Origin: Anaeromyxobacteraceae bacterium
GTDB taxonomy: Bacteria; Myxococcota; Myxococcia; Myxococcales; Anaeromyxobacteraceae
Direction: 5' to 3'
Assembly (NCBI GenBank): GCA_047602405.1
Contig: JASGHJ010000002.1
Span: forward strand, 3,392,001 to 3,456,000
Length of the DNA stretch: 64,000 nucleotides
Of the stretch, positions 1 to 64,000 are shown one piece after another. How positions within the stretch are numbered: position 1 is the first letter of the stretch; every line of letters starts with the position of its first letter. The notes under the pieces are model-generated. The model was not told where the DNA came from and ran no database searches. It saw nothing but the letters and a program-made list of their open reading frames with translations. The position numbers were made by a program, and so were the translations under genes.

Positions 1-631
1 CGAGCGGCTCCTCGCGTTCCTGCCGGAGGCCCCCGACCCGAAGGCGGAGGACGCGAAGGCGACCGTGCGCGCGGCGGCCGAGTACGTGAAGGCTCGCCGC
101 GCGGGCGCCCCCGGCCTCGAGGGGCCGCGGCGCCGGCCCTCGACGCACCTGAGGCGCCTCAAGCTCGACCGCTCGACGGCGGTGGTGCAGGGCGGCGCCG
201 GGGTCGCGGCGCGCGACGTGCTCGACGCCCTCGCGGTGCGGCCAGACGCGGGCCGCCTCGCCGCGGACGGCGTGCGCCGGGCCCTCGTCGTCGCGCTCGC
301 GCGCTCGGCGGGGCTCGAGCCAGGGCCCGGCGAGGCCGACGCGGCGCTCGACGCGTGGCTCGGGGGGCTGGGCCTGAGGCCCGGGGCGCGTGAGGCGTTC
401 CTCGCGACGTCCGCGCTCGACGCCGCCGACGTGCGGCGGCTCGCCGAGGACCTCGCGCTCGAGGCGGCGGTGCTCGCGGACGCCGCGCGGTTCACGCCGG
501 ACGGGCCGGGCTGGCGCGAGGGGCTCGCGCTCGCGGCGCGCCTGTCGGGCGCCTTCGCGGAGACCGCCGCGCGGCTCGGGAAGGCGCCGCGCGCGCCCGC
601 CGGGAAGCGGGCCCGCGGGCGGCGCCGTTAG
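1..631 (+). CDS. TfuA-like protein, C-terminal part (5' end lies outside the window)
   Basis: The frame is open from the window edge and reads ERLLAFLPEAPDPKAEDAKATVRAA; the D-x-K-x-x-D-A motif resembles the end of the TfuA core. An Ala/Leu-rich helical tail follows. Recognised by eye. Confidence 0.5.
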   Translation, partial: ERLLAFLPEAPDPKAEDAKATVRAAAEYVKARRAGAPGLEGPRRRPSTHLRRLKLDRSTAVVQGGAGVAARDVLDALAVRPDAGRLAADGVRRALVVALARSAGLEPGPGEADAALDAWLGGLGLRPGAREAFLATSALDAADVRRLAEDLALEAAVLADAARFTPDGPGWREGLALAARLSGAFAETAARLGKAPRAPAGKRARGRRR

Positions 632-1999
632 GAGACGGCCCGCACGATGCGCGGCTGGAGGGCCGGCGGGGTGCCGCCGCCCTTCCGCGCGAGGGTGCGC
701 AGGTAGCTGCGCGGGTGGCGCGCGAAGGAGGTGAGCTCGAGGAGCCGCTCCAGGGCGACCGGCGACGGGTCGTCCGGGGTGCGGGACGGGTCGGTGACGG
801 CCTCGCCCTGCGCCTCGATCCAGGCGTTCCAGCGGCGGCGCTCCTCGCGCGTCATGCCGCCGCTCAGGCGCTGCCCCCGACATCAGGATCTTCACCGACA
901 TGCGGTGGATGTAGACGCGATCGGAGTGCGGCTTCGTGGCGGCCACCTGCGCGACCCGGCGCAGCTCGTCGACCTGGCCGGTCGCGCCGAGGTACGCCAT
1001 CCACGGCAGCGGCAGCCCGCGCTCCACCTCGTAGGCGATGTGGTTGTAGACGCGCGGGTTGAAGTCGATGAAGAGCTTGCGGCCCTCGCTCTCGGCGAAC
1101 TCGGCGTCGAACATGCCGTGGAAGCCGGTCGAGAGGCAGAGCTTGCGCAGGCCCTCGTGGATCTCCGCCGGCACGGGCGCGCCGGTGAAGATGATGCCGG
1201 GCCCGTTGCCGCGCGGGCGCTGCAGGATCTTCACGCAGCCCATGGTGACGAAGATCTCGCCGGTCGGGTCGCAGAACCCGTCGACGGTGTAGATGCGCTC
1301 GGTGGCCCCCGCGTACGACTGGATCATCGGGAACTCGAGGCCCTCGACGACCCCGCGCGCCTCGGGCGAGACGACCGCGGTCGCCATCCAGTGCCGCCAC
1401 CGCCGGCGGAGGTCGTCGGCGTCGGGCACCCGCGCGCCCTTCTTCTCGTCCACCTGGATGAACTGGCTGCGCCCCTTCATGAAGACCGGGAAGCGGAGCG
1501 CCGGGATGAGCTGCTCGAGCTCGGCCTCGCTCCGCGGGCAGAAGGTGTCGGGCATGTCGAGCCCGGCCGGCTTCGCGTGCGTCGCCATCCCGTACTTGTC
1601 GAGGATCCGCGCGAGGGCGGCGAGCGGCGGCGAGTAGAGGGCGAAGTGCTGCGAGAGCTCGTCGCGGCGGCTGGAGGCCACCCAGGCGGCGTCGTCGCTC
1701 GTCGGGTAGTAGACGTGGCCCGGCTCGCGCGCGCCGAACGCGGCGAGCCAGTCACCGAAGCGCGACTGCTCGCGGGTGGGCGGGCAGGCGACGTTGCGCG
1801 CGACCGCCCGCGACCAGCGCGCCGGCGCGAAGCGGGTGTCGCTCGCGAGCACGACCGGCACGCCTCGCCCCGCCACGTCGCGGGCCGAGGCCAGCGTGCC
1901 GTACCAGCTCGCGTCCGTCAGGAGGAACGGACGGGCCGTCTGGGCCTGCGGGGAGGACGACTGGGCGAGGTCGAGGACGGCGCCCGAGACGATCGGCAT
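628..1999 (-). CDS. ATP-grasp carboxylate-amine ligase (D-aspartate-ligase-like), about 456 aa, with a +1 frameshift at 874-878; absent from the ORF track
   Basis: Manual translation from ATG 1999: MPIVSGAVLD...YGTLASARDVAGRGVPV...YPTSDD...LDKYGM...FPVFMKGR...MIQSY...GFHGMFDAEF...FIDFNPR. Removing one G from a G5 run joins it to the 628..855 ORF (SGQRLSGGMTREERRRW). Confidence 0.8.
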
Positions 2000-2092
2000 G
2001 ATGCAAGGAGGTAACACGACCGACGCCGGACAAGACGTCGCGCCCCCTCGGGACAGCGCACCGCACGGTGAGTGCGTGTGGGATACCGTCGT

Positions 2093-3826
2093 TCAGGGAC
2101 GGCGCACCGCGGGATTCGCCTTGAAACGCCGCGTGACCCCCTTCAGGCGCGACAGACCGCCACGCCCGAAGACCCCACGCACGAGCCCCTTCGCCACGCC
2201 CTTCGCGCGGTTCTTCCAGACCTCGGCGGGATCCCCGAGCACGACCTCGACGAGGTTCACGCCCTCCGCCGCGAGCGCGGTGCGGAGCCCCTCGGTGACG
2301 TCCTCCCCGACGCGCAGGTAGCCCGCGCCCATGCCGAGGGCCATCGCCTCGAAGTCCGGGTTGAGGAGGTTCACGGCGACCTCCTTCCCGTAGGTGGCGA
2401 GCTGCTGCATCCGGATGCGGTTGAGCTGGCGGTCGGCGAGCACGATCACGGTGAGGCGCAGCCGCTCGCGGACCGCGGTGAGCAGCTCGAGGCCGGTCAT
2501 CGCGAACCCGCCGTCCCCGATGACCGCCACGACCGGCCGGTCCGGGGCGGCGAGGCACGCGCCGATGGCGGCCGGCAGGCCGAACGCCATCGACTGGAAG
2601 TCGCTCGGCACGATGAGCCCGCGGGGCGAGAGCACCGGCGTGTGGCGCCGGAGCATGGTCTGGTGGAGGCCGGAGTCGGCGACGAGGATCGCCTCGCGCG
2701 GGAGCACCGCCCGGAGCGCGCCGAAGAACCGGGCGGCGGTCGAGGGCTCGCACTCGGTGAACCTCGGCTCCTCCGGGAACGCGCCCGGGCCGGCGAGCCG
2801 GGCCCGGAGCGCGGCGACCTCGGCCTCGGAGAAGCCCGGCGCGGGCGCCGGCGGCAAGGCGGCGAGGAGCGCGGGCAGCGCGTCCTCGGCGCGGGCGGCG
2901 AGCGCGTGGCGGGCCGGATAGTTCGCGGCGAGCACCTCGGCGGAGGCGTCGATGCGCGCGAGGCGCTCCTCCGGGAGCTTCAGCCGGAACATGCTCGTCC
3001 CGGCCTCGCAGAGCTTCGCGCCCACGACGAGCACGCAGCCCGCGCCGGCGAGGAGCGCGTTCACCGCGTCCATGCCGCCGCGGACCGGCTCGAAGCCGAG
3101 GGCGAGCGGGTGGTCCTCGGGGAGGACGCCGCGGCCGGAGGTGGAGGTGAGGACGGGCGCGTCGAGCCGCTCGGCGAGGCGCGCGAGGTCGGCGGCGGCG
3201 CCCGCGGCGCCCTGCCCGGCGTAGATGACGGTGCGGCCGGCCGCGGCGAGCGCGGCGATGGCCGCGACGGCGGCGGGATCGGGCGGCGCGGCCGGCGCGG
3301 GCGCCGGGGCGGGGGCGCTCCCCGCCGCGCCCTCGAGCGCCTCCTCCGTCCACGACAGCACCACCGGCCCCGGCTCGCCGCCCGCGGCGAGGTCGAAGGC
3401 CCGCGCGGTCGCGGCGGCCACGTCCCCGGCACGCGTGGCCTCGACGACGCCCTTCACGATGGGCGCGGCCATCGCGCGCTGGTCGACCGACTGGAACCGG
3501 TGCGGCCGCGTGGCCGGCGGCGGCGAGCCCACGAGGTGGAGGTAGCCGGCGGAGTCGTGCGCGGCCTCGGCCACGCCGGTGAGCGCGAACGTGAACCCGG
3601 GGCCCGGGATGGTGGCCACCGGCGCGATGCGGCCGCTCGCGCGGTGGTAGCCGTTCGCCATGAACGCGGCGGCGAGCTCGGTGGTGGTCAGGACCGGCGT
3701 GAGGCCGCTCGTGCGGACCGCCTCCCACAGCGCGAGGTTCTGCGTGCCCGGGATGCCGAGCACGTGGGTCACGCCGCGCGCACGCAGGACCTCGCAGAGC
3801 CGTTCCGCGCCGTTCGAGTCGCTCAT
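2093..3826 (-). CDS. Thiamine pyrophosphate-binding enzyme (acetolactate synthase large-subunit-like)
   Basis: N-terminal GIPGTQNL, ELAAAFMANGY and PGPGFT motifs; C-terminal TPP motif GDGGFAMTGLEL. Confidence 0.85.
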   Translation of the reverse strand: MSDSNGAERLCEVLRARGVTHVLGIPGTQNLALWEAVRTSGLTPVLTTTELAAAFMANGYHRASGRIAPVATIPGPGFTFALTGVAEAAHDSAGYLHLVGSPPPATRPHRFQSVDQRAMAAPIVKGVVEATRAGDVAAATARAFDLAAGGEPGPVVLSWTEEALEGAAGSAPAPAPAPAAPPDPAAVAAIAALAAAGRTVIYAGQGAAGAAADLARLAERLDAPVLTSTSGRGVLPEDHPLALGFEPVRGGMDAVNALLAGAGCVLVVGAKLCEAGTSMFRLKLPEERLARIDASAEVLAANYPARHALAARAEDALPALLAALPPAPAPGFSEAEVAALRARLAGPGAFPEEPRFTECEPSTAARFFGALRAVLPREAILVADSGLHQTMLRRHTPVLSPRGLIVPSDFQSMAFGLPAAIGACLAAPDRPVVAVIGDGGFAMTGLELLTAVRERLRLTVIVLADRQLNRIRMQQLATYGKEVAVNLLNPDFEAMALGMGAGYLRVGEDVTEGLRTALAAEGVNLVEVVLGDPAEVWKNRAKGVAKGLVRGVFGRGGLSRLKGVTRRFKANPAVRRP

Positions 3827-3877
3827 GACCGACCCCTATAGCACCCGCGGCGGAGCCACGGGGCGTCCGGCCGGGGA

Positions 3878-4804
3878 TCAGGCTGTCGGGCTTCCGTGGG
3901 GCGGCGGCGTCTTCCACCGCTGGTGCATCCACACCCACTCGGTGGGGTGCCGGCGGATCGCGGCCTCCTGCACGGCCGCGCACGCGGCGGTCAGGCGCAG
4001 CACCTCGGCCTCGTGATCGGGAGCGTCGGCGTCGTACGGCACCTCCACGACCTCGAGCCGGTGCCCGCCCTCCGGCCGGCGGTGGCAGGTGAGCACGAGC
4101 ACGGCCGCGCCGAAGCGGAGCGCGAACTCGGCGGCGCCGCGCGGCGTGGCCGCGGGCCGGCCGAAGAACGGCACCCACACGTTCTGCACGCCGCCGATGT
4201 CCTGGTCGATGAGGAGCCCGAGCGTGCCCCCCTCCCGGAAGAGCCGCAGGATCTTCCGGCCGGTGTCGCGGTCGTCGCGCCAGAAGGTCTGCACGCCGGT
4301 GCGCGCGCGCGCCGCCTCGGCCCACGCGTCGAGGCGCGGGTGCCAGGAGCGCTTCGCGATGGCGGCGTTCGGCTGGACCTCGGGCGAGAGCCGGCAGGTG
4401 AGCTCCCAGTTCCCGATGTGGCCGAAGACGAGCACGATGCCCTTCCCTCGCGCCCGCGCGGCGCGCACGGCCTCGAGCGTCTCCGGCGCGATGGCCACGT
4501 AGCCGTCCAGGCGATCGAGCCACCGCGGCAGCGTCACGACCTCGGCCATGGTCCGGCCGAGGTTCACGAGGCTCGCGCGGGCGAGGGCGTCGCGCTCGGC
4601 CGCGGTGCGCTCCGGGAACGCGACGGCGAGGCTCGCGCGCATGTCGCGGCGGACGCCGGGCGAGGCCCACCACGCCGCGCGGCCCAGGGCGGCGCCGACC
4701 GCGAGGGCCACGGAGAGCGGGATCCGGGCGAGGATCCCGGCGAAGGCGACGATGACGGCGGCGCGGGCGGCCCGGCGCGCGCGCTTCCAGGGGGAGGCGG
4801 CCAC
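3878..4804 (-). CDS. Lipid A lauroyl/lysophospholipid acyltransferase (LpxL/HtrB family)
   Basis: [20 protein letters not shown] and [10 protein letters not shown] motifs. The start is uncertain (4804 or 4849). Confidence 0.9.
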
Positions 4805-4953
4805 GGAGGTGCAGCCTACCTCGACACCCGGGCTTTGACTCCGATTCACGCACCGGCTATAGGTGCGCCTCCCCAGCCCACTTCAGGGCTGGCGAGGGGA
4901 CGCGGCGCCACTGCGGCGCGCCCCCGATCACCGCAAGAAACGAGTACATCAGC

Positions 4954-5157
4954 ATGGCGACCGGTTCCGTGAAGTGGTTCAACGACGCGAAGGGCTTCGG
5001 CTTCATCACGCAGGACGGCGGTGGCGAGGACGTGTTCTGCCACCACACGGCCATCCAGGCGCAGGGCTTCCGCACCCTCGCCGAGGGCCAGAAGGTCGAG
5101 TTCGAGGTGGTCCGCGGCCCGAAGGGCCTGCAGGCTGCCAACGTCCGCCCGGTCTGA
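4954..5157 (+). CDS. cspA: Cold-shock protein
   Basis: 67 aa; [12 protein letters not shown] (RNP1), DVFCHH (RNP2) and [10 protein letters not shown]. Confidence 0.97.
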
Positions 5158-5206
5158 ACCACGGACCGCGAGCCGCCCGGCGCGAGCCGGCGCGGTCAGC
5201 ACCCGG

Positions 5207-5240
5207 AGCCCGGCCGATCGGCCGGGCTTCGTTCGTTCAG
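5207..5240 (+). terminator. Probable intrinsic terminator after cspA
   Basis: Perfect palindrome AGCCCGGCCGATCGGCCGGGCT followed by TCGTTCGTT. Confidence 0.5.
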
Positions 5241-5254
5241 GGCTCCGGCGTCCG

Positions 5255-5292
5255 CCCGACGGGCGCCCTTCGGCAGGCTCAGGGCGGACGGA
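5255..5292 (+). repeat. REP-like element, copy 1
   Basis: CCCTTCGGCAGGCTCAGGGCGGACGG is nearly identical to 28026-28053 and shares its ends with 16903-16952 (-) and 57322-57383. Confidence 0.6.
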
Positions 5293-5326
5293 CAACCACG
5301 CAGGGCCGGGTTAGAACGGAAGCCCG

Positions 5327-6733
5327 ATGCCCGCGAGCGCCCTCGAGCTCTTCAAGATCGGGATCGGCCCCTCGTCCTCCCACACCGTCGGGCCGATGAA
5401 GGCCGCCCGCGGGTTCGCTCTCGCGCTCGAGGCCGCCGGCCTGCTCGACCGCGTCGCGGGCGTCCGGGCGGAGCTCCACGGCTCGCTCGGCGCCACGGGG
5501 CGCGGGCACGGCACCGACCGCGCGGTGATCCTCGGCCTCCTCGGCGAGACCCCCGAGGACGTCGACGTCGACGCCGTCCCCCGCCTCCTCGCCCGAGTCC
5601 GCGAGTCGCAAAGCCTGCCGCTCCTCGGCCGGCACGCCGTTCCGTTCGTGGCGGCCGAGCACCTCCAGTTCCTGCGCACCGCGCTCCCCTTCCACCCGAA
5701 CGGGATGCGCTTCGTGGCGCTCGACGCCGCCGGCACGGAGCTCGCCGCCCGCACCTCCTTCTCGGTGGGCGGCGGGTTCGTGGTCGCGGAGGGCGACCCG
5801 CGCGCCGGCGCCGCCGAGGCCCGCCCGGTCCCTTACCCCTTCGCGACCGGTGACGAGCTCCTCGTGCGCTGCCGCGCCGCCGGCCTCGGCCCCGCCGCGG
5901 TCGTGCTCGCGAACGAGGAGGCGCTCCGGCCCGGCGAGGACGTGCGGGCGAGCCTGCTCCGCATCTGGGCGGCGATGCAGGCGTGCGTCGACCGCGGCCT
6001 GAGGACCGAGGGCGTGCTGCCCGGCGGCCTCGCGGTGCCCAGGCGCGCGCCGGCGCTCCTGCGCTCGCTCACCGGGCGCGCGAGCGGGCTCATGGGCCCC
6101 GATCCGCTCGCGGCCATGGACTGGGTGAACCTCTGGGCGCTCGCCGTGAACGAGGAGAACGCCGCGGGCGGGCGCGTCGTGACCGCGCCGACGAACGGCG
6201 CCGCGGGCATCGTCCCGGCCGTGCTGCACTACTACCGGCGGCTCGTGCCGGACGCGGACGACGCGGGCGTGGTGCGGTTCCTCCTCACCGCCGCCGGCGT
6301 CGGCGGCCTCATCAAGGAGAACGCCTCCATCAGCGGCGCCGAGGTCGGCTGCCAGGGCGAGGTCGGCTCGGCGGCCTCGATGGCGGCCGCGGGCCTCGCC
6401 GAGGTGCTCGGCGGCACGCCCGAGCAGATCGAGAACGCCGCCGAGATCGCGATGGAGCACAGCCTCGGGCTCACCTGCGACCCGGTGGGCGGGCTCGTGC
6501 AGATCCCGTGCATCGAGCGGAACGCGATGGCCGCGGTCGGCGCCATCAACGCCGCGCGCATGGCGCTCCGCGGCGACGGCACGCACTTCGTCTCGCTCGA
6601 CCAGGTCGTGCGCACGATGCGCGAGACCGGCGCCGACATGAAGGCGAAGTACAAGGAGACCGCCCGGGGCGGCCTCGCCGTGAACGTGCTCGACGGGCCG
6701 CTGCGGATCGGGGTCAACCTCCCCGAGTGTTAG
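5327..6733 (+). CDS. sdaA: L-serine ammonia-lyase (Fe-S dependent, single chain)
   Basis: [38 protein letters not shown] and [16 protein letters not shown]. Confidence 0.96.
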
Positions 6734-6743
6734 CCGTGTATCT

Positions 6744-6856
6744 GGGGGGCCGTAGGCCCCCCTCCCGTGAGCAGAGCTCACGGGGCCCCTCCCCTGGATC
6801 AGCTCCGCCTGGCCGCAGCCTTCGGCTGCGGCGTAGGCTTCGCTGGGAAGCCGCTC
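6744..6856. repeat. Multi-hairpin palindromic intergenic element between convergent genes
   Basis: Three perfect stems with 3-nt loops: GGGGGGCC-GTA-GGCCCCCC (6744-6762), CCCGTGAGC-AGA-GCTCACGGG (6764-6784) and GCCGCAGCC-TTC-GGCTGCGGC (6812-6832). Confidence 0.7.
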
Positions 6857-7310
6857 AACTGTCCTTGAGCTGCGACGGCGTCAGCCACCGCGCCTGCGCA
6901 AAGCCGCCGACCCACTGCGCCTCGGTCGGCTCGACCTTCCAGAGGCGGAAGTCGAGCTCGAGGAGCTGCGCGGCGGCCGGGTGGCGGGCGAGGTAGCGGT
7001 CCTTCGCGACCGCCGCCTCCGCCGCGGGCAGGCGGCGGGCCCGGCCGTAGATCGCGAGCCGGGGCGTGGCGCGGACGTCCTCGCCCGGCGCGTCGGCGAC
7101 GAAGAAGCAGACCCGGTCGTCGGCGTCGAGGTTCCGCGTGTGCTCGGCGATGTCGGAGAGGAGCACGAGCGGCGAGCCGTCCGTGTCGAGCGCGTAGGGC
7201 ACGAACGAGGCGGCCGGCCAGCCTTCGTGGCGGCGAGAGAGCGAGGTCAGGGTGGCGGCGGGCGCGTGCGCGAGGAGCGCCGCGGGCCCGCCCGGGGTCG
7301 GAGTGGCCAT
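6855..7310 (-). CDS. Pyridoxamine 5'-phosphate oxidase-like / HugZ-family split-barrel protein
   Basis: GWPAASFVPY, LLSDIAEHTRNL, YLARHP, DFRLW and WVGGFAQA. Confidence 0.85.
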   Translation of the reverse strand: MATPTPGGPAALLAHAPAATLTSLSRRHEGWPAASFVPYALDTDGSPLVLLSDIAEHTRNLDADDRVCFFVADAPGEDVRATPRLAIYGRARRLPAAEAAVAKDRYLARHPAAAQLLELDFRLWKVEPTEAQWVGGFAQARWLTPSQLKDS

Positions 7311-7411
7311 GTCCCGATCATCGCGCGGGCCGGGCCGCGGTGCGCGGAAATCGGGGGGCCCCGCCGGCGGGGGTCGGGACGCGCCCGGGGCATCCGGTTA
7401 GAGACCCGACC

Positions 7412-8032
7412 GTGCTCCGGAACAAGCTCGCCTCCCTGCTCGGCCTCGCGCCGGTCGGCGTCTGGACGGTCTGGCACCTGTGGAACAACCTGCAGGCCTG
7501 GCGCGGCGGCGAGGCCTGGCAGGCGGCGGTGACCGCGCACCCGAGCCCCGCGCTGCAATTCGCAACCTACGCCATGGTGCTCGTCCCGCTCGCCATCCAC
7601 GCGCTCTGGGGCGCCTGGCGCGTGCCGTCCACGCGGCTCGCCGCCGCCACGGGCGCGTTCGCGAACGTCCGGCACGTCCTCCACCGGCTCGCCGGCCTGG
7701 GCGTGCTCGCGTTCCTCGGCGCGCACCTGTGGCTCGCGCTCCTGCGCCCGCGGCTCGTCGCGGGCGGCCCGGAGCGGTTCGAGGACATCGCCCGGGAGAT
7801 GCGCTTCCACGGGCCGACGCTCGTCGTCTACGTGCTCGGCGTGCTCGGCACGGCGTACCACCTCGCGAACGGCGTGCAGGCGGTCGCGGTGGCGTGGCTG
7901 CCGGCGCGCTTCAGCGGCGGCGGCACGATGAACCGCCTCTCGCCGCTCGCCGCGGCGGTCTTCGCGGCGGCGCTCCTCCTCGGCTGGGGCGCCGTCGCCG
8001 CGCTGTGGCACGCGGGCGGACTGGCGGGCTGA
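7412..8032 (+). CDS. Succinate dehydrogenase cytochrome b558 subunit-like membrane protein (no sdhAB adjacent)
   Basis: KLASLLGLAPVG..WHLWNN, IHALWG, LHRLAG..FLGAHLW and YHLANG: heme-ligand His residues in about 5 TM helices. Confidence 0.7.
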   Translation: MLRNKLASLLGLAPVGVWTVWHLWNNLQAWRGGEAWQAAVTAHPSPALQFATYAMVLVPLAIHALWGAWRVPSTRLAAATGAFANVRHVLHRLAGLGVLAFLGAHLWLALLRPRLVAGGPERFEDIAREMRFHGPTLVVYVLGVLGTAYHLANGVQAVAVAWLPARFSGGGTMNRLSPLAAAVFAAALLLGWGAVAALWHAGGLAG

Positions 8033-8057
8033 GCCGGGGCCGGGCCAAGATGGCGGC

Positions 8058-8813
8058 ATGACGACCGCCTCCTGGAAGACGGCCCTCCTCACCCCGGTGC
8101 AGGTGGTGCTCACGCTCCTGCTCTTCGCGGAGGTGATCCTGGTGTGCGGCGTCGCGCTCGCGCCGGGGGTCGCGCTCCTCGGGTGGGCGGCCGACCGGCT
8201 CCCGGCGGAGGGGCTCCCCCGCGCGGTGGGGCTCGGGGTGGCCGGCGCCGCCGGCTACTTCGCCTTCGGGCTGTCGCTCCTCTTTCTCCTGCCGGTGGTG
8301 CGCTGGCTCACCTTCGCGACCGGCACGCCGGTCGGGCGCTTCCCGTTCCTGTCGATGGGGGCGTGGCGGTGGGCGAGCTACAACGCGCTCACGCTCGTGT
8401 TCCGGTTCGCCTTCGTCAACTGGGTGCGGGTGACGCCGTTCCTGCCGCTCTACCACCGGCTCATGGGCGCGAGGATCGGCAAGCGCGTGCAGATCAACAC
8501 CGCGGTCATGGCCGACCAGAACCTCGTCGAGATCGGCGACGACTCGGTCATCGGCGGGGACGTCACGCTCGTCTGCCACGCCGCGGAGCGCGGGAAGCTC
8601 GTCACCGCGCCGGTGAAGATCGGCAGGAACGTCACCGTGGGGCTCATGGCGGTGATCTTCCCGGGCTGCACCATCGGCGACGGCGCGGTGATCGCCGCGG
8701 GGGCGGTGCTGTCGAAGGGCGCCAAGGTCGGCGCGGGCGAGGTCTGGGCCGGCGTGCCGGCGCGGCGGGTGGGCGGGAAGAGGAAGGCTCCCACTCACGA
8801 CGAGCCGGCGTAG
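8058..8813 (+). CDS. Membrane-anchored hexapeptide-repeat (left-handed beta-helix) acyltransferase
   Basis: Two N-terminal TM segments, then GARIGKRV, IGDDSVIGG, VKIGRNVTVG and WAGVPAR. Confidence 0.85.
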   Translation: MTTASWKTALLTPVQVVLTLLLFAEVILVCGVALAPGVALLGWAADRLPAEGLPRAVGLGVAGAAGYFAFGLSLLFLLPVVRWLTFATGTPVGRFPFLSMGAWRWASYNALTLVFRFAFVNWVRVTPFLPLYHRLMGARIGKRVQINTAVMADQNLVEIGDDSVIGGDVTLVCHAAERGKLVTAPVKIGRNVTVGLMAVIFPGCTIGDGAVIAAGAVLSKGAKVGAGEVWAGVPARRVGGKRKAPTHDEPA

Positions 8814-8855
8814 GCGTCCGGAGTACGCTGACGCCACGCACATTTCCGTTCCCTA

Positions 8856-9808
8856 TGTTGCCCACCCAAACCGCATCTCGGCCGTCAGCAGGTACGACGC
8901 GGTACCTGCTCGACGGGCTGTCGGTGATCGCTCAGTACGACACGGCCGGCACACGGCAGGCTTGGTACACGCAGTCGCTCGCGCGGATCGACGAGGTGCT
9001 GAACGTCGTCAACGCGAGCGGGAAGTTCTGGTACCAGAGCGACGCCCTCGGCTCCGTCTACGCGCTCACCACCCAGGGCGGGGAGGTCCGAGCTCGCGGC
9101 GGCTACGACGTGTTCGGGGAGTCGGTTGCCCTCTCAGGCACGGCCGTAGGACAGCCGTTCGGGTTCACGGGGCGGGAGCACGAGGCAGACTCGGGGCTCG
9201 TGTATGCGAGGGCACGCTATGCCCGCCCCGCTTCCGGTCGCTGGCTGGCGCCGGATCCCCTCGGGTTTGTCGACGGACCCAATAGATACGCATACGTACA
9301 GGCCAATCCGACCATCTATACCGATCCTAGCGGGCAGGTCATATTCGTGGATTCAGTCCGCAAAGGCATTGGCATGTTCGCCGCTTCAGCGGAACAGGAA
9401 GCAGGCATCCGATTGATCGGAGTCGGGCTAGTGGACTTCAACCCGATGATCGTCGCGTACGGTCTCTCTCACCTGATGACCGGCATCTATGTCGAGGTTC
9501 TCAACGGGGGGTGTCCAGCGCTCACTCCTCAGGGACGAGGACTTTGGGTCGAGGAGCGGGTCTCCAACCTGTTCCGCAGTGCTGGGTACGTAGTCCAGCG
9601 AGGTCGACGCATCATGACCCCGTTCGGCGAGCGCGTCGTCGACCTTGTCGTGTTCCGTCCTGGAACCACCGTTCTCAAGTTCGAAGACGCGCTCTTCACG
9701 ATCGAGGTCAAGTTCGGCCGATTCGCGAAGTGGGACAAGATTCAACGAGTCAAGGATCTGTTCATCGAGAACGTAAGCAGTGTCATCCACTTTGTTGTCC
9801 AAGGGTGA
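8856..9808 (+). CDS. Orphan Rhs repeat-associated core plus C-terminal PD-(D/E)xK nuclease-like toxin (headless, possibly silent)
   Basis: DALGSV, YDVFG, FGFTGRE, YARARY, DPLG..DGPNRYAYVQANP..DPSG. The C-terminus reads EERV..ERVVDLVV..IEVKFG. The start is uncertain and there is no clear RBS. Confidence 0.8.
8887..8910 (+). repeat. 24-bp palindromic site A at the 5' breakpoint of Rhs cassette 1
   Basis: AGCAGGTAC-GACGCG-GTACCTGCT; an identical copy in inverted orientation lies at 12350-12373. Confidence 0.85.
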
Positions 9809-9814
9809 GCTGCT

Positions 9815-10219
9815 ATGAGCGTGTCGCGCGTGATCGGGAAGGAATTGGAACGAGCCCTCGCCCCGCACGGGTTTGCGCGGCGTGGCTTGACTTTCGTCCT
9901 ACACAGGGAGCCCAACTACTGGGTCGTGCGCGTGTTCAACGACAAGAGGCGAGGCGTGGGGCTTGTCGTGAGGGTTATTTCCGAGCTCGAGTCGCGCGCC
10001 AAGGGCTTACCTGTCGCGGATCCCTTCCGAGACGGTGTTTCAAACTGGGAGTCGGGGCCGGCCTTCTTGTCGGCGCCTGAGTTTGCCGAGTGGGAGATTG
10101 TGTCCAACGAAAGCGATGCGGCTCTGCTCGCCACTCGCTGGGCAAGATGGGTGACGGAAGTCGGCTTCAGATTCTTCTTGGAGGGCTCTCGCGAACTGAA
10201 TGAGCGTTATCGCGCTTAG
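9815..10219 (+). CDS. Putative immunity protein for Rhs toxin 1
   Basis: 134 aa, 6 bp downstream of the toxin stop, lower GC; assigned by position. Confidence 0.65.
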   Translation: MSVSRVIGKELERALAPHGFARRGLTFVLHREPNYWVVRVFNDKRRGVGLVVRVISELESRAKGLPVADPFRDGVSNWESGPAFLSAPEFAEWEIVSNESDAALLATRWARWVTEVGFRFFLEGSRELNERYRA

Positions 10220-10350
10220 GTCCACACTCCAGGACAACCGGCTCGTCGGCATCGCGCTGCCGAACGGCGTCTCGAATGCCTTCGAGTGCGACGCCAACGG
10301 GCTGAGGACGAAGAAGACCGACTCGACCGGAACGACGCGATTCCTGGTGC
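10220..10350 (+). pseudogene. Rhs/YD-repeat remnant
   Basis: QDNRLVGIALPNGVSNAFECDANGLRTKKTDSTGTTRFLV looks like the Rhs segment that normally precedes GTTRYLLDG. It ends in a degenerate site (10329-10344). Confidence 0.7.
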
Positions 10351-10396
10351 AGAACCGCGCTATTGAGTCCTGTGCGCCAGATGAAAGGCGCTAGGT

Positions 10397-10422
10397 CGAC
10401 CGGTACCGCGTCGTACCGGTCG
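10397..10422 (-). repeat. Palindromic site C with the same 6-bp spacer and different outer arms
   Basis: CGACCGGTAC-CGCGTC-GTACCGGTCG on the + strand; perfect 10-bp arms; the 16-bp core is identical to sites A and D. Confidence 0.8.
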
Positions 10423-10669
10423 TGGTCACTAAGTCTGAGCCTGCCCCTTCTTACGCTTGGTGAGGTACCTGTCGAGGAACAGGCCCGCCGTGCCAAGCCA
10501 TGAGGCCCCTGGCCAACACCCAAAGCCGGCGATGCTGGCGTTGGAGGTGGCCTGGATAGGCTCCGGCCGCTGCGGTCAGGAATGCCAAGAGCGCGAGAAT
10601 CGTTAGCCAGCCAGAATGAGTTGTGGGCAGCGTCTTGCCGGCGTTTATCGGGTGTCAGCCCGGCCCGAC

Positions 10670-11359
10670 TCACGCTCGCACAACCCACCGGACATTGCTG
10701 ACCCGCAGAGACTCGACTGCCGTCTTGAATTCCTGTGACGCACCGATCCGGAACGTGTATCCCTCATAGAACAGGTCTCCGGCGGGGACGATGGTCGTCG
10801 TTGGGCCATCGGGTACATTAGGATATCCGCATTCTGCGCACTCTTTCGCTGCCCTTTCGATGGCCAGCAGGGGTTCATAGTCGGGGATGAGTTCAACGTA
10901 GTCGGCTGCCCCACCACCCACCATGGTAGTGGGGCACATCGCGAATCCGGATAGCCCATTTACCTGTTCTGCCACCCGTCGTGACACCACCAGTGTTGCG
11001 GGAATCGTCCAGATGAAGTCCGCAAGCGTCCGGGGCGCGTCCACGATGGTCGCCGGCACCCAGGCATCGCCGGGGCGAAGATCAGGCTGAGTAAGATTCG
11101 CCTTAGCAGTCGCTGTAGCGACCCGTGCAGAGAGAGCCCGGAACACCTCCGGTTGCACGGGACTCGGGTCGTTCAACTCGGGCCATTCTAATAGCTCGGT
11201 CGGCAGAGGCACCGGGATCACACGCCTTCCGGCCCAGGTGCGTCCGCAAACCGGACATTCGACTCCCGGCATCCCTATCGCATGCTCGGCCTTGCCAGCG
11301 CGGCCACCTACGCCTGCCGACCCGGGCTCAATTAGATACGAGTGCCCTGATGGGAGCAT
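10670..11359 (-). CDS. Double-CXXCG motif immunity protein (SitI6-like)
   Basis: HAIGMPGVECPVCGRTWAG, LRPG and ECAECGY. It lies directly downstream of a DUF2380-like toxin and has a GAGG RBS. Confidence 0.75.
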   Translation of the reverse strand: MLPSGHSYLIEPGSAGVGGRAGKAEHAIGMPGVECPVCGRTWAGRRVIPVPLPTELLEWPELNDPSPVQPEVFRALSARVATATAKANLTQPDLRPGDAWVPATIVDAPRTLADFIWTIPATLVVSRRVAEQVNGLSGFAMCPTTMVGGGAADYVELIPDYEPLLAIERAAKECAECGYPNVPDGPTTTIVPAGDLFYEGYTFRIGASQEFKTAVESLRVSNVRWVVRA

Positions 11360-11436
11360 CGTGTGCCCTCACTCTCTACCCCTACAGCGAGTTCGGTTGC
11401 TTACCCACCTAAGTCCCGCGGCGCACCGCCGCTCGC

Positions 11437-12380
11437 TTACCGCAAGGTAACTACGTCGAGCGCTTTCCACAGCTCGAGGCCGAACTCTCGCATCATCTTC
11501 GTGAGCTGCACCAACACCTCCACCCGCGTAGCGTTCGGTCGGGCCCGGAAGAACTCGCGCCACACCACGTTCCAGCTGTCGGGTCCGTTGTGTATGCCGA
11601 CGCCCTTCTTGTTGTGCAGGCTGGTCGGAAGTCGGATCTTGTACTTTTCGATATCAATGCCAAGCCGCTGGAAGTCTCTCCTGAATTCGCGCGGGAGCAG
11701 ATGATGCTCTTGCGGCTTCCCCATCCATTCTCCGCACCTCGCGCACATCAGGACCATTTCGATGCCGCCGAACAGATAAGCAATGCCAAGCTCGGCGAAG
11801 TCCTCGTCGATGCCGCTGTCGAACGTCGAGGAGACAGCCAGGTACCTAATGCCCACAGTCATGAATGAGATGCCGGCCAGACACGTAACAGCGCGTCCCA
11901 GCGCGATGGCGTACACTGAATACCGTCCGGTCGGATCGCTGAGGAGCGTCGGCCGTCCAGTGACGTAGCCATACAGACCAGGGCCGTCCACGTCGCCGAG
12001 CCGATCCACCTGCGACCATCGGCCGAAGGCCGCCTGCATGTAGCGGTCTCGGTAGTACGTCAGCCCCGAGTCCGCCTCGTGCTCCCGCCCCGTGAATCCG
12101 AACGGCTGCCCGACGGCCGTCCCCCCGAGCGCGACGGACTCCCCGAACACGTCGTAGCCGCCGCGCGCGCGGACCTCACCGGCCTGGGTGGTGAGCGCGT
12201 AGACGGAGCCGAGGGCATCGGCCTCGTACCAGAACTTCCCGCTCGCGTTGACGACGTTCAGAACCTCGTCGATCCGGGCGAGACTCTGCGTGTACCAAGC
12301 CTGCCGCGTGCCCGCCGTGTCGTACTGAGCGACCACCGAGAGCCCGTCGAGCAGGTACCGCGTCGTACCTGCTGATGGCC
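11437..12380 (-). CDS. Orphan Rhs core plus DUF2380/TIGR02269 (SitA6-like) toxin domain (headless)
   Basis: The core is near-identical to cassette 1 up to EHEADSGL, then DPTG. The C-terminus reads HHLLPREFRRDFQRLGIDIEKY..H..IH..WNVVWREFF..MMREFGL. The ORF track extends it to GTG 12462. Confidence 0.8.
12350..12373 (-). repeat. 24-bp palindromic site D at the 5' breakpoint of Rhs cassette 2
   Basis: Its reverse complement equals site A exactly. Confidence 0.85.
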
Positions 12381-12530
12381 CGGGTGAGCCCGCAACTGGC
12401 AGAGTCGGCCAGTTCGACTCGAACCCAGACCTTCCCCAGGAGCTCTCCGCAAGGACCCCCACGGCAAGATTCTAGCCCCTGTTCGTGCGGCCTTTGCCCT
12501 TGAGTCCGTCGAGCAGCAGATGCACTCGCG

Positions 12531-12562
12531 AAAAATGGAAGGGGCCCGCCGAGGCGGGCCCC
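12531..12562 (-). terminator. Intrinsic terminator after the uracil permease
   Basis: GGGGCCCGCC/GGCGGGCCCC stem followed on the minus strand by TTCCATTTTT. Confidence 0.7.
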
Positions 12563-12589
12563 CCAAGGGTGCTGCGCGGTTCCGTCCGT

Positions 12590-13885
12590 CTACCCGGCGG
12601 CCTTCTCCGCCGCGCCGTCCGCCTTCGCGTTGAGCGACTTCGGCAGCACGAGGTTGAGGAGGACGCCGACGTAGGTCGCGAGCGACATCTCGCCGACCTC
12701 GAGCTGGCCGATGTGCAGCTTCGCGCCGCCGATGCCGATCACGAGGATGACGGAGGCGATGATGAGGTTGCGCTTCTCGGAGAAGTCGATGCCCGCCTCG
12801 ACGAGCATGCGGATGCCGGCGGAGGCGATGATCCCGAAGAGCAGGATGCAGATGCCGCCCATGACCTGCACCGGGATGGAGCGGATCAGCGCGCCCACCG
12901 GCGGGAGGAACGACATCACGATGGCGATGACCGCGGCGAGGCCGATGACCCACACGGAGAAGACGCGGGTGATCGCCATGACGCCGATGTTCTCGCCGTA
13001 GGTCGTGGACGGCGGGCCGCCGAGCATGCCGGCCACCGCGGTCGCGACGCCGTCGCCGGCGAGCGAGCGGTGCAGGCCCGGGTCCTTCACGAAGTCGCGC
13101 CCGACCACCTTGTTCGTCACGATGAGGTGGCCGATGTGCTCGGTGATGACGACGAGCGACACCGGGGCGAGCAGCAGGATCGCGCCGAGGTCGAACTTCG
13201 GGAAGACGAACGGCGGCACCGCGAACGCCGAGGCGTTCTTCACGCCGGAGAGGTCCACCTGGCCGGCGAGGGCGGCGACGACGTAGCCGCCGATGATGCC
13301 GATGAGCACCGGGATGACGCCGAGGAAGCCCTTGAAGAAGACCGCGGCGAGCACCGCGATGGCGAGGGAGGCGAGCGCCACCATGAAGTACGACTGGTGG
13401 TACTCCTGCGTCGCGCCCTTCGTCGCCATGCCGACGGCCACGCCGGCGAGGCCGAGGCCGATGACCATGACGACCGAGCCGATCACCACCGGCGGGAGCA
13501 GCACGTCGATCCACTTCGTGCCGAACTGCGCGATGAGGAGCGCCACGACGATGTAGATGATGCCCACCGTCACGCAGCCGCCCATCGCGACCGCGATGCG
13601 GTCGGGCCCGGCGATGTTGCCGGGGGCCACGCCGAGCAGCGCCGTGAGGCCGCTGATGAACGCGAAGGAGGAGCCGAGGTAGGCCGGGATCTTGCCCTTC
13701 GTGATGAGGATGTAGATGAGCGTGCCGACGCCCGACGAGAAGAGCGTCACGCTCGTGTCGAGGCCGACCAGGAAGGGCACGAGCACCGTCGCGCCGAACA
13801 TGGCGAAGAGGTGCTGCAGGGACAGCGGGAGCGCCTGCAGGAACGGCGGGCGCTCGTGGACGTCGATGGTGCGCGTGGAAGCCAT
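12590..13885 (-). CDS. uraA: Uracil/xanthine permease (NCS2 family)
   Basis: LSLQHLFAMFGATVLVP, YLGSSFAFI, EHIGH and TTYGENIGVMAITRV. Confidence 0.92.
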   Translation of the reverse strand: MASTRTIDVHERPPFLQALPLSLQHLFAMFGATVLVPFLVGLDTSVTLFSSGVGTLIYILITKGKIPAYLGSSFAFISGLTALLGVAPGNIAGPDRIAVAMGGCVTVGIIYIVVALLIAQFGTKWIDVLLPPVVIGSVVMVIGLGLAGVAVGMATKGATQEYHQSYFMVALASLAIAVLAAVFFKGFLGVIPVLIGIIGGYVVAALAGQVDLSGVKNASAFAVPPFVFPKFDLGAILLLAPVSLVVITEHIGHLIVTNKVVGRDFVKDPGLHRSLAGDGVATAVAGMLGGPPSTTYGENIGVMAITRVFSVWVIGLAAVIAIVMSFLPPVGALIRSIPVQVMGGICILLFGIIASAGIRMLVEAGIDFSEKRNLIIASVILVIGIGGAKLHIGQLEVGEMSLATYVGVLLNLVLPKSLNAKADGAAEKAAG

Positions 13886-13993
13886 GCTTGCTCCGGGTGG
13901 GCGTGGAGGACGGAAGAGAGATGTGAAACCGGCGCCGCCGCTGCGGGGTTCCCCGCCACGACGGCGCCGATCAGGCGACGCTCGGGCGCGGGG

Positions 13994-14812
13994 CTAGTGG
14001 AGGTTCCACTGCACCATGACCTGCGGCGCGGAGATCGTCTCGCCGCCCAGGTCCGCGTCCGCCGCGTTGTAGTGCAGGTACCACTCGACGCCGAGCCAGA
14101 GCGAGCCGCGCGGCGCGCCGGCGAGGCCGCCGACGTCGAAGAGCAGCTCGGGCTGCGCCATCACGTCGAGCTTCTTGTCCTTGCCGCCGAAGTCCTTGAG
14201 GGGGGTGATGTCGACGAAGCCCGTGAAGAGGGCGGAGACCGGGCCGATCGCGAAGGGGATGCCCCACGACGGCGAGAGCTGCCAGGTCTTGTTGCCCACG
14301 TGGCCGAAGCTCGGCGCGAACTGCACCGAGTCCTGACGGTAGAAGAGGTTCACCGACAGGAAGGAGTACTGGATGGGCAGGTCGATGTCGCAGCCGATGC
14401 CGGCGAGGTACGCCCAGAAGTTCTTGCCCTGGTTGACCTCGAACGCCGGGCCCCAGTTCTTGAAGATGCCGAGCGTGTTGCCCTCGTGCCCGACCATCTT
14501 GTTGACGAAGAAGCGGGGGTGCCACTCGGTGTAGACGGTCGACTGGCTGTTCGTCTCGAGCTTCGTGCCGGGCACGAGGTAGTCCGCGCGCGACATGTCG
14601 ACGAACGCGAAGTTGTCGCCGTACTTCCACACCGAGAAGTGGTTCACGGTCAGCGTGAGCTGCTGCCCGTCCTTGGCGTTGTAGTCGAGGATCTTCTCCT
14701 TGAAGCCGGACAGGCCGTAGAGCGCCTGGACGTTCGTGGTGGCGAACTGGGCGGAAGCGACGGCCGGCGCGAGCGCGGCGACGAGCGCGAGCAGCGTGGT
14801 GCGAGCGGACAA
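13994..14812 (-). CDS. Tsx-like/DUF5020 nucleoside-type outer-membrane channel
   Basis: TTG start after GGAGG; signal peptide ..ASAQ; TTNVQALYG, WKYGDNFAFVD, QPELLFDVG and GVEW; aromatic amphipathic C-terminal strand. Confidence 0.75.
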   Translation of the reverse strand: MSARTTLLALVAALAPAVASAQFATTNVQALYGLSGFKEKILDYNAKDGQQLTLTVNHFSVWKYGDNFAFVDMSRADYLVPGTKLETNSQSTVYTEWHPRFFVNKMVGHEGNTLGIFKNWGPAFEVNQGKNFWAYLAGIGCDIDLPIQYSFLSVNLFYRQDSVQFAPSFGHVGNKTWQLSPSWGIPFAIGPVSALFTGFVDITPLKDFGGKDKKLDVMAQPELLFDVGGLAGAPRGSLWLGVEWYLHYNAADADLGGETISAPQVMVQWNLH

Positions 14813-14964
14813 GGGAGATCCCTCCGGGTTGGTGGCGAATGTGGGACGGCGGTAGCGGTGAGTACCGTCCGGGTCTGACAGGAGCGGGGCATGGATCCAT
14901 GCCCACACCGGCCGCGCCTGCGGTCGATCGTCGCAGCCACCAGGAAGTACGAGGACTTGGGGTG

Positions 14965-16974
14965 CTACCGCGGGACCGCGGCGACGCCGCCGGCCACGAC
15001 CGAGTACCCCGCCGAGCGCAGGTCCCGGGGGCCGGAGAGGCCCAGCCGCAGCGACGGCAGCGACGGATCCAGCCGCCCGAGGTCGATCGCCGGCAGGGGC
15101 GCCGACCCCATCGCCGACCCGAGGAGGTCCGCGAGCTTGGCGCGCAGGATCCCGGCCATGAGCCCCTCGGTGAGCGACCGGCTCGCCGGCAGATCGCCCC
15201 AGTCCACCGAGGCGAGCTCGACCGTGACCTCCGGCGCCTCCGCGAACGCCGGACGGAACGTGCCGGTCGCGGGGTCGACGCCGAGCCCGTCGAGCCCGAT
15301 CACGATCGAGAGCCAGCCGGTGACGTGGGCCGAGCCGCGAGGCCCCTCGAGCGCCACGTCGAAGGCGAGCTCGCCCCAGCCGAGCTCGAGGCCGGCGCTC
15401 CCGTCCCGCCGCGGCATCACGACCGGGGGGAGCGCCGGGGCGACGCTCACGACCGCCCGCACGCCCGGGGAGCCGGGCACGCCGCCCTCGAGCGCGAGCC
15501 GGGATACGTCGAGCGCGCCGGCGGCCCACGCCGCGTGGAGGAGCTGGTTGAGCGCGTCGTCGGCGAGGCCGAGGGCGAGCGCGTCGCCCGCGAGCGCCGC
15601 CTCCGCGGGCAGGCCCCCGCCGAGCCGCATCGCGCCCCGCGCGCCCGCGTGGAGCGCGCCGCCGGCGCCGTCGGGCGGCCGGATCCGCACCCGCAGCCCG
15701 ACGAGCGCCCGCTCCGGCGTGAAGTCGGCGAGGTCGAGCCCGGCCTCGAGCGCGAGCGCGCCACCGCCGAGCGCCGGGGGCAGCTTGATGGCGCCGCCCA
15801 CCGCGGCCACCGCGGGGAGGAGCCGCCGGAGCCGCGCGTCGACCGCGACGCGCACGCCGTCGCGGAGCGCCGCCTGGATCGGCCCGCGCACCACCGACTC
15901 GATGCCGTCGCCGATGAGGCTCCCGAGGCCGGTCCAGTCGACGAGCCGGCCGAGGGCGATGTCGATGTCGAGGCCGTCGAGCGAGGCCGAGGTGGAGGTC
16001 ACCTCGAGCGTCGGCAGGCCCGCCGCGCCCGCCGCGACGGCGGCGTGCGCCTCGAGCGTGAGCGCGCGGACGGTCACGTCCCCGTGGACCGAGTCCTGCG
16101 CGTCGCCGAGGCAACCCGAGTCGACGTTGCCGGTCACGCCGAACGGGACCCGGAGCGCGTGGACCGTGATCCGCGCGACGACGCCGCCCTGCTCGAGCGC
16201 GAGCCCGTCGACGGTGATGGGGCCGCGGGTGAGCGGCCCGTCCTTCCAGGCGACGTAGCCGGTCCGCTTGTTCGTGACCGTGTAGAGCGCGCAGGAGTAG
16301 CGCTTGGTGTCGAGCTGGCCGTCGCCGTTCGCATCGGGCGAGGCGATGCGCTGGGCGCCGACCTCCGCGTCGAGGTCCTGCGCGTCGAGCACCGTCTGCA
16401 CGACGGTCGCGACGTCGTCGGGCGTGGCGCGATCGCCGTCGTCGAGGAAGCGCGGCCCGAGGCGGACGAGGAGGCCGCTCCCGGCGGACGCGCCGGCGCC
16501 GTCGGCGTCGAAGAACCCGGGTGCGACGAGCACCGCCTGCGCGAGGGTGCCGCGCTCGCCGGCGTCGTTCACGACCTCGCCGCGGAGCACCTGCAGGCCG
16601 ACGCCGGGCGTCACCTCGGCCGCGAAGGTCCGGCAGGACCCCGAGCCCGTGAGCGCCAGCGCCGAGCCTGCGAGCGTCGCGGACGTGATCGCGTGGACGT
16701 CGTCGCAGGCCCGGCCCGCGAGCGCCAGGGGCCCGGCCCCGTCGAGCATGGCGCCGCGCGCGGGTGCGTCGAGCGCGAGCGTCGGGCCGAGGTAGCCCGG
16801 GGGGTCCGCGGCGGGCGGCAGTGAGGGCGGTGGTCCGGAAGCGCCCTGGCGGCCGCCGTCGTGGCAGGCCGCGAGGGCGAGCGCGAGCACGAGGGCACCC
16901 TCTACCGTACGCCCCGAGCGTAGGGCCGCGAAGCGGCCCGGAGACGAGGGGCCCGAAGACGAGGGTCGCCTCAC
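14965..16974 (-). CDS. Large lipoprotein with an Ig-like N-terminal part and a possible LBP/BPI-like C-terminal region
   Basis: The GTG overlaps the upstream TGA and has a GGAGG RBS; lipobox LAAC; ALGLADDALNQLLHAAWAAG recalls the BPI/LBP C-domain helix. Confidence 0.55.
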   Translation of the reverse strand: MRRPSSSGPSSPGRFAALRSGRTVEGALVLALALAACHDGGRQGASGPPPSLPPAADPPGYLGPTLALDAPARGAMLDGAGPLALAGRACDDVHAITSATLAGSALALTGSGSCRTFAAEVTPGVGLQVLRGEVVNDAGERGTLAQAVLVAPGFFDADGAGASAGSGLLVRLGPRFLDDGDRATPDDVATVVQTVLDAQDLDAEVGAQRIASPDANGDGQLDTKRYSCALYTVTNKRTGYVAWKDGPLTRGPITVDGLALEQGGVVARITVHALRVPFGVTGNVDSGCLGDAQDSVHGDVTVRALTLEAHAAVAAGAAGLPTLEVTSTSASLDGLDIDIALGRLVDWTGLGSLIGDGIESVVRGPIQAALRDGVRVAVDARLRRLLPAVAAVGGAIKLPPALGGGALALEAGLDLADFTPERALVGLRVRIRPPDGAGGALHAGARGAMRLGGGLPAEAALAGDALALGLADDALNQLLHAAWAAGALDVSRLALEGGVPGSPGVRAVVSVAPALPPVVMPRRDGSAGLELGWGELAFDVALEGPRGSAHVTGWLSIVIGLDGLGVDPATGTFRPAFAEAPEVTVELASVDWGDLPASRSLTEGLMAGILRAKLADLLGSAMGSAPLPAIDLGRLDPSLPSLRLGLSGPRDLRSAGYSVVAGGVAAVPR
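16903..16952 (-). repeat. REP-like element, copy 2, inside the predicted signal-peptide coding region
   Basis: Minus strand reads CCCCTCGTCTCCGGGCCGCTTCGCGGCCCTACGCTCGGGGCGTACGG, with internal hairpin GGGCCGC-TTC-GCGGCCC. Confidence 0.55.
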
Positions 16975-18056
16975 GGCACCTCCGAGGCCCAGCCCGCATC
17001 CCCGCGCGCCTGCGCCGAGAGCCAGTCGAGGAGCGGGACACCCTGGGTGAACCTGGCCGGGGCGCCGAGCATGGTGTGTCCGTCGCCCGGCACGAGGAAC
17101 GCCGCCGCGCCCGGCACCGGGCCGAGGTCGTCGGCGACGGCCGCGCGGAGCGCCGCCTCGAACTCGGCGGGCGCGAGCTGGAAGTAGCCGGAGACGACCT
17201 GGTCCCGCACCGAGGAGAGCAGCGCGAACCGGTCGCCTGGCCAGCGCGCGGCGAGCTTTCCGACGAGCGGCCCGAAGCCGGCGTCGCAGGCGCTCCCGCA
17301 GAGCGGGGCGAGGAACGCGTCGACGCCCCAGCTCGCCCGCCACGCGGAGAGCACCGCCGGCGGCACCGCGCCGTCGGGCAGCGGCGGGCCGGAGTCGTCC
17401 ACGAGGAGCCCGAGGGCGTGCGGCCAGGTGGAACGGAGGAGGTCGTAGTCGAGGAGCGCGCCGAAGCCGCCCGCGGAGGAGCCGGCGACGACGAGCCGGC
17501 GCGGCGAGGGGAAGGTCGCGGCGAGGCGCGGCAGCGCGGCCTCGAGGTTGAGCCGGCCGACGTGGTGGTACGCGCGCGCGCCCTCCGCGCCGGTGTACGT
17601 CGCGACGTGGACGCCGGCGTGCACGTCCCCGGTGCAGTACGGCACGAAGACGAGCGACGCGTCGGCGTAGGGGTTGCCGGCGACGGCGCGGTCGAGGATC
17701 GAGCCGGGGAGCCGGGAGGTCCCGAGCGCCTGGAACTCGGCCTCGCCGAACGGCCCGGTCGCGGCGAGGTCCAGCACGTAGCAGGAGAGCCAGTCCCAGC
17801 AGGCGCCGCCGCCGTTCAGGAAGACGACGAGGTCGGGGCCCGCGCCCGGGCTGACCGCGACGCCGGTGGGCGTGCCGTCCTCGCAGCGCGCGCCGTCGAC
17901 GGGCACCCAGCTCCACGCGCCGGCCGTGAGCCCCGGGATGGGCTGCGCGCCCGCGAGGGTACCGCCGGCATGGGGCGGGCCGTCCCCGCAGGCGGCGAGG
18001 ACGGCCGCGAGGGCGAGGGCCGCGGATCGGCCGGGGCTCGGCACACCGAGCAGCAC
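16971..18056 (-). CDS. Pectinacetylesterase/Notum-family hydrolase lipoprotein
   Basis: Lipobox LAAC; CEDGTP, FLNGGGACWD, VPYCTGDVHAG and GSSAGGFG. Confidence 0.85.
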   Translation of the reverse strand: MLLGVPSPGRSAALALAAVLAACGDGPPHAGGTLAGAQPIPGLTAGAWSWVPVDGARCEDGTPTGVAVSPGAGPDLVVFLNGGGACWDWLSCYVLDLAATGPFGEAEFQALGTSRLPGSILDRAVAGNPYADASLVFVPYCTGDVHAGVHVATYTGAEGARAYHHVGRLNLEAALPRLAATFPSPRRLVVAGSSAGGFGALLDYDLLRSTWPHALGLLVDDSGPPLPDGAVPPAVLSAWRASWGVDAFLAPLCGSACDAGFGPLVGKLAARWPGDRFALLSSVRDQVVSGYFQLAPAEFEAALRAAVADDLGPVPGAAAFLVPGDGHTMLGAPARFTQGVPLLDWLSAQARGDAGWASEVP

Positions 18057-18110
18057 GCCCCGTACATTAGGCCCGAGGCACCTGTGGCGCTGCGCAGGAC
18101 CCGCCGGGGA

Positions 18111-19259
18111 TTAACGCACCGCGGCCGCGAGCCTCTTCACGAGCGACCTGCGCTCGGCGTCGTTCCAGAACTGCAGGTTGGTCGTGAACGCCACGACCGT
18201 GCCGTCGGCGGGATCGATCCAGAGGAATGCGGACGCTCCGACCGACGAGCCCGCGTGCTCGGCGGCAGGCGGCGACGCCGGCAGCCCGAACCCGAGGCCG
18301 TAGCCCGTGGAGGCGCCGTCCGCGAGGTGCTGCGGCGTCCAGAGCGCCGCGCGCGAGCCGGGCGAGACGAGCCCGCCGAGGAGCGCGCGGCCGAAGGCGA
18401 CGAGGTCGCTCGGCGTGGAGAGCCACCCGCCCGCCGGCCACCGGTTCGAGAGATCCACGAGCGCCGCGTTCCACAGCCGGCCGCCGCGGCCGAGCTCGTA
18501 GCCGCGCGCGCGGTGCGGGACGATCGCCTCGGGCTCATCGAGGAGCGTCGAGATCATCCCCGCGGGCTCGAGCACGTGCTGCCGCACGAGCTCGGCGTAA
18601 CGCGCCTGGCCGGCGCCCTCGAGCGCGCAGCCGACGAGGTCGTAGCCGTAGACGCTGTACTGGTAGCGTGCGCCGGGCGCGGCGACCGGCGGGTCCGAGG
18701 AGAAGTAGCCGACGAGCTCGGGGAAGCTCTCGAAGTGGCGGCGCGAGACGAACTCGCCGCGGCCGGCGTCGTAGTCGCGCACCCCGCCGAGATGGCCCAG
18801 CAGGCGGCGCACGGTGACGCCCTCGCGGCCGGCGGGGAAGGCCGGGCAGTAACGCTGCACCGGGGCGTCGAGGTCGAGGACGCCGTGCTCGGCGAGCGCG
18901 AGCGCCGTCACGGCGGTGAGGGGCTTCGAGACCGAGCCGACGCGGTAGACGGTGTCGACCGTGGCGGGGACGCGGTGCTCGAGGTCGGAGAAGCCCGCGG
19001 CGTAGGCGATCGTCTCCGCGCCCGGCCGCGCGACCGCCACCGAGAGCGACGGCAGCTTCTCGGCGGCGAGCGTGTCCTCCACGATCACGCGGACGCGCTC
19101 CAGCGGGCCGGCGGCCGGCCCCGGGACCGTCGCTGCCGCGACCGGGACCTCGGCTGGGCCGGGGGCGGGCGGCGGGCGGACGGCGGCCGTGGTCCCGCAG
19201 CCGGCGGAGAGGACGCCGGCGAGGGCGGTGACGAGCGGGAGCGCGCGGCCGAGGTTCAC
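18111..19259 (-). CDS. Serine hydrolase, beta-lactamase class C-like lipoprotein
   Basis: Lipobox LSAGC; GSVSKP (SxxK), LLGHLGG, YSVYGY and YGLGF. The GTG overlaps the kynA stop. Confidence 0.85.
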   Translation of the reverse strand: MNLGRALPLVTALAGVLSAGCGTTAAVRPPPAPGPAEVPVAAATVPGPAAGPLERVRVIVEDTLAAEKLPSLSVAVARPGAETIAYAAGFSDLEHRVPATVDTVYRVGSVSKPLTAVTALALAEHGVLDLDAPVQRYCPAFPAGREGVTVRRLLGHLGGVRDYDAGRGEFVSRRHFESFPELVGYFSSDPPVAAPGARYQYSVYGYDLVGCALEGAGQARYAELVRQHVLEPAGMISTLLDEPEAIVPHRARGYELGRGGRLWNAALVDLSNRWPAGGWLSTPSDLVAFGRALLGGLVSPGSRAALWTPQHLADGASTGYGLGFGLPASPPAAEHAGSSVGASAFLWIDPADGTVVAFTTNLQFWNDAERRSLVKRLAAAVR

Positions 19260-20374
19260 GTACCGGCAGGGTACGACGCGCCGGGGCTCCCCGTGAAGCG
19301 GAACCCCAGCCGCTGCTCCATCTCCGGGGGGAGCGCCGGCAGGGCGGAGCGGGAGATGAGGAAGGTGGAGAGGTCGTACAGGTCGCCGAACACCTTGTTC
19401 CGCTCGACCGTTGCGAGGAGGTACCGGTGCCCCGACGACCCGCCGGTGCCGATCTTCGTGCCGATCATCCGGTGGACCATGAGCGCGTGCCGGTAGCGCC
19501 AGGTCGCGAGGAGCTCGTCGACGTCGACGAGGAGGGTCAGGAACCGGAACGGCAGGTGGAGGATGGGCTGGTCGCGGTAGAGGTGGATGAAGAGCGCCGC
19601 GCGGGTGGCGCGGTGCGAGAGCCGCCGCGACCCCTCCCCCACGAGCTTCGCGTGCGCGGCCTCGTCGAGCACCGCCGCGAAGGACGCCTCCGTCCGCTCG
19701 AGCTCGGCGAGCTGCGCGCGCCGCTCCACGTCTCCGAGCGTCGGGTTCGTGCGGATGGTCTCGCGGTCGGCGCCGATCATGTCCGCCACGGCCGCCGCGT
19801 ACCGCTCCCAGAAGTCCCACCCCGGCACCCCCAGGAACGGGGTCCGCTCGAGCCAGCGCTCGACGAGCGTGAAGAGCGACGGCCCCGCCTCGGATGCGCG
19901 CAGGGCCTCGCGCTGCGGCTCCGAGAGCTTCGCGCCCGCCGGCGAGCGCTCCATCCGCGCGCGGCCCGCGTCGCGCAGGCCGAGCTTGTTCTCGATGAGC
20001 CGGAACTGCACCGACTGGAAGCCGGAGGCCGGCACGAGGAGGTCGCGGAAGTCGAGGAAGTCGAGCGGCGTCATCGTCTCGAGGACGCGCAGCTGATCGA
20101 CGAGGATCTTCTGGATCTCCACGACGCGCTGCAGCCGCGACACCGCGACGCCCACGCTGCGCTCGTCGACCGAGTCGGCGCGGAAGAGCGCGAGGAGCGA
20201 GTCGAGCTCGTGGAGGATCTGCTTGAACCAGAGCTCGTAGGCCTGGTGCACGACGATGAAGAGGTGCTCGTCGTGCGCCGGCCGGCCGAGCTCGACCGAG
20301 CGCGGCGCCTGGCTCCCGAGCAGCCGCTCGAGGTGGAGGTACTCGCCGTAGTCGACGGGTGGATACGCGGGCAT
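19256..20374 (-). CDS. kynA: Tryptophan 2,3-dioxygenase (long form)
   Basis: YGEYLHL, HDEHLFIVVHQAYELWFKQ, FRDLLVPASGFQS and GTGGSSG. Confidence 0.95.
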   Translation of the reverse strand: MPAYPPVDYGEYLHLERLLGSQAPRSVELGRPAHDEHLFIVVHQAYELWFKQILHELDSLLALFRADSVDERSVGVAVSRLQRVVEIQKILVDQLRVLETMTPLDFLDFRDLLVPASGFQSVQFRLIENKLGLRDAGRARMERSPAGAKLSEPQREALRASEAGPSLFTLVERWLERTPFLGVPGWDFWERYAAAVADMIGADRETIRTNPTLGDVERRAQLAELERTEASFAAVLDEAAHAKLVGEGSRRLSHRATRAALFIHLYRDQPILHLPFRFLTLLVDVDELLATWRYRHALMVHRMIGTKIGTGGSSGHRYLLATVERNKVFGDLYDLSTFLISRSALPALPPEMEQRLGFRFTGSPGASYPAGT

Positions 20375-20483
20375 GGAGGCCTCCGGGCGCGGGGAGGCCG
20401 GGTTGTAGCCGCGCCGGGAGGGCGGCGCCGGGCCCGACGGTGGTGCAAGGGGACACCGCCCGCCGGGCCCGGCCCTTCCCCCT

Positions 20484-20660
20484 CTACGGAACCGTCCGCG
20501 CGAGCACCTGCAGCGCGCCCGCCGACGACTCCCCCCGCAGGAGATCCACCGCCACGACCGCGAGGATGACGGCGCACACCGCGATGACCGCGACGTCGCG
20601 CACGACGGAGAGGCGCGTGGGCTTCACGACGAAGTGCAGCTCTCCCCGTTGCCCGGTCAT
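20484..20660 (-). CDS. 58-aa single-TM microprotein, paralog of 25937-26128; not in the ORF track
   Basis: MTGQRGELHFVVKPTRLSVVRDVAVIAVCAVILAVVAVDLLRGESSAGALQVLARTVP; GAGGA RBS; same position behind an ECF gene as its paralog. Confidence 0.75.
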   Translation of the reverse strand: MTGQRGELHFVVKPTRLSVVRDVAVIAVCAVILAVVAVDLLRGESSAGALQVLARTVP

Positions 20661-20759
20661 GGTGCGGTCCTCGGTGGGCGGCGGGCTTCGTGCCCGCTCA
20701 CCTTCCTGGACAGCGCATCGGGTCGACCTTGACGGGGCCCCTTTCCGGGCTCCCTCGGC

Positions 20760-21327
20760 TCACTCGAGCAGCCCCTGCTCGCGGGCGAGCTTGCTGAGGC
20801 GCTCCTTGAGCCGCTCGTAGCGTTTCGCGAGCGTCACCGCCGTCGCCGGGCTGCCCCCCTCCGCGAGGACGTCCGCGATCTCGTCCCAGGAGAGCTCCTG
20901 GTCGGCGCGCAGGAAGAGGCAGCGTCTGCTCGTCCGGCGTGAGGAGCTTCCTGAGCTCGAGGACGCGCTGGCGGCGCCGCTCCACCTTGACGGCCGAGGC
21001 GGTGCGCAGCGACTCCGCGAGCCGCGAGGCCTCGCCCGTCTCGAAGCGCCGGACCTTCCGCGCGTGCGCCTGGTTCTTCAGGTTGAGCACCACGTTGCAG
21101 GCGAGGCGCAGGCACCAGGTCTTGAGCGACGAGCGGCCCTCGAAGCCCGGGAGGCCCTTCCAGACGTTCTCCGCCCAGATCGAGAACGCGTCCTTCACGT
21201 CGTCCTCGTCCCGGAGCACCGGCCGCAGGTAGCTCAGCACCGTCGGGCCGAGGGCCTCGATGACCGCGGTCGCGGCCCCCCTCGCGTCACCGGACGCGAG
21301 AAGGGTCTGGATGTGGGGGAGGAGCAT
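20760..21327 (-). CDS. ECF sigma factor, copy 1, with a +1 frameshift at about 20919
   Basis: DEDDVKDAF..FEGRSSLKTW. After correction it continues LLFLRADQELSWDEIA..KRYERLK, collinear with the paralog at 26211-26780. The ATG overlaps the upstream TGA. Confidence 0.88.
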
Positions 21328-22871
21328 CAGTCGCCGATCTTCGTGTAGCAGACGCCACCGACCGGGGTTCCTTCCAATACGTCGTCGCACCATGCTGGCG
21401 CGTTGGCGTCCGCACAGCAGGCAGGTGGGCCTGGCAAGAACCCCACCGCATCCAGAGCTGGGGCCTTCTTCTCGTCGCCCCTCCCGTCAAGCCTGATGCT
21501 GAGGACGTTGGGGCCCGCGCCGCCTGCCGCTTCCTTCTGCAAGATCACCGGATAGACCTCAAGCCAGCCGAAGCCCTCGTCTCGCCGCAACGTGCTCCAC
21601 CTGAGGGGGACCTCAACCGGCGAACCCGCACCATCCCGGACGAATACGGTCGTCTCGTTACCGGGCTTCGGCGGTCGACCGTCCTTGTCAGTCCGGAACC
21701 TGATCATCGCCGTGAACTTCGAACCCGACGGCACGCTGGCTTTGATATCGCGAAGGACCACCTCCACCGCTGACTTCTCTCCGAGTTGCACCGTCCCTTG
21801 AGATGGTGCCGTCGGCGGAGGGCCGCTCTCGCCACCGCAGACGCTCGCCGCCAAGACCATTGGATCATAGGTCCCGACGCACGCCGACCTTCGATCGACA
21901 CCAGCCTTCGGCCACTTGCAGTGCGAATTCCTGAGCGCCGCCTTCGTACCGCGCTCGATCAACTGCGTTGGCAGGGCCGGCTGATTGGCCGAGGACCAAG
22001 TCTCCTCGAGGTTGACCAGGCGCATTCCGTAAACGAAGAGCGGCGGATACGTCTGAGCCGTGCTGCAAGAGGAATACGGATTGCCAGGACACACCCGCTG
22101 GCCATTCGCAGCGAACCAAGTCGACGCATCTTGACACCGGCCGAGTTGACGGACCCATCCCGCGCCATCGAAGTCAATGGTCCGACCAAGAGCCACGTTC
22201 GGCGGGTACCAGTTGCTCTTGTCCAGATCGAACCCGACGGGCAGGTTGCTACTCAGCGTATAGAGCGGCTGTGGTGAGGCAAACAGGTCCCCGAAGAAGA
22301 CTCCTTCCGGCTGATCCAATGCAAACGCCTCTCCCGGCGAAACACTCAGGCTGGCTCCGCGAAGCGAGATGGGTTGGCGGGCGTGGCGCTGGTTCGCGTG
22401 AGCCAGAAGACACGCCGTAATCCTCGCCCTTGAATCTGCATCCGCGAGGGGCTTCCGACGTGTCCCACCCAAGCCGAACCGCCCCTCCCAAGAAAGGCCG
22501 CCATATGAGACCCACTGCCCTTGGTCATAGGCGCACCGGACGAGGTAGGTCATAACTTCCGCTGAGCCCAAATGCGCGGTGTCACCGAACCACTTGACGA
22601 AGCCCGCGTTCGCGGGTTCGAAAGCGTAGATCTCCCAAGCCTTCTTGCCCTGATCGTAAACGACCTCAAGGCCACCGATGGACGCCAGGCTCGTTCTCAG
22701 TGCGCTCGCGGAAAGGTCGAGGCTATTACGGCCCATCTCCAACCGACTGTAGGTGGCACAAGGCGCTTCTCCCTCCTTGGTCTTCTTCACATCAGCAGCG
22801 ACGTCGTCCGCCACTGTCACCGCTAGCAGAAGTGCCACCACGTTCATCGGTCTCATGATTTTCCCCCACAT
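21327..22871 (-). CDS. Secreted Cys-containing myxobacterial protein of unknown function (lower GC)
   Basis: Hydrophobic N-terminus; YLVRCA..EGRFGLG..ITACLLAHAN..ISLRG..EGVFFGDLF is a motif series I recognise from uncharacterised myxobacterial proteins. Confidence 0.65.
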   Translation of the reverse strand: MWGKIMRPMNVVALLLAVTVADDVAADVKKTKEGEAPCATYSRLEMGRNSLDLSASALRTSLASIGGLEVVYDQGKKAWEIYAFEPANAGFVKWFGDTAHLGSAEVMTYLVRCAYDQGQWVSYGGLSWEGRFGLGGTRRKPLADADSRARITACLLAHANQRHARQPISLRGASLSVSPGEAFALDQPEGVFFGDLFASPQPLYTLSSNLPVGFDLDKSNWYPPNVALGRTIDFDGAGWVRQLGRCQDASTWFAANGQRVCPGNPYSSCSTAQTYPPLFVYGMRLVNLEETWSSANQPALPTQLIERGTKAALRNSHCKWPKAGVDRRSACVGTYDPMVLAASVCGGESGPPPTAPSQGTVQLGEKSAVEVVLRDIKASVPSGSKFTAMIRFRTDKDGRPPKPGNETTVFVRDGAGSPVEVPLRWSTLRRDEGFGWLEVYPVILQKEAAGGAGPNVLSIRLDGRGDEKKAPALDAVGFLPGPPACCADANAPAWCDDVLEGTPVGGVCYTKIGD

Positions 22872-22905
22872 TCAGCGAACACACCGAACCTGCATGGCGA
22901 CCGCG

Positions 22906-25860
22906 TCATTCTCGCCCGAGTTCCAAGCTGGTCTTCCTCGCCTCCTCCAGGCCGGGTTGTGATGAAGCCGCTTCACCCCACATCCCCAGAAGCAAGCCGA
23001 TGTTTCGGCGCGCCCTCTTCGGCATGCCCTCCCGCGCCTGCGCCTTCGCCAGCGCGAGCAGAGCGCGCGGGTATTCCCAGCTCGGGTAGTTGAGTGGAAA
23101 GCCGAGGAACCTGGTCAATACCTCGACTGCCTCAGCGTTCCTCCCCTGCTCCACGAGCATCTCGCCGAGGACGAAGGCCGGGTGCGGCATCGCCGGGTCC
23201 ACGCTGAACGGCGTGTGCCTGACAACTGCGTGGAGCTCCTCGATCGCCTTCACACGGTCGCCCTGCCTCCAGTGCACGATCGCGCGATAGGTGGCCGCTC
23301 GTGGTGAGTCGACGGGCAGGTATGCCGCGAACTCGGCGGCGCGCCGGAGATCCCCCAGGTACGCTAGGTGGGGTGCGACGTGGGTCACGAGCGCGGGGTC
23401 GAGCTCGAGCGCGAGGAGCGCCTCGCGATGGGCCACATCTGCGTCGCCCGAGCCTGCGACCGCCTCGAACCACCCCGCCTGGAGCCACGCGTCCTTGAAA
23501 CCGTGGATAGTCTCTCCGGTCTTGGCCAGCTCCTCCCAGCGTCCCTCCTGGACCTGAAGCAGCACGCGCATGAACGGACCGAAGCTGTTCAGCGATTGCC
23601 CCTCGGACATCTGGGTCACGAGGCGGTGCAAGCGGTCGCGCTCGCCCGCGTGAAGCAGCGCCATCGCGAAGAACTGGGTCCCCGCCGCGTCCGCTCCTCC
23701 GGCCGACGCCTTCTCGCAGGTCGCGAGCGTCGAGGGAGCGCCGGCCCAAAGCCGGATGAAGCAGAGGCCAGCCCTCGTGGCGGGGGACTCCGGAAGGGCC
23801 GCCACCCTGGTCTCGAGCGCCGCGAGTCCATCGCGATCGTCGAGCGCGCCGAGCGCGATAGCGAGGTGCTCGACGCCCTCGGGCCACGCGGGGTCGAGCT
23901 CGCTCACTCGTTCGAAGATCGGAGCCGCCTCGGCGAACTCATCGCGGTGGAATGGGACCTCGCCCGCGCGACGCCAAGCGAACTTGTCGTCACCCGCCCT
24001 GATCGCGGCCTCCTTCAGGAGGCGCTTCGCCTCCACGTCCTTGCCGTCGAGGAACGCCGCCCAACCCTTCACGCGCTGCTGATGACTCGGAGGAATGCGA
24101 TCGAGCAGGCGCAGGGCGGGCTCGAGCGCGCTTCTCTGCTCCGCCCGGCTCAGCCCGAGCGAGTAGGAGACCTCGGACGTCAACAGGTGCGCGAGTCCGA
24201 ACTCCGGATCGATCGCGGTGGCCCGCTTGAACTCCTCGAGGCAGGGTCCATAGCCGACGAAGAAGCCCGACTGCTCGACGCAGGCCTGACCACGGGCGAA
24301 GTGCGACCAGGCCTCGAGGCTCCTGGTGACCGACCTCGCGAGTGCGATGGAGGTCTCCCGGATGGCCTCGGGTGCCTCACCGAGGCCCAGCCGCACTCGC
24401 TCGGAGACACGGTCCACAAGGTCTGGGAGCCTCTCCTTCTCGGTCTCCTGCTCACGCAATGACAGGAGGCGAGCGCCGGAACTTGGGTCCGTGACCCTGA
24501 CCTCCGCGACGTACAGCGCACCCAACCTTCTGAGGATCGGCACCACCACTGCCCGGGCGCGAACTCTTTCGGCAGCGGCAGTGGCCCTGTCGGCGTCGAG
24601 GGGTTCTCCCTTCTGGAAGGCGTCTCGTCCAAACAGGTCTATGAGGCGGACGCGGGGCAAGACGTCGATCTTGCGCGACTGCTCGAGCGACGTGGCCAGC
24701 ATTCCCGAGAGCCCATCAAGTTCGCGGTCGCCCGTGCCGTTCTCCACGTCCGCTACCGCGAGCACGATCCGCTCGTCCGCGGCCGGCGCGATCGTCGCCT
24801 TCCGCGCCATCCTGACCGCCACCCCCAGCGCCGCCGCCGCGATCACCACCGCCGCGATCGCCGCGATGCCCGCGACGCGCGTCCGCCACCACGGCGCGGG
24901 CTCCCGCCGGCGCACCACGACGGCCTCCGGCCCCGGCGCGGACTCGCCCGCGCCGCGCAGCACCTGGCCGACGAGCTCGAGCGCGCGCAGGACCACGCCG
25001 CCATCGCGCGGCCGGTGCACGGGGTCCTTCTCGAGCATCGTCGCGACGAGCTCGCCGAGCGCGGGCAGGCCGGCGACCTCGAGGTCCGGTGCCGGCGACG
25101 GGCCGGTGACCTCGCCGGGATTCTCCGGCCGGAACGGCAGCCGGCCGGAGAGCATCCGGTAGAGCACGACGCCGAGCGCGAAGACGTCGGTGCGCTCGTC
25201 CTCCGGCGCGCCGGTCCACTGCTCGGGCGCCATGTACGCTGGCGTGCCGCCCTCGGTGCGCTTCAGGCCGAACGCGTGCGCGAGGCCGAAGTCGAGCACC
25301 TTCACGCCGCCGTCGCTCGTGAGGAACACGTTCCCGGGCTTGAGGTCCCGGTGCACGACGCCGCGCGCGTGCGCGTGCGAGAGGCCGCGCGCGATGCCGG
25401 TCGCGATCCGCACGGCCTCGACCGGCGGCACGACCCCGCGCTCGACGCGCGCCTGCAGCGTCTCGCCCTCGAGGAGCTCGAGCACGAGGTACGGGCCGTG
25501 CTCGGAGCGGCCGAGGTCGAAGAGCGTGACGATGTTCGGGTGGGCGAGCCGCGCCGCGGCCTCGGCCTCCTCGAGGAGTCGCTCCCGCCTGAGTTCGTCG
25601 CGGTGACCCGTGCGAACGGCCTTCAGCGCGACCTTGCGCTTCAGCTCGGAGTCCTCGGCCTCGAAGACGACGCCGAACCCGCCGCGGCCGAGCTCCCGGA
25701 TCAACCGAAAGCGACCGATCCGCTGGCCGGGGACGAGCGCGACCTCCCAGCCGCCGCCGTCCGGCGGCACCTCGTCCGCGGCGAGGTCCTTGAGGAGCGC
25801 GGACAGCGTCCCGGGCAAGGGCCCCGGCCCAGGTTCCTCCGTGGCGGGGTCCTCCTTCAA
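22906..25860 (-). CDS. Hanks-type Ser/Thr kinase with a TM helix and an extracytoplasmic TolB_N-like/TPR region
   Basis: LGRGGFGVV, VALK, HRDLKPGN, DFG and GTPAYMAPE; TM GIAAIAAVVIAAAALGVAV; VLAVADVEN; helical TPR-like C-terminus. Confidence 0.92.
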   Translation of the reverse strand: MKEDPATEEPGPGPLPGTLSALLKDLAADEVPPDGGGWEVALVPGQRIGRFRLIRELGRGGFGVVFEAEDSELKRKVALKAVRTGHRDELRRERLLEEAEAAARLAHPNIVTLFDLGRSEHGPYLVLELLEGETLQARVERGVVPPVEAVRIATGIARGLSHAHARGVVHRDLKPGNVFLTSDGGVKVLDFGLAHAFGLKRTEGGTPAYMAPEQWTGAPEDERTDVFALGVVLYRMLSGRLPFRPENPGEVTGPSPAPDLEVAGLPALGELVATMLEKDPVHRPRDGGVVLRALELVGQVLRGAGESAPGPEAVVVRRREPAPWWRTRVAGIAAIAAVVIAAAALGVAVRMARKATIAPAADERIVLAVADVENGTGDRELDGLSGMLATSLEQSRKIDVLPRVRLIDLFGRDAFQKGEPLDADRATAAAERVRARAVVVPILRRLGALYVAEVRVTDPSSGARLLSLREQETEKERLPDLVDRVSERVRLGLGEAPEAIRETSIALARSVTRSLEAWSHFARGQACVEQSGFFVGYGPCLEEFKRATAIDPEFGLAHLLTSEVSYSLGLSRAEQRSALEPALRLLDRIPPSHQQRVKGWAAFLDGKDVEAKRLLKEAAIRAGDDKFAWRRAGEVPFHRDEFAEAAPIFERVSELDPAWPEGVEHLAIALGALDDRDGLAALETRVAALPESPATRAGLCFIRLWAGAPSTLATCEKASAGGADAAGTQFFAMALLHAGERDRLHRLVTQMSEGQSLNSFGPFMRVLLQVQEGRWEELAKTGETIHGFKDAWLQAGWFEAVAGSGDADVAHREALLALELDPALVTHVAPHLAYLGDLRRAAEFAAYLPVDSPRAATYRAIVHWRQGDRVKAIEELHAVVRHTPFSVDPAMPHPAFVLGEMLVEQGRNAEAVEVLTRFLGFPLNYPSWEYPRALLALAKAQAREGMPKRARRNIGLLLGMWGEAASSQPGLEEARKTSLELGRE

Positions 25861-25936
25861 CGCTGCGTCCCCTTTGCTGAGCGTGAGGAGACTCTACCAA
25901 GCGTACGGATGACCCCGCCACCGGGCGCTCGAATAT

Positions 25937-26128
25937 TCACGCGCGGAGGTGCACCCGGCCGCCGCGCTCCATGGCCTGGAACGACTCCGGCGGGGGGCCC
26001 CTCCAGAGGTCGGCCACGAAGCTCGCCACGATGGCGACGCAGACCGCGACCATCGCGAGATCGCGGAGCGTCGCGAGGCGGCTCGTGCGGAGCGGAAAGT
26101 AGAGCTGGGAGCGGTTCTCGGAGGTCAT
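25937..26128 (-). CDS. 63-aa single-TM microprotein, paralog of 20484-20660
   Basis: MTSENRSQLYFPLRTSRLATLRDLAMVAVCVAIVASFVADLWRGPP..; GAGGA RBS. Confidence 0.75.
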   Translation of the reverse strand: MTSENRSQLYFPLRTSRLATLRDLAMVAVCVAIVASFVADLWRGPPPESFQAMERGGRVHLRA

Positions 26129-26210
26129 GTCCTCGTCCTTTCGGAGGCGCATCCGTGCGCCTTCGAAGGTGAGGACCGGGGCTCCCGCGGTTTCCGACAG
26201 GCGTCGGCAG

Positions 26211-26780
26211 CTACCGCACGAGCCCCCTCTCCCGGGCGAGCTTCGCCAGCCTCGCCTTGAGCCGCTCGTAGCGCTTCGCGAGCGTGTCGGCCGAGACGGG
26301 CTCCCCCGTCCCGGAGAGCACCTCGCTGATCTCGTCCCACGAGAGCCCCTGGTCGGCGCGGAGGAAGAGGAGGGTCTGCTCCTCGGGCGTGAGCTCCTTG
26401 CGAAGCTCGAGGAGGTCCGCGCGGTGCCGCTCCACCCGCACGGCCGAGGTCGTGCGGATCGACTCGGCGAGCGCGGAGGCCTCGCCGCTCGCGAAGCGGC
26501 GCACGCGCCGCCGGTGGGCTCCGTCCTTCATGTTGAGGGCGACGTTGCACGCGAGGCGGATGCACCAGGTCTTGAGCGACGAGCGCCACTCGAAGCCGGG
26601 CAGCCCCTTCCAGACCCGCTCCGCCCACTCCGAGAAGGCGTCCGCGACGTCGTCCTCGTCCTTCAGCATCGGGCGGAGGTACGAGAGGACGACCGGACCG
26701 AGCTGCTGGATGACGGCGGTCGCCGCCTCGCGGTCGTCGCCCGCCGCGAGCCGCTCCTTCACCTGCTCGTCGAGGGTCAC
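26211..26780 (-). CDS. ECF sigma factor, copy 2
   Basis: GTG start; DEDDVADAF..FEWRSSLKTWCIRLACN..LSWDEIS..KRYERLK. Confidence 0.9.
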   Translation of the reverse strand: MTLDEQVKERLAAGDDREAATAVIQQLGPVVLSYLRPMLKDEDDVADAFSEWAERVWKGLPGFEWRSSLKTWCIRLACNVALNMKDGAHRRRVRRFASGEASALAESIRTTSAVRVERHRADLLELRKELTPEEQTLLFLRADQGLSWDEISEVLSGTGEPVSADTLAKRYERLKARLAKLARERGLVR

Positions 26781-26921
26781 GGCGGAGATGGTGCAGGGGT
26801 CGGGGGCCGGCGCGCATCGCCCCCAGGGAGGAGCCGCGCCGGGAGGCGGCGTCGGATCCCGTGGCGGCCCCGGTCCACCTCTCGAACGGCGCGAGGCGCT
26901 CGCGCCAGAAAGGAACCTGCC

Positions 26922-27239
26922 GTGACCCACCCCTCCGCCGCCCTCCGCCTCGCCGCCCTCACCTCCCTCCTCGCGCTCGCCGCCTGCGGCGACGCGCCGG
27001 CCGACCCGTCCGTCGTCCGCGTCGCCGACGACGTCCTCGTCCCGGGCGGCTGCCCGGACGGGCGGGACCTGCTCGTCACGTTCGAGGACGTGGACGGAGA
27101 GACCGTCGTGCGCGGCCGCTGCATCGGCAAGCTCGCGCAGCACATCCCGGGCGACCCGAGCCACGACCTCCCGTCGCCCATGCGCCCCGAGGCGCCGGAC
27201 GGCCCCGGCCCCGGGCGCCTGCCCGCCGCCGACCGCTGA
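26922..27239 (+). CDS. Small lipoprotein of unknown function
   Basis: GAAAGGA RBS, GTG start, lipobox LAAC, two further Cys and a Pro-rich tail. Confidence 0.65.
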   Translation: MTHPSAALRLAALTSLLALAACGDAPADPSVVRVADDVLVPGGCPDGRDLLVTFEDVDGETVVRGRCIGKLAQHIPGDPSHDLPSPMRPEAPDGPGPGRLPAADR

Positions 27240-27278
27240 GGAGGCCCCCGCCGCGGCCCCGGTGTAAGCTCCGGGGCC

Positions 27279-28842
27279 GTGGCGACCAAGAAGCTCGGCG
27301 AGATCCTGGTGGCGCGCGGCGCGAGCACGCCCGCCCACGTCCACGAGGCCTTGCAGAACCAGGTCATCTTCGGCGGCCGCCTCGGCACGAACCTCCTCGA
27401 GCTCGAGGGCGTGACCGAGGCCGCGCTCGCCGAGGCGCTCCACGTTCGCTGGGGCGTGCCCGCGGTGCAGGGAGACGACCTCGAGCCGGACCCCGACGCG
27501 CTGGCGCTCATGACCCCCGACGTGGCCGATCGCTGGGACGCGATCCCGTTCGCGGTGCAGGACCGCAAGCTCGTCCTCGTCGCGGTCGCGCCGAGCGACT
27601 TCGGGATGCTCGACGAGGTCGCCTTCGCCACGAACAGGAACGTGGTCACGATGGTCGCGCCGGAGGCCCGGGTCTGGGCGCTCCTCAAGCGCCACTACGG
27701 CATCGACCGCCAGCTCCGCGGCATCGAGGTCGACTTCCAGCCCGGCGCGACGATCCGGCCGCCGCCGCGCGCCGAGGAGCGCACCGCCGCGACGGGCGGC
27801 GACCTGATGGATCAGGCGGAGTTCGACTCGCTCTACGCGGGCGTCGCCGGGCCGTCCGCGGGCGCGCCGCCGCTCGCGTCGCGCCCCGCCACCACGCCGA
27901 CGCCGACCGCGGCACCTCCGCGGCGACCGCCGGCCGGGATGCGGCCGAGGGCACCCGCCCCGGCCCCGCCGCCGCGCGCTCCCGCCCCGCCGCCGCGCCC
28001 GGTGGCCCAGGCCGCCCCTCCGCCCGCCCTTCGACCGGCTCAGGGCGAGCGGGACCTGCCGCCGGCCGACGACGTCATCGATCTCACCGAGCTCCTGGAG
28101 GCCGAGCCGGAGCCCGCGCTGCCACCGCCGGCGGCGCCGCCGCCGAGGCCGGCCGGCGCCCGCCCGATGACGCGCGCCACCGCGATGGCGCTGAAGGCCG
28201 TGCTCACCGGCGGCGCCGGCCCGGCCCGCCCGCGCCCGCCTCCGACGATGGTGCTCCCGGCCATCGACCCCGTCACGCTGAAGCCCGTGGATCAGCCCGC
28301 CGCCGCGCCCGCCGCCCCGGCGAGGCCGCCGCCGCGCGCGCCCGAGCCCGAGCCCACGCCGCTCGGCTTCCAGGAGGCCCTCGCCGCGCTCGCCGGGGTC
28401 GAGGACCGCGACCAGAATCGCGCGCACCGTGCTCCGCCATGCGCGCTCGCGGTTCCGCCGCGCGGTGCTCCTGCAGGTCCGGCGCGGCGCCGCGTGGGGC
28501 TGGGCCGGCCTCGGGGAGGGCCTCGCCGCGCCCGCGGTGCGCCGCATGAAGCTCGGCCTCGGCCAGCCCGGCGTGCTCGACACCGTCGTCTCGACGCGCG
28601 CGCACTTCCTGGGACCGCTCGGCAAGACCGAGGCGAACGTGCGCCTCCTGAAGCAGCTCGGGGGCGGCGTCCCGCGGAGCGCCATCCTGCTCCCGATCCT
28701 CGCGCAGGGACGGGTGGTGAACGTGCTCTACGCGGACATGGGGCGCGGCGAGCAGGTCGACCCGGCCGCCGTGGGTGACCTCCTCATCCTGGCGACCCGC
28801 ATCGCGCAGAGCTGGGACCGGCTGCTCTCGCGCGTCACGTAG
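27279..28842 (+). CDS. GspE/PilB N-terminal (MshEN-like) domain protein with Pro-rich linker and GAF-like C-terminus, no ATPase; +1 frameshift at about 28416
   Basis: KKLGEILV..ALQNQVIFGGRLGTNLLE. After correction it reads DRDQIARTVLRHAR..LLPILAQGRVVNVLYAD. Confidence 0.8.
28026..28053 (+). repeat. REP-like element, copy 3, translated in frame inside a CDS
   Basis: CCCTTCGACCGGCTCAGGGCGAGCGG encodes ALRPAQGER within the Pro-rich linker. Confidence 0.6.
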
Positions 28843-28971
28843 CCGGCCCCGACGTCGGGGAGGCGGCGGCCGGACCGCGGGTCGAGCCACGCGGCCCGGC
28901 ACGGGTCAGCCGCCCTGGGTGCGCAGCCACCGGGGTGGCACGCGCCCCGCTCGCGGCGCTCCTGTCCGCTC

Positions 28972-29543
28972 ATGGCGGCCGCCTTCGTTCCGGGCAGCGT
29001 CGAGCCCGCGACCGTGGTCGCCCCACGCGTGGTCGAGCCGGCGCCCGCGCCTCCCCACCCCCCGTGGTCGTCGCGGCCGCGCCGCCGCCGACCGCCTCGG
29101 CGCCGCCGCCCGAGCCCGAGCAGGCGCCCGCGCCAGTGCCCGCGCCGGCGCCCGTCCCCGCCGAGCCCGTGAAGGCCGTCCTCGAGGGCAACCGCATCGT
29201 CATCCTCGAGCAGGTCCACTTCGCGACCGGCAAGGACGTGATCCTCCCGGAGTCGAACGAGCTGTTGCGGCAGGTCGCGAGCATCCTCTCCACCCACCCG
29301 GAGATCGCGGGGGTCCGCGTCGAGGGGCACACGGACGACCAGGGCCGACCCGAGAAGAACCTCGACCTGTCGCGCCGTCGCGCCGCGAGCGTCCGCCAGC
29401 GGCTCGTCGCAGAGGGCATCGACGGCGCCCGCCTCGTGCCGGAGGGCTTCGGCCAGACCCGGCCGATCGTCCCGAACACCACCGCGACGGGCCGGGCGAA
29501 GAACCGGCGCGTCGAGTTCACCGTGTTGCCCGGGCAGCCGTAG
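28972..29543 (+). CDS. OmpA C-terminal (peptidoglycan-binding) domain protein without an evident signal peptide; probable frameshift near 29055
   Basis: ILEQVHFATGK, VEGHTDDQG, NLDLSRRRA and NRRVEF, preceded by a Pro/Ala linker. The start is uncertain. Confidence 0.75.
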
Positions 29544-29790
29544 CCCTCCCTGTCTCCGGACGCCCCGGGCCGCCGCGCGCCGCGGGGCGTTCACGGTCCC
29601 GTCCCGGGACCGTGTGCACGTCGAGTCCTGGTGATTTCGTCGATGTGTTGGACCCTGGAGCGCCCGGTAGGGGCTCGCTGGGCAGTGTACCCACCCTGGG
29701 GGGTACCTCCCTTTTGACACTCGGTGCTAGGGGTAGGTCTCAGGCCCACACGCCAGCGACTCAACGGTCTCGAAGTGGCCAGGGAGCCGG

Positions 29791-32700
29791 ATGTCTCCCA
29801 GCGCGCCTCGCGCCCTCGCGGCGCTCGCCGCCGCGCTCGCCCTCACCTCGTGCGGCGGGTCGGGACCCGCTCGCCCGCTCGCCACCGAGGCGCAGGCGCT
29901 CGACTACACCATCATCACCACCGTCGGCCTCGGCGGCGGCACGGTCGTCTGCACGCCCAACCCCGTCCCCGAGGGCGGCTCCGCGACGTGCGCCATCACG
30001 CCGGACCCCGCGCACCACGTCGTCGACGTGGTCGTCGACGGCGTCTCGCAGGGGCCCATCACCTCCTACCCGTTCGCGAACGTCGTCGCTGCGCACACGC
30101 TCGACGCGACCTTCGCGATCGACACGTTCACGGTCACGCCCAGCGCCGGCCCGAACGGCTCCATCTCGCCGTCGACCGTGCAGACGGTGAACCACGGCGG
30201 CAGCGTGGGGTTCACCATCGCGCCGGTCGCGAATCACCAGGTGGCCGACGTGCTGGTGGACGGGAGCTCGGTGGGCGCGGTCACGAGCTACACCTTCACC
30301 AACGTCACCGCGAACCACACCATCGCGGCGTCGTTCGCGATCAGCACGTACACCATCGCGCCGAGCGCCGGCGCGAACGGCTCCATCTCGCCGGCGACCA
30401 CGCAGACCGTGAGCCACGGCGGCAGCGCCACCTTCACCCTCACCCCGGACACCGGCTACCACGTCGCCGACGTCCTCGTGGACGGCGGCTCCGTCGGCGC
30501 CGTCACGAGCTACACCTTCTCGGGCGTCACGGCGAACCACACCATCGCGGCGACGTTCGCGATCAACACGTACACGATCACGCCCAGCGCGGGTGCGAAC
30601 GGGTCCATCTCGCCGGCGACCGTCCAGACCGTCGACCACGGTTCGAGTGCCACCTTCACCTTCACGCCGACCACGGGCTACCACGTCGCGTCGGTCACCG
30701 TGGACGGCTCCGCGGTGGCGGTCGCGTCGAGCTACGCCTTCACGAACGTCAGCGCCAACCACACCATCGCGGTCGCCTTCGCGATCGACACGTTCACCAT
30801 CACTGCCTCGGCCGGCGCGAACGGGTCCATCTCGCCGAGCGGTGCGGTGGGCGTGAGCTACGGCGGCAACCAGACCTTCACCTTCACGCCGGCCACCGGC
30901 TGTCACGTCGCGTCGGTCACCGTGGATGGCGCCAGCGTCGCCGTCGCCCCGAGCTACGCCTTCACGAACGTCACCGCGAACCACACCATCTCGGCGTCGT
31001 TCGCGATCAACACGTACACGATCACGCCCAGCGCGGGTGCGAACGGCTCCATCTCGCCGTCGACCGTCCAGACCGTCGACCACGGTTCGAGCGCCGCCTT
31101 CATCTTCACGCCGACCACCGGCTATCACGTCGCGTCGGTCCTCGTGGACGGCGCCGCCGTCGCGATCGCGTCGAGCTACGCCTTCACGAACGTCACCGCC
31201 AACCACACCATCGCGGTCACCTTCGCCATCGACACCTTCACCATCACCGCCTCCGCCGGCGCGAACGGCTCCATCTCGCCGAGCGGCGCGGTGGGCGTGA
31301 GCTACGGCGGCAACCAGACCTTCACCTTCACGCCGACCACGGGCTACCACGTGGCCACGGTCACCGTGGACGGCTCCGCGGTCGCCGTCGCCTCGAGCTA
31401 CGCCTTCACGAACGTCACGGCGAACCGCACCATCGCGGTCACCTTTGCCATCGACACGTTCACCATCACCGCCTCGGCCGGCGCGAACGGCTCCATCTCG
31501 CCGAGCGGCGCCGTGGGCGTGAGCTACGGCGGCAACCAGACCTTCACCTTCACGCCGGCCACTGGCTACCACGTCGCCGCGGTCACCGTGGACGGCTCCG
31601 CGGTCGCCGTCGCCTCGAGCTACGCGTTCACGAACGTCACCGCGAACCACACCATCTCGGCGTCGTTCGCGATCAACACGTACACGATCACGCCCAGCGC
31701 GGGTGCGAACGGGTCCATCTCGCCGGCGACCGTCCAGACCGTCGACCACGGCTCGAGCGCCACCTTCACCTTCACGCCGGCCACCGGCTACCACGTCGCC
31801 TCCATCACCGTGGACGGCGCCGGCGTCGCGGTCGCCCCGAGCTACGCCTTCACGAACGTCACCGCCAACCACTCCATCGCGGTCACCTTCGCGCTCGACA
31901 CCTTCACCATCACCGCCTCCGCCGGCGCGAACGGCTCCATCTCGCCGAGCGGCGCCGTGGGCGTGAGCTACGGCGGCAACCCGACCTTCACCTTCACGCC
32001 GGCCACGGGCTACCACGTCGCCACCATCACCGTGGACGGCGCCGCCGTCGCCGTCGCGTCGAGCTACGCGTTCACGAACGTCACGGCGAACCACTCCATC
32101 GCGGTCACCTTCGCGCTCGACACCTTCACCATCACCGCCTCGGCCGGCGCGAACGGCTCCATCTCGCCGAGCGGCGCGGTGGGCGTGAGCTACGGCGGCA
32201 CCCAGACCTTCACCTTCACCCCGGCCACCGGCTACCACGTGGCCACGGTCACCGTGGACGGCTCCGCGGTCGCCGTCCCCTCGAGCTACGCCTTCACGAA
32301 CGTCACCGCCAACCACTCCATCGTGGTGACCTTCGCGATCGACACCTTCACCATCACCGCCTCCGCCGGCCCGAACGGGAGCATCTCACCCTCCGGCGCG
32401 GTCCCGGTGAACTACGGCGCGGCGCAGGTGTTCACCTTCACGCCCGCCGGCGGGTACCACGTGGCGGACGTGCTCGTGGACGGCTTCTCCATCGGCGCGG
32501 TGACGAGCTACACGTTCACCCTCGTCACCTCGGCGCACACCATCACGGTCTCGTTCGCCATCAACACCTACACGATCACGCCGAGCGTCACCGGCGCGAA
32601 CGGGACCATCTCGCCGTCGACCGCGCAGATGGTGAACCACGGCTCGAGCGCCACCTTCACCTTCACCCCGAGCACCGGCTACCACGTGGCGAGCGTCACC

Positions 32701-35700
32701 GTGGACGGCGTCGCCGCCGCCGTCGGCCCGAGCTACACGTTCACCGCGGTCGCGGCGAACCACTCCATCGCGGTGAGCTTCGCGATCGACACCTTCACGC
32801 TCACGCCGAGCGCCGGGGCGAACGGCGCGATCGCGCCCGCCACCGCGCAGATCGTCAGCTACGGCGGCAGCCTCACCTTCACGATCACCCCGGCGACCGG
32901 CCACCACGTCGCGACGCTCACCGTCGACGGGGTCGCCGTCGCGATCGCCTCGAGCTACACCTTCACGAACGTCACCGCGAGTCACACGCTCGCGGCCACC
33001 TTCGCCATCGACACCTTCACCATCACCGCCTCCGCGGGCGCGAACGGCGCCATCGCGCCGAGCGGGGCGGTGATCGTGAACCACGGCGCGAGCCAGGCGT
33101 TCACGCTCACGCCCGCGGCCGGCTACCGGGTCGCGACGCTCACCGTGGACGGCACCGCGGTCGCGGCCGCCACGGGCTACACGTTCACGAACGTCACGGC
33201 CAGCCACACCATCGCCGGGACCTTCACGAAGGCGAACGGGACGGCCTGCGCGGCCGCCGCCGAGTGCGGCTCGGGCCTGTGCGTCGACGGCGTGTGCTGC
33301 GACCTCGCCTGCGGCGGGCAGTGCCAGGCCTGCGACGTCGCGGGCAAGGGGGGCACCTGCTCGGCGGTGACCGGCGCCCCCCACGGCACCCGCGCGGCCT
33401 GCGTCACCGACGGCACGACGTGCGGCGGCAGCTGCGACGGCACGCTCGCGACGGCCTGCACCTACCCCACGAGCTCCTGCCGGACGGCGAGCTGCGCGGC
33501 CGGCGTGGCGACGCTCGCGGCCGCCTGCGACGGCGCCGGGCGCTGCCCTGCGCTCCAGACGGTCACCTGCGCGCCGTTCACCTGCGGCCCGACCGCGTGC
33601 GCGGGCGACTGCACCGTCGACGCGAACTGCTCGACGAGCGCGTACTGCGCCGCCGGCGTCTGCACGCCCAAGAAGGTGGCGGGCCTCGCCTGCGGCGGCG
33701 CGAACCAGTGCTCGAGCGGGTTCTGCGTGGACGGCGTCTGCTGCAACGGCACGTGCGACAGGCAGTGCCAGGCGTGCGACGTCGCCGGCAAGGTCGGCAC
33801 CTGCTCCGCGGTCACCGGCGCGCCGCACGGCGCGCGCGCGGCCTGCGCGAGCGACGGCTCGACGTGCGGCGGCGCCTGCGACGGCTCCGTCACCACCGCG
33901 TGCGCGTTCCCCACCTCCACCTGCCGCGCCGCGTCCTGCGCCGACGGGACCGCGACGATCGCCGCGGCGTGCGACGGCGCCGGCCACTGCCCGGCGGTGC
34001 AGACGGTCGCCTGCGCGCCGTACGTCTGTGGCCCGACCGCCTGCGCGGGCGGCTGCACCGGCGACGACGCGTGCGTCTCGACGAGCTTCTGCGGCGGCGG
34101 GGTCTGCAGGCCGAAGTTGCAGCTCGGCCTCGCCTGCGGCCGCGACGGCGAGTGCGCCGGGGGCCGCTGCGTGGATGGCGTCTGCTGCGACGGCGTGTGC
34201 GACGGGCAGTGCGAGGCCTGCAATCTGCAGGGCCAGCTCGGCGCCTGCAAGGCCGTCGCGGGCGCCCCGCACGGCGGCCGCCCCGCCTGCGCCTCCGACG
34301 GGACGCTCTGCGGCGGCGCCTGCGACGCGACGCTGCGCACCGCCTGCGCGTTCCCGGGCGCGCTCACCTCCTGCCGCGACGCCTCCTGCGACGGTGGCGT
34401 CGCCACGCTCGCCGCGGTCTGCGACGGCGCCGGCCACTGCCCGGCGGTCGAGACCCGCCTCTGTGAGCCGTACGTCTGCGGCCCCACCGCGTGCGCCGGA
34501 GACTGCGCCGGCGACGCCCACTGCGTGGAGGGCGACTGGTGCTCGGCGGGCGTGTGCGCGCCGCGTGGCGCCGACGGCGCGGGCTGCGGCGTGGCGAACG
34601 CGTGCGCGTCGGGCATCTGCGTCGCCGGGACCTGCTGCCACTCCGACTGCCCCGGCCCGGACCAGGCCTGCAACCTCCCAGGCCACCAGGGCACCTGCAC
34701 GGCGCTCGCGGCGGTCGGATGCCGGGCCGACGCCGACTGCCCCTCGGACGCGTTCTGCCTGGCCGGCGCCTGCCACCCGCGCGACGACGGCGCCGCCTTC
34801 CGGGTCGGCGGCTCGGGCGGCTGCGCGTCCACCGGCGCAAGCGACGCCGCCCCGCCGGTCCTCGCGCTGCTCGCGCTCCTCGGGCTGCGCCGCCGGCGGC
34901 GCGCGGGCCAGGCGCTGCTCGCCGTCGCCGGGCTCGCCCTCGCGGGCGCGGCCTCGGCGCAGACCGCCGCCCAGGGCGGCTTCGTGGTCGACCGGTTCCA
35001 GCCGCGCTTCGGCGCCGCCGACGTCCTCGCGGTGGAGTCGCCGTCGGTGCCCGGGACGCACCTGCAGGTCGGGGCCGGGCTGTGGCTCGACTTCGCGGAC
35101 CGGCCGCTGCGCCTCTGGGCGAAGGACGCCGCCTCCTACGAGGTCGCGCTCGTGTCGAACCAGGCCGTGGCGAACCTCGGGGCCTCGGTCGCGCTCCGGG
35201 GGAGGTACGAGCTCGCGCTCGCGATCCCCGCGACGCTCGCGCAGTCCGGCGAGCGGACCGCGGCGTTCACCGGGCTGCCCGAGCCCACGTCCGGCGCCGC
35301 CCTCTCGGACGTCCGCCTCTCCGGGAAGGCGCGCCTGTGGCGGCTCGGCCCCGTGACGCTCGGCGCCGGGCTGGCGCTCTCCCTGCCGACCGGCAGCGGC
35401 GCGTACCGCGCCGCGACCGGCCCGACCGCGGGCGCGACCGCGCTCGCCGAGTGGACGCGCGGCCGCCTCCGCGTGCTCGGGAACGCCGGCGTCGTCGGGC
35501 GTCGGAAGCAGCAGCTCCTCGACCTCACCGTGTCCTCGGCGGTCGCGCTCGCCGCCGCCGCGGAGTGGCGCTTCTCGCCTGCGCTCTCGGGCCTCGCCGC
35601 CCTGAACGCGGAGGCCGGGCTCGGGGGCGGCGGAGCGGCCTGGCCAGCCGAGGCGCAGCTCGCGCTGCGCTGGGACGGCCCGCGCGGGCTCGTGCTCACC

Positions 35701-36324
35701 GCCGGCGCCGGGGCCGGGCTGACGAGCGGCTTCGGCGCGCCGCGCTGGCGGGGGCTCGCGGCCATCGCGTTCTCCCCGGCGTGGCCCCGCCCGCGGGATC
35801 CGGACGAGATCGTGGCGTTGCCCGCGCCCGCCGCGCCCGAGGCCGGACCACCCCCGGCGCCGGTCCCGGGGCCGCCGCCGTCGGCCGTCGCGCCGCCCGA
35901 GCACCCCCTCGACCTCACCCACATCGACCCGCCCCGGCCCTCGCCCGGCGTGAAGGCGCTCCTCCACGGCTGGCGCATCGTGCTCTTCGAGCAGGTGCAG
36001 TTCGCCCCCGGGCGCGAGGCGCTCCTGCCCGCCTCGGGCGAGCTCCTCCGCCAGGTGGCGCAGATCCTCAAGGACAACCCGCAGATCCGGTTCGTGCAGA
36101 TCGAGGGGCACACCGACGACTCGGGCGAGCTCGTCGCGAATGAGCGGCTCTCCCAGCGCCGGGCCGAGAAGGTGCGGGACTTCCTCGTGGGCGTCGGCGT
36201 CGCCGCCGGCCGCCTCGAGCCGCGGGGCTTCGGCCCGACCCGGCCCATCGCGCCGAACGACACGTCCGAGGGGCGCGCCCAGAACCGCCGGGTCGAGTTC
36301 GTGATCCTCGAGACCAGCCGGTAG
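29791..36324 (+). CDS. 2177-aa surface lipoprotein: 15 Ig-like (InlB-B/Flg_new-type) repeats, Cys-rich repeats, internal MYXO-CTERM, second signal peptide, beta-barrel and OmpA domain (AgmC/TraA-TraB-like)
   Basis: Lipobox LTSC; repeats TITASAGANGSISP..GYHV..VDG..YTFTNVTANHTI; CVDGVCC repeats; GGSGGCASTG..LALLALLGLRRRRR; ALLAVAGLALAGAASA-Q; IEGHTDD..NRRVEF. Confidence 0.9.
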   Translation: MSPSAPRALAALAAALALTSCGGSGPARPLATEAQALDYTIITTVGLGGGTVVCTPNPVPEGGSATCAITPDPAHHVVDVVVDGVSQGPITSYPFANVVAAHTLDATFAIDTFTVTPSAGPNGSISPSTVQTVNHGGSVGFTIAPVANHQVADVLVDGSSVGAVTSYTFTNVTANHTIAASFAISTYTIAPSAGANGSISPATTQTVSHGGSATFTLTPDTGYHVADVLVDGGSVGAVTSYTFSGVTANHTIAATFAINTYTITPSAGANGSISPATVQTVDHGSSATFTFTPTTGYHVASVTVDGSAVAVASSYAFTNVSANHTIAVAFAIDTFTITASAGANGSISPSGAVGVSYGGNQTFTFTPATGCHVASVTVDGASVAVAPSYAFTNVTANHTISASFAINTYTITPSAGANGSISPSTVQTVDHGSSAAFIFTPTTGYHVASVLVDGAAVAIASSYAFTNVTANHTIAVTFAIDTFTITASAGANGSISPSGAVGVSYGGNQTFTFTPTTGYHVATVTVDGSAVAVASSYAFTNVTANRTIAVTFAIDTFTITASAGANGSISPSGAVGVSYGGNQTFTFTPATGYHVAAVTVDGSAVAVASSYAFTNVTANHTISASFAINTYTITPSAGANGSISPATVQTVDHGSSATFTFTPATGYHVASITVDGAGVAVAPSYAFTNVTANHSIAVTFALDTFTITASAGANGSISPSGAVGVSYGGNPTFTFTPATGYHVATITVDGAAVAVASSYAFTNVTANHSIAVTFALDTFTITASAGANGSISPSGAVGVSYGGTQTFTFTPATGYHVATVTVDGSAVAVPSSYAFTNVTANHSIVVTFAIDTFTITASAGPNGSISPSGAVPVNYGAAQVFTFTPAGGYHVADVLVDGFSIGAVTSYTFTLVTSAHTITVSFAINTYTITPSVTGANGTISPSTAQMVNHGSSATFTFTPSTGYHVASVTVDGVAAAVGPSYTFTAVAANHSIAVSFAIDTFTLTPSAGANGAIAPATAQIVSYGGSLTFTITPATGHHVATLTVDGVAVAIASSYTFTNVTASHTLAATFAIDTFTITASAGANGAIAPSGAVIVNHGASQAFTLTPAAGYRVATLTVDGTAVAAATGYTFTNVTASHTIAGTFTKANGTACAAAAECGSGLCVDGVCCDLACGGQCQACDVAGKGGTCSAVTGAPHGTRAACVTDGTTCGGSCDGTLATACTYPTSSCRTASCAAGVATLAAACDGAGRCPALQTVTCAPFTCGPTACAGDCTVDANCSTSAYCAAGVCTPKKVAGLACGGANQCSSGFCVDGVCCNGTCDRQCQACDVAGKVGTCSAVTGAPHGARAACASDGSTCGGACDGSVTTACAFPTSTCRAASCADGTATIAAACDGAGHCPAVQTVACAPYVCGPTACAGGCTGDDACVSTSFCGGGVCRPKLQLGLACGRDGECAGGRCVDGVCCDGVCDGQCEACNLQGQLGACKAVAGAPHGGRPACASDGTLCGGACDATLRTACAFPGALTSCRDASCDGGVATLAAVCDGAGHCPAVETRLCEPYVCGPTACAGDCAGDAHCVEGDWCSAGVCAPRGADGAGCGVANACASGICVAGTCCHSDCPGPDQACNLPGHQGTCTALAAVGCRADADCPSDAFCLAGACHPRDDGAAFRVGGSGGCASTGASDAAPPVLALLALLGLRRRRRAGQALLAVAGLALAGAASAQTAAQGGFVVDRFQPRFGAADVLAVESPSVPGTHLQVGAGLWLDFADRPLRLWAKDAASYEVALVSNQAVANLGASVALRGRYELALAIPATLAQSGERTAAFTGLPEPTSGAALSDVRLSGKARLWRLGPVTLGAGLALSLPTGSGAYRAATGPTAGATALAEWTRGRLRVLGNAGVVGRRKQQLLDLTVSSAVALAAAAEWRFSPALSGLAALNAEAGLGGGGAAWPAEAQLALRWDGPRGLVLTAGAGAGLTSGFGAPRWRGLAAIAFSPAWPRPRDPDEIVALPAPAAPEAGPPPAPVPGPPPSAVAPPEHPLDLTHIDPPRPSPGVKALLHGWRIVLFEQVQFAPGREALLPASGELLRQVAQILKDNPQIRFVQIEGHTDDSGELVANERLSQRRAEKVRDFLVGVGVAAGRLEPRGFGPTRPIAPNDTSEGRAQNRRVEFVILETSR
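29902..33230 (+). repeat. 15 tandem coding repeats of about 222 bp (74 aa)
   Basis: Counted from the translation. Two subtypes (NTYTITPSAG..QTVDHGSS and DTFTITASAG..GVSYGG) interleave. Confidence 0.9.
33230..34785 (+). repeat. Three full (about 148 aa) and one partial Cys-rich coding repeats
   Basis: Recurring G-x-A-C..C-x-x-G-x-CVDGVCC..CQAC..GAPHG-x-R-x-AC..CDGAG-x-CP..CGPTACAG. Confidence 0.85.
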
Positions 36325-36352
36325 CGCTGCCGCCCGGCCCCCCGCGCCAGCT

Positions 36353-36964
36353 TCACCTGGAGTCGACGGCGGCCGGCGGATGCGCCGGCAGGAGGAGATC
36401 CTCCAGGAAGAACGCGGCGAGCTCGGCCCGGCCGGAGAGGCCCGCCTTGCGGTAGACCGCGAGCGCCTGCTGGCGCACGGTGCGCTCGCTCGTCTCGCGG
36501 ACCTCGGCGATCTGCTTCGTGGGCAGGCCCTTGAGCAGGAGCAGCGCGACCTCCGCCTCCGCGGAGGAGAGCCCCCAGCGCTCGAACTGGCGCTCTATCG
36601 CGGCCGCGAGGCCGCGCATGGCCTCGCCGGACTCGGTGCGGAAGCGGTCGAGGTCCTCGCGCGCGCGGTCGAGCTCCGTGCGCACCCGGGTGAGCCGGGC
36701 GTCGAGCGCGGACGCGCGGCGCCGGAGCGCCCGCAGCCTGAGCCAGAGGAAGAGGGCGCCCGCCACCGCCAGCGCCATCGAGGCGGCCTCGACGAGCACG
36801 TGCTGGACCGGGCTCCCCGCGCGGAGGTCCGAGACCACGTCTCCGGCGATGAGGACGGTCACGATGACGAGGAGGACGGCGGGAACGGCGAGGACGGAGG
36901 GGCGGAGCGACTCCTCCTCGTCCTGCAAGATGTCGGGATCTGTGGAGGAAATGGGCTGTGTCAT
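36353..36964 (-). CDS. Membrane-anchored LuxR-family HTH regulator
   Basis: Two TM helices, a coiled coil, then WGLSSAEAEVALLLLKG..KQIAEVRETSERTVRQQ. Confidence 0.88.
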   Translation of the reverse strand: MTQPISSTDPDILQDEEESLRPSVLAVPAVLLVIVTVLIAGDVVSDLRAGSPVQHVLVEAASMALAVAGALFLWLRLRALRRRASALDARLTRVRTELDRAREDLDRFRTESGEAMRGLAAAIERQFERWGLSSAEAEVALLLLKGLPTKQIAEVRETSERTVRQQALAVYRKAGLSGRAELAAFFLEDLLLPAHPPAAVDSR

Positions 36965-37041
36965 CTGTCGGATGGCGCGGGACCTCGCCCGGACGCTAAC
37001 GATGGCGCGTTGCCGGGACCACCGCGCCCGAGGAGATCGAG

Positions 37042-37537
37042 ATGCAGACCGTACCGCTCCACCCCGCCATCGTCCACGTGCCGCTCGGGCTGGCCTTCGT
37101 CATCCCGCTCGTCGCCGCCGCGATCGCCGTCGCCGTCCAGCGGCAGCGGCTCCCCCGCAGCGCCCTCGCGGTCGTCGTGGGCCTGCAGCTGGTGGTCGCC
37201 GGAGGCGGGTTCGTGGCCATGGCCGTCGGCGACCGCGAGGCACACCGCGTCGAGGCCGTCGTGGGCGAGCCGGCCGTGGAGGTCCACGAGGAGCGCGCCG
37301 AGCTCTTCGTCTGGTCCTCGGTCGCGGTCCTCGTCGCGGCCACGGCGCTCCTCGTCGTGCCCGCTCGCGCGCTCGGCGCGCTCTCCGCTGCCGTGGTCAT
37401 CGGCTCCGCCGGCGTCGCCGCGCTCGGCGTCCGCGCCGGCCACGCCGGCGGACAGAATCGTCTACACGCACGGCGGCGCCGCCGCGTTCGGCGCGCGTGC
37501 TCCGCCCGCCGCCGTCGCCGCCGAGCACGACGACTGA
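37042..37537 (+). CDS. DUF2231-like membrane protein with a +1 frameshift at about 37456
   Basis: GGAG RBS; LHPAIVHVPLGL and HEERA. The corrected end reads GHAGGQIVYTHGGAAA..EHDD. Confidence 0.75.
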
Positions 37538-37690
37538 ACGTTCGAGGCCTCCCGCGAGCGCCACCCCGGCCGCCCCCTCCTCCCCCTTGGAACGCGGTCG
37601 GGGTGGCCTCGCGGGTCTTCAACCGCGCGCGATTTCCTTGCGCCCCGGACCTCCCGGCGGTTCTCTTTCGAGGACACCCGGAGGTCACCC

Positions 37691-38698
37691 GTGCGCGAAG
37701 CGTTCACGTTCGACGACGTGCTGCTCGTCCCCGCCTACAACCACTACGAGTCGCGCCAGCACGTCGACACGTCCATGACCGACCGGACGGGCAAGCTGTC
37801 GCTCGAGCTCCCGGTGATGACGGCGAACATGGACACCGTCACCGAGTCGGGGATGGCGAACTTCATCTCCGGGAAGGGCGGCATCGGGGTGCTGCACCGC
37901 CTCATGTCCGTCGAGCGCAACGTCGAGGAGTTCCGGCGCTGCACCTCGCCGGTGTTCGTCTCGGTGGGCACGAGCCAGGAAGAGCTGACCCGCGCCGAGG
38001 CGCTGCGCGACGCGGGCGCCACGCACTTCGTCGTGGACGTCGCCCACGGCCACGCGCGCTACGTCGGCAAGACCCTCAAGAAGCTGCGCGCGATGCTCCC
38101 CCAGGCCTGCCTCATGGCCGGCAACGTCGCGACCTACGCCGGCGCGGACTTCCTCGCCTCCGTCGGCGCGGACATCGTGAAGGTCGGCATCGGGCCGGGC
38201 AGCGTGTGCACGACGCGGGTGAAGACCGGCCACGGCGTGCCGCAGCTCACCGCGATCCAGGACTGCGCGCGCTGCGACCGCTCCATCGTCGCCGACGGCG
38301 GCATCCGCTACGCGGGCGACGTCGTGAAGGCGCTCGCGTTCGGCGCGGACTTCGTGATGATCGGCGGCATGCTCGCCGGCACGCGGCCCACCCCGGGCGA
38401 GCGCCACCAGGACGCGAAGGGCGAGTGGGTGAAGACCTACCGCGGCATGGCGAGCCGCGAGGTCGCCGACGAGCACCACGGCGGCATCGCCGAGTGGAAG
38501 ACCGCCGAGGGCGTCGCGGTGACGGTGCCCTACCGCGAGGACGAGGACCTCATCCTCGCCGACCTCGTGGGCGGGCTCCGCTCTGGCCTCACCTACGCCG
38601 GCGCGCGCACGGTGAAGGAGCTGCAGCGCAAGCTCAACTACGTCGTGATCACGCCGAGCGGCTGGCGCGAGAGCATGCCGCACAAGCTGATGCTCTGA
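37691..38698 (+). CDS. IMP dehydrogenase/GMP reductase family protein lacking CBS domains
   Basis: [41 protein letters not shown] and YRGMAS. Confidence 0.9.
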
Positions 38699-38699
38699 G

Positions 38700-39407
38700 T
38701 CACGGGGCGGCGGGCAGCTGGCCCGGGGCGGCCTTCCGCGGCCACGCGGGCGTGACGACGCCCAGCGAGACCACGAGCCGGAAGGCCTCGTCGACGGTCA
38801 TCTCGAGCGGCACCACGTCGGCCCGCGGGACCATGAACACGAAGCCCGAGGTCGGGTTCGGCGTCGTGGGCACGAACACGCTCACGAGGTCCTGCCCCGT
38901 CCGCGCGCGCACCTCGGCGAGCTCGGCGCCGGTGACGAACGCGATCGCCCGGGCGCCCGGGTGGGGGAAGGGCACCAGCACCACCTCGCGGAACGACTTC
39001 GACGACGGCGAGAGCACCGTCTCGGCGAGCTGCTTCGAGCCGCGGTAGATCGGCCCCACGAACGGCACCCGCGCGAGCAGGCCCTCGGCGCCCGCGACGA
39101 GCGACCGGCCGACGAGGTTCGCGAGCAGCGCACCCGTGCCGAGGAGCACGAGCCCGGTGACGATGATGCCGAGGCCGGGGATGGGGAAGCCGAGGACCGC
39201 CTCGGGCCGCCACGACTGCGGGAGCAGGAGCAGCACCGAGTCCACGAGGTCCACGAACACCTTGAGGACGAACCACGTCACGAGGAGCGGGACCCAGACG
39301 AGCAGGCCGGTGACGAGGTAGGTGCGCACGCCCGGCCTCGACGGCGCGGCGGGCTCTTCGTGGTCGATCACGGGGCGACTCTCCACGGATGGGGGCGCGT
39401 TGTCCAC
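38700..39407 (-). CDS. DUF502 membrane protein
   Basis: YLVTGLLVWVPL, IYRGSKQ and VFVPTTPNPTSGF. Confidence 0.9.
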   Translation of the reverse strand: MDNAPPSVESRPVIDHEEPAAPSRPGVRTYLVTGLLVWVPLLVTWFVLKVFVDLVDSVLLLLPQSWRPEAVLGFPIPGLGIIVTGLVLLGTGALLANLVGRSLVAGAEGLLARVPFVGPIYRGSKQLAETVLSPSSKSFREVVLVPFPHPGARAIAFVTGAELAEVRARTGQDLVSVFVPTTPNPTSGFVFMVPRADVVPLEMTVDEAFRLVVSLGVVTPAWPRKAAPGQLPAAP

Positions 39408-39514
39408 CCGAACCGGCGGTCTGCCGCCGGCAGCGAGGACCGTGCGTCACGCCTCGGGATCGAGTCGTACCTGGCGTTCTGATCCGGGTAGCGAGCCCCT
39501 CTCGCTCCCCGCCG

Positions 39515-40129
39515 CTACAGCGCCACGAGGCCCATCCTGGCCGCCTGCACGATCGCCTCCGCGCGGGAGCCTGCGCCGAGCTTCGCCAGGATCGCGTTCA
39601 CGTGGAACTTCGCGGTGTGATCGGACACGCCGAGCCGCGCGGCGATGGCCTTGTTGCCGAGGCCCTCGGCGAGGAGTGCGAGGACCTCGCGCTCGCGCGG
39701 CGTGAGGCCCTCACCCGCGGCGGCGGGGCCGGGCGGGCGGAGCCAGGCGTCGGCGAGCTCGGGGTCGAGCACGGCGAGGCCGCGCGCGGCGGCGACGAGC
39801 GCGGAGGAGACGACGTCGGCCGCCGCGCCGCGCAGGAGCACCGAGCGGGCGCCGGCCCTGAGCGCGTCGGCGGCGTCGGTGGCGGTGGCGGCGAGGGCCA
39901 CGGAGGGGATCGGGGAGGACGCGAGGCCCTCCGCCTGGAGCTGGGCGCCCCCGCCCGCCCCGAGATCCCGGAGCGCGACGGCTGCGCCGCTGGACGCCGC
40001 CGCCCGCGCGGCCTCCTCCGGTCCCGCCTCGCCGACCACGCGGAGCTCCTCGCGCGTGGCGAGCATCGCCGCGAGCCCGGCCCGCGCGAGCGGGTCCGGA
40101 CCGACGACGAGCACGGCCAGGCGGTCCAT
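39515..40129 (-). CDS. NarL/LuxR-family response regulator with a degenerate receiver domain
   Basis: LTPREREVL..GLGNKAIA..TAKFHV. The receiver has VVGPD in place of the usual acidic pair and LLRG in place of the conserved Lys. Confidence 0.88.
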   Translation of the reverse strand: MDRLAVLVVGPDPLARAGLAAMLATREELRVVGEAGPEEAARAAASSGAAVALRDLGAGGGAQLQAEGLASSPIPSVALAATATDAADALRAGARSVLLRGAAADVVSSALVAAARGLAVLDPELADAWLRPPGPAAAGEGLTPREREVLALLAEGLGNKAIAARLGVSDHTAKFHVNAILAKLGAGSRAEAIVQAARMGLVAL

Positions 40130-40163
40130 CCTCGTCCATGTAACGCACGATCCGGGGCTGTCC

Positions 40164-40183
40164 ACCTGCCCGAACGGACAGGT
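40164..40183. promoter_or_regulatory. Inverted repeat, candidate binding site for the adjacent LuxR-type regulator
   Basis: ACCTGCCC-GAAC-GGACAGGT (7/8 arm match) in the divergent intergenic region. Confidence 0.5.
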
Positions 40184-40240
40184 CCCGCCCTGGCCCTCTC
40201 GCCGATGGCACGACCCGCGGCGCCCCGTAGAACCCGGGCC

Positions 40241-41155
40241 ATGAACACGAACCCCGATCCGCTGGCCGCCCTCTCCTCCCGCGTCGCCGAGGTCGTCGCC
40301 GCCCGGTCCGCCCACGTCCTGCGCGTCGACGGCCGTCGCCGCGCCCCCGCGAGCGGCGTCGCCTGGAGGGAGGACCTCGTCCTCACCACCCACCACGCGC
40401 TCGAGCGCGACGAGGAGGTCGAGCTCGGCCTGCCCGACGGCTCGACCGCCGCCGCCGAGGTCGCGGGCCGCGATCCCACGACCGACCTCGCCCTCCTGCG
40501 CGTCGCGGGCGCGGGGCTCACCCCGGCGCCGTTCGCCGACGCGGCCGGCCTCGGGGCCGGGCACCTCGTCCTCGCCGTCACGCGGCCGGGCAAGAGCCCG
40601 CGCGCCGACCTCGGCGTCCTCGCCCGCGCCGCCGGCGAGTGGCGCGGCCCAGCGGGTGGCAAGCTCGACCGCTGGCTCGAGACCTCGCTCCCGCTCCACC
40701 CCGGCCTCTCGGGCGGCCTCGCGCTCTCCGCGGCCGGCGAGCCCGTCGGGCTCCTCACGGCCGGGCTCGCGCGCGGCGTCGCGATGATCCTGCCCGCCGA
40801 GACGCTCCGGCGCGTGGCCGGCGCGCTCGCCGAGCACGGCGGCGTGCGGCGCGGCTACCTCGGCGTCTCGACGTACCCGGTCCGCCTCCCGCCGCCGGTC
40901 GCGACCGCCGCCAACCAGTACGGCGCGCTCCTCGTCTCGGCGGTCGAGCCGGGCAGCCCGGCCGCGCAGGCCGGGCTCCTCCTCGGGGACGCGCTCCTCA
41001 CGCTCGGCGGCGAGGAGGTGGCCGACCTCGGGGATCTGCTGCCGCTCCTCGAGGCGGAGCGCATCGGCACGACGCTCCGGGTGAAGCTGCTCCGGGCCGG
41101 CGAGGTGCGCGAGCTCGACGTCACCGTCGGCGCGCGCGAGCGGAGGTCCGCGTGA
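40241..41155 (+). CDS. S1C/HtrA-like serine protease with PDZ, no signal peptide
   Basis: LTTHHAL, TDLALL, PGLSGG, RGYLGV and GSPAAQAGL. Confidence 0.85.
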   Translation: MNTNPDPLAALSSRVAEVVAARSAHVLRVDGRRRAPASGVAWREDLVLTTHHALERDEEVELGLPDGSTAAAEVAGRDPTTDLALLRVAGAGLTPAPFADAAGLGAGHLVLAVTRPGKSPRADLGVLARAAGEWRGPAGGKLDRWLETSLPLHPGLSGGLALSAAGEPVGLLTAGLARGVAMILPAETLRRVAGALAEHGGVRRGYLGVSTYPVRLPPPVATAANQYGALLVSAVEPGSPAAQAGLLLGDALLTLGGEEVADLGDLLPLLEAERIGTTLRVKLLRAGEVRELDVTVGARERRSA

Positions 41156-42063
41156 GCCCGCTCGCCGCCCTCTCCCACGACCTCGCCGAGCTCGTGGCGC
41201 GTGCCGCGCCCTCGGTGGTCGGCCTCGAGCACCGCCGCGGCCAGGGCTCGGGCGTGGTGCTCGCACCCGACGGCTGGATCCTCACGAACGCGCACGTGGC
41301 GCGCGGGCCGGGCCCGCTCACCGTCCGGCTCTCCGGCGCGCGCGTCGCCCGGGGCGAGCTCGTCGGCTCCGATGCGCGCACCGACCTCGCGGTGGTCCGC
41401 ACCGACGCCCGCGACCTCGCTGCGCTCGCGCTGTCGGAGCGCCGGCTGCGCGTGGGCGAGCTCGTGCTCGCCATCGGGAACCCGCTCGGTTTCGAGCGGT
41501 CGGTGACCGCGGGCGTGGTCTCCGCGCTGCACCGGAACCTCCCCGCCGGCCCGCGCGGCGACGGCGTGCTCGAGGGGCTCGTGCAGACCGACGCCGCGGT
41601 GAACCCGGGCAACTCCGGCGGACCGCTCCTCGACGCGGAGGGACGCGTCGTCGGCATCACGACGGCGATGCTGCCGTGGGCGCGCGGCATCGGCTTCGCG
41701 GTGCCCGCGCGGACGGCGAGCTGGATCGCGTCGGTGCTGATGGCCGACGGCGAGGTGCGCCGGCCGTTCCTCGGCGTCTCCGCCCGCGGCGAGGACCTCG
41801 ACCTCGCCGATGCGCGCGAGGCGGGTCACGGCCGCGGCGTGCGCGTGCTCGAGGTCATGTCCGGCTCGCCGGCGGAGGCGGCGGGCCTCCGGCCCGGGGA
41901 CCTCCTCGTCGCGGCCGCGGGCGCGCCGACCGAGACGCTCGACGACCTCGTCCGGGCGATGGTGCTCGGCCACCCGGCGGCGCTCGGCGTCGACGTCGTG
42001 CGAGGCGGCGCGCGGCGCTCGCTCGAGATCCGGCCCCGGCCGCCGGAGCGGAGGGCGGCGTAG
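41152..42063 (+). CDS. S1C/HtrA-like serine protease with PDZ, no signal peptide
   Basis: LTNAHV, TDLAV and QTDAAVNPGNSGGPL; GTGA overlap with the upstream gene. Confidence 0.9.
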   Translation: MSPLAALSHDLAELVARAAPSVVGLEHRRGQGSGVVLAPDGWILTNAHVARGPGPLTVRLSGARVARGELVGSDARTDLAVVRTDARDLAALALSERRLRVGELVLAIGNPLGFERSVTAGVVSALHRNLPAGPRGDGVLEGLVQTDAAVNPGNSGGPLLDAEGRVVGITTAMLPWARGIGFAVPARTASWIASVLMADGEVRRPFLGVSARGEDLDLADAREAGHGRGVRVLEVMSGSPAEAAGLRPGDLLVAAAGAPTETLDDLVRAMVLGHPAALGVDVVRGGARRSLEIRPRPPERRAA

Positions 42064-42101
42064 ATTGCGGCCCCGCCGCGGGGATGGGAGACTCGGCGCC
42101 C

Positions 42102-42827
42102 GTGCGCCCCGCCTCCCACCTCCGCGCGAGCGCGATCGCCCTCGCGGTGCTCGCGGCCGCGAGCCTCTCCCGGTTCGCGTTCCGCGGGCTGCCGCGGCCG
42201 CTCGTCGATCCCGCGTGGAAGGCGGGCTGGATCGCGCTCGTCCTCGCCGGCCTGTGGGCCGCGCACCGCGCCCGCCTCGCGGAGGTGCCCGGCGAGCTCC
42301 GGCTCCCGCGCACGCCCTGGCGCGGGCTCGGGGTCGCGCTCCTCGCGAGCCTCCCGATGCTCGCGGTGCTGGCCCTCACCGCCGGCCGCCTGCCCCACCC
42401 CGAGCTCGGCTACCCGCTCGTCCGCTCGGCGGTCGTCGCGCCCATCGCCGAGGAGCTCCTCTTCCGCGGCTATGCGTTCCGGCAGCTCGCGCGCCGCGGG
42501 GGATGGGGCTTCTGGCCGGCCGTGCTCGCGACGGCGCTCGTGTTCGGCCTCGGCCACCTCGGGAACGTCCGCTCGGGCGCGGGGCTCGAGACCGCGCTCG
42601 AGGAGGTCGCGATCACGGCCGCGGGCGGCGCCTTCTTCGCCTGGCTGCTCGCGCGCTGGGACGACCTGTGGGTCCCCATCGGCCTGCACGCGTTCATGAA
42701 CCTCTGGTGGGACGTCTACGCCGTCGACGAGCTCGCGATCGGCGACACGGCGGCGAACGTGGCGCGGGTGCTCACGATCGCCGCCGCGATCGCGCTCACC
42801 CTGCGCCACGGACGCCGCCAGACCTAG
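42102..42827 (+). CDS. CPBP (Abi/CAAX type II) intramembrane metalloprotease
   Basis: EELLFRG, FGLGH and HAFMN. Confidence 0.88.
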   Translation: MRPASHLRASAIALAVLAAASLSRFAFRGLPRPLVDPAWKAGWIALVLAGLWAAHRARLAEVPGELRLPRTPWRGLGVALLASLPMLAVLALTAGRLPHPELGYPLVRSAVVAPIAEELLFRGYAFRQLARRGGWGFWPAVLATALVFGLGHLGNVRSGAGLETALEEVAITAAGGAFFAWLLARWDDLWVPIGLHAFMNLWWDVYAVDELAIGDTAANVARVLTIAAAIALTLRHGRRQT

Positions 42828-43264
42828 CCGAGCGTCGCCTTCACCGACAGCTCGACGTTCCCCTTCAGCGCCCCGCTGATCGGGCAGCCGTCCTTCGCCG
42901 CCTCGGCCGCTTGCTGGAACCCCGCGGCGTCGAGGCCCGGCACCTGGCCCGTCACCTCGATGGCGCTCCTCGAGACCTTCCAGCCCGCGCCCGCCTGCTC
43001 GAACGTCACGGTCACCGTCGCCTCGAGGCGCGCGGGCGGCGAGCCCGCCCGCCCGAGCCCGGCCGAGAGCGCCATGCAGTAGCAGCTCGCGTGCGCCGCC
43101 GCGAGGAGCTCCTCCGGGCTCGTCTTGCCGTCGGAGCGCTCGGTGCGCGTCGCCCAGGACACGCCCGCCTCCTTGAAGAGCCCGCTCGACTCCGCGCTCA
43201 CCTTGCCGGAGCCCTTCATGAGGTCGCCGGTCCAGACCGCACGCGCCTTCCTGGTCGCCGCCAT
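42824..43264 (-). CDS. osmC: OsmC-family peroxiredoxin
   Basis: GGAGG RBS; AVWTGDL, SPEELLAAAHASCY and AKDGCPISGAL. Confidence 0.92.
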   Translation of the reverse strand: MAATRKARAVWTGDLMKGSGKVSAESSGLFKEAGVSWATRTERSDGKTSPEELLAAAHASCYCMALSAGLGRAGSPPARLEATVTVTFEQAGAGWKVSRSAIEVTGQVPGLDAAGFQQAAEAAKDGCPISGALKGNVELSVKATLG

Positions 43265-43531
43265 TGTGGTGTCACCTCCGGGTTTGGCGTGGACCATGTG
43301 TCCGCTCCCTCCCGGGCGCGCCGCCCCGGTGGGGGCGCGGGATGGGGGGCGCACGCGGCGCCCTGCGTCGAGAAATTCATCGATCCGGCCAACGCGACGC
43401 GATCGACGCGTGCGCTGGTCCGTGGCGCCGCAGGGGCGGGCCCGGGGTCCGGGGTCACTCGCGGTACACCCGGTCCCACCCCGAACGGAACTGCGACAAC
43501 GGCGACGCTCGCCACCCCTGCACGCCGCGCG

Positions 43532-44047
43532 ATGCTGCCGCTCGTGCGCCTCGTCTGCTCGTACTGCCACAAGACCCTCCGCGCCGAGCCCGGCTCGAAG
43601 GCCACCGAAGTCACCCACGGCATGTGCCCGGCGTGCGCGGACTTCTTCGAGAGGCTCTGGGCGGGGATGAACCTCGGCGAGTACCTCGACGACCTCCCCC
43701 AGCCGGTGATGGTGGTGGACGGGGACGGGCGCGTCGTGGCCGCCAACCGGCAGGCGGGCGCGGCCCTCGGCCGCGAGCCGTCGCAGCTGCGTGGCCTCCT
43801 CGGCGGCGAGGCGATGGCGTGCGTCTACTCGCGCCTCCCGGGCGGCTGCGGGAAGACGGTGCACTGCAAGGACTGCACGATCCGCAACACGGTGACGAAG
43901 GTCTCGAAGACGAAGCGGCCGCTCCTGCACCAGGACGCGTACCTGCGCCAGGGTGACGGCGTCCACCAGCTGCGCATCTCGGCCCGGCCCACGAAGGAGT
44001 TCGTGGAGGTCACCATCGAGGCGATGGGGCCGGGCCGCGCCGCCTAG
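43532..44047 (+). CDS. Stand-alone Cys-rich PAS-domain protein
   Basis: CSYC..THGMCPAC; PAS LDDLPQPVMVVDGDGRVVAAN; GEAMAC..GGCGKTVHCKDCTIR. Confidence 0.75.
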   Translation: MLPLVRLVCSYCHKTLRAEPGSKATEVTHGMCPACADFFERLWAGMNLGEYLDDLPQPVMVVDGDGRVVAANRQAGAALGREPSQLRGLLGGEAMACVYSRLPGGCGKTVHCKDCTIRNTVTKVSKTKRPLLHQDAYLRQGDGVHQLRISARPTKEFVEVTIEAMGPGRAA

Positions 44048-46678
44048 GTTCCGCTCATCAGGTACAGCCGCGAGAGCTCCTGGCCGTAGCTGTAGGCGTA
44101 CGCGCCGCCCTCGGCGACGACCACGACGTCGACGCCCCGGCGCCCGAGGGCCGGCGGATTCGATCGTGAGGAGCGGGGCGGACGCTCCGGTCGCGGGATC
44201 GACCCTGCGCACCACGATCGGCGGCGAGGGCGTGCGCACGAGTACCTCGGCGCCGCGCCAGCCGCAGACGTCCTCGCCGGCGAAGGCGCCCGGCGCGGCG
44301 GCCGGAGCCGCGCTGCCGTCCGCAGGGATCACGAGGAGCCGCCCCTCGTGCACGAACGCGGCGCGGCGGCCCGCGGCGTCGAGCGTCGGCCGCCCGTGCA
44401 CGCCCTCCGGCGTGAGGGGCGCCGGCGCGCGTCCGGGCTCGAGGCGCCAGAGGCGCGGGCGGCGCCCCGGCTCGGCCCCGCTCGCCAGGATCCCGCCCGC
44501 GCACCAGCGCAGCCACCGGAGCTCCTCGAGCGGCGCCTCGAGCGGGCGCGCCTTCCCGCCCTCGAGCGGCAGCACGATCGGCTTCCCCTCCCCGTACGAC
44601 AGCGCGAGCACGCCGCGCCCATCGTCGGCGAGGTCGACCGGCCAGGCGTCGCCGAGCTTCCGGGCCGGGCCGCCCGCGGTGGGCCGCAGGTAGGCGCCCT
44701 GCGCGGTCTCGACGTCGCCGAACTCGGCGAAGAGCACGTGCGCGCCGTCGGCGGAGAGGTCGACCGCGATCGAGACGTCGGAGAGCGAGAGATCGAGGTC
44801 CTCGGCCGCGCCCGCGGGCCGGACCAGCATCCGCATGCGCCCGGCGGTGTGCGCTACCGCCATGCGGCCGTCGCGGTCCACGTCGAAGAGCCGGAGCCGG
44901 CCCGCCGTCGGCACCCGCGCGCGCTCGCGGCCGTCGAGGTCGAGCGCCCGCACGGCGTTGTTGCCTCCCTGGCGCGACGCGCTCACCCGGACACCCTGCC
45001 CGTCCGGCGCCCAGGCGAGCCCGTCGATGCTGGTCCACTCGCCGCCGATCCGGCGCGCCGCGCCGCCCGAGACCGGTACGAGGACGACCTCGCCGCGGTC
45101 GTCGATCGGGTCGGCGTGCTCGAGCACCGCGATGGTGGCGCCGTCCGGCGAGACCCGGGGGTGCGAGAGCCAGCCCGCCTCGCGCAGCACGCGGCCGCCG
45201 AGCTCGAGCCGGAACGCCCCTCTCTCCGCCCGCACGAGCGCGAGCTCGCCGCCGTCGGGTGTGAAGTCGGCGTGCTGGGCCTCCACGCCGAGCCGCCGGG
45301 GCTCGCCACCCTCGAAGGGCACGAGCGCGAGCGCCCCGGCCTGGTGGAAGCCGCGGATGAACCGGTGTCCGAGCGACAGCGCGAGCTCGCCGCGCGCGGA
45401 CACCGCGAGCACCTGCCCCTCGGGGAGGCCGAGCGACCGGATGCCACCCCCGCCCGGCCGCGCGGTGAACGTCTCGAGCGGCAACCCGTCCCAGGCTGCG
45501 CTGTGGACGATGCTGCCGCCGTCACGCGTGAAGCGCGCGCTCGCCACCCGGCCCTGCCGGAACGTGAGCTGCTGGAACTCGTTCGCGGCCGGCGCGGGTG
45601 CGAGGAGCCAGCGGCCCGCGGCGGTTCCAGCGAGCCCGGCCGCGGCGGCGCCAAGCAGGAAGGTGCGCCGGGAGACCGACCCGGCCGGACCTCGCGCCCG
45701 GTCCCGGCGCCATGGCGTCGCCGGCCCGAGGAGCCCCTCGAGCGTCCAGGCGAGATTGTTCGCGGTCTGGAAGCGGCGCGCGGGATCCTTCTCGAGGCAG
45801 CGCGCGACGGTGGGGCCCGCCGGGTCCTCGAGCGCGGGCGGCGTGTCGCGGAGGACGGCCGAGAGCCGCTCGGCGAAGGTCGCGCCGCCAAAGGCGCGCC
45901 GGCCGGAGAGGAGCTCGTACAGGAGGGCGCCCGCCGAGAAGAGATCGCTCCGGGCGTCGGCGATCTCGCCGCGCGCCTGCTCGGGCGCGAGGTAGCCCGA
46001 GGTGCCGAGCACCGCGCCCGGGGTGGTGGCCTCGGCGCCCGGGGCGCCGTCGAGCCGGGCGAGGCCGAAGTCGAGGATCTTGAGCGTGCCGTCGACCGTG
46101 ACGACCACGTTCGACGGCTTGAGATCGCGGTGGACGACGCCCTTCGCATGCGCCGCCGCGAGGCCGCGCGCGAGCTGCAGCCCGAGCGCGAGCGCCTCGG
46201 CGCGCGGCACCCGCCCGCGGTCGAGGCGGCTGCGCAGGGTCTCGCCCAGGACGAGCTCCGAGACGACGTACGGCACGCCGCCGTCCGTGCCCACGTCGTG
46301 CACCGCGACGACGTTCGGGTGGGCGATGGCCGCCGCCGCGCGCGCCTCCACCTCGAGGCGCCGCACGCGCGCGGGGTCGTCGGCGAAGCGCGCCGGCAGC
46401 GCCTTCAGTGCGACGTGGCGCCCGAGGCGGGTGTCGAGGGCGCGGTAGACCTCGCCCATCGCGCCCGCGCCGATGAGGGCCTCGAGCCGGTACGGCCCGA
46501 GGGTGCGTCCGGCGAGGTCGCGCGAGGCGGCCTCGGGCTGCCCGCCGAGCAGCGTCGCGAGGAGCGCGCTGCACGACGGGCAGTCGGAGAGGTGCCCCTC
46601 GACCGCGGGGTCGGCGCCGAGCGAGCGCTCCCCGCGGGCGAGGTCGAGGAGGACGTCCTCCGCGAGGCACCCGGACAT
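44044..46678 (-). CDS. Ser/Thr kinase with N-terminal zf-HC2-like motif, TM helix and TolB-like beta-propeller; +1 frameshift at about 44159
   Basis: HLSDCPSC; IGAGAMGEVY, HRDLKPSN, DFG and YLAPEQ; repeats SARFTRDG/HPRVSPDG/LAWAPDG. The corrected end reads AYAYSYGQELSRLYLMSGT. Confidence 0.88.
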
Positions 46679-46687
46679 CCCGCCATC

Positions 46688-48046
46688 CTACCGGTGGCCT
46701 GCCAGCCAGGTCATGAGCGGAGCCCACGCGAGCCGCTCGGCGTCGGCGGAGAAGAGGAGGTCGGCGTGGCCGAAGTCCTCCTCCTCCTGCGCGGCCGGGA
46801 GGCGGCGGATGACGAGGGTCTGGACGTCGGACGACCCGACCTGGCTCGCCGAGAAGAGCGCCCGCTCCCCGTAGCCGCCCGCCGCGGCGAGCGCGAACAC
46901 CGGCACCCGGATGCGCGAGAGGGGCGCGTCGACCGGGAGCGGCCCCTGGTTGCAGAGCATCGCGTCGAAGTCGGCGGCCTCGAGCATCGACTGGTGCGGC
47001 GCGGCGCCGGCGAACCAGGTCGCGATCGCGGCGTCGGTGGAGTAGCGGAGGCCGACCGGGAAGCCCTGGTCGAGCACCGGCCCGGCGAGGTGGTAGACCG
47101 GCGTCGCGGGGAAGAAGAAGTAGGTCTGACCCGCGAAGGTGCGCATCACGTCGAGGTTCGTGTACCCGGGGAAGCCGCCCTGGAAGGGCGTCTGGGCGTC
47201 GGGGGCGGAGAGCGCGAGCGAGCCGACGCGGACGACGAAGTTGTTCGGCGAGTCGATCTCGCCGTCGGCGACGAGCTGGTACTCGAAGGCCGAGAAGTCG
47301 CAGTACATGAGCCGCAGGTCCTCGTCGGCGGGCCCGAGCGACGCATAGACGTCGAGCGGGACGAGCCCGTCGACGTGGCGCTGCCAGGCCGGCCGCGCGG
47401 CCTCCCAGGCCGCGTAGACGTAGGCGAGCTGGCCGCCGTGCGAGAAGCCCAGGAGCTTCATGCGGCCGTCCTCGTGATCGGTGAGGAGACGGACCCCGCG
47501 GGCGAACGCGAGCGCGACCTGCGTGTCGGCGACCTCCTGCGCGAGCCCCATGGTGCCGAAGTCGGAGACGTCGGCGGCGGGGTCGGCGGACGGGTTCGTC
47601 CAGCGGCGATCGAGGCCCCACGCGTCGACGTTCTTCCCGGCGAGCCAGCCGGCGAGGCCGGTCGAGGCCGAGGGCGGGTCGGCGAGCGCGGGGGCGAAGT
47701 TGGTCGCGAAGGTGGCGAAATCGCCGTGGAGCATCATGACCGCGCTCGAGGTCTCGCGCGGCCTCCAGGGCGCCTTCTCGCGGACCACGCGGTGGATGCG
47801 CAGGTACGCGTTCGGGCCGGTGCCGACGGGCACGGTGAAGAGGTAGTGCCAGACGTCGCCCGCGACGTTCTCGCGGGTGACCGACGGTGCGAGGGCGCGC
47901 AGCGCGGCTTCCCTCGACTCCGGGGCGCTCCGCGCCCCTGCGCTCGGGGTGGTCGGCTCCTCGGAACCTGGCGAAGAGGGCTCTCGGGGCGCCGCCCCGC
48001 ACGCGAGGGCGAGGGCGGCGAGCAGCGTGACGAACGATCGGGACAT
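46688..48046 (-). CDS. Alpha/beta-hydrolase lipoprotein
   Basis: GGAGG RBS, lipobox ALAC, MLHG, GFSHGG nucleophile elbow and FGHAD. Confidence 0.85.
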   Translation of the reverse strand: MSRSFVTLLAALALACGAAPREPSSPGSEEPTTPSAGARSAPESREAALRALAPSVTRENVAGDVWHYLFTVPVGTGPNAYLRIHRVVREKAPWRPRETSSAVMMLHGDFATFATNFAPALADPPSASTGLAGWLAGKNVDAWGLDRRWTNPSADPAADVSDFGTMGLAQEVADTQVALAFARGVRLLTDHEDGRMKLLGFSHGGQLAYVYAAWEAARPAWQRHVDGLVPLDVYASLGPADEDLRLMYCDFSAFEYQLVADGEIDSPNNFVVRVGSLALSAPDAQTPFQGGFPGYTNLDVMRTFAGQTYFFFPATPVYHLAGPVLDQGFPVGLRYSTDAAIATWFAGAAPHQSMLEAADFDAMLCNQGPLPVDAPLSRIRVPVFALAAAGGYGERALFSASQVGSSDVQTLVIRRLPAAQEEEDFGHADLLFSADAERLAWAPLMTWLAGHR

Positions 48047-48095
48047 GTGTGACCTCCTGCGAGGTCGACACGCCCCGCCGCCGGGCTTGCACGAC

Positions 48096-48881
48096 CTACC
48101 CTTCCAGGATCCTGGCGATCGAGAGGTCGAGGTTCGACATGACCATCCGAGCCAGGGAATCGACGCTCTCCGGCGAGACCGAGAGGCGCGCGACGAGCCG
48201 CGTCCGGGCCCCATCCGCGACCGCGGCGGCGGCCGCGGCGAGCCAGCGCGACGCCGTCGACTCGTGCACCTGGTACAGCCGGGCGAGCTGCGCGAGCCGG
48301 ACGCCGTCGACGTGGCAGAGCCGCAGGATCGCGCGCTGCCGCTCGGGCAGCGCCGAGAGGGCCTCGGCGAGCGCGGCCCGGAACTCCGAGCGGTAGAGCG
48401 ACTTCATGTGCCGGAGCTCCGGGTCGGCCTCGGCGGAGACGAGCTCGGCGAGGACGTCGGCGCTCACCGGCGGGGCTGCGCGACGGAGGTTGAGCGCCGC
48501 GCGCACCGCCGCCACGCGGAGCCACGCGCCGAGCGGCCCGCGGGCGCCGTAGTCGAGGATCCGCGGGTGGCCGCGCTCCGGCGCGAGCAGGCGCACGCGC
48601 ACGGCCTGCCCGACCTCGTCCCTGAACGCCGGCGACCGATCGATCCCGCGCGCCGCCGCCTCGACCTCCGGCCCGAGCTGCGCCTCGAGCCGGCGCAGCG
48701 CCGCGGGGTCACCCTGCCCGGCGGCCCAGGCCACGAGGAGGTCCGGGAGGTGCTCCGCCCGCGCGCCCTCGGCCCAAGCCGCGCCCGCCCGGGCCGCGAG
48801 CGCGGCCGGGTCGACCTTCACGTCGGGCGCGGCCTCGCGCGCGGCCCGCAGCGCGGCGTCCCAGGCGGGGTCCGTGGGCAT
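48096..48881 (-). CDS. Myxococcales-type ECF sigma factor (TIGR03001-like)
   Basis: HLPDLLVAWAAGQGD, YGARGPLGAWLRVAAVR, LPERQRAILRL and YQVHESTASRW. Confidence 0.88.
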   Translation of the reverse strand: MPTDPAWDAALRAAREAAPDVKVDPAALAARAGAAWAEGARAEHLPDLLVAWAAGQGDPAALRRLEAQLGPEVEAAARGIDRSPAFRDEVGQAVRVRLLAPERGHPRILDYGARGPLGAWLRVAAVRAALNLRRAAPPVSADVLAELVSAEADPELRHMKSLYRSEFRAALAEALSALPERQRAILRLCHVDGVRLAQLARLYQVHESTASRWLAAAAAAVADGARTRLVARLSVSPESVDSLARMVMSNLDLSIARILEG

Positions 48882-49034
48882 GCACTCATGGTACCTCCGG
48901 CTGCGCGCCGGGACCGGGCCGCGGAGGGGTGCGAGTCCGCGAACCGGACCCGGAATGCGGCGGGTGACGCGGGTCGGCCCAGATCCGGTGAGGTCGGCAT
49001 CGCCCGGCGGCTGCCAGGTGGCATTGCCGCTGCA

Positions 49035-49052
49035 TTCATACGGCGATATGAA
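49035..49052. promoter_or_regulatory. Palindromic operator upstream of the TA pair
   Basis: TTCATA-CGGCGA-TATGAA just before the antitoxin start. Confidence 0.55.
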
Positions 49053-49059
49053 CGAGGAC

Positions 49060-49284
49060 ATGAAGCGACGCTCCACGCCCGTCACCCGCCGGGTGACCGC
49101 CAACCTTCCGATCGCACTCCTCGATCGCGCGTGCCGGGTGACCGGCAAGGGGATCACCGAAACGCTCGTGGAGGGACTCGAGCGGGTCCGCCGTTCATCC
49201 GCGGCGGCTCGGGCGCGGACCCTCCGCGGGAAGCTCGAGCTGGAACTCGACCTCGAGGCCTCCCGTGAACGGGCTCGTCATTGA
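49060..49284 (+). CDS. VapB-like (RHH) antitoxin
   Basis: 74 aa; RRVTANLPIALLDRA..TETLVEGL..LRGKLELELDL; overlaps the PIN gene. Confidence 0.75.
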   Translation: MKRRSTPVTRRVTANLPIALLDRACRVTGKGITETLVEGLERVRRSSAAARARTLRGKLELELDLEASRERARH

Positions 49285-49651
49285 TACGTCGGCGTGGGTC
49301 TCGTATCTGGCCGGAGGCGGCAACCCGCAGCTCGTCGAGCCCGCCCTCGAGGATGACCGGGCGCTCCTTCCGCCCGTCGTGGCTGCGGAGCTGCTGAGCG
49401 GCAAGATGTCTCTTCGGCAGCGCCGCGCGCTCATGGATCTGCTCGACGACGTGTTCCTCATTCGAGCGGACCGGGAGCACTGGTACCGCGTGGGTGACCT
49501 TCGCGCAGCCTTGGCCGCCCACGGGCTCACGGTTTCCACCCCCGACGCGCACGTCGCGCAGTGCGCGCTCGACCTCGGAGCGGACCTGCTGACCGAGGAC
49601 GCGATCTTCACCCGGATCGCCGGCGAAGTCCCCTTGCGGCTCGTCCGCTGA
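49265..49651 (+). CDS. vapC: VapC-like PIN-domain toxin
   Basis: IDTSAW, AELLSG, PDAHVA and LLTEDAIF. Confidence 0.9.
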   Translation: MNGLVIDTSAWVSYLAGGGNPQLVEPALEDDRALLPPVVAAELLSGKMSLRQRRALMDLLDDVFLIRADREHWYRVGDLRAALAAHGLTVSTPDAHVAQCALDLGADLLTEDAIFTRIAGEVPLRLVR

Positions 49652-49695
49652 GTCCCAGAGCGCCCCGCCCCGCCCGCTGCTACAACGTCCCCCGC

Positions 49696-51576
49696 ATGCG
49701 CTCCCGCCGGCTCCCCCTCGCGCTCGCGGCCCTCGGCCTCCTCCTCCTCGCCCTCTGGTGGTTCCTCCGCCCCTCGCCCTCCCCGTCCGCCGCGGTCGGC
49801 CCCGGCCCTGCGGCGCAGACATCTGCCGCCGGTGGCCCGGCCACCTCGCCCGCGGGCACCGCGCCCGCCGCCGGGCTCCCCATCCGCGTCGCCTCGCCCT
49901 CCGGCCCCGTCGACGCCGAGCCGGCGAGCTTCGAGGGCCGCGTGGTCTCCCGCGCGGGCGGCCCGGTCCCGGGCGCCGAGCTCACCTTCTCGCGCGCGGG
50001 CGCGGCGGCCTCGGTGCGCGCCGGGCCGGACGGCGCCTTCTCCTTCCTGCCTCCCGCGGAGGGCCGCTGGCTCCTCCAGGCGGTGACCGCCACGGGCTTC
50101 CTGCCCTTCGCGCCGGAGTGGGGCCACAGCCCCGTCGAGCTCGACGCGCGGCCCGGCCTCCACGTGCGCGGCCTCGAGATCCACCTCGCGCCCGCCGTGA
50201 CCCTCGCCGGGAAGGTCGTGGACGGCGACGGCACGCCGGTCGCGGGCGCGGCGGTGCGGCTCCTCGGCGCGCAGTCGGAGGCGGCGCTCGTGCCCATCGC
50301 CGATCGCTTCACCTCCGACGCGAGCGGCGCCTTCTCGTTCGTGGCGCCGGAGGGCGCGCTCCTCGAGGCGCGCAAGGACGGCTACCGACCCGGCCGCGCC
50401 GAGGTGGACTGGAGCGCGATGGTGAACCGCGCGCTCACCATCGAGGTCACGCCGATGAACCGGAGGCTGCCGCCGGCCGCGGCCATCTCCGGCAAGGTGG
50501 TCGCCCGCGGCGGCGGTCCGGTGGCGGGCGCGCTCGTCACGGCCTCGCACATGCGGTTCGGCGGCGAGGGCGCGGCGGCGGCACAGGCGGTCTCCGGCGC
50601 GGACGGGACCTTCACGCTGCCCGAGGTCGAGATGGGCCGCTACCGGGTCACCGCGCGGGCCGAGGGCCGCGCGCCGGGCTCGGTCACCCGCGTCGCGCCG
50701 GGCACGACCGACGTCGTCGTCGAGCTCGGCCCCGGGAGCCGCCTGCGCGGCTGCGTGAAGGAGGCCTCGAGCGGCCGGCCCGTGGCGCCGTTCACCGTGA
50801 TGGTCTTCGACCGGCGGGGCGCCCTCTCCCGCGACCTCGTCCGCAGCCGCTCGGTCGTCGATCCGGGCGGCTGCTACGCGCTCGGCGACCTCGCGCCGGG
50901 CCCGCTCGCGGTCGTGGTCGCCGCGCCCGGCTACGGCCCTTCCACCGAGGTGGCCGTCGACCTCCCGGAGGCGGGCGACGCCATCGCCGACGCGACGCTC
51001 ACGCCCGGCGGCCGGGCCTCGGGCCGCGTCGTCGCCGACGAGGACGGCGCGGCCATCGCGGGCGCGCGCATCACCGTGGAGGGCACGCTCGAGGGCGCGT
51101 CCTCGACGTTCCCGGCGCTCGCCGAGGCGACGAGCGGCGCCGACGGCGGCTTCGAGCTCGGTGGCCTGCCCGGCCGGGCGTCGCTGTTCGTCGCCGCCGC
51201 GGGCCGCCACGCCCGGATCCTCTCCGGCATCACCGCGGCCCCCGGCACCACCGCCGGGCCCTTCGAGGTGCGCCTCAGGAAGGTCGAGCCCGGCGAGGAG
51301 CCGCGCGTCGACCTCGCGGGCATCGGCGTGGTGCTCTCGCCCACCGACGACGGCCTCACCGTCGGCGGCCTCGCGCCGGGCGGGAGCGGCGCGGAGGCCG
51401 GGCTCCTGCGCGGTGACGTCCTCCTCGCGGTCGACGGGCGCGCGGTCGTGGACCTCGGGTTCGCCGAGGCCGTGAACGCGATCCGCGGGCCGGAGGGGAC
51501 GTCCGTGCTCCTGACCCTCAGACGCGGACAGACCACCCTCGACCTCAGGGTGGTCCGCCGCCTCGTCCGAGGTTAG
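49696..51576 (+). CDS. Membrane-anchored carboxypeptidase-regulatory-like repeat protein with C-terminal PDZ
   Basis: N-terminal TM; repeated G-x-V..G-x-PVAGA..DG-x-F; GIGVVL..IRGPEGTSV. Confidence 0.85.
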   Translation: MRSRRLPLALAALGLLLLALWWFLRPSPSPSAAVGPGPAAQTSAAGGPATSPAGTAPAAGLPIRVASPSGPVDAEPASFEGRVVSRAGGPVPGAELTFSRAGAAASVRAGPDGAFSFLPPAEGRWLLQAVTATGFLPFAPEWGHSPVELDARPGLHVRGLEIHLAPAVTLAGKVVDGDGTPVAGAAVRLLGAQSEAALVPIADRFTSDASGAFSFVAPEGALLEARKDGYRPGRAEVDWSAMVNRALTIEVTPMNRRLPPAAAISGKVVARGGGPVAGALVTASHMRFGGEGAAAAQAVSGADGTFTLPEVEMGRYRVTARAEGRAPGSVTRVAPGTTDVVVELGPGSRLRGCVKEASSGRPVAPFTVMVFDRRGALSRDLVRSRSVVDPGGCYALGDLAPGPLAVVVAAPGYGPSTEVAVDLPEAGDAIADATLTPGGRASGRVVADEDGAAIAGARITVEGTLEGASSTFPALAEATSGADGGFELGGLPGRASLFVAAAGRHARILSGITAAPGTTAGPFEVRLRKVEPGEEPRVDLAGIGVVLSPTDDGLTVGGLAPGGSGAEAGLLRGDVLLAVDGRAVVDLGFAEAVNAIRGPEGTSVLLTLRRGQTTLDLRVVRRLVRG

Positions 51577-51582
51577 CGAGGG

Positions 51583-52290
51583 CTACTTCTTCGAGCCGTC
51601 GTCGCCCATCGAGCCCGAGCCGGTGCCGCTCGTCCCCGTGCCGCTGCGCGAGGTGCCGGTCGCGGTGCGGTGGCCGTCCTTGGTCTGCTTCTCGAGCGTC
51701 TTCGCCATCGTGTGGTGGCCCATCACCGTCTTGTGGGTCTCGTCGAAGAACGCGGCGAGCTCGGCGTGGTTCTTGTCGTGCGCCTTCTTGGCGGCCTTCT
51801 GGAGCTCCTTCATGTCCTTGTCGTGGTCCTTCTCCATCAGGCTCATGTAGGCCTTGTCGAAGTCGGCGCCGGTCTTCGACTGGAGCTTCTTCGCGTCGTC
51901 CTGCTTGTCCTTCTGCGCGTCCTGGAACTCCTTGCCCTCGAGCGTCACGCCCATGGTCTGGGCGAGCTGCTGGAGCTGCTCGTCGTTCTTGCCGTGCTCC
52001 TTCACCATCCGCTCTGCGAAGTCCTTCACCTGCTGGGAAGAGGCCTGGGTCGCCGCGAGCTGCCCGGTCTGGACCTCGGCCTGGTTCGCCGCGTGCAGCT
52101 TCTCCATGGCCTTCGTGAGGTCGTCGTCGAGCTTGCCCGACCTCGCGCTGCTCCCGTCGCTCCGCGCGCGCGTGGACGCGCCCTGCGAACCCTGCGCCTC
52201 GCCGGTGGTCCCCGACTGCGCGAACGCAGGACCCGCGACCGCCAGCGCGCCGGCCAGCCCGGCGCTCATCCAGTAACGTCCGATCTTCAT
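51583..52290 (-). CDS. DUF4142 secreted protein
   Basis: Signal peptide ..AFAQ; ANQAEVQTGQLA, VKDFAERMVKEH and FDKAYM..DH. Confidence 0.88.
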   Translation of the reverse strand: MKIGRYWMSAGLAGALAVAGPAFAQSGTTGEAQGSQGASTRARSDGSSARSGKLDDDLTKAMEKLHAANQAEVQTGQLAATQASSQQVKDFAERMVKEHGKNDEQLQQLAQTMGVTLEGKEFQDAQKDKQDDAKKLQSKTGADFDKAYMSLMEKDHDKDMKELQKAAKKAHDKNHAELAAFFDETHKTVMGHHTMAKTLEKQTKDGHRTATGTSRSGTGTSGTGSGSMGDDGSKK

Positions 52291-52370
52291 GTGCTCCCTC
52301 CGTTCACGGTTCACCGCACGGACCGAAAGGTGGGGAGGGAGGTGGCGACCGGCACGGGCCGCGCGGGCGG

Positions 52371-53317
52371 TCAGGAGAGGCGGGCGCCGTCGAGCGCCTG
52401 GTCGATCCGACGGAGCACGTCGTCGGAGAGCACGACGCCGGAGGCGGCGCAGTTCTCGTCCACCTGCTCGGGCCGGGAGGCGCCGATGATGGCGCAGGTG
52501 ACCTCGGGCCTCCTGAGCACCCAGGCGAGCGAGAGCTGCGCGAGCGTGAGGCCGAGCTCCTGCGCGATCGGCACGACGCGCTGCACCGCCTCGAGCAGGC
52601 GCGGCTCCACGAGCCGGCGGGTGATGAACGCGTTCATGGCGTCGCTCGCCGCGCGCGAGTCGGCCGGCGGCGGGCGCCCGGGCGCGTACTTGCCGGTGAG
52701 GATGCCCTGGGCGAGCGGCGACCACACGACCTGGCCGATGCCCTCCCGCTGGCAGAGCGGGAACACCTCCGCCTCGGGCACGCGGTGGAGGAGCGAATAC
52801 TGCGGCTGGGAGGAGACGAACTTCACGAATGGCAAGGCGTGCGCCGCCCGGATCTGCGGCGCCGTCCACTCCGAGAAGCCGACGAACCGGGTCTTGCCCG
52901 CCTTCACGGCGCGGTCGAGCGCCTCCATCGTCTCCTCGAGCGGCGTCTCGGCGTCGTAGCGGTGGCACTGGTAGAGGTCGACGTGGTCGACCCGGAGGCG
53001 CTTCAGCGAGGCGTCGAGCTGCTTCTCGACCTGCGCCCGGGAGAGCCCCTTGTCCGTGGGCGACATGGGGAAGAAAGCTTCGTCGCGAGCACGTAGCGGG
53101 CGCGGGGCACGTCCCGGAGCGCCTCGCCCAGGAAGGTCTCTGCGGCGCCGTGGGCGTAGACGTTGGCGGTGTCGATGAAGTTGACGCCGAGGTCGAGCGC
53201 CCGGCGCAGGCAGGCCTCCGCCCTCGCCCGCTCGACGCCACCCCCGTAGGTGAGCCACGAGCCGAGGGAGATCTCGGAGATGACGAGCCCGGAGTTGCCC
53301 AACTTTCGAGTGCGCAT
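52371..53317 (-). CDS. Aldo/keto reductase (Kv-beta-like) with a -1 frameshift at about 53076
   Basis: RKLGNSGLVISEISLGSW, IDTANVY and LATK in one frame; DLYQCHRYD and WSPLAQGILTGKY in the other. Confidence 0.9.
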
Positions 53318-53341
53318 GGTTTCATGGTAGCCCTTGTGGGC

Positions 53342-53704
53342 ATGACTCTCGACGAAACCCGCCTCGGGGCGTCCCCCCAGGACGTCGGACGTCAGCCCGC
53401 CCCGAGCGCCACGCTGGTCGTCGTGCACTCCGCCGACCGCGAGGAGCAGGGCAAGCGCTACCCGCTGCGCGAGGAGGACCTCACGCTCGGCCGCGAGGCG
53501 GGGAACACCGTCGTCATCGGTTCCGACCAGGCGTCGCGGCGCCACGCCCGCATCTTCGTCTCGGGCGGCGCCCACGTGCTCGTGGACCTCGACTCCACGA
53601 ACGGCACCTTCCTGAACTCGAAGCTCGTGAAGGAGCAGACGCTCCGCCACGGCGACGTGCTCAGGATCGCGTCGACGGTGCTGAAGTACGTGGTGGACAG
53701 CTAG
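53342..53704 (+). CDS. FHA-domain protein
   Basis: LGR, ASRRHA and DLDSTNGTFLN. Confidence 0.92.
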   Translation: MTLDETRLGASPQDVGRQPAPSATLVVVHSADREEQGKRYPLREEDLTLGREAGNTVVIGSDQASRRHARIFVSGGAHVLVDLDSTNGTFLNSKLVKEQTLRHGDVLRIASTVLKYVVDS

Positions 53705-53726
53705 GCCGCGCGCCCGGCGCGGGTGC

Positions 53727-54470
53727 TCACCTCGGATCGGTCGAGCTCCAGTCGTGTTCGCACAGCCCCGGTGCGTCAGGCCCGAGCTTCTCGACGAGCA
53801 CGCCTGCCGTCCCCGCGGGGAAGTAGAAGTCGTGCTCGAGCGCTCGGATGCCCAGGATCCCGGCGTAGCGCACGAGCAGTGCCGCGTCGAAGCGATCCGT
53901 CGGCCGCCGCGCGCGGTAACGCTCGGCGTCCTCAAACGGGAGCGGCGATCCGATCTCATCGAAGCCCCACCGGCCCCCATCGTTCACGAGAGACACCGTG
54001 CGGCGTGGCCCCGGGCCGAAGCGCTCGAGGACGTAGGCGCCGAACTTCGTGCGGGGGCCCTGGTGCGCGCAGACGAACCTGACCACAGGGACTCCGAGCA
54101 GCTCTCCGAGCCGGGTGGGCACGGCGTAGGCGTCCGGCGCCGGCCACCTGTTCTCGAAGTACACCGTCCACTCGCAGGTGGTCGGCGCGAACAGGAACCG
54201 GCGCGGCTCCACGCTCGTCAGCGGAGCCAGGGCCTGGAGCGCACTGCGCAGCGAGCCCTCAATCGGAGCCGTCCGTAGCCGGACGGGCTGCGTCCTGCCC
54301 GCCTGGATGGGCGCCTGCCAGGCCACGAATGCGTCGGCCACGGCGCGATGCGGGGCCGCGATGAACCCGATGCCTTCGGTGGTCGGCCGGAACGCTCCCT
54401 CGAGCAGGTCCGGCTGACCGTCACCTGCACCCTCTCGGGTGAAATCACAACGTCCGGACTGTCCGGACAT
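53727..54470 (-). CDS. Hypothetical protein, possibly orphan immunity-like
   Basis: 247 aa; motifs WTVYFEN, NDGGRWGF..G-x-PLPFED..Y and LGIR...FY; slightly atypical composition. Confidence 0.55.
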   Translation of the reverse strand: MSGQSGRCDFTREGAGDGQPDLLEGAFRPTTEGIGFIAAPHRAVADAFVAWQAPIQAGRTQPVRLRTAPIEGSLRSALQALAPLTSVEPRRFLFAPTTCEWTVYFENRWPAPDAYAVPTRLGELLGVPVVRFVCAHQGPRTKFGAYVLERFGPGPRRTVSLVNDGGRWGFDEIGSPLPFEDAERYRARRPTDRFDAALLVRYAGILGIRALEHDFYFPAGTAGVLVEKLGPDAPGLCEHDWSSTDPR

Positions 54471-54484
54471 CGTGACTGCGGATG

Positions 54485-54955
54485 CTACCTGCGCCCGCGC
54501 TTCGCCGCCTTCTTCGCTGCGCGCGGCTTCTTCGCAGACTTGGCCGCTCGGGCCGGCTTCCTCGTGACCTTCCTCGCGGCCTTCTTCTGCGTCACGAAGC
54601 AGACCGCCTCGAGGTTGTGGCCGTCGGCGTCGATGACGAAGGCGCCGTAGTAGCCGGGGCTGTAGTCCGGGCGCGGGCCGGGCGGGCCGTTGTCGGTGGC
54701 GCCCGCGGCGAGCGCGGCCGCGTGGAAGGCGTCCACCTCCTTCGTGCTCCGCGCGCCGAACGCGATGTGCTGCGCGCCGACCGGGTGCTGCGCGTCCTCG
54801 GGGGCGAGCCAGAGGTCGGGCTTCCCCGCCACGCCCATGCCGCAGAAGGTCCCGAACTCCATCGCGACGCCGTAGCCGAGCGGCCGGAGCGCCGCCGCGA
54901 AGAACGCCTTCGCCTTCTCGTAGTCCCGCACCGCCACCGTGATGTGATGGATCAT
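54485..54955 (-). CDS. VOC/glyoxalase family protein with a Lys/Ala-rich tail
   Basis: IHHITVAV, HIAF, DNGPPG and YYGAFVIDADGHNLEAVC. Confidence 0.9.
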   Translation of the reverse strand: MIHHITVAVRDYEKAKAFFAAALRPLGYGVAMEFGTFCGMGVAGKPDLWLAPEDAQHPVGAQHIAFGARSTKEVDAFHAAALAAGATDNGPPGPRPDYSPGYYGAFVIDADGHNLEAVCFVTQKKAARKVTRKPARAAKSAKKPRAAKKAAKRGRR

Positions 54956-55147
54956 GGCTGCCTTCCTATCGCCACCCGGCACCGCGCCCAAGCGCGCGGA
55001 TGGGGTCGCCCGGGGCGGGGACCCGGGCATCGTGGCGCACCCGGTGACGCTGGACAGGCGGGCGCCGCGGGCGTCGACTTGAAGTGCGTGCCACGCCCGG
55101 CCCTCGGCCGGAGCGCCGCGTGGCCCTCACGCACCGGGAGCCCTTCC

Positions 55148-55984
55148 ATGACCCGCCTCCACGTCGCCGCCCTCTCGCTGCTCACCCTGCTCGTCGCGGG
55201 CCCCGCGTTCGCGGGCGAGCCCGACCGGCCCGGCTCGAAGGACCACCCCGTCCTCACGCGCATGCAGAACATGCACATCGTGAACTACCGGACGAATCCG
55301 TTCGAGCGGTTCGCCTTCAGGACCGGCGCCGCGCGCGGCGCCGAGACCGCGGTCGAAGGTCAGTTCTTCGAGATCCGCTACAAGGCCGATGCCGGCGCGA
55401 ACGTCCCGACGCCGCTCGCCATCCTGCGCAACCACCAGGACGCGGTCCGCGCGATCGGCGGCAAGGTCGTGTACGAGGACAAGCGCTACACGACGCTCGA
55501 GGTCGCGAAGGACAGCAAGGAGATCTGGGTCCTCGTCGACACCGCGTGGGGCCAGGGCTACCAGCTCACCATCGTCGAGAAGGCCGCCATGGCGCAGGAG
55601 GTGAAGGCGAGCGCCGAGGTCTTCAAGGCCGGGCTCGCCGCGACCGGGCACGTCGAGGTGCCGGGCATCTACTTCGACACGGGGAAGGCCACGCTGAAGC
55701 CGGAGTCCGCCGCCGCGGTCGCCGAGATCGCGAAGCTCCTCGCCGGGGATCCGGCCCTGCAGGTCTTCGTGGTCGGCCACACCGACAACGTCGCGGCGGT
55801 GGAGCTCAACCTGAAGCTCTCGCAGGATCGCGCCGCCGCGGTCGTGCAGGAGCTCGTCTCGAAGCACGGCGTCGCGGCCGCGCGGCTCAGGCCCTACGGC
55901 GTCGGCCCGTTCGCGCCGGTGGCGTCGAACGACGCCGAGGAGGGGCGCGCGAAGAACCGCCGGGTGGAGCTCGTGAAGAGGTAG
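55148..55984 (+). CDS. OmpA-family periplasmic protein (DUF4892-like N-terminus)
   Basis: Signal peptide ..AFA; GSKDHP; GIYFDTGK, VGHTDN and NRRVELV. Confidence 0.88.
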   Translation: MTRLHVAALSLLTLLVAGPAFAGEPDRPGSKDHPVLTRMQNMHIVNYRTNPFERFAFRTGAARGAETAVEGQFFEIRYKADAGANVPTPLAILRNHQDAVRAIGGKVVYEDKRYTTLEVAKDSKEIWVLVDTAWGQGYQLTIVEKAAMAQEVKASAEVFKAGLAATGHVEVPGIYFDTGKATLKPESAAAVAEIAKLLAGDPALQVFVVGHTDNVAAVELNLKLSQDRAAAVVQELVSKHGVAAARLRPYGVGPFAPVASNDAEEGRAKNRRVELVKR

Positions 55985-55999
55985 CGGGAGTCGCCCGGC

Positions 56000-56431
56000 T
56001 CACGAGCTCTTCGCCGGGAAGAGCTTGAAGCCCAGCGCGGCCGCGTTCTCGCGAACCCGCTCGTCGCAGGAGAGCACCTCGAAGGCTCCGAGCTCGGCAT
56101 CCAGGGTGCGGACGCTGGCGAGGTGGAGCGCGTCGAGCGTGCGGACCGGCTCCACGGGAAGCTCCTCCCTCGCCAGCCGGAGGACCTCGTCCTCGAGGCC
56201 CATCACGTCGCACGCGCGCTCGAAGCTGGCGAGCTGCCGCTCCACCTCCCGGGCTTCGGCGGCACCGAGGCGACCCTCGCGCCGGGCCCGGCGCACGGCA
56301 CGGGCGGCCTCCACCAGGGTGAGGGCCGACGTGAAGAGCCCTTCGCCGGCGAGCGCCGCGCGGAGCTCCTCGTCTCCTTCGAGCAGCGCGCGCAGGAGCG
56401 CGCTCGTCTCGACGTAGCGCCGGGCGCTCAC
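56000..56431 (-). CDS. vapC: VapC-like PIN-domain toxin
   Basis: YVETSALL, LVEA, RTLDALHLAS and SCDERV; GTGA overlap with the antitoxin. Confidence 0.88.
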   Translation of the reverse strand: MSARRYVETSALLRALLEGDEELRAALAGEGLFTSALTLVEAARAVRRARREGRLGAAEAREVERQLASFERACDVMGLEDEVLRLAREELPVEPVRTLDALHLASVRTLDAELGAFEVLSCDERVRENAAALGFKLFPAKSS

Positions 56432-56724
56432 TCCCCACGCTCCGCGTCGAGCAGCTCCCGGGCGGTCCCGCGCTTCAGCCGGAGCTTCGGGTAGCCGTCC
56501 CAGGACAGGGAGCCCGGCGCGGCGGCTGGCGAGACGAGGCCGCAATCCACCAGCCGGCGGTAACGGAGCTCGTCCGGTGAGGTCCCACGATCGCCGGCCC
56601 CGGGCGGCCTGAGCTCGGCCACGACGCGCCCGCGGTCCGTCACGAGCACCACCTCACCCTGCGCGACCTCGCGGAGGTAGCTCGACAGGTGAGCCTTGAG
56701 GTCCCGGACGCCGGCGGTCTTCAT
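56428..56724 (-). CDS. Phd/YefM-family antitoxin
   Basis: MKTAGVRDLKAHLSSYLREV..VLVTDRGRVVAEL. Confidence 0.92.
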   Translation of the reverse strand: MKTAGVRDLKAHLSSYLREVAQGEVVLVTDRGRVVAELRPPGAGDRGTSPDELRYRRLVDCGLVSPAAAPGSLSWDGYPKLRLKRGTARELLDAERGE

Positions 56725-56731
56725 GCCGTTC

Positions 56732-56755
56732 AATGTAGTCACGTGAGACCACATT
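56732..56755. promoter_or_regulatory. Palindromic operator of the Phd-PIN operon
   Basis: AATGTAGTC-ACGTGA-GACCACATT is an imperfect inverted repeat 7 bp upstream of the ATG. Confidence 0.6.
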
Positions 56756-56756
56756 T

Positions 56757-57275
56757 TCAAGACGCCAGGCCCCACCGCACCGGCCGCCAGGCCTCCGGAT
56801 CCTCGGTCAGCGCCTCGAGGAGCCGGAGCGACCGCCGGAGGCGCACCGACTCCGTCGGCTCGAGCGGCTCGCCCTGGCGGGCCTTCACGACGAGGGCGCT
56901 CAGCTCGGCGCCGCGCCGCTCGAGGTACGCGACGGCGGCCTCGTGCGCCGCGCCGAGCATGCAGGTGAGCGCGGCGACGGCCTGATCGGCGAGCGCGTCG
57001 GGCGCGCGCTCGCTGGTCGCAACGGCCAGGATGGCGGGCGCGGCGGCCTCGAGCTCCGCCAGCCCCGCGAGCAGGATCGCGTTCGCGACGACCCGCTCGT
57101 TCATGGGCCCGGCGAGCTGGTGCAGGAGGATGCACGCCAGGCCCTCGCCGGCGCGATCCGGACCGAGCCGATCGAAGGCGTCGAACAGCGGGCCCGTCGA
57201 GCCCGGCTGGGCGAGCAGCTCGGCGAGGTGGGCCCACTCGATGGGCAGGGCGGGCGGGACGGCAGGGCTGGGCAT
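56757..57275 (-). CDS. Hypothetical helical (HEAT-like) protein
   Basis: GGAGG RBS; 172 aa, Ala/Leu-rich. Confidence 0.55.
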   Translation of the reverse strand: MPSPAVPPALPIEWAHLAELLAQPGSTGPLFDAFDRLGPDRAGEGLACILLHQLAGPMNERVVANAILLAGLAELEAAAPAILAVATSERAPDALADQAVAALTCMLGAAHEAAVAYLERRGAELSALVVKARQGEPLEPTESVRLRRSLRLLEALTEDPEAWRPVRWGLAS

Positions 57276-57321
57276 GAGGTCCTCCGGTGGCGAGGACTGA
57301 ACATATGCGCAGTCTCTGACG

Positions 57322-57383
57322 TCCTTCGACTTCGGCCCTCGGGACGCTGCGCGTCCGCGGGCGGACGCTCGGGATGAGCGGGG
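57322..57383 (+). repeat. REP-like element, copy 4 (long, degenerate) downstream of the suf operon
   Basis: CCTTCGACTTCGG...ACGCTCGGGATGAGCGG shares both ends with the other copies. Confidence 0.5.
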
Positions 57384-57389
57384 CGAGCG

Positions 57390-57953
57390 CTACATGAACC
57401 CGAGCTGCAGCTTCGCGGCCTCGCTCATGCGGCTCGGGTCCCAGGGCGGGTCGAACACGAGCTCGACCTCGGCGTCCTTCACGCCGGGCACGCCGAGGAC
57501 CTTGCGGCGCACGTCGTCGACGAGCACGGGGCCGATGCCGCAGCCGGGGGCGGTGAGCGTCATCGTGATGCGGATGGCGTGGCCGCCGTCGACCGGGAGC
57601 GCGTCGACCCCGTAGACGAGGCCGAGCTCGACGATGGACGCCGGGATCTCCGGGTCGTAGACGTCGCCGAGCGCGTCCCAGACCTTCTTCTCCTCGAACG
57701 GGCCGGCGGCGGCGGCGGCGCGGGCGGCCTCGAACTTCGCGGCCTCGGCCTCGAACTCGGGGCCGAGCGCGCCGGCGTCGGTGCCGTCGATGCGCATGAG
57801 GCCGCCGCGGTCGTTCATGACCGTGAACTGGCCACCGAGCACCTGCTGGACGACGACCCAGGTCCCCGCCGGCACGAGCACGCGCTCGCCGCTCGGCACG
57901 AGGACCGCCTCGGCGTCCTTGAGGGTGACGACTGGGGTGCGGTTGTGGGCCAT
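57390..57953 (-). CDS. sufT: Fe-S assembly protein SufT (long form)
   Basis: VYDPEIP, MTLTAPGCG and FDPPWDPSRMSEAAKLQLG. Confidence 0.92.
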   Translation of the reverse strand: MAHNRTPVVTLKDAEAVLVPSGERVLVPAGTWVVVQQVLGGQFTVMNDRGGLMRIDGTDAGALGPEFEAEAAKFEAARAAAAAGPFEEKKVWDALGDVYDPEIPASIVELGLVYGVDALPVDGGHAIRITMTLTAPGCGIGPVLVDDVRRKVLGVPGVKDAEVELVFDPPWDPSRMSEAAKLQLGFM

Positions 57954-57982
57954 CGTTCGCTGTCCGTCCGTTCTTCCTCGAG

Positions 57983-58435
57983 CTACTCCGTCGACACCGG
58001 ACCCTGCAGGCCGTGGATCGCCTGGCGCAGCGTGTGCCACGCGAGGCTGGCGCACTTCACGCGGGTCGGGAACTCGTGCACGCCGCCGAACACGGCGAGC
58101 TTCCCGAGCGAGTCGGCGTCCGTGCCGGCGCCGCCCTCGGTCACGAGCTTGTGGAACCGCTCGAAGAGCGCGTCGACCTCGGCCGGCGCGAGCCCCTTCA
58201 CGGCGCCGGTCATCACCGAGGCCGAGGCCTTCGAGATGGCGCAGCCCGAGCCCTCGAACTTGATCTCGGCGACCTTGCCGTCGGGGCCGACGCGGGCGTG
58301 CACGGTGAGGTGATCGCCGCACAGCGGGTTCAGCCCCTCGGCGTGGTGCGTGGCGCCCTCGAGCGGCCCGAAGTTCCGCGGGCGCTTCCCGTGCTCGAGG
58401 ATCACCTCCTGGTACAGGTCGGTGAGCTCGCTCAT
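57983..58435 (-). CDS. sufU: SUF-system NifU/SufU scaffold
   Basis: LYQEVILEH, NPLCGD, GCAISKAS and RVKCA. Confidence 0.93.
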   Translation of the reverse strand: MSELTDLYQEVILEHGKRPRNFGPLEGATHHAEGLNPLCGDHLTVHARVGPDGKVAEIKFEGSGCAISKASASVMTGAVKGLAPAEVDALFERFHKLVTEGGAGTDADSLGKLAVFGGVHEFPTRVKCASLAWHTLRQAIHGLQGPVSTE

Positions 58436-59697
58436 GCGAAGATCTCCCGCACGGTCGCGACCCCGCGCACGAGCGCGTCCACGTCGGCCTCGGTGTTGTA
58501 GAGGCCGAAGGAGGCGCGGGCGGTCGCCGGGACGCCGAGCCGCTTCATGAGCGGCTGCGCGCAGTGGTGCCCGGCGCGCACCGCCACGCCCTCGCGGTCG
58601 AGGATCGTGCCGATGTCGTGCGGGTGCACGTCGCCGACGAGGAACGAGAGCGCCCCCGCGCGCGCCCGGGGCGCGCCGATGACCCGGACGTCCTTCTCGG
58701 CCCGGAGCGCCGCCACGCAGCGCTCGAGCAGCGCGTGCTCGTGCGCCGCCACCGCCGCGAGGCCGACCTTCTCGAGGTAGTCGGCGGCCGCCGCGAGCCC
58801 GACCGCGCCCGCGATGTGCGGCGTCCCGGCCTCGAGCTTGTGCGGGAGCGCCGCCCAGGTCGAGCCCTCGAACGCGACGGTGCGGATCATGTCACCGCCG
58901 CCCTGCCACGGCCCCATCGCCTCGAGGTGCTCGCGCTTCCCCCACAGGACGCCGATGCCGGTCGGCGCGTACATCTTGTGGCCGCTGAGCGCGTAGAAGT
59001 CGGCGCCGAGCCTCGTGACGTCGACGGCGAGGTGCGGCGCGGCCTGCGCGCCGTCGACCATCACCGGGACGCCCCTCGCGTGCGCGCGGCGGACGAGCTC
59101 CTCGACCGGGTTCACGGTGCCGAGCGCGTTCGAGACGTGCCCGACCGAGAGCATCCGGGTTCGCGGCCCGAGCAGGCGATCGAACGCCTCGAGGTCGAGG
59201 TCGCCCGCGTCGCTCATGGGCACCGGCACCACCTTCGCGCCCTTCTCGGCGGCGGCGAGCTGCCAGGGGACGATGTTCGAGTGGTGCTCGAGCACGGTGA
59301 GGAGGATCTCGTCGCCGGCCTGGAGCCTCGGCTTCAGGAACGCGTGCGCGACGAGGTTCACCGCCTCGGTCGTGCCGCGCACGAAGATGATCTCGGCGGG
59401 GTCCGGCGTGCCGAGGAACTTCCCCATCCGCCTGCGCGCGCCCTCGTAGGCCTTCGTCGCGAGCTCGGAGAGGAGGTGCACGCCGCGGTGCACGTTCGCG
59501 TTCTCCTCCTCGTAGTACCGGCGGACGGCGTCGATGACCTGACGCGGCTTCTGGGTGGTGGCCGCGTTGTCCAGGTAGACGAGCGGCTTGCCGTGCACCG
59601 CGCGGGCGAGGATCGGGAAGTCCTCTCGCAGCCGGGTGGCGTCGAGCCGCGGGGCGACCGGCGTGAGCGGCGCGGTGGTGGAGACGTCCGGGCTCAC
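58432..59697 (-). CDS. sufS: Cysteine desulfurase
   Basis: [25 protein letters not shown] and RAGHHCAQP. Confidence 0.95.
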
Positions 59698-60992
59698 GCG
59701 GCCTCCAGCAGCGCCGAGCCGGCCGGGAGCCTGGCCGCGACGAGGCGGGTGGCGCTGTGGCGCAGGCGCGCGTCCGAGATCTTGCCGACCATCTCGCTCG
59801 CGAACGCCCAGACGAGCAGCGCCTGGGCCTCCGCCTCCCCCAGCCCGCGCGAGCGCAGGTAGAAGAGGGCGGCCTCGTCGAGCTGGCCGACCGTGCCGCC
59901 GTGGCCGCACTTCACGTCGTCGGCGAAGATCTCGAGCTGCGGCTTCGTGTCGACGACGGCGTCGTCGGACAGGAGCAGGTTCGAGTTCATCTGGTACGCC
60001 TGCGTCTTCTGCGCGTTCGGCTGCACGACGATGCGGCCCGAGAAGACGCCGCGCGCCTTGCCGTCGAGGATGCCCTTGTAGGTCTCGGCGGTGGTGCAGC
60101 GCGGGACGGCGTGCTCGACCCAGGAGAAGTTGTCGACGAGCTGCGCGCCGTCGGCCATGTACAGGCCGTTCGCGGCGACGGCGGCGCCCTCCCCCGCGAG
60201 CCGGGTGCGGAGCTCCGAGCGGGAGAGCCGCCCGCCGAGCGAGAACGCGTGCGCCGACAGGCTCGCCCCGGCGGCCTGCTCGGCCGCGACGACCCCGACG
60301 TGGAACGCGCCGGGCGCCTCGACCTGCAGGCGCAGGTGCTCCACCTTCGCGCCCTCGCCGAGCATGAGCTCGGTGACGGCGCCGGTGAGGTACGCCGCGG
60401 CGCCGGCGCCGAGGAAGAGCTCCTCGACCGCCGCCTCGGCGCCCGCCCCGGCGACGACGAGCGTGCGCGGGAAGCTCGCGACGGGCGCGGCCTCGGGCGC
60501 GGTCACGTGGACGAGCGCGATCGCGCCGGACTTCACCCCGGGCGGCAGGTACACGAACGCGCCGTCGTCGAAGAGCGCGGTGTTGGCCGCGACGAAGGCG
60601 TGGCCGTCGGCGAGCGCGAGCCGGCCGAGGTGCGGCTTCACCTTCTCGGGCGCCTGCTTCAGGGCGTCGGCGAGCGTGGTCGCGAGCGCGCCCGCGGGCA
60701 GCCCGGCGGTGGACGAGAGGTCCGGTCGCAGGCGGCCGTTCACGAAGACGAGCCGGGGTCCGTCGGCGGCCGGGAGCGCCGCGACGGCGCCCTCGACCGG
60801 CGCCGGCCGGGCGAAGCGCTCCGCGGTGAGCGCGGAGAGGCTCGTGAAGCGCCAGTCCTCGAGCTTCTGCGTCGGGAGGCCGAGCGCCTCGAGCCGGCCC
60901 AGCGCCGCCTTCCGCGCGTCGGCGAGCCACGCGGGCTCGCCCGGCCGCGCGGCGTAGGCCGCGACGAGGCTCTGGTGCGCGGGGGTGGTCAC
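59694..60992 (-). CDS. sufD: Fe-S cluster assembly protein SufD
   Basis: [28 protein letters not shown] and LFYLRSRG. Confidence 0.93.
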
Positions 60993-61795
60993 GGCCGCGC
61001 TGCCTTCCCGCCGGCTGCGACCTCGGGCGTCTGCCCGGCGACCCAGGCGTAGCCTGTCTTCTCGAGCTCCTCCGCCATCTCCGGCCCGCCGGAGCGGACG
61101 ATCCTGCCGGCCGCCATCACGTGCACGTGGTCGGGCGGGATGTACTCGAGGAGCCGCTTGTAGTGGGTGACGAGCAGGATGGCGCGGTCGGAGCGGCGGA
61201 GCGCGTTCACGCCCTTCGCGACGACGCGGAGCGCGTCGATGTCGAGGCCGGAGTCGATCTCGTCGAGGATCGCGAGGCGGGGCTCGAGCACCGCCATCTG
61301 GAAGACCTCGTTGCGCTTTTTCTCGCCGCCGGAGAAGCCCTCGTTGACCGAGCGGCTGCCGAAGGCCGGGTCGAGCTCGACGAGCTTCATCTTCTCCTTG
61401 GCGAGGGAGAGGAAGTCCATCGCGTCGAGCTCCTCCTCGCCGCGCGCGCGGCGGACGGCGTTGAGCGCGGTGCGGAGGAAGAAGAGGTTGCCGACGCCCG
61501 GGATCTCCACCGGGTACTGGAAGCCCAGGAACACGCCCTTCGCGGCGCGCGCCTCGGGCGCGAGCGCGAGGAGGTCCTCGCCGAGGTAGGTGGCCTTGCC
61601 GCCGGTGACCTCGTAGTTGGGCCGCCCCGCGAGCACGCTCGCGAGCGTCGACTTGCCGGAGCCGTTCGGCCCCATGATCGCGTGCACCTCGCCCGGCCGG
61701 AGCACGAGGTTCACACCCTTCAGGATGTCCTTCTCGCCGATGCGGGCGGTGAGCCCCGCGACCTCGAGCAGCGTCTGCTTCGCGTCCGTCGTCAT
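60989..61795 (-). CDS. sufC: Fe-S cluster assembly ATPase SufC
   Basis: [19 protein letters not shown] and [12 protein letters not shown]. Confidence 0.96.
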
Positions 61796-61801
61796 CCGTG
61801 A

Positions 61802-63238
<1,437 letters not shown>

Positions 63239-63242
<4 letters not shown>

Positions 63243-63727
63243 GACGGTGCTCCGATGCGGACGAGCGGGGGATCGGTGGGCGAGGGCGCGGCGGCCTCGC
63301 CGGCGGCGGTGGTGCCGTCGCCGGCGCGGTAGGGCGCGAGCGCGGCGAGCGAGAGGCCCGCGAGCGCGCCGTGTACGGCGCGCGTGACCGGGTCCCAGCT
63401 CGCCTTGGCCGGACAGGTCTGCTCGATGTCGCACGCGGCGTGGCCGGGGGTGGAGCAGTCGGTGAAGCCGATGGGCCCCTCGAGGGCCTCCACGATCTCG
63501 GCGACGCTGATCTGCTCGGCGGGGCGGGCGAGGCCGTAGCCGCCCCGCCGGCCGCGGGTCGAGGTGACGAGCCCGGCCCGGGAGAGGGCCTTCGCGAGCT
63601 TCGACACCGTGGGCTGGGGCACCCGCGACCGCGCCGAGAGCTCCTGGGCGGTGAGCGTCCCCTCGCTCCGCGCGAGGTGCGCGAGGAGCACGATGGCGTA
63701 GTCGGTGAGCCTCGACATCCGGATCAT
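63239..63727 (-). CDS. Rrf2-family SUF system regulator
   Basis: [20 protein letters not shown] and [13 protein letters not shown]; first gene of the suf operon. Confidence 0.92.
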
Positions 63728-63769
63728 GGCTGAGCTCGGACGACCCGGCCGAAAGCTTCGTGGACGCTT

Positions 63770-63815
63770 CCGGTCCGGATTCGGCGCCGAATGTAAACGG
63801 AACCGGTCCGGATTA
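63770..63815 (-). promoter_or_regulatory. Direct repeat upstream of the suf operon, candidate Rrf2 operator
   Basis: CCGGTCCGGATT occurs twice (about 63770 and 63803), flanking the palindrome ATTCGGCGCCGAAT. Confidence 0.5.
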
Positions 63816-63855
63816 CCAGCGGGGTTGAGACCCTCACCCGGCTAACCCTTTCGGG

Positions 63856-64000
63856 CTAACCAGGCTCGACCGCCGCCCGGACGAGCGGCCCGTCGACCGC
63901 CTCGCCGTCGACCTCGGCGTAGAGGTGCCCCTCCACGAAGGTGAGGGTCGCCTTCACCCTCCGTTGATCGTGCGCGGCGAGCGCGCGGAGGAGCTCCGGC
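63856..64000 (-). CDS. C-terminal fragment of a probable YaeQ-family protein
   Basis: PELLRALAAHDQRRVKATLTFVEGHLYAEVDGEAVDG..stop; only 47 aa are visible. Confidence 0.45.
   Translation of the reverse strand, partial: PELLRALAAHDQRRVKATLTFVEGHLYAEVDGEAVDGPLVRAAVEPG

Follow-up and report, generated by a model that had tools for sequence, protein, structure and literature searches.

Two headless Rhs cores, in opposite orientations, begin within an identical palindromic site in the window, that is, the whole 64,000-nucleotide stretch of DNA that was analysed. The question this raises is whether the shared position is a point at which toxin tips are exchanged and, if so, by what machinery. The features of the locus are as follows, with their strands.

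8777..12533, no strand assigned: low-GC island that the sister genome G010 lacks, flanked by acetyltransferase-like and uracil-permease-like genes
8872..8877, plus: hexamer 13 nt before site 1, weakly similar to the XerC-element module's last repeat core (module described below)
8887..8910, plus: site 1, perfect 9-bp arms; headless core 1 begins here
8888..9808, plus: headless Rhs core 1 (TIGR03696) with a tip that is likely a PD-(D/E)XK/Tox-REase-like nuclease
9815..10219, plus: DUF4304-like gene, likely immunity 1 (features 0.93, structure TM 0.73)
10230..10348, plus: upstream Rhs core piece, 109/119 nt identical to contig L191, ending just past site 4
10329..10344, plus: site 4, degenerate as a palindrome; native-type copy of the joint (GTTRF)
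10345..10396, plus: 52-bp linker, possibly a collapsed element end
10397..10422, minus: site 3, perfect 10-bp arms; the cassette 2 inversion likely has its left joint here
10430..10669, minus: small hydrophobic ORF, apparently frameshifted, ending ~10 nt before site 3; from translation only
10670..11359, minus: SitI6-like double-CXXCG gene, likely immunity 2; PF09535 over cut-off, TIGR02264 under cut-off
11437..12372, minus: headless Rhs core 2 with a DUF2380/SitA6-like toxin tip (TIGR03696, DUF2380); frame open to a GTG at 12462
12350..12373, minus: site 2, perfect 9-bp arms; the cassette 2 inversion likely has its right joint here
12502..12516, minus: 15-bp remnant whose translation, LLDGL, resembles a further core's start; read from the sequence directly, chance level not computed

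The two 24-bp copies, sites 1 and 2, are identical when checked at these coordinates, and share with site 3 the asymmetric 6-bp centre GACGCG, which is unchanged in all four sites. The two cores make up an inverted repeat of 319 bp at 91% identity, whose start lies 7 bp beyond the 24-bp site. The first-pass annotation had described the common start of both cores, the arrest of their similarity a few bases beyond the site, a third site with the same spacer and different, perfectly paired arms, and a degenerate fourth; all of these were recovered, the fourth as native Rhs coding sequence ending the 119-bp upstream core piece.

Both cores consist of the C-terminal Rhs part without the delivery N-terminus, intact relatives extending further upstream; an in-frame ATG for the core 1 ORF is present at 8855. 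Judged by their sequences, both cassettes appear to be orphan Rhs modules, with a variable tip followed by a putative immunity gene: a nuclease-like tip and a DUF4304-like gene in cassette 1, and a DUF2380 tip and a PF09535 gene in cassette 2. The nuclease-like identity of tip 1 is a lead from the Atlas with a score <0.9, and its candidate immunity gene gave no match in a Pfam search. A promoter scan of the locus found none, and an Rfam search gave no match. The island flanks are 92–93% identical to G010, against which the island ends clean; the label acetyltransferase-like comes from a Hexapep match and uracil-permease-like from reading of the ORF. A tRNA-type att at the right end was considered and rejected, as the T-loop-like stretch near 12420 has no other match in this genome.

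The four sites are real and not chance. Perfect palindromes with a 6-bp spacer and arms of at least 9 bp are common (309 in the genome), so it is the common centre and the position of the sites, not the palindromes alone, that beat chance. The 16-bp centre occurs three times in the 6.16-Mb genome, always inside the island, and still three times when one mismatch is allowed. Genome-wide, 4 of 15,150 GACGCG hexamers have arms of at least 9 bp, and three of these four are the island sites. Among the matches listed from an exact scan of genome contigs, the same 16-mer was found at 80 unrelated loci with no arm of 9 bp or more (5 bp at 55 loci, 6 at 16, 7 at 6 and 8 at 3); Rhs is encoded at the 16-mer in one of the 80, the others being chance matches. 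The abundance of palindromes would suit a reading of the sites as chance or as an assembly fold-back, but we consider this exceedingly improbable. Cores that are 91% identical and carry different toxins exclude a fold-back, three of the four long-armed GACGCG sites lie inside an island that ends clean against G010, and the same start recurs in other contigs.

The site itself is ordinary Rhs coding sequence (DSTGTTRYLL), and the start at its GTTRY codons was found again in two other contigs, L190 and L191, and in 11 further proteins, with unrelated upstream flanks. At the DNA level, the headless cores of L190, L191 and site 3 begin 5–6 nt before GG(T/A)AC, each behind unrelated DNA. Of 57 proteins, 12 have their start no more than a few residues from GTTR, or 11 if the window's own is set aside, and their flanks are of at least five kinds; the sample favours such proteins because the protein queries started at the site itself. 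From the joint onward P0011 and the L191 protein are 96.7% identical, but P0011 has a different upstream end. Other orphans of the family begin elsewhere (L031, L033, the first core of L191 and the window's upstream piece). Searches of the order and the phylum (363 and 401 genomes) gave no further genome in which a core begins at GTTR, and a search of representatives gave no new leader-plus-GTTR protein, starts near the position in distant cores being possible alignment edges. Plasmids matched neither the core nor XerC at the limits used; viral contigs matched neither the core, the 20-mer nor the module pattern, and gave one uninformative XerC fragment; the leader, searched as a separate short protein, had no match. 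The comparison supports the view that headless cores in other contigs are joined repeatedly, and almost to the base, at the GTTRY codons. The claim that orphan cores break precisely at the site is thus borne out by L190, L191 and the 11 proteins, but does not extend to the several orphans that start elsewhere.

Long arms, in contrast, are missing from the comparison contigs and from intact genes. They measure 5 bp at the L190 joint and 2 bp at the L191 joint, with no long dyad, and 1–2 bp in intact genes; inverted arms around 6–8 bp, the mark of tyrosine-recombinase sites, are thus present in the window but not conserved across copies, and the earlier expectation that paired arms would be preserved or covary across copies fails. 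Each perfect arm can be obtained by reverse-complementing the native flank opposite it, and flipping 10407–12364 in silico makes sites 2 and 3 ordinary joints like those of L190 and L191, so that both look like products of one inversion. Since the long arms are not kept outside this genome, the apparent covariation is more plausibly a mechanical consequence of that inversion. The perfect arms are probably scars left by a local inversion, not the form in which the site works: exchange between one joint's left arm and its neighbour's right arm would have flipped 10407–12364, perfecting sites 2 and 3, and site 1 would be a copy of site 2, made by conversion or duplication across the inverted cores. 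The perfect arms of site 1 require a second event beyond the inversion, a point against the explanation we favour.

A recombinase adjoining Rhs tips was found in relatives. There the gene order is XRE, CHC2 primase and a PRK01287-type XerC, then a conserved 120-bp module of four repeats fused to headless Rhs tips. The recombinase scores 296 bits against PRK01287 versus 94 bits against TIGR02249, both under cut-off, and its neighbours are CHC2/toprim primase and HTH genes. Among 36 XerC matches having at least 1 kb of flank, the module core lies no more than 3.5 kb downstream in 21 and is absent at 15, the latter counting against our explanation. Wherever DNA downstream of a module was available (17 of 17), an Rhs core follows ~115–120 nt past the first repeat, and the modules of held-out loci run into such a core in six of eight further cases. 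One circularly closed 8.4-kb contig (L355) carries all element parts, with the caveat that such a contig may equal a collapsed tandem repeat. In four loci (L351, L353, L354 and L359) the element lies between an intact rhs upstream and a module-fused, displaced tip, at one base-precise joint; rhs and tip share 16–20 of 20 nt after it and 5–11 of 30 before it. Three further orphans begin at that same base. High identity after the joint coincides in these loci with the conserved YLSPEP motif, an observation that counts against the explanation. Joints fall at differing Rhs positions between families, and their common part, merely GT and often GTACCT, is loose for an integrase, which likewise tells against it. 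Tips starting at one fixed position, as this element would have them, are found in the GTTRY family. Whether a recombinase co-occurs with orphan cores, as had been asked, thus has a divided answer: a tyrosine recombinase family adjoins Rhs tips in relatives, but is absent here.

The first-pass annotation had in effect taken the long palindromes as working sites, with arms covarying for recombinase symmetry and cassettes that continue to be excised, inverted or grafted in trans. The presence of three perfect sites sharing one asymmetric centre, for which an 11–6–11 geometry is possible, agrees with this, as do weaker dyads overlapping the module–Rhs joint in L353, L355, L351 and L363. P0017 reads SAGTTR like sites 1 and 2, but SAG is present in intact cores too. 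We judge the reading improbable: long arms are missing from both DNA-level joints in relatives, and one inversion explains sites 2 and 3. No full-length rhs of the same clade was found upstream, and the family has no further match in this genome (G000, 98% complete), where no primase was matched and Xer matches are of housekeeping type, at 37% identity. A recombinase of the associated kind is absent from the genome and from 230 kb around the locus, in line with the annotation's own statement that the window has none. Nothing here could therefore graft tips onto a full-length rhs today. Host XerCD/dif was rejected, as the dif-like site at C2:1702039 shares no arm sequence with the island sites; so, by reasoning, was a serine-recombinase crossover at the central CG, which would alter the hexamer.

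The tie between the element and this family rests on translated leaders, which suggest a module joined to a GTTR core. Four GTTR-type proteins (P0016/26/31/32) carry a leader whose best match, in frame, is the L350 module (E 6e-5; top HMM hit), and P0140 has a module-like leader on a related core. In G005 a PRK01287-type XerC adjoins an orphan of the same family, which starts ~75 codons upstream, faces away from XerC and lacks the module. A module profile search of the flanks of the window's sites found none; in pairwise comparison with the module, the flank of site 1 is marginal (p about 0.04–0.05), that of site 2 has no match and the 52-bp linker is not significant. These results, like the start and orientation of the G005 orphan and its lack of a module, tell against our explanation. 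The hexamer before site 1 lies at the expected module-core distance, in the top 0.04% of positions. Read on the opposite strand, GACGCG gives the core that the element's repeats conserve, and it may serve for binding and not as the crossover region.

A route with no recombinase also has to be weighed, in which GTTRY is a hot spot of illegitimate joining (a 5-bp hairpin or microhomology, with template switching), RecA-type exchange then spreads a few old joints between cores, in the manner of classical C-terminal displacement, and fold-back copying perfects the arms here. The reverse-complement relation of every perfect arm to its opposite flank, the orphans that start elsewhere and the missing recombinase all speak for it, and Jackson et al. 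2009 (PMC2935791), in the passages on arrays, account for these by homologous recombination. However, the L191 joint has no hairpin and its start position is unchanged, the joining points of five unrelated flanks agree to about one base or codon, and a second Rhs family repeats the base-precise pattern around an integrated XerC element with high identity over ~20 bp only. We regard this route as unlikely, though far from negligible.

What is observed, then, is fixed starts in unrelated contigs, the element's order, module and tip fusion in relatives, and the absence of its genes here. The island appears to be a relic of what is likely a site-specific Rhs tip-swapping system. The explanation in full, to which we give about an even chance, is that native Rhs codons form a recurrent cassette joint, likely cut and joined by XerC, and that the island is probably an inactive relic with cassette 2 inverted. 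A circle carrying module, tip, immunity gene, XRE, primase and XerC would integrate at a short core inside rhs, which would gain a new tip while the old one was left headless behind the module; repeated rounds and element loss would then give arrays of tips all starting at one position. Somewhat more tentatively, we propose that a widespread small integrative element (XRE, primase, XerC-like gene, four-repeat site) swaps tips at fixed rhs codons, with GTTRY as one target, and that the window records a cassette array and a wrong-sense exchange.

In the Bacteroides rAID islands, a Xer-type recombinase adjoins toxin/immunity arrays. Similar neighbourhoods, with XerC/D recombinases beside poly-immunity loci (Zhang et al. 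2012, PMC3482391) and Xer-type recombinases by toxin/immunity arrays (Martinkus et al. 2026, as cited in bioRxiv 10.64898/2026.07.13.738213), have been proposed to help accumulation; the passages concerned name no site, module or crossover, whereas here there are an rhs-internal joint, a four-repeat module and a primase-bearing unit. If true, our explanation would account for Xer-like genes adjoining toxin-immunity arrays.

Rhs C-terminal displacement, for which a circular intermediate was proposed (PMC2935791), resembles this locus in its headless core-tip fragments, low-GC tips and likely immunity genes. Those passages assumed homologous recombination and left open how Rhs and other polymorphic toxins gain tips and how the circle forms or moves. 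With a defined element, a defined DNA module, joints precise to the base and a circularly closed copy, one recombinase and two short DNA substrates would be enough to test a site-specific route directly; such a route, if real, would offer a natural recombinase for in-frame domain swapping.

A dif site near vgrG clusters is described in PMC10210955. Our site could share the geometry of Xer/dif and pdif modules, but has no XerC/XerD arms like those of the host dif. Integrative elements that replace the 3' end of a target gene carry a short core at both ends, the incoming 3' part restoring the gene and the old end being displaced. The proposed element would do likewise, except that its 3' end would bring in another toxin tip, so that the weapon would change on integration. 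Integrons combine a tyrosine recombinase, an adjoining multi-repeat site (attI/attC cassettes) and tandem cassettes starting from one base, often GT, all of which have counterparts here. Unlike in integrons, the XerC best matches PRK01287 and not an integron integrase, the unit bears a primase, the cassettes are in-frame gene ends and the L190 and L191 joints lack an attC-like hairpin; neither IntI nor attC hairpins were found. With its fixed rhs codons, the proposed element would thus be an integron-like engine for polymorphic toxins.

The four palindromic sites reported in the first-pass annotation lie where it had placed them, within an island (8777–12533) of lower GC content than its surroundings; the genome as a whole, G000, is 74% GC, which together with the SitA6/SitI6 matches suggests a myxobacterium-like host. 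The sister genome G010 lacks the island, and its flanks there are 92–93% identical. Each site surrounds the joint, the position at the GTTRY codons where headless Rhs cores start. The parts of the island, in window coordinates, are:

8887–8910, + strand: site 1
Cassette 1, + strand: headless core (TIGR03696), nuclease-like tip, DUF4304-like gene
After cassette 1, ending just past site 4: 119-bp core piece that normally precedes the joint, 109/119 identical to locus L191
10329–10344, + strand: site 4, degenerate
After the core piece: 52-bp linker, then site 3
10397–10422, − strand: site 3
Cassette 2, − strand: headless core, DUF2380/SitA6-like tip, double-CXXCG gene
12350–12373, − strand: site 2

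The tip of cassette 1 looks like a restriction-fold nuclease, an Atlas lead short of high confidence. At 11437–12372 a SitA6-like myxobacterial toxin domain and a SitI6-like partner are carried on an Rhs core, not a lipoprotein, which we read as tip exchange between delivery systems. An imperfect direct repeat of ∼10 bp at the island ends (8777–8786, 12531–12540) resembles a single copy in G010 and is a possible target duplication. Upstream of core 2, at 12393–12433, short inverted repeats overlap one another and a stretch resembles a tRNA T-loop; G000 has no second copy elsewhere. The same 34-bp context is found at C1:176602 and C2:7525 of G000, possibly a repeat or a contig overlap. By eye, 20698–25860 contains an ECF-sigma-like ORF, seemingly frameshifted near its end, then a lower-GC ORF and a Ser/Thr kinase–TPR-like ORF.

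G000, two contigs totalling 6.16 Mb, contains the 16-bp site centre three times, always inside the island. Arms, the inverted repeats around the GACGCG hexamer, reach at least 9 bp at four of the genome's 15,150 such hexamers, three being sites 1–3, and no arm exceeded 8 bp in 80 unrelated loci sharing the 16-mer, taken from at least 120 stretches listed. The two headless cores form a 319-bp inverted repeat, only 91% identical and with different tips. They are therefore not an assembly fold-back, the weakness foreseen in the annotation, and an artefact is very improbable indeed. As stated there, the window lacks a recombinase, the nearest tyrosine recombinase of G000 being 233 kb away. The proposed full-length rhs partner for grafting did not materialise, since G000 has no further member of the window's Rhs family. 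Host XerCD/dif was rejected; the dif-like site of G000, a single one at C2:1702039 near the GC-skew maximum, is unlike sites 1–4.

In intact relatives the motif KKxDSxGTTRYLLDG runs unbroken through the site. Loci L190 and L191 each hold a headless core that starts 5–6 nt before GG(T/A)AC, behind unrelated DNA, paralleling site 3 behind cassette 2. A profile made from 18 of 57 proteins served to score the whole set, the search queries having begun at the site. Twelve, one being the window's own, begin at GTTR give or take a few residues, with foreign or no sequence before it (Met alone in P0017); eight start at other internal positions, three resembling a native domain boundary; 22 matched the profile from its first position, and in 15 the start codon lies past the site. 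From the joint onwards P0011 shares 96.7% identity with the L191 protein, yet the upstream ends of the two differ. No more cores starting at GTTR were found in 363 order and 401 phylum genomes. The idea that orphans break precisely at the site holds for L190, L191 and the 12 proteins, but not for L031, L033 and others. The GTTR position is a real recurrent joint. A hot spot working there without a recombinase would accommodate the starts away from GTTR (L031, L033, the first L191 core, the window's upstream piece), but at least five kinds of flank precede the GTTR starts, and we consider it rather unlikely.

The long perfect arms proved to be neither required by the gene nor general, since they shrink to 1–2 bp in all ten upstream-intact copies caught by the sequence pattern, and to 5 and 2 bp in L190 and L191. 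Site 3 consists of left flank followed by the reverse complement of that flank; sites 1 and 2 are built likewise from right flank. When 10407–12364 is flipped in silico, hexamer to hexamer, sites 3 and 2 become standard forward joints whose arms measure 5 bp; one resembles that of L190 and the other that of L191. The simplest history starts from a forward array like L190/L191, in which a crossover involving the 5-bp arms of two consecutive joints inverted cassette 2. A second step, copying from site 2, would then have produced site 1; it fits the opening 40 bp of the inverted repeat, which are 39/40 identical (31–38 further in). The perfect palindromes are probably scars of local inversion and the island probably a relic; that they are working recombination sites, as first proposed, is improbable given the short arms and the restored joints.

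Recombinases were sought with a profile of G000's own enzymes, and then with the recovered XerC. The profile found one adjoining the G005 orphan and another in L226, both matching PRK01287 best, below its cut-off. The XerC-based searches gave loci carrying an HTH gene, a 1,000-residue CHC2/toprim primase and XerC, with an Rhs profile match in 7 of the first 19. A module follows downstream of XerC. Its core, CGCGTC, is A-rich to the left and G-rich to the right; weaker copies stand at about +33 and +67, and the last is at +100/101. The pattern is present in 21 of 36 XerC matches with at least 1 kb downstream (four with shorter flanks and a duplicated row left out); among these, loci fetched after the pattern was defined gave 6 of 17. 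In all 17 modules with downstream DNA, an Rhs core follows 115–120 nt after the first copy; in held-out loci, six of eight profile-found modules run into an Rhs core and two into other ORFs. Rfam has no family covering the module/joint region.

L355 (G332:C443, 1–8557) is an 8,557-bp, circularly closed contig with a 141-bp terminal repeat, carrying the module, an Rhs tip, further genes, HTH, primase and XerC, possibly the free form of the element. Such a circle would integrate at a short core in rhs, replacing the tip. The expected layout, an intact core upstream of the element and a module-fused tip downstream, is seen in L351, L353, L354 and L359, where core and tip share 17, 20, 18 and 16 of the 20 nt after the joint, 5–11 of 30 before it and 12–28 of the next 40. 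This 20-nt stretch also encodes a conserved motif. Three further orphans begin at the same base, behind unrelated DNA.

Tandem XerC elements, 8–9 kb apart, occur in L393 (G367:C111) and L394 (G433:C1). In L370 (3700–3900) and L371 (3860–4000) the module joins toxin-like ORFs directly, with no visible Rhs core. After the XerC stop in L348, L352, L363 and L365, the module-to-tip frame opens, by eye, with a signal-peptide-like stretch, so that displaced tips may need no Rhs cage for export. Headless starts form a second cluster near a YNGFNQ motif, ∼75 codons upstream of GTTR (L031 3240–3260, L191 ∼830, P0012, P0025, P0030, P0034, P0044 and the module end of L378, a module-fused start).

The putative link from the module to GTTR cores comes from translated protein leaders. 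When the L350 module is translated in frame, it aligns with a 74-residue leader common to P0016, P0026, P0031 and P0032 (E 6e-5 in a search of 42 loci); a profile of this leader, run across every locus, also ranks that module first (12.7 bits). In P0140 a module-like leader precedes a related core, here at a different position. Reverse-complemented, the GACGCG hexamer of the window's sites gives the module core. A module profile found nothing in G000. The site 1 flank is a marginal match (p 0.04–0.05), with one module-like core at the expected distance (top 0.04% of positions), and the site 2 flank and 52-bp linker gave no score. Joints vary among Rhs families, with little in common beyond GT or GTACCT.

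Jackson et al. 2009 (PMC2935791), on Rhs C-terminal displacement, proposed a circular intermediate and accounted for the arrays by homologous recombination. XerC/D adjoining poly-immunity loci are noted in PMC3482391, and a 2026 preprint (bioRxiv 10.64898/2026.07.13.738213) cites Martinkus et al. 2026 for Xer-dependent systems beside poly-immunity arrays. The accessible portions of PMC8125069, PMC10210955, PMC8987985, PMC8138268 and PMC13617354 do not describe a primase–XerC Rhs element, and one with its joint inside rhs was not found in the literature covered, mostly outside subscription papers. The annotation's observation stands, as does half of its interpretation: the joint recurs and relatives have a plausible recombinase for it, co-occurring with Rhs tips, although this XerC and primase are absent from G000; the perfect palindromes are improbable as working sites. 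We give a site-specific element acting at the joint an even chance. The known systems for comparison are integrons, rAID and integrases that replace 3′ ends.
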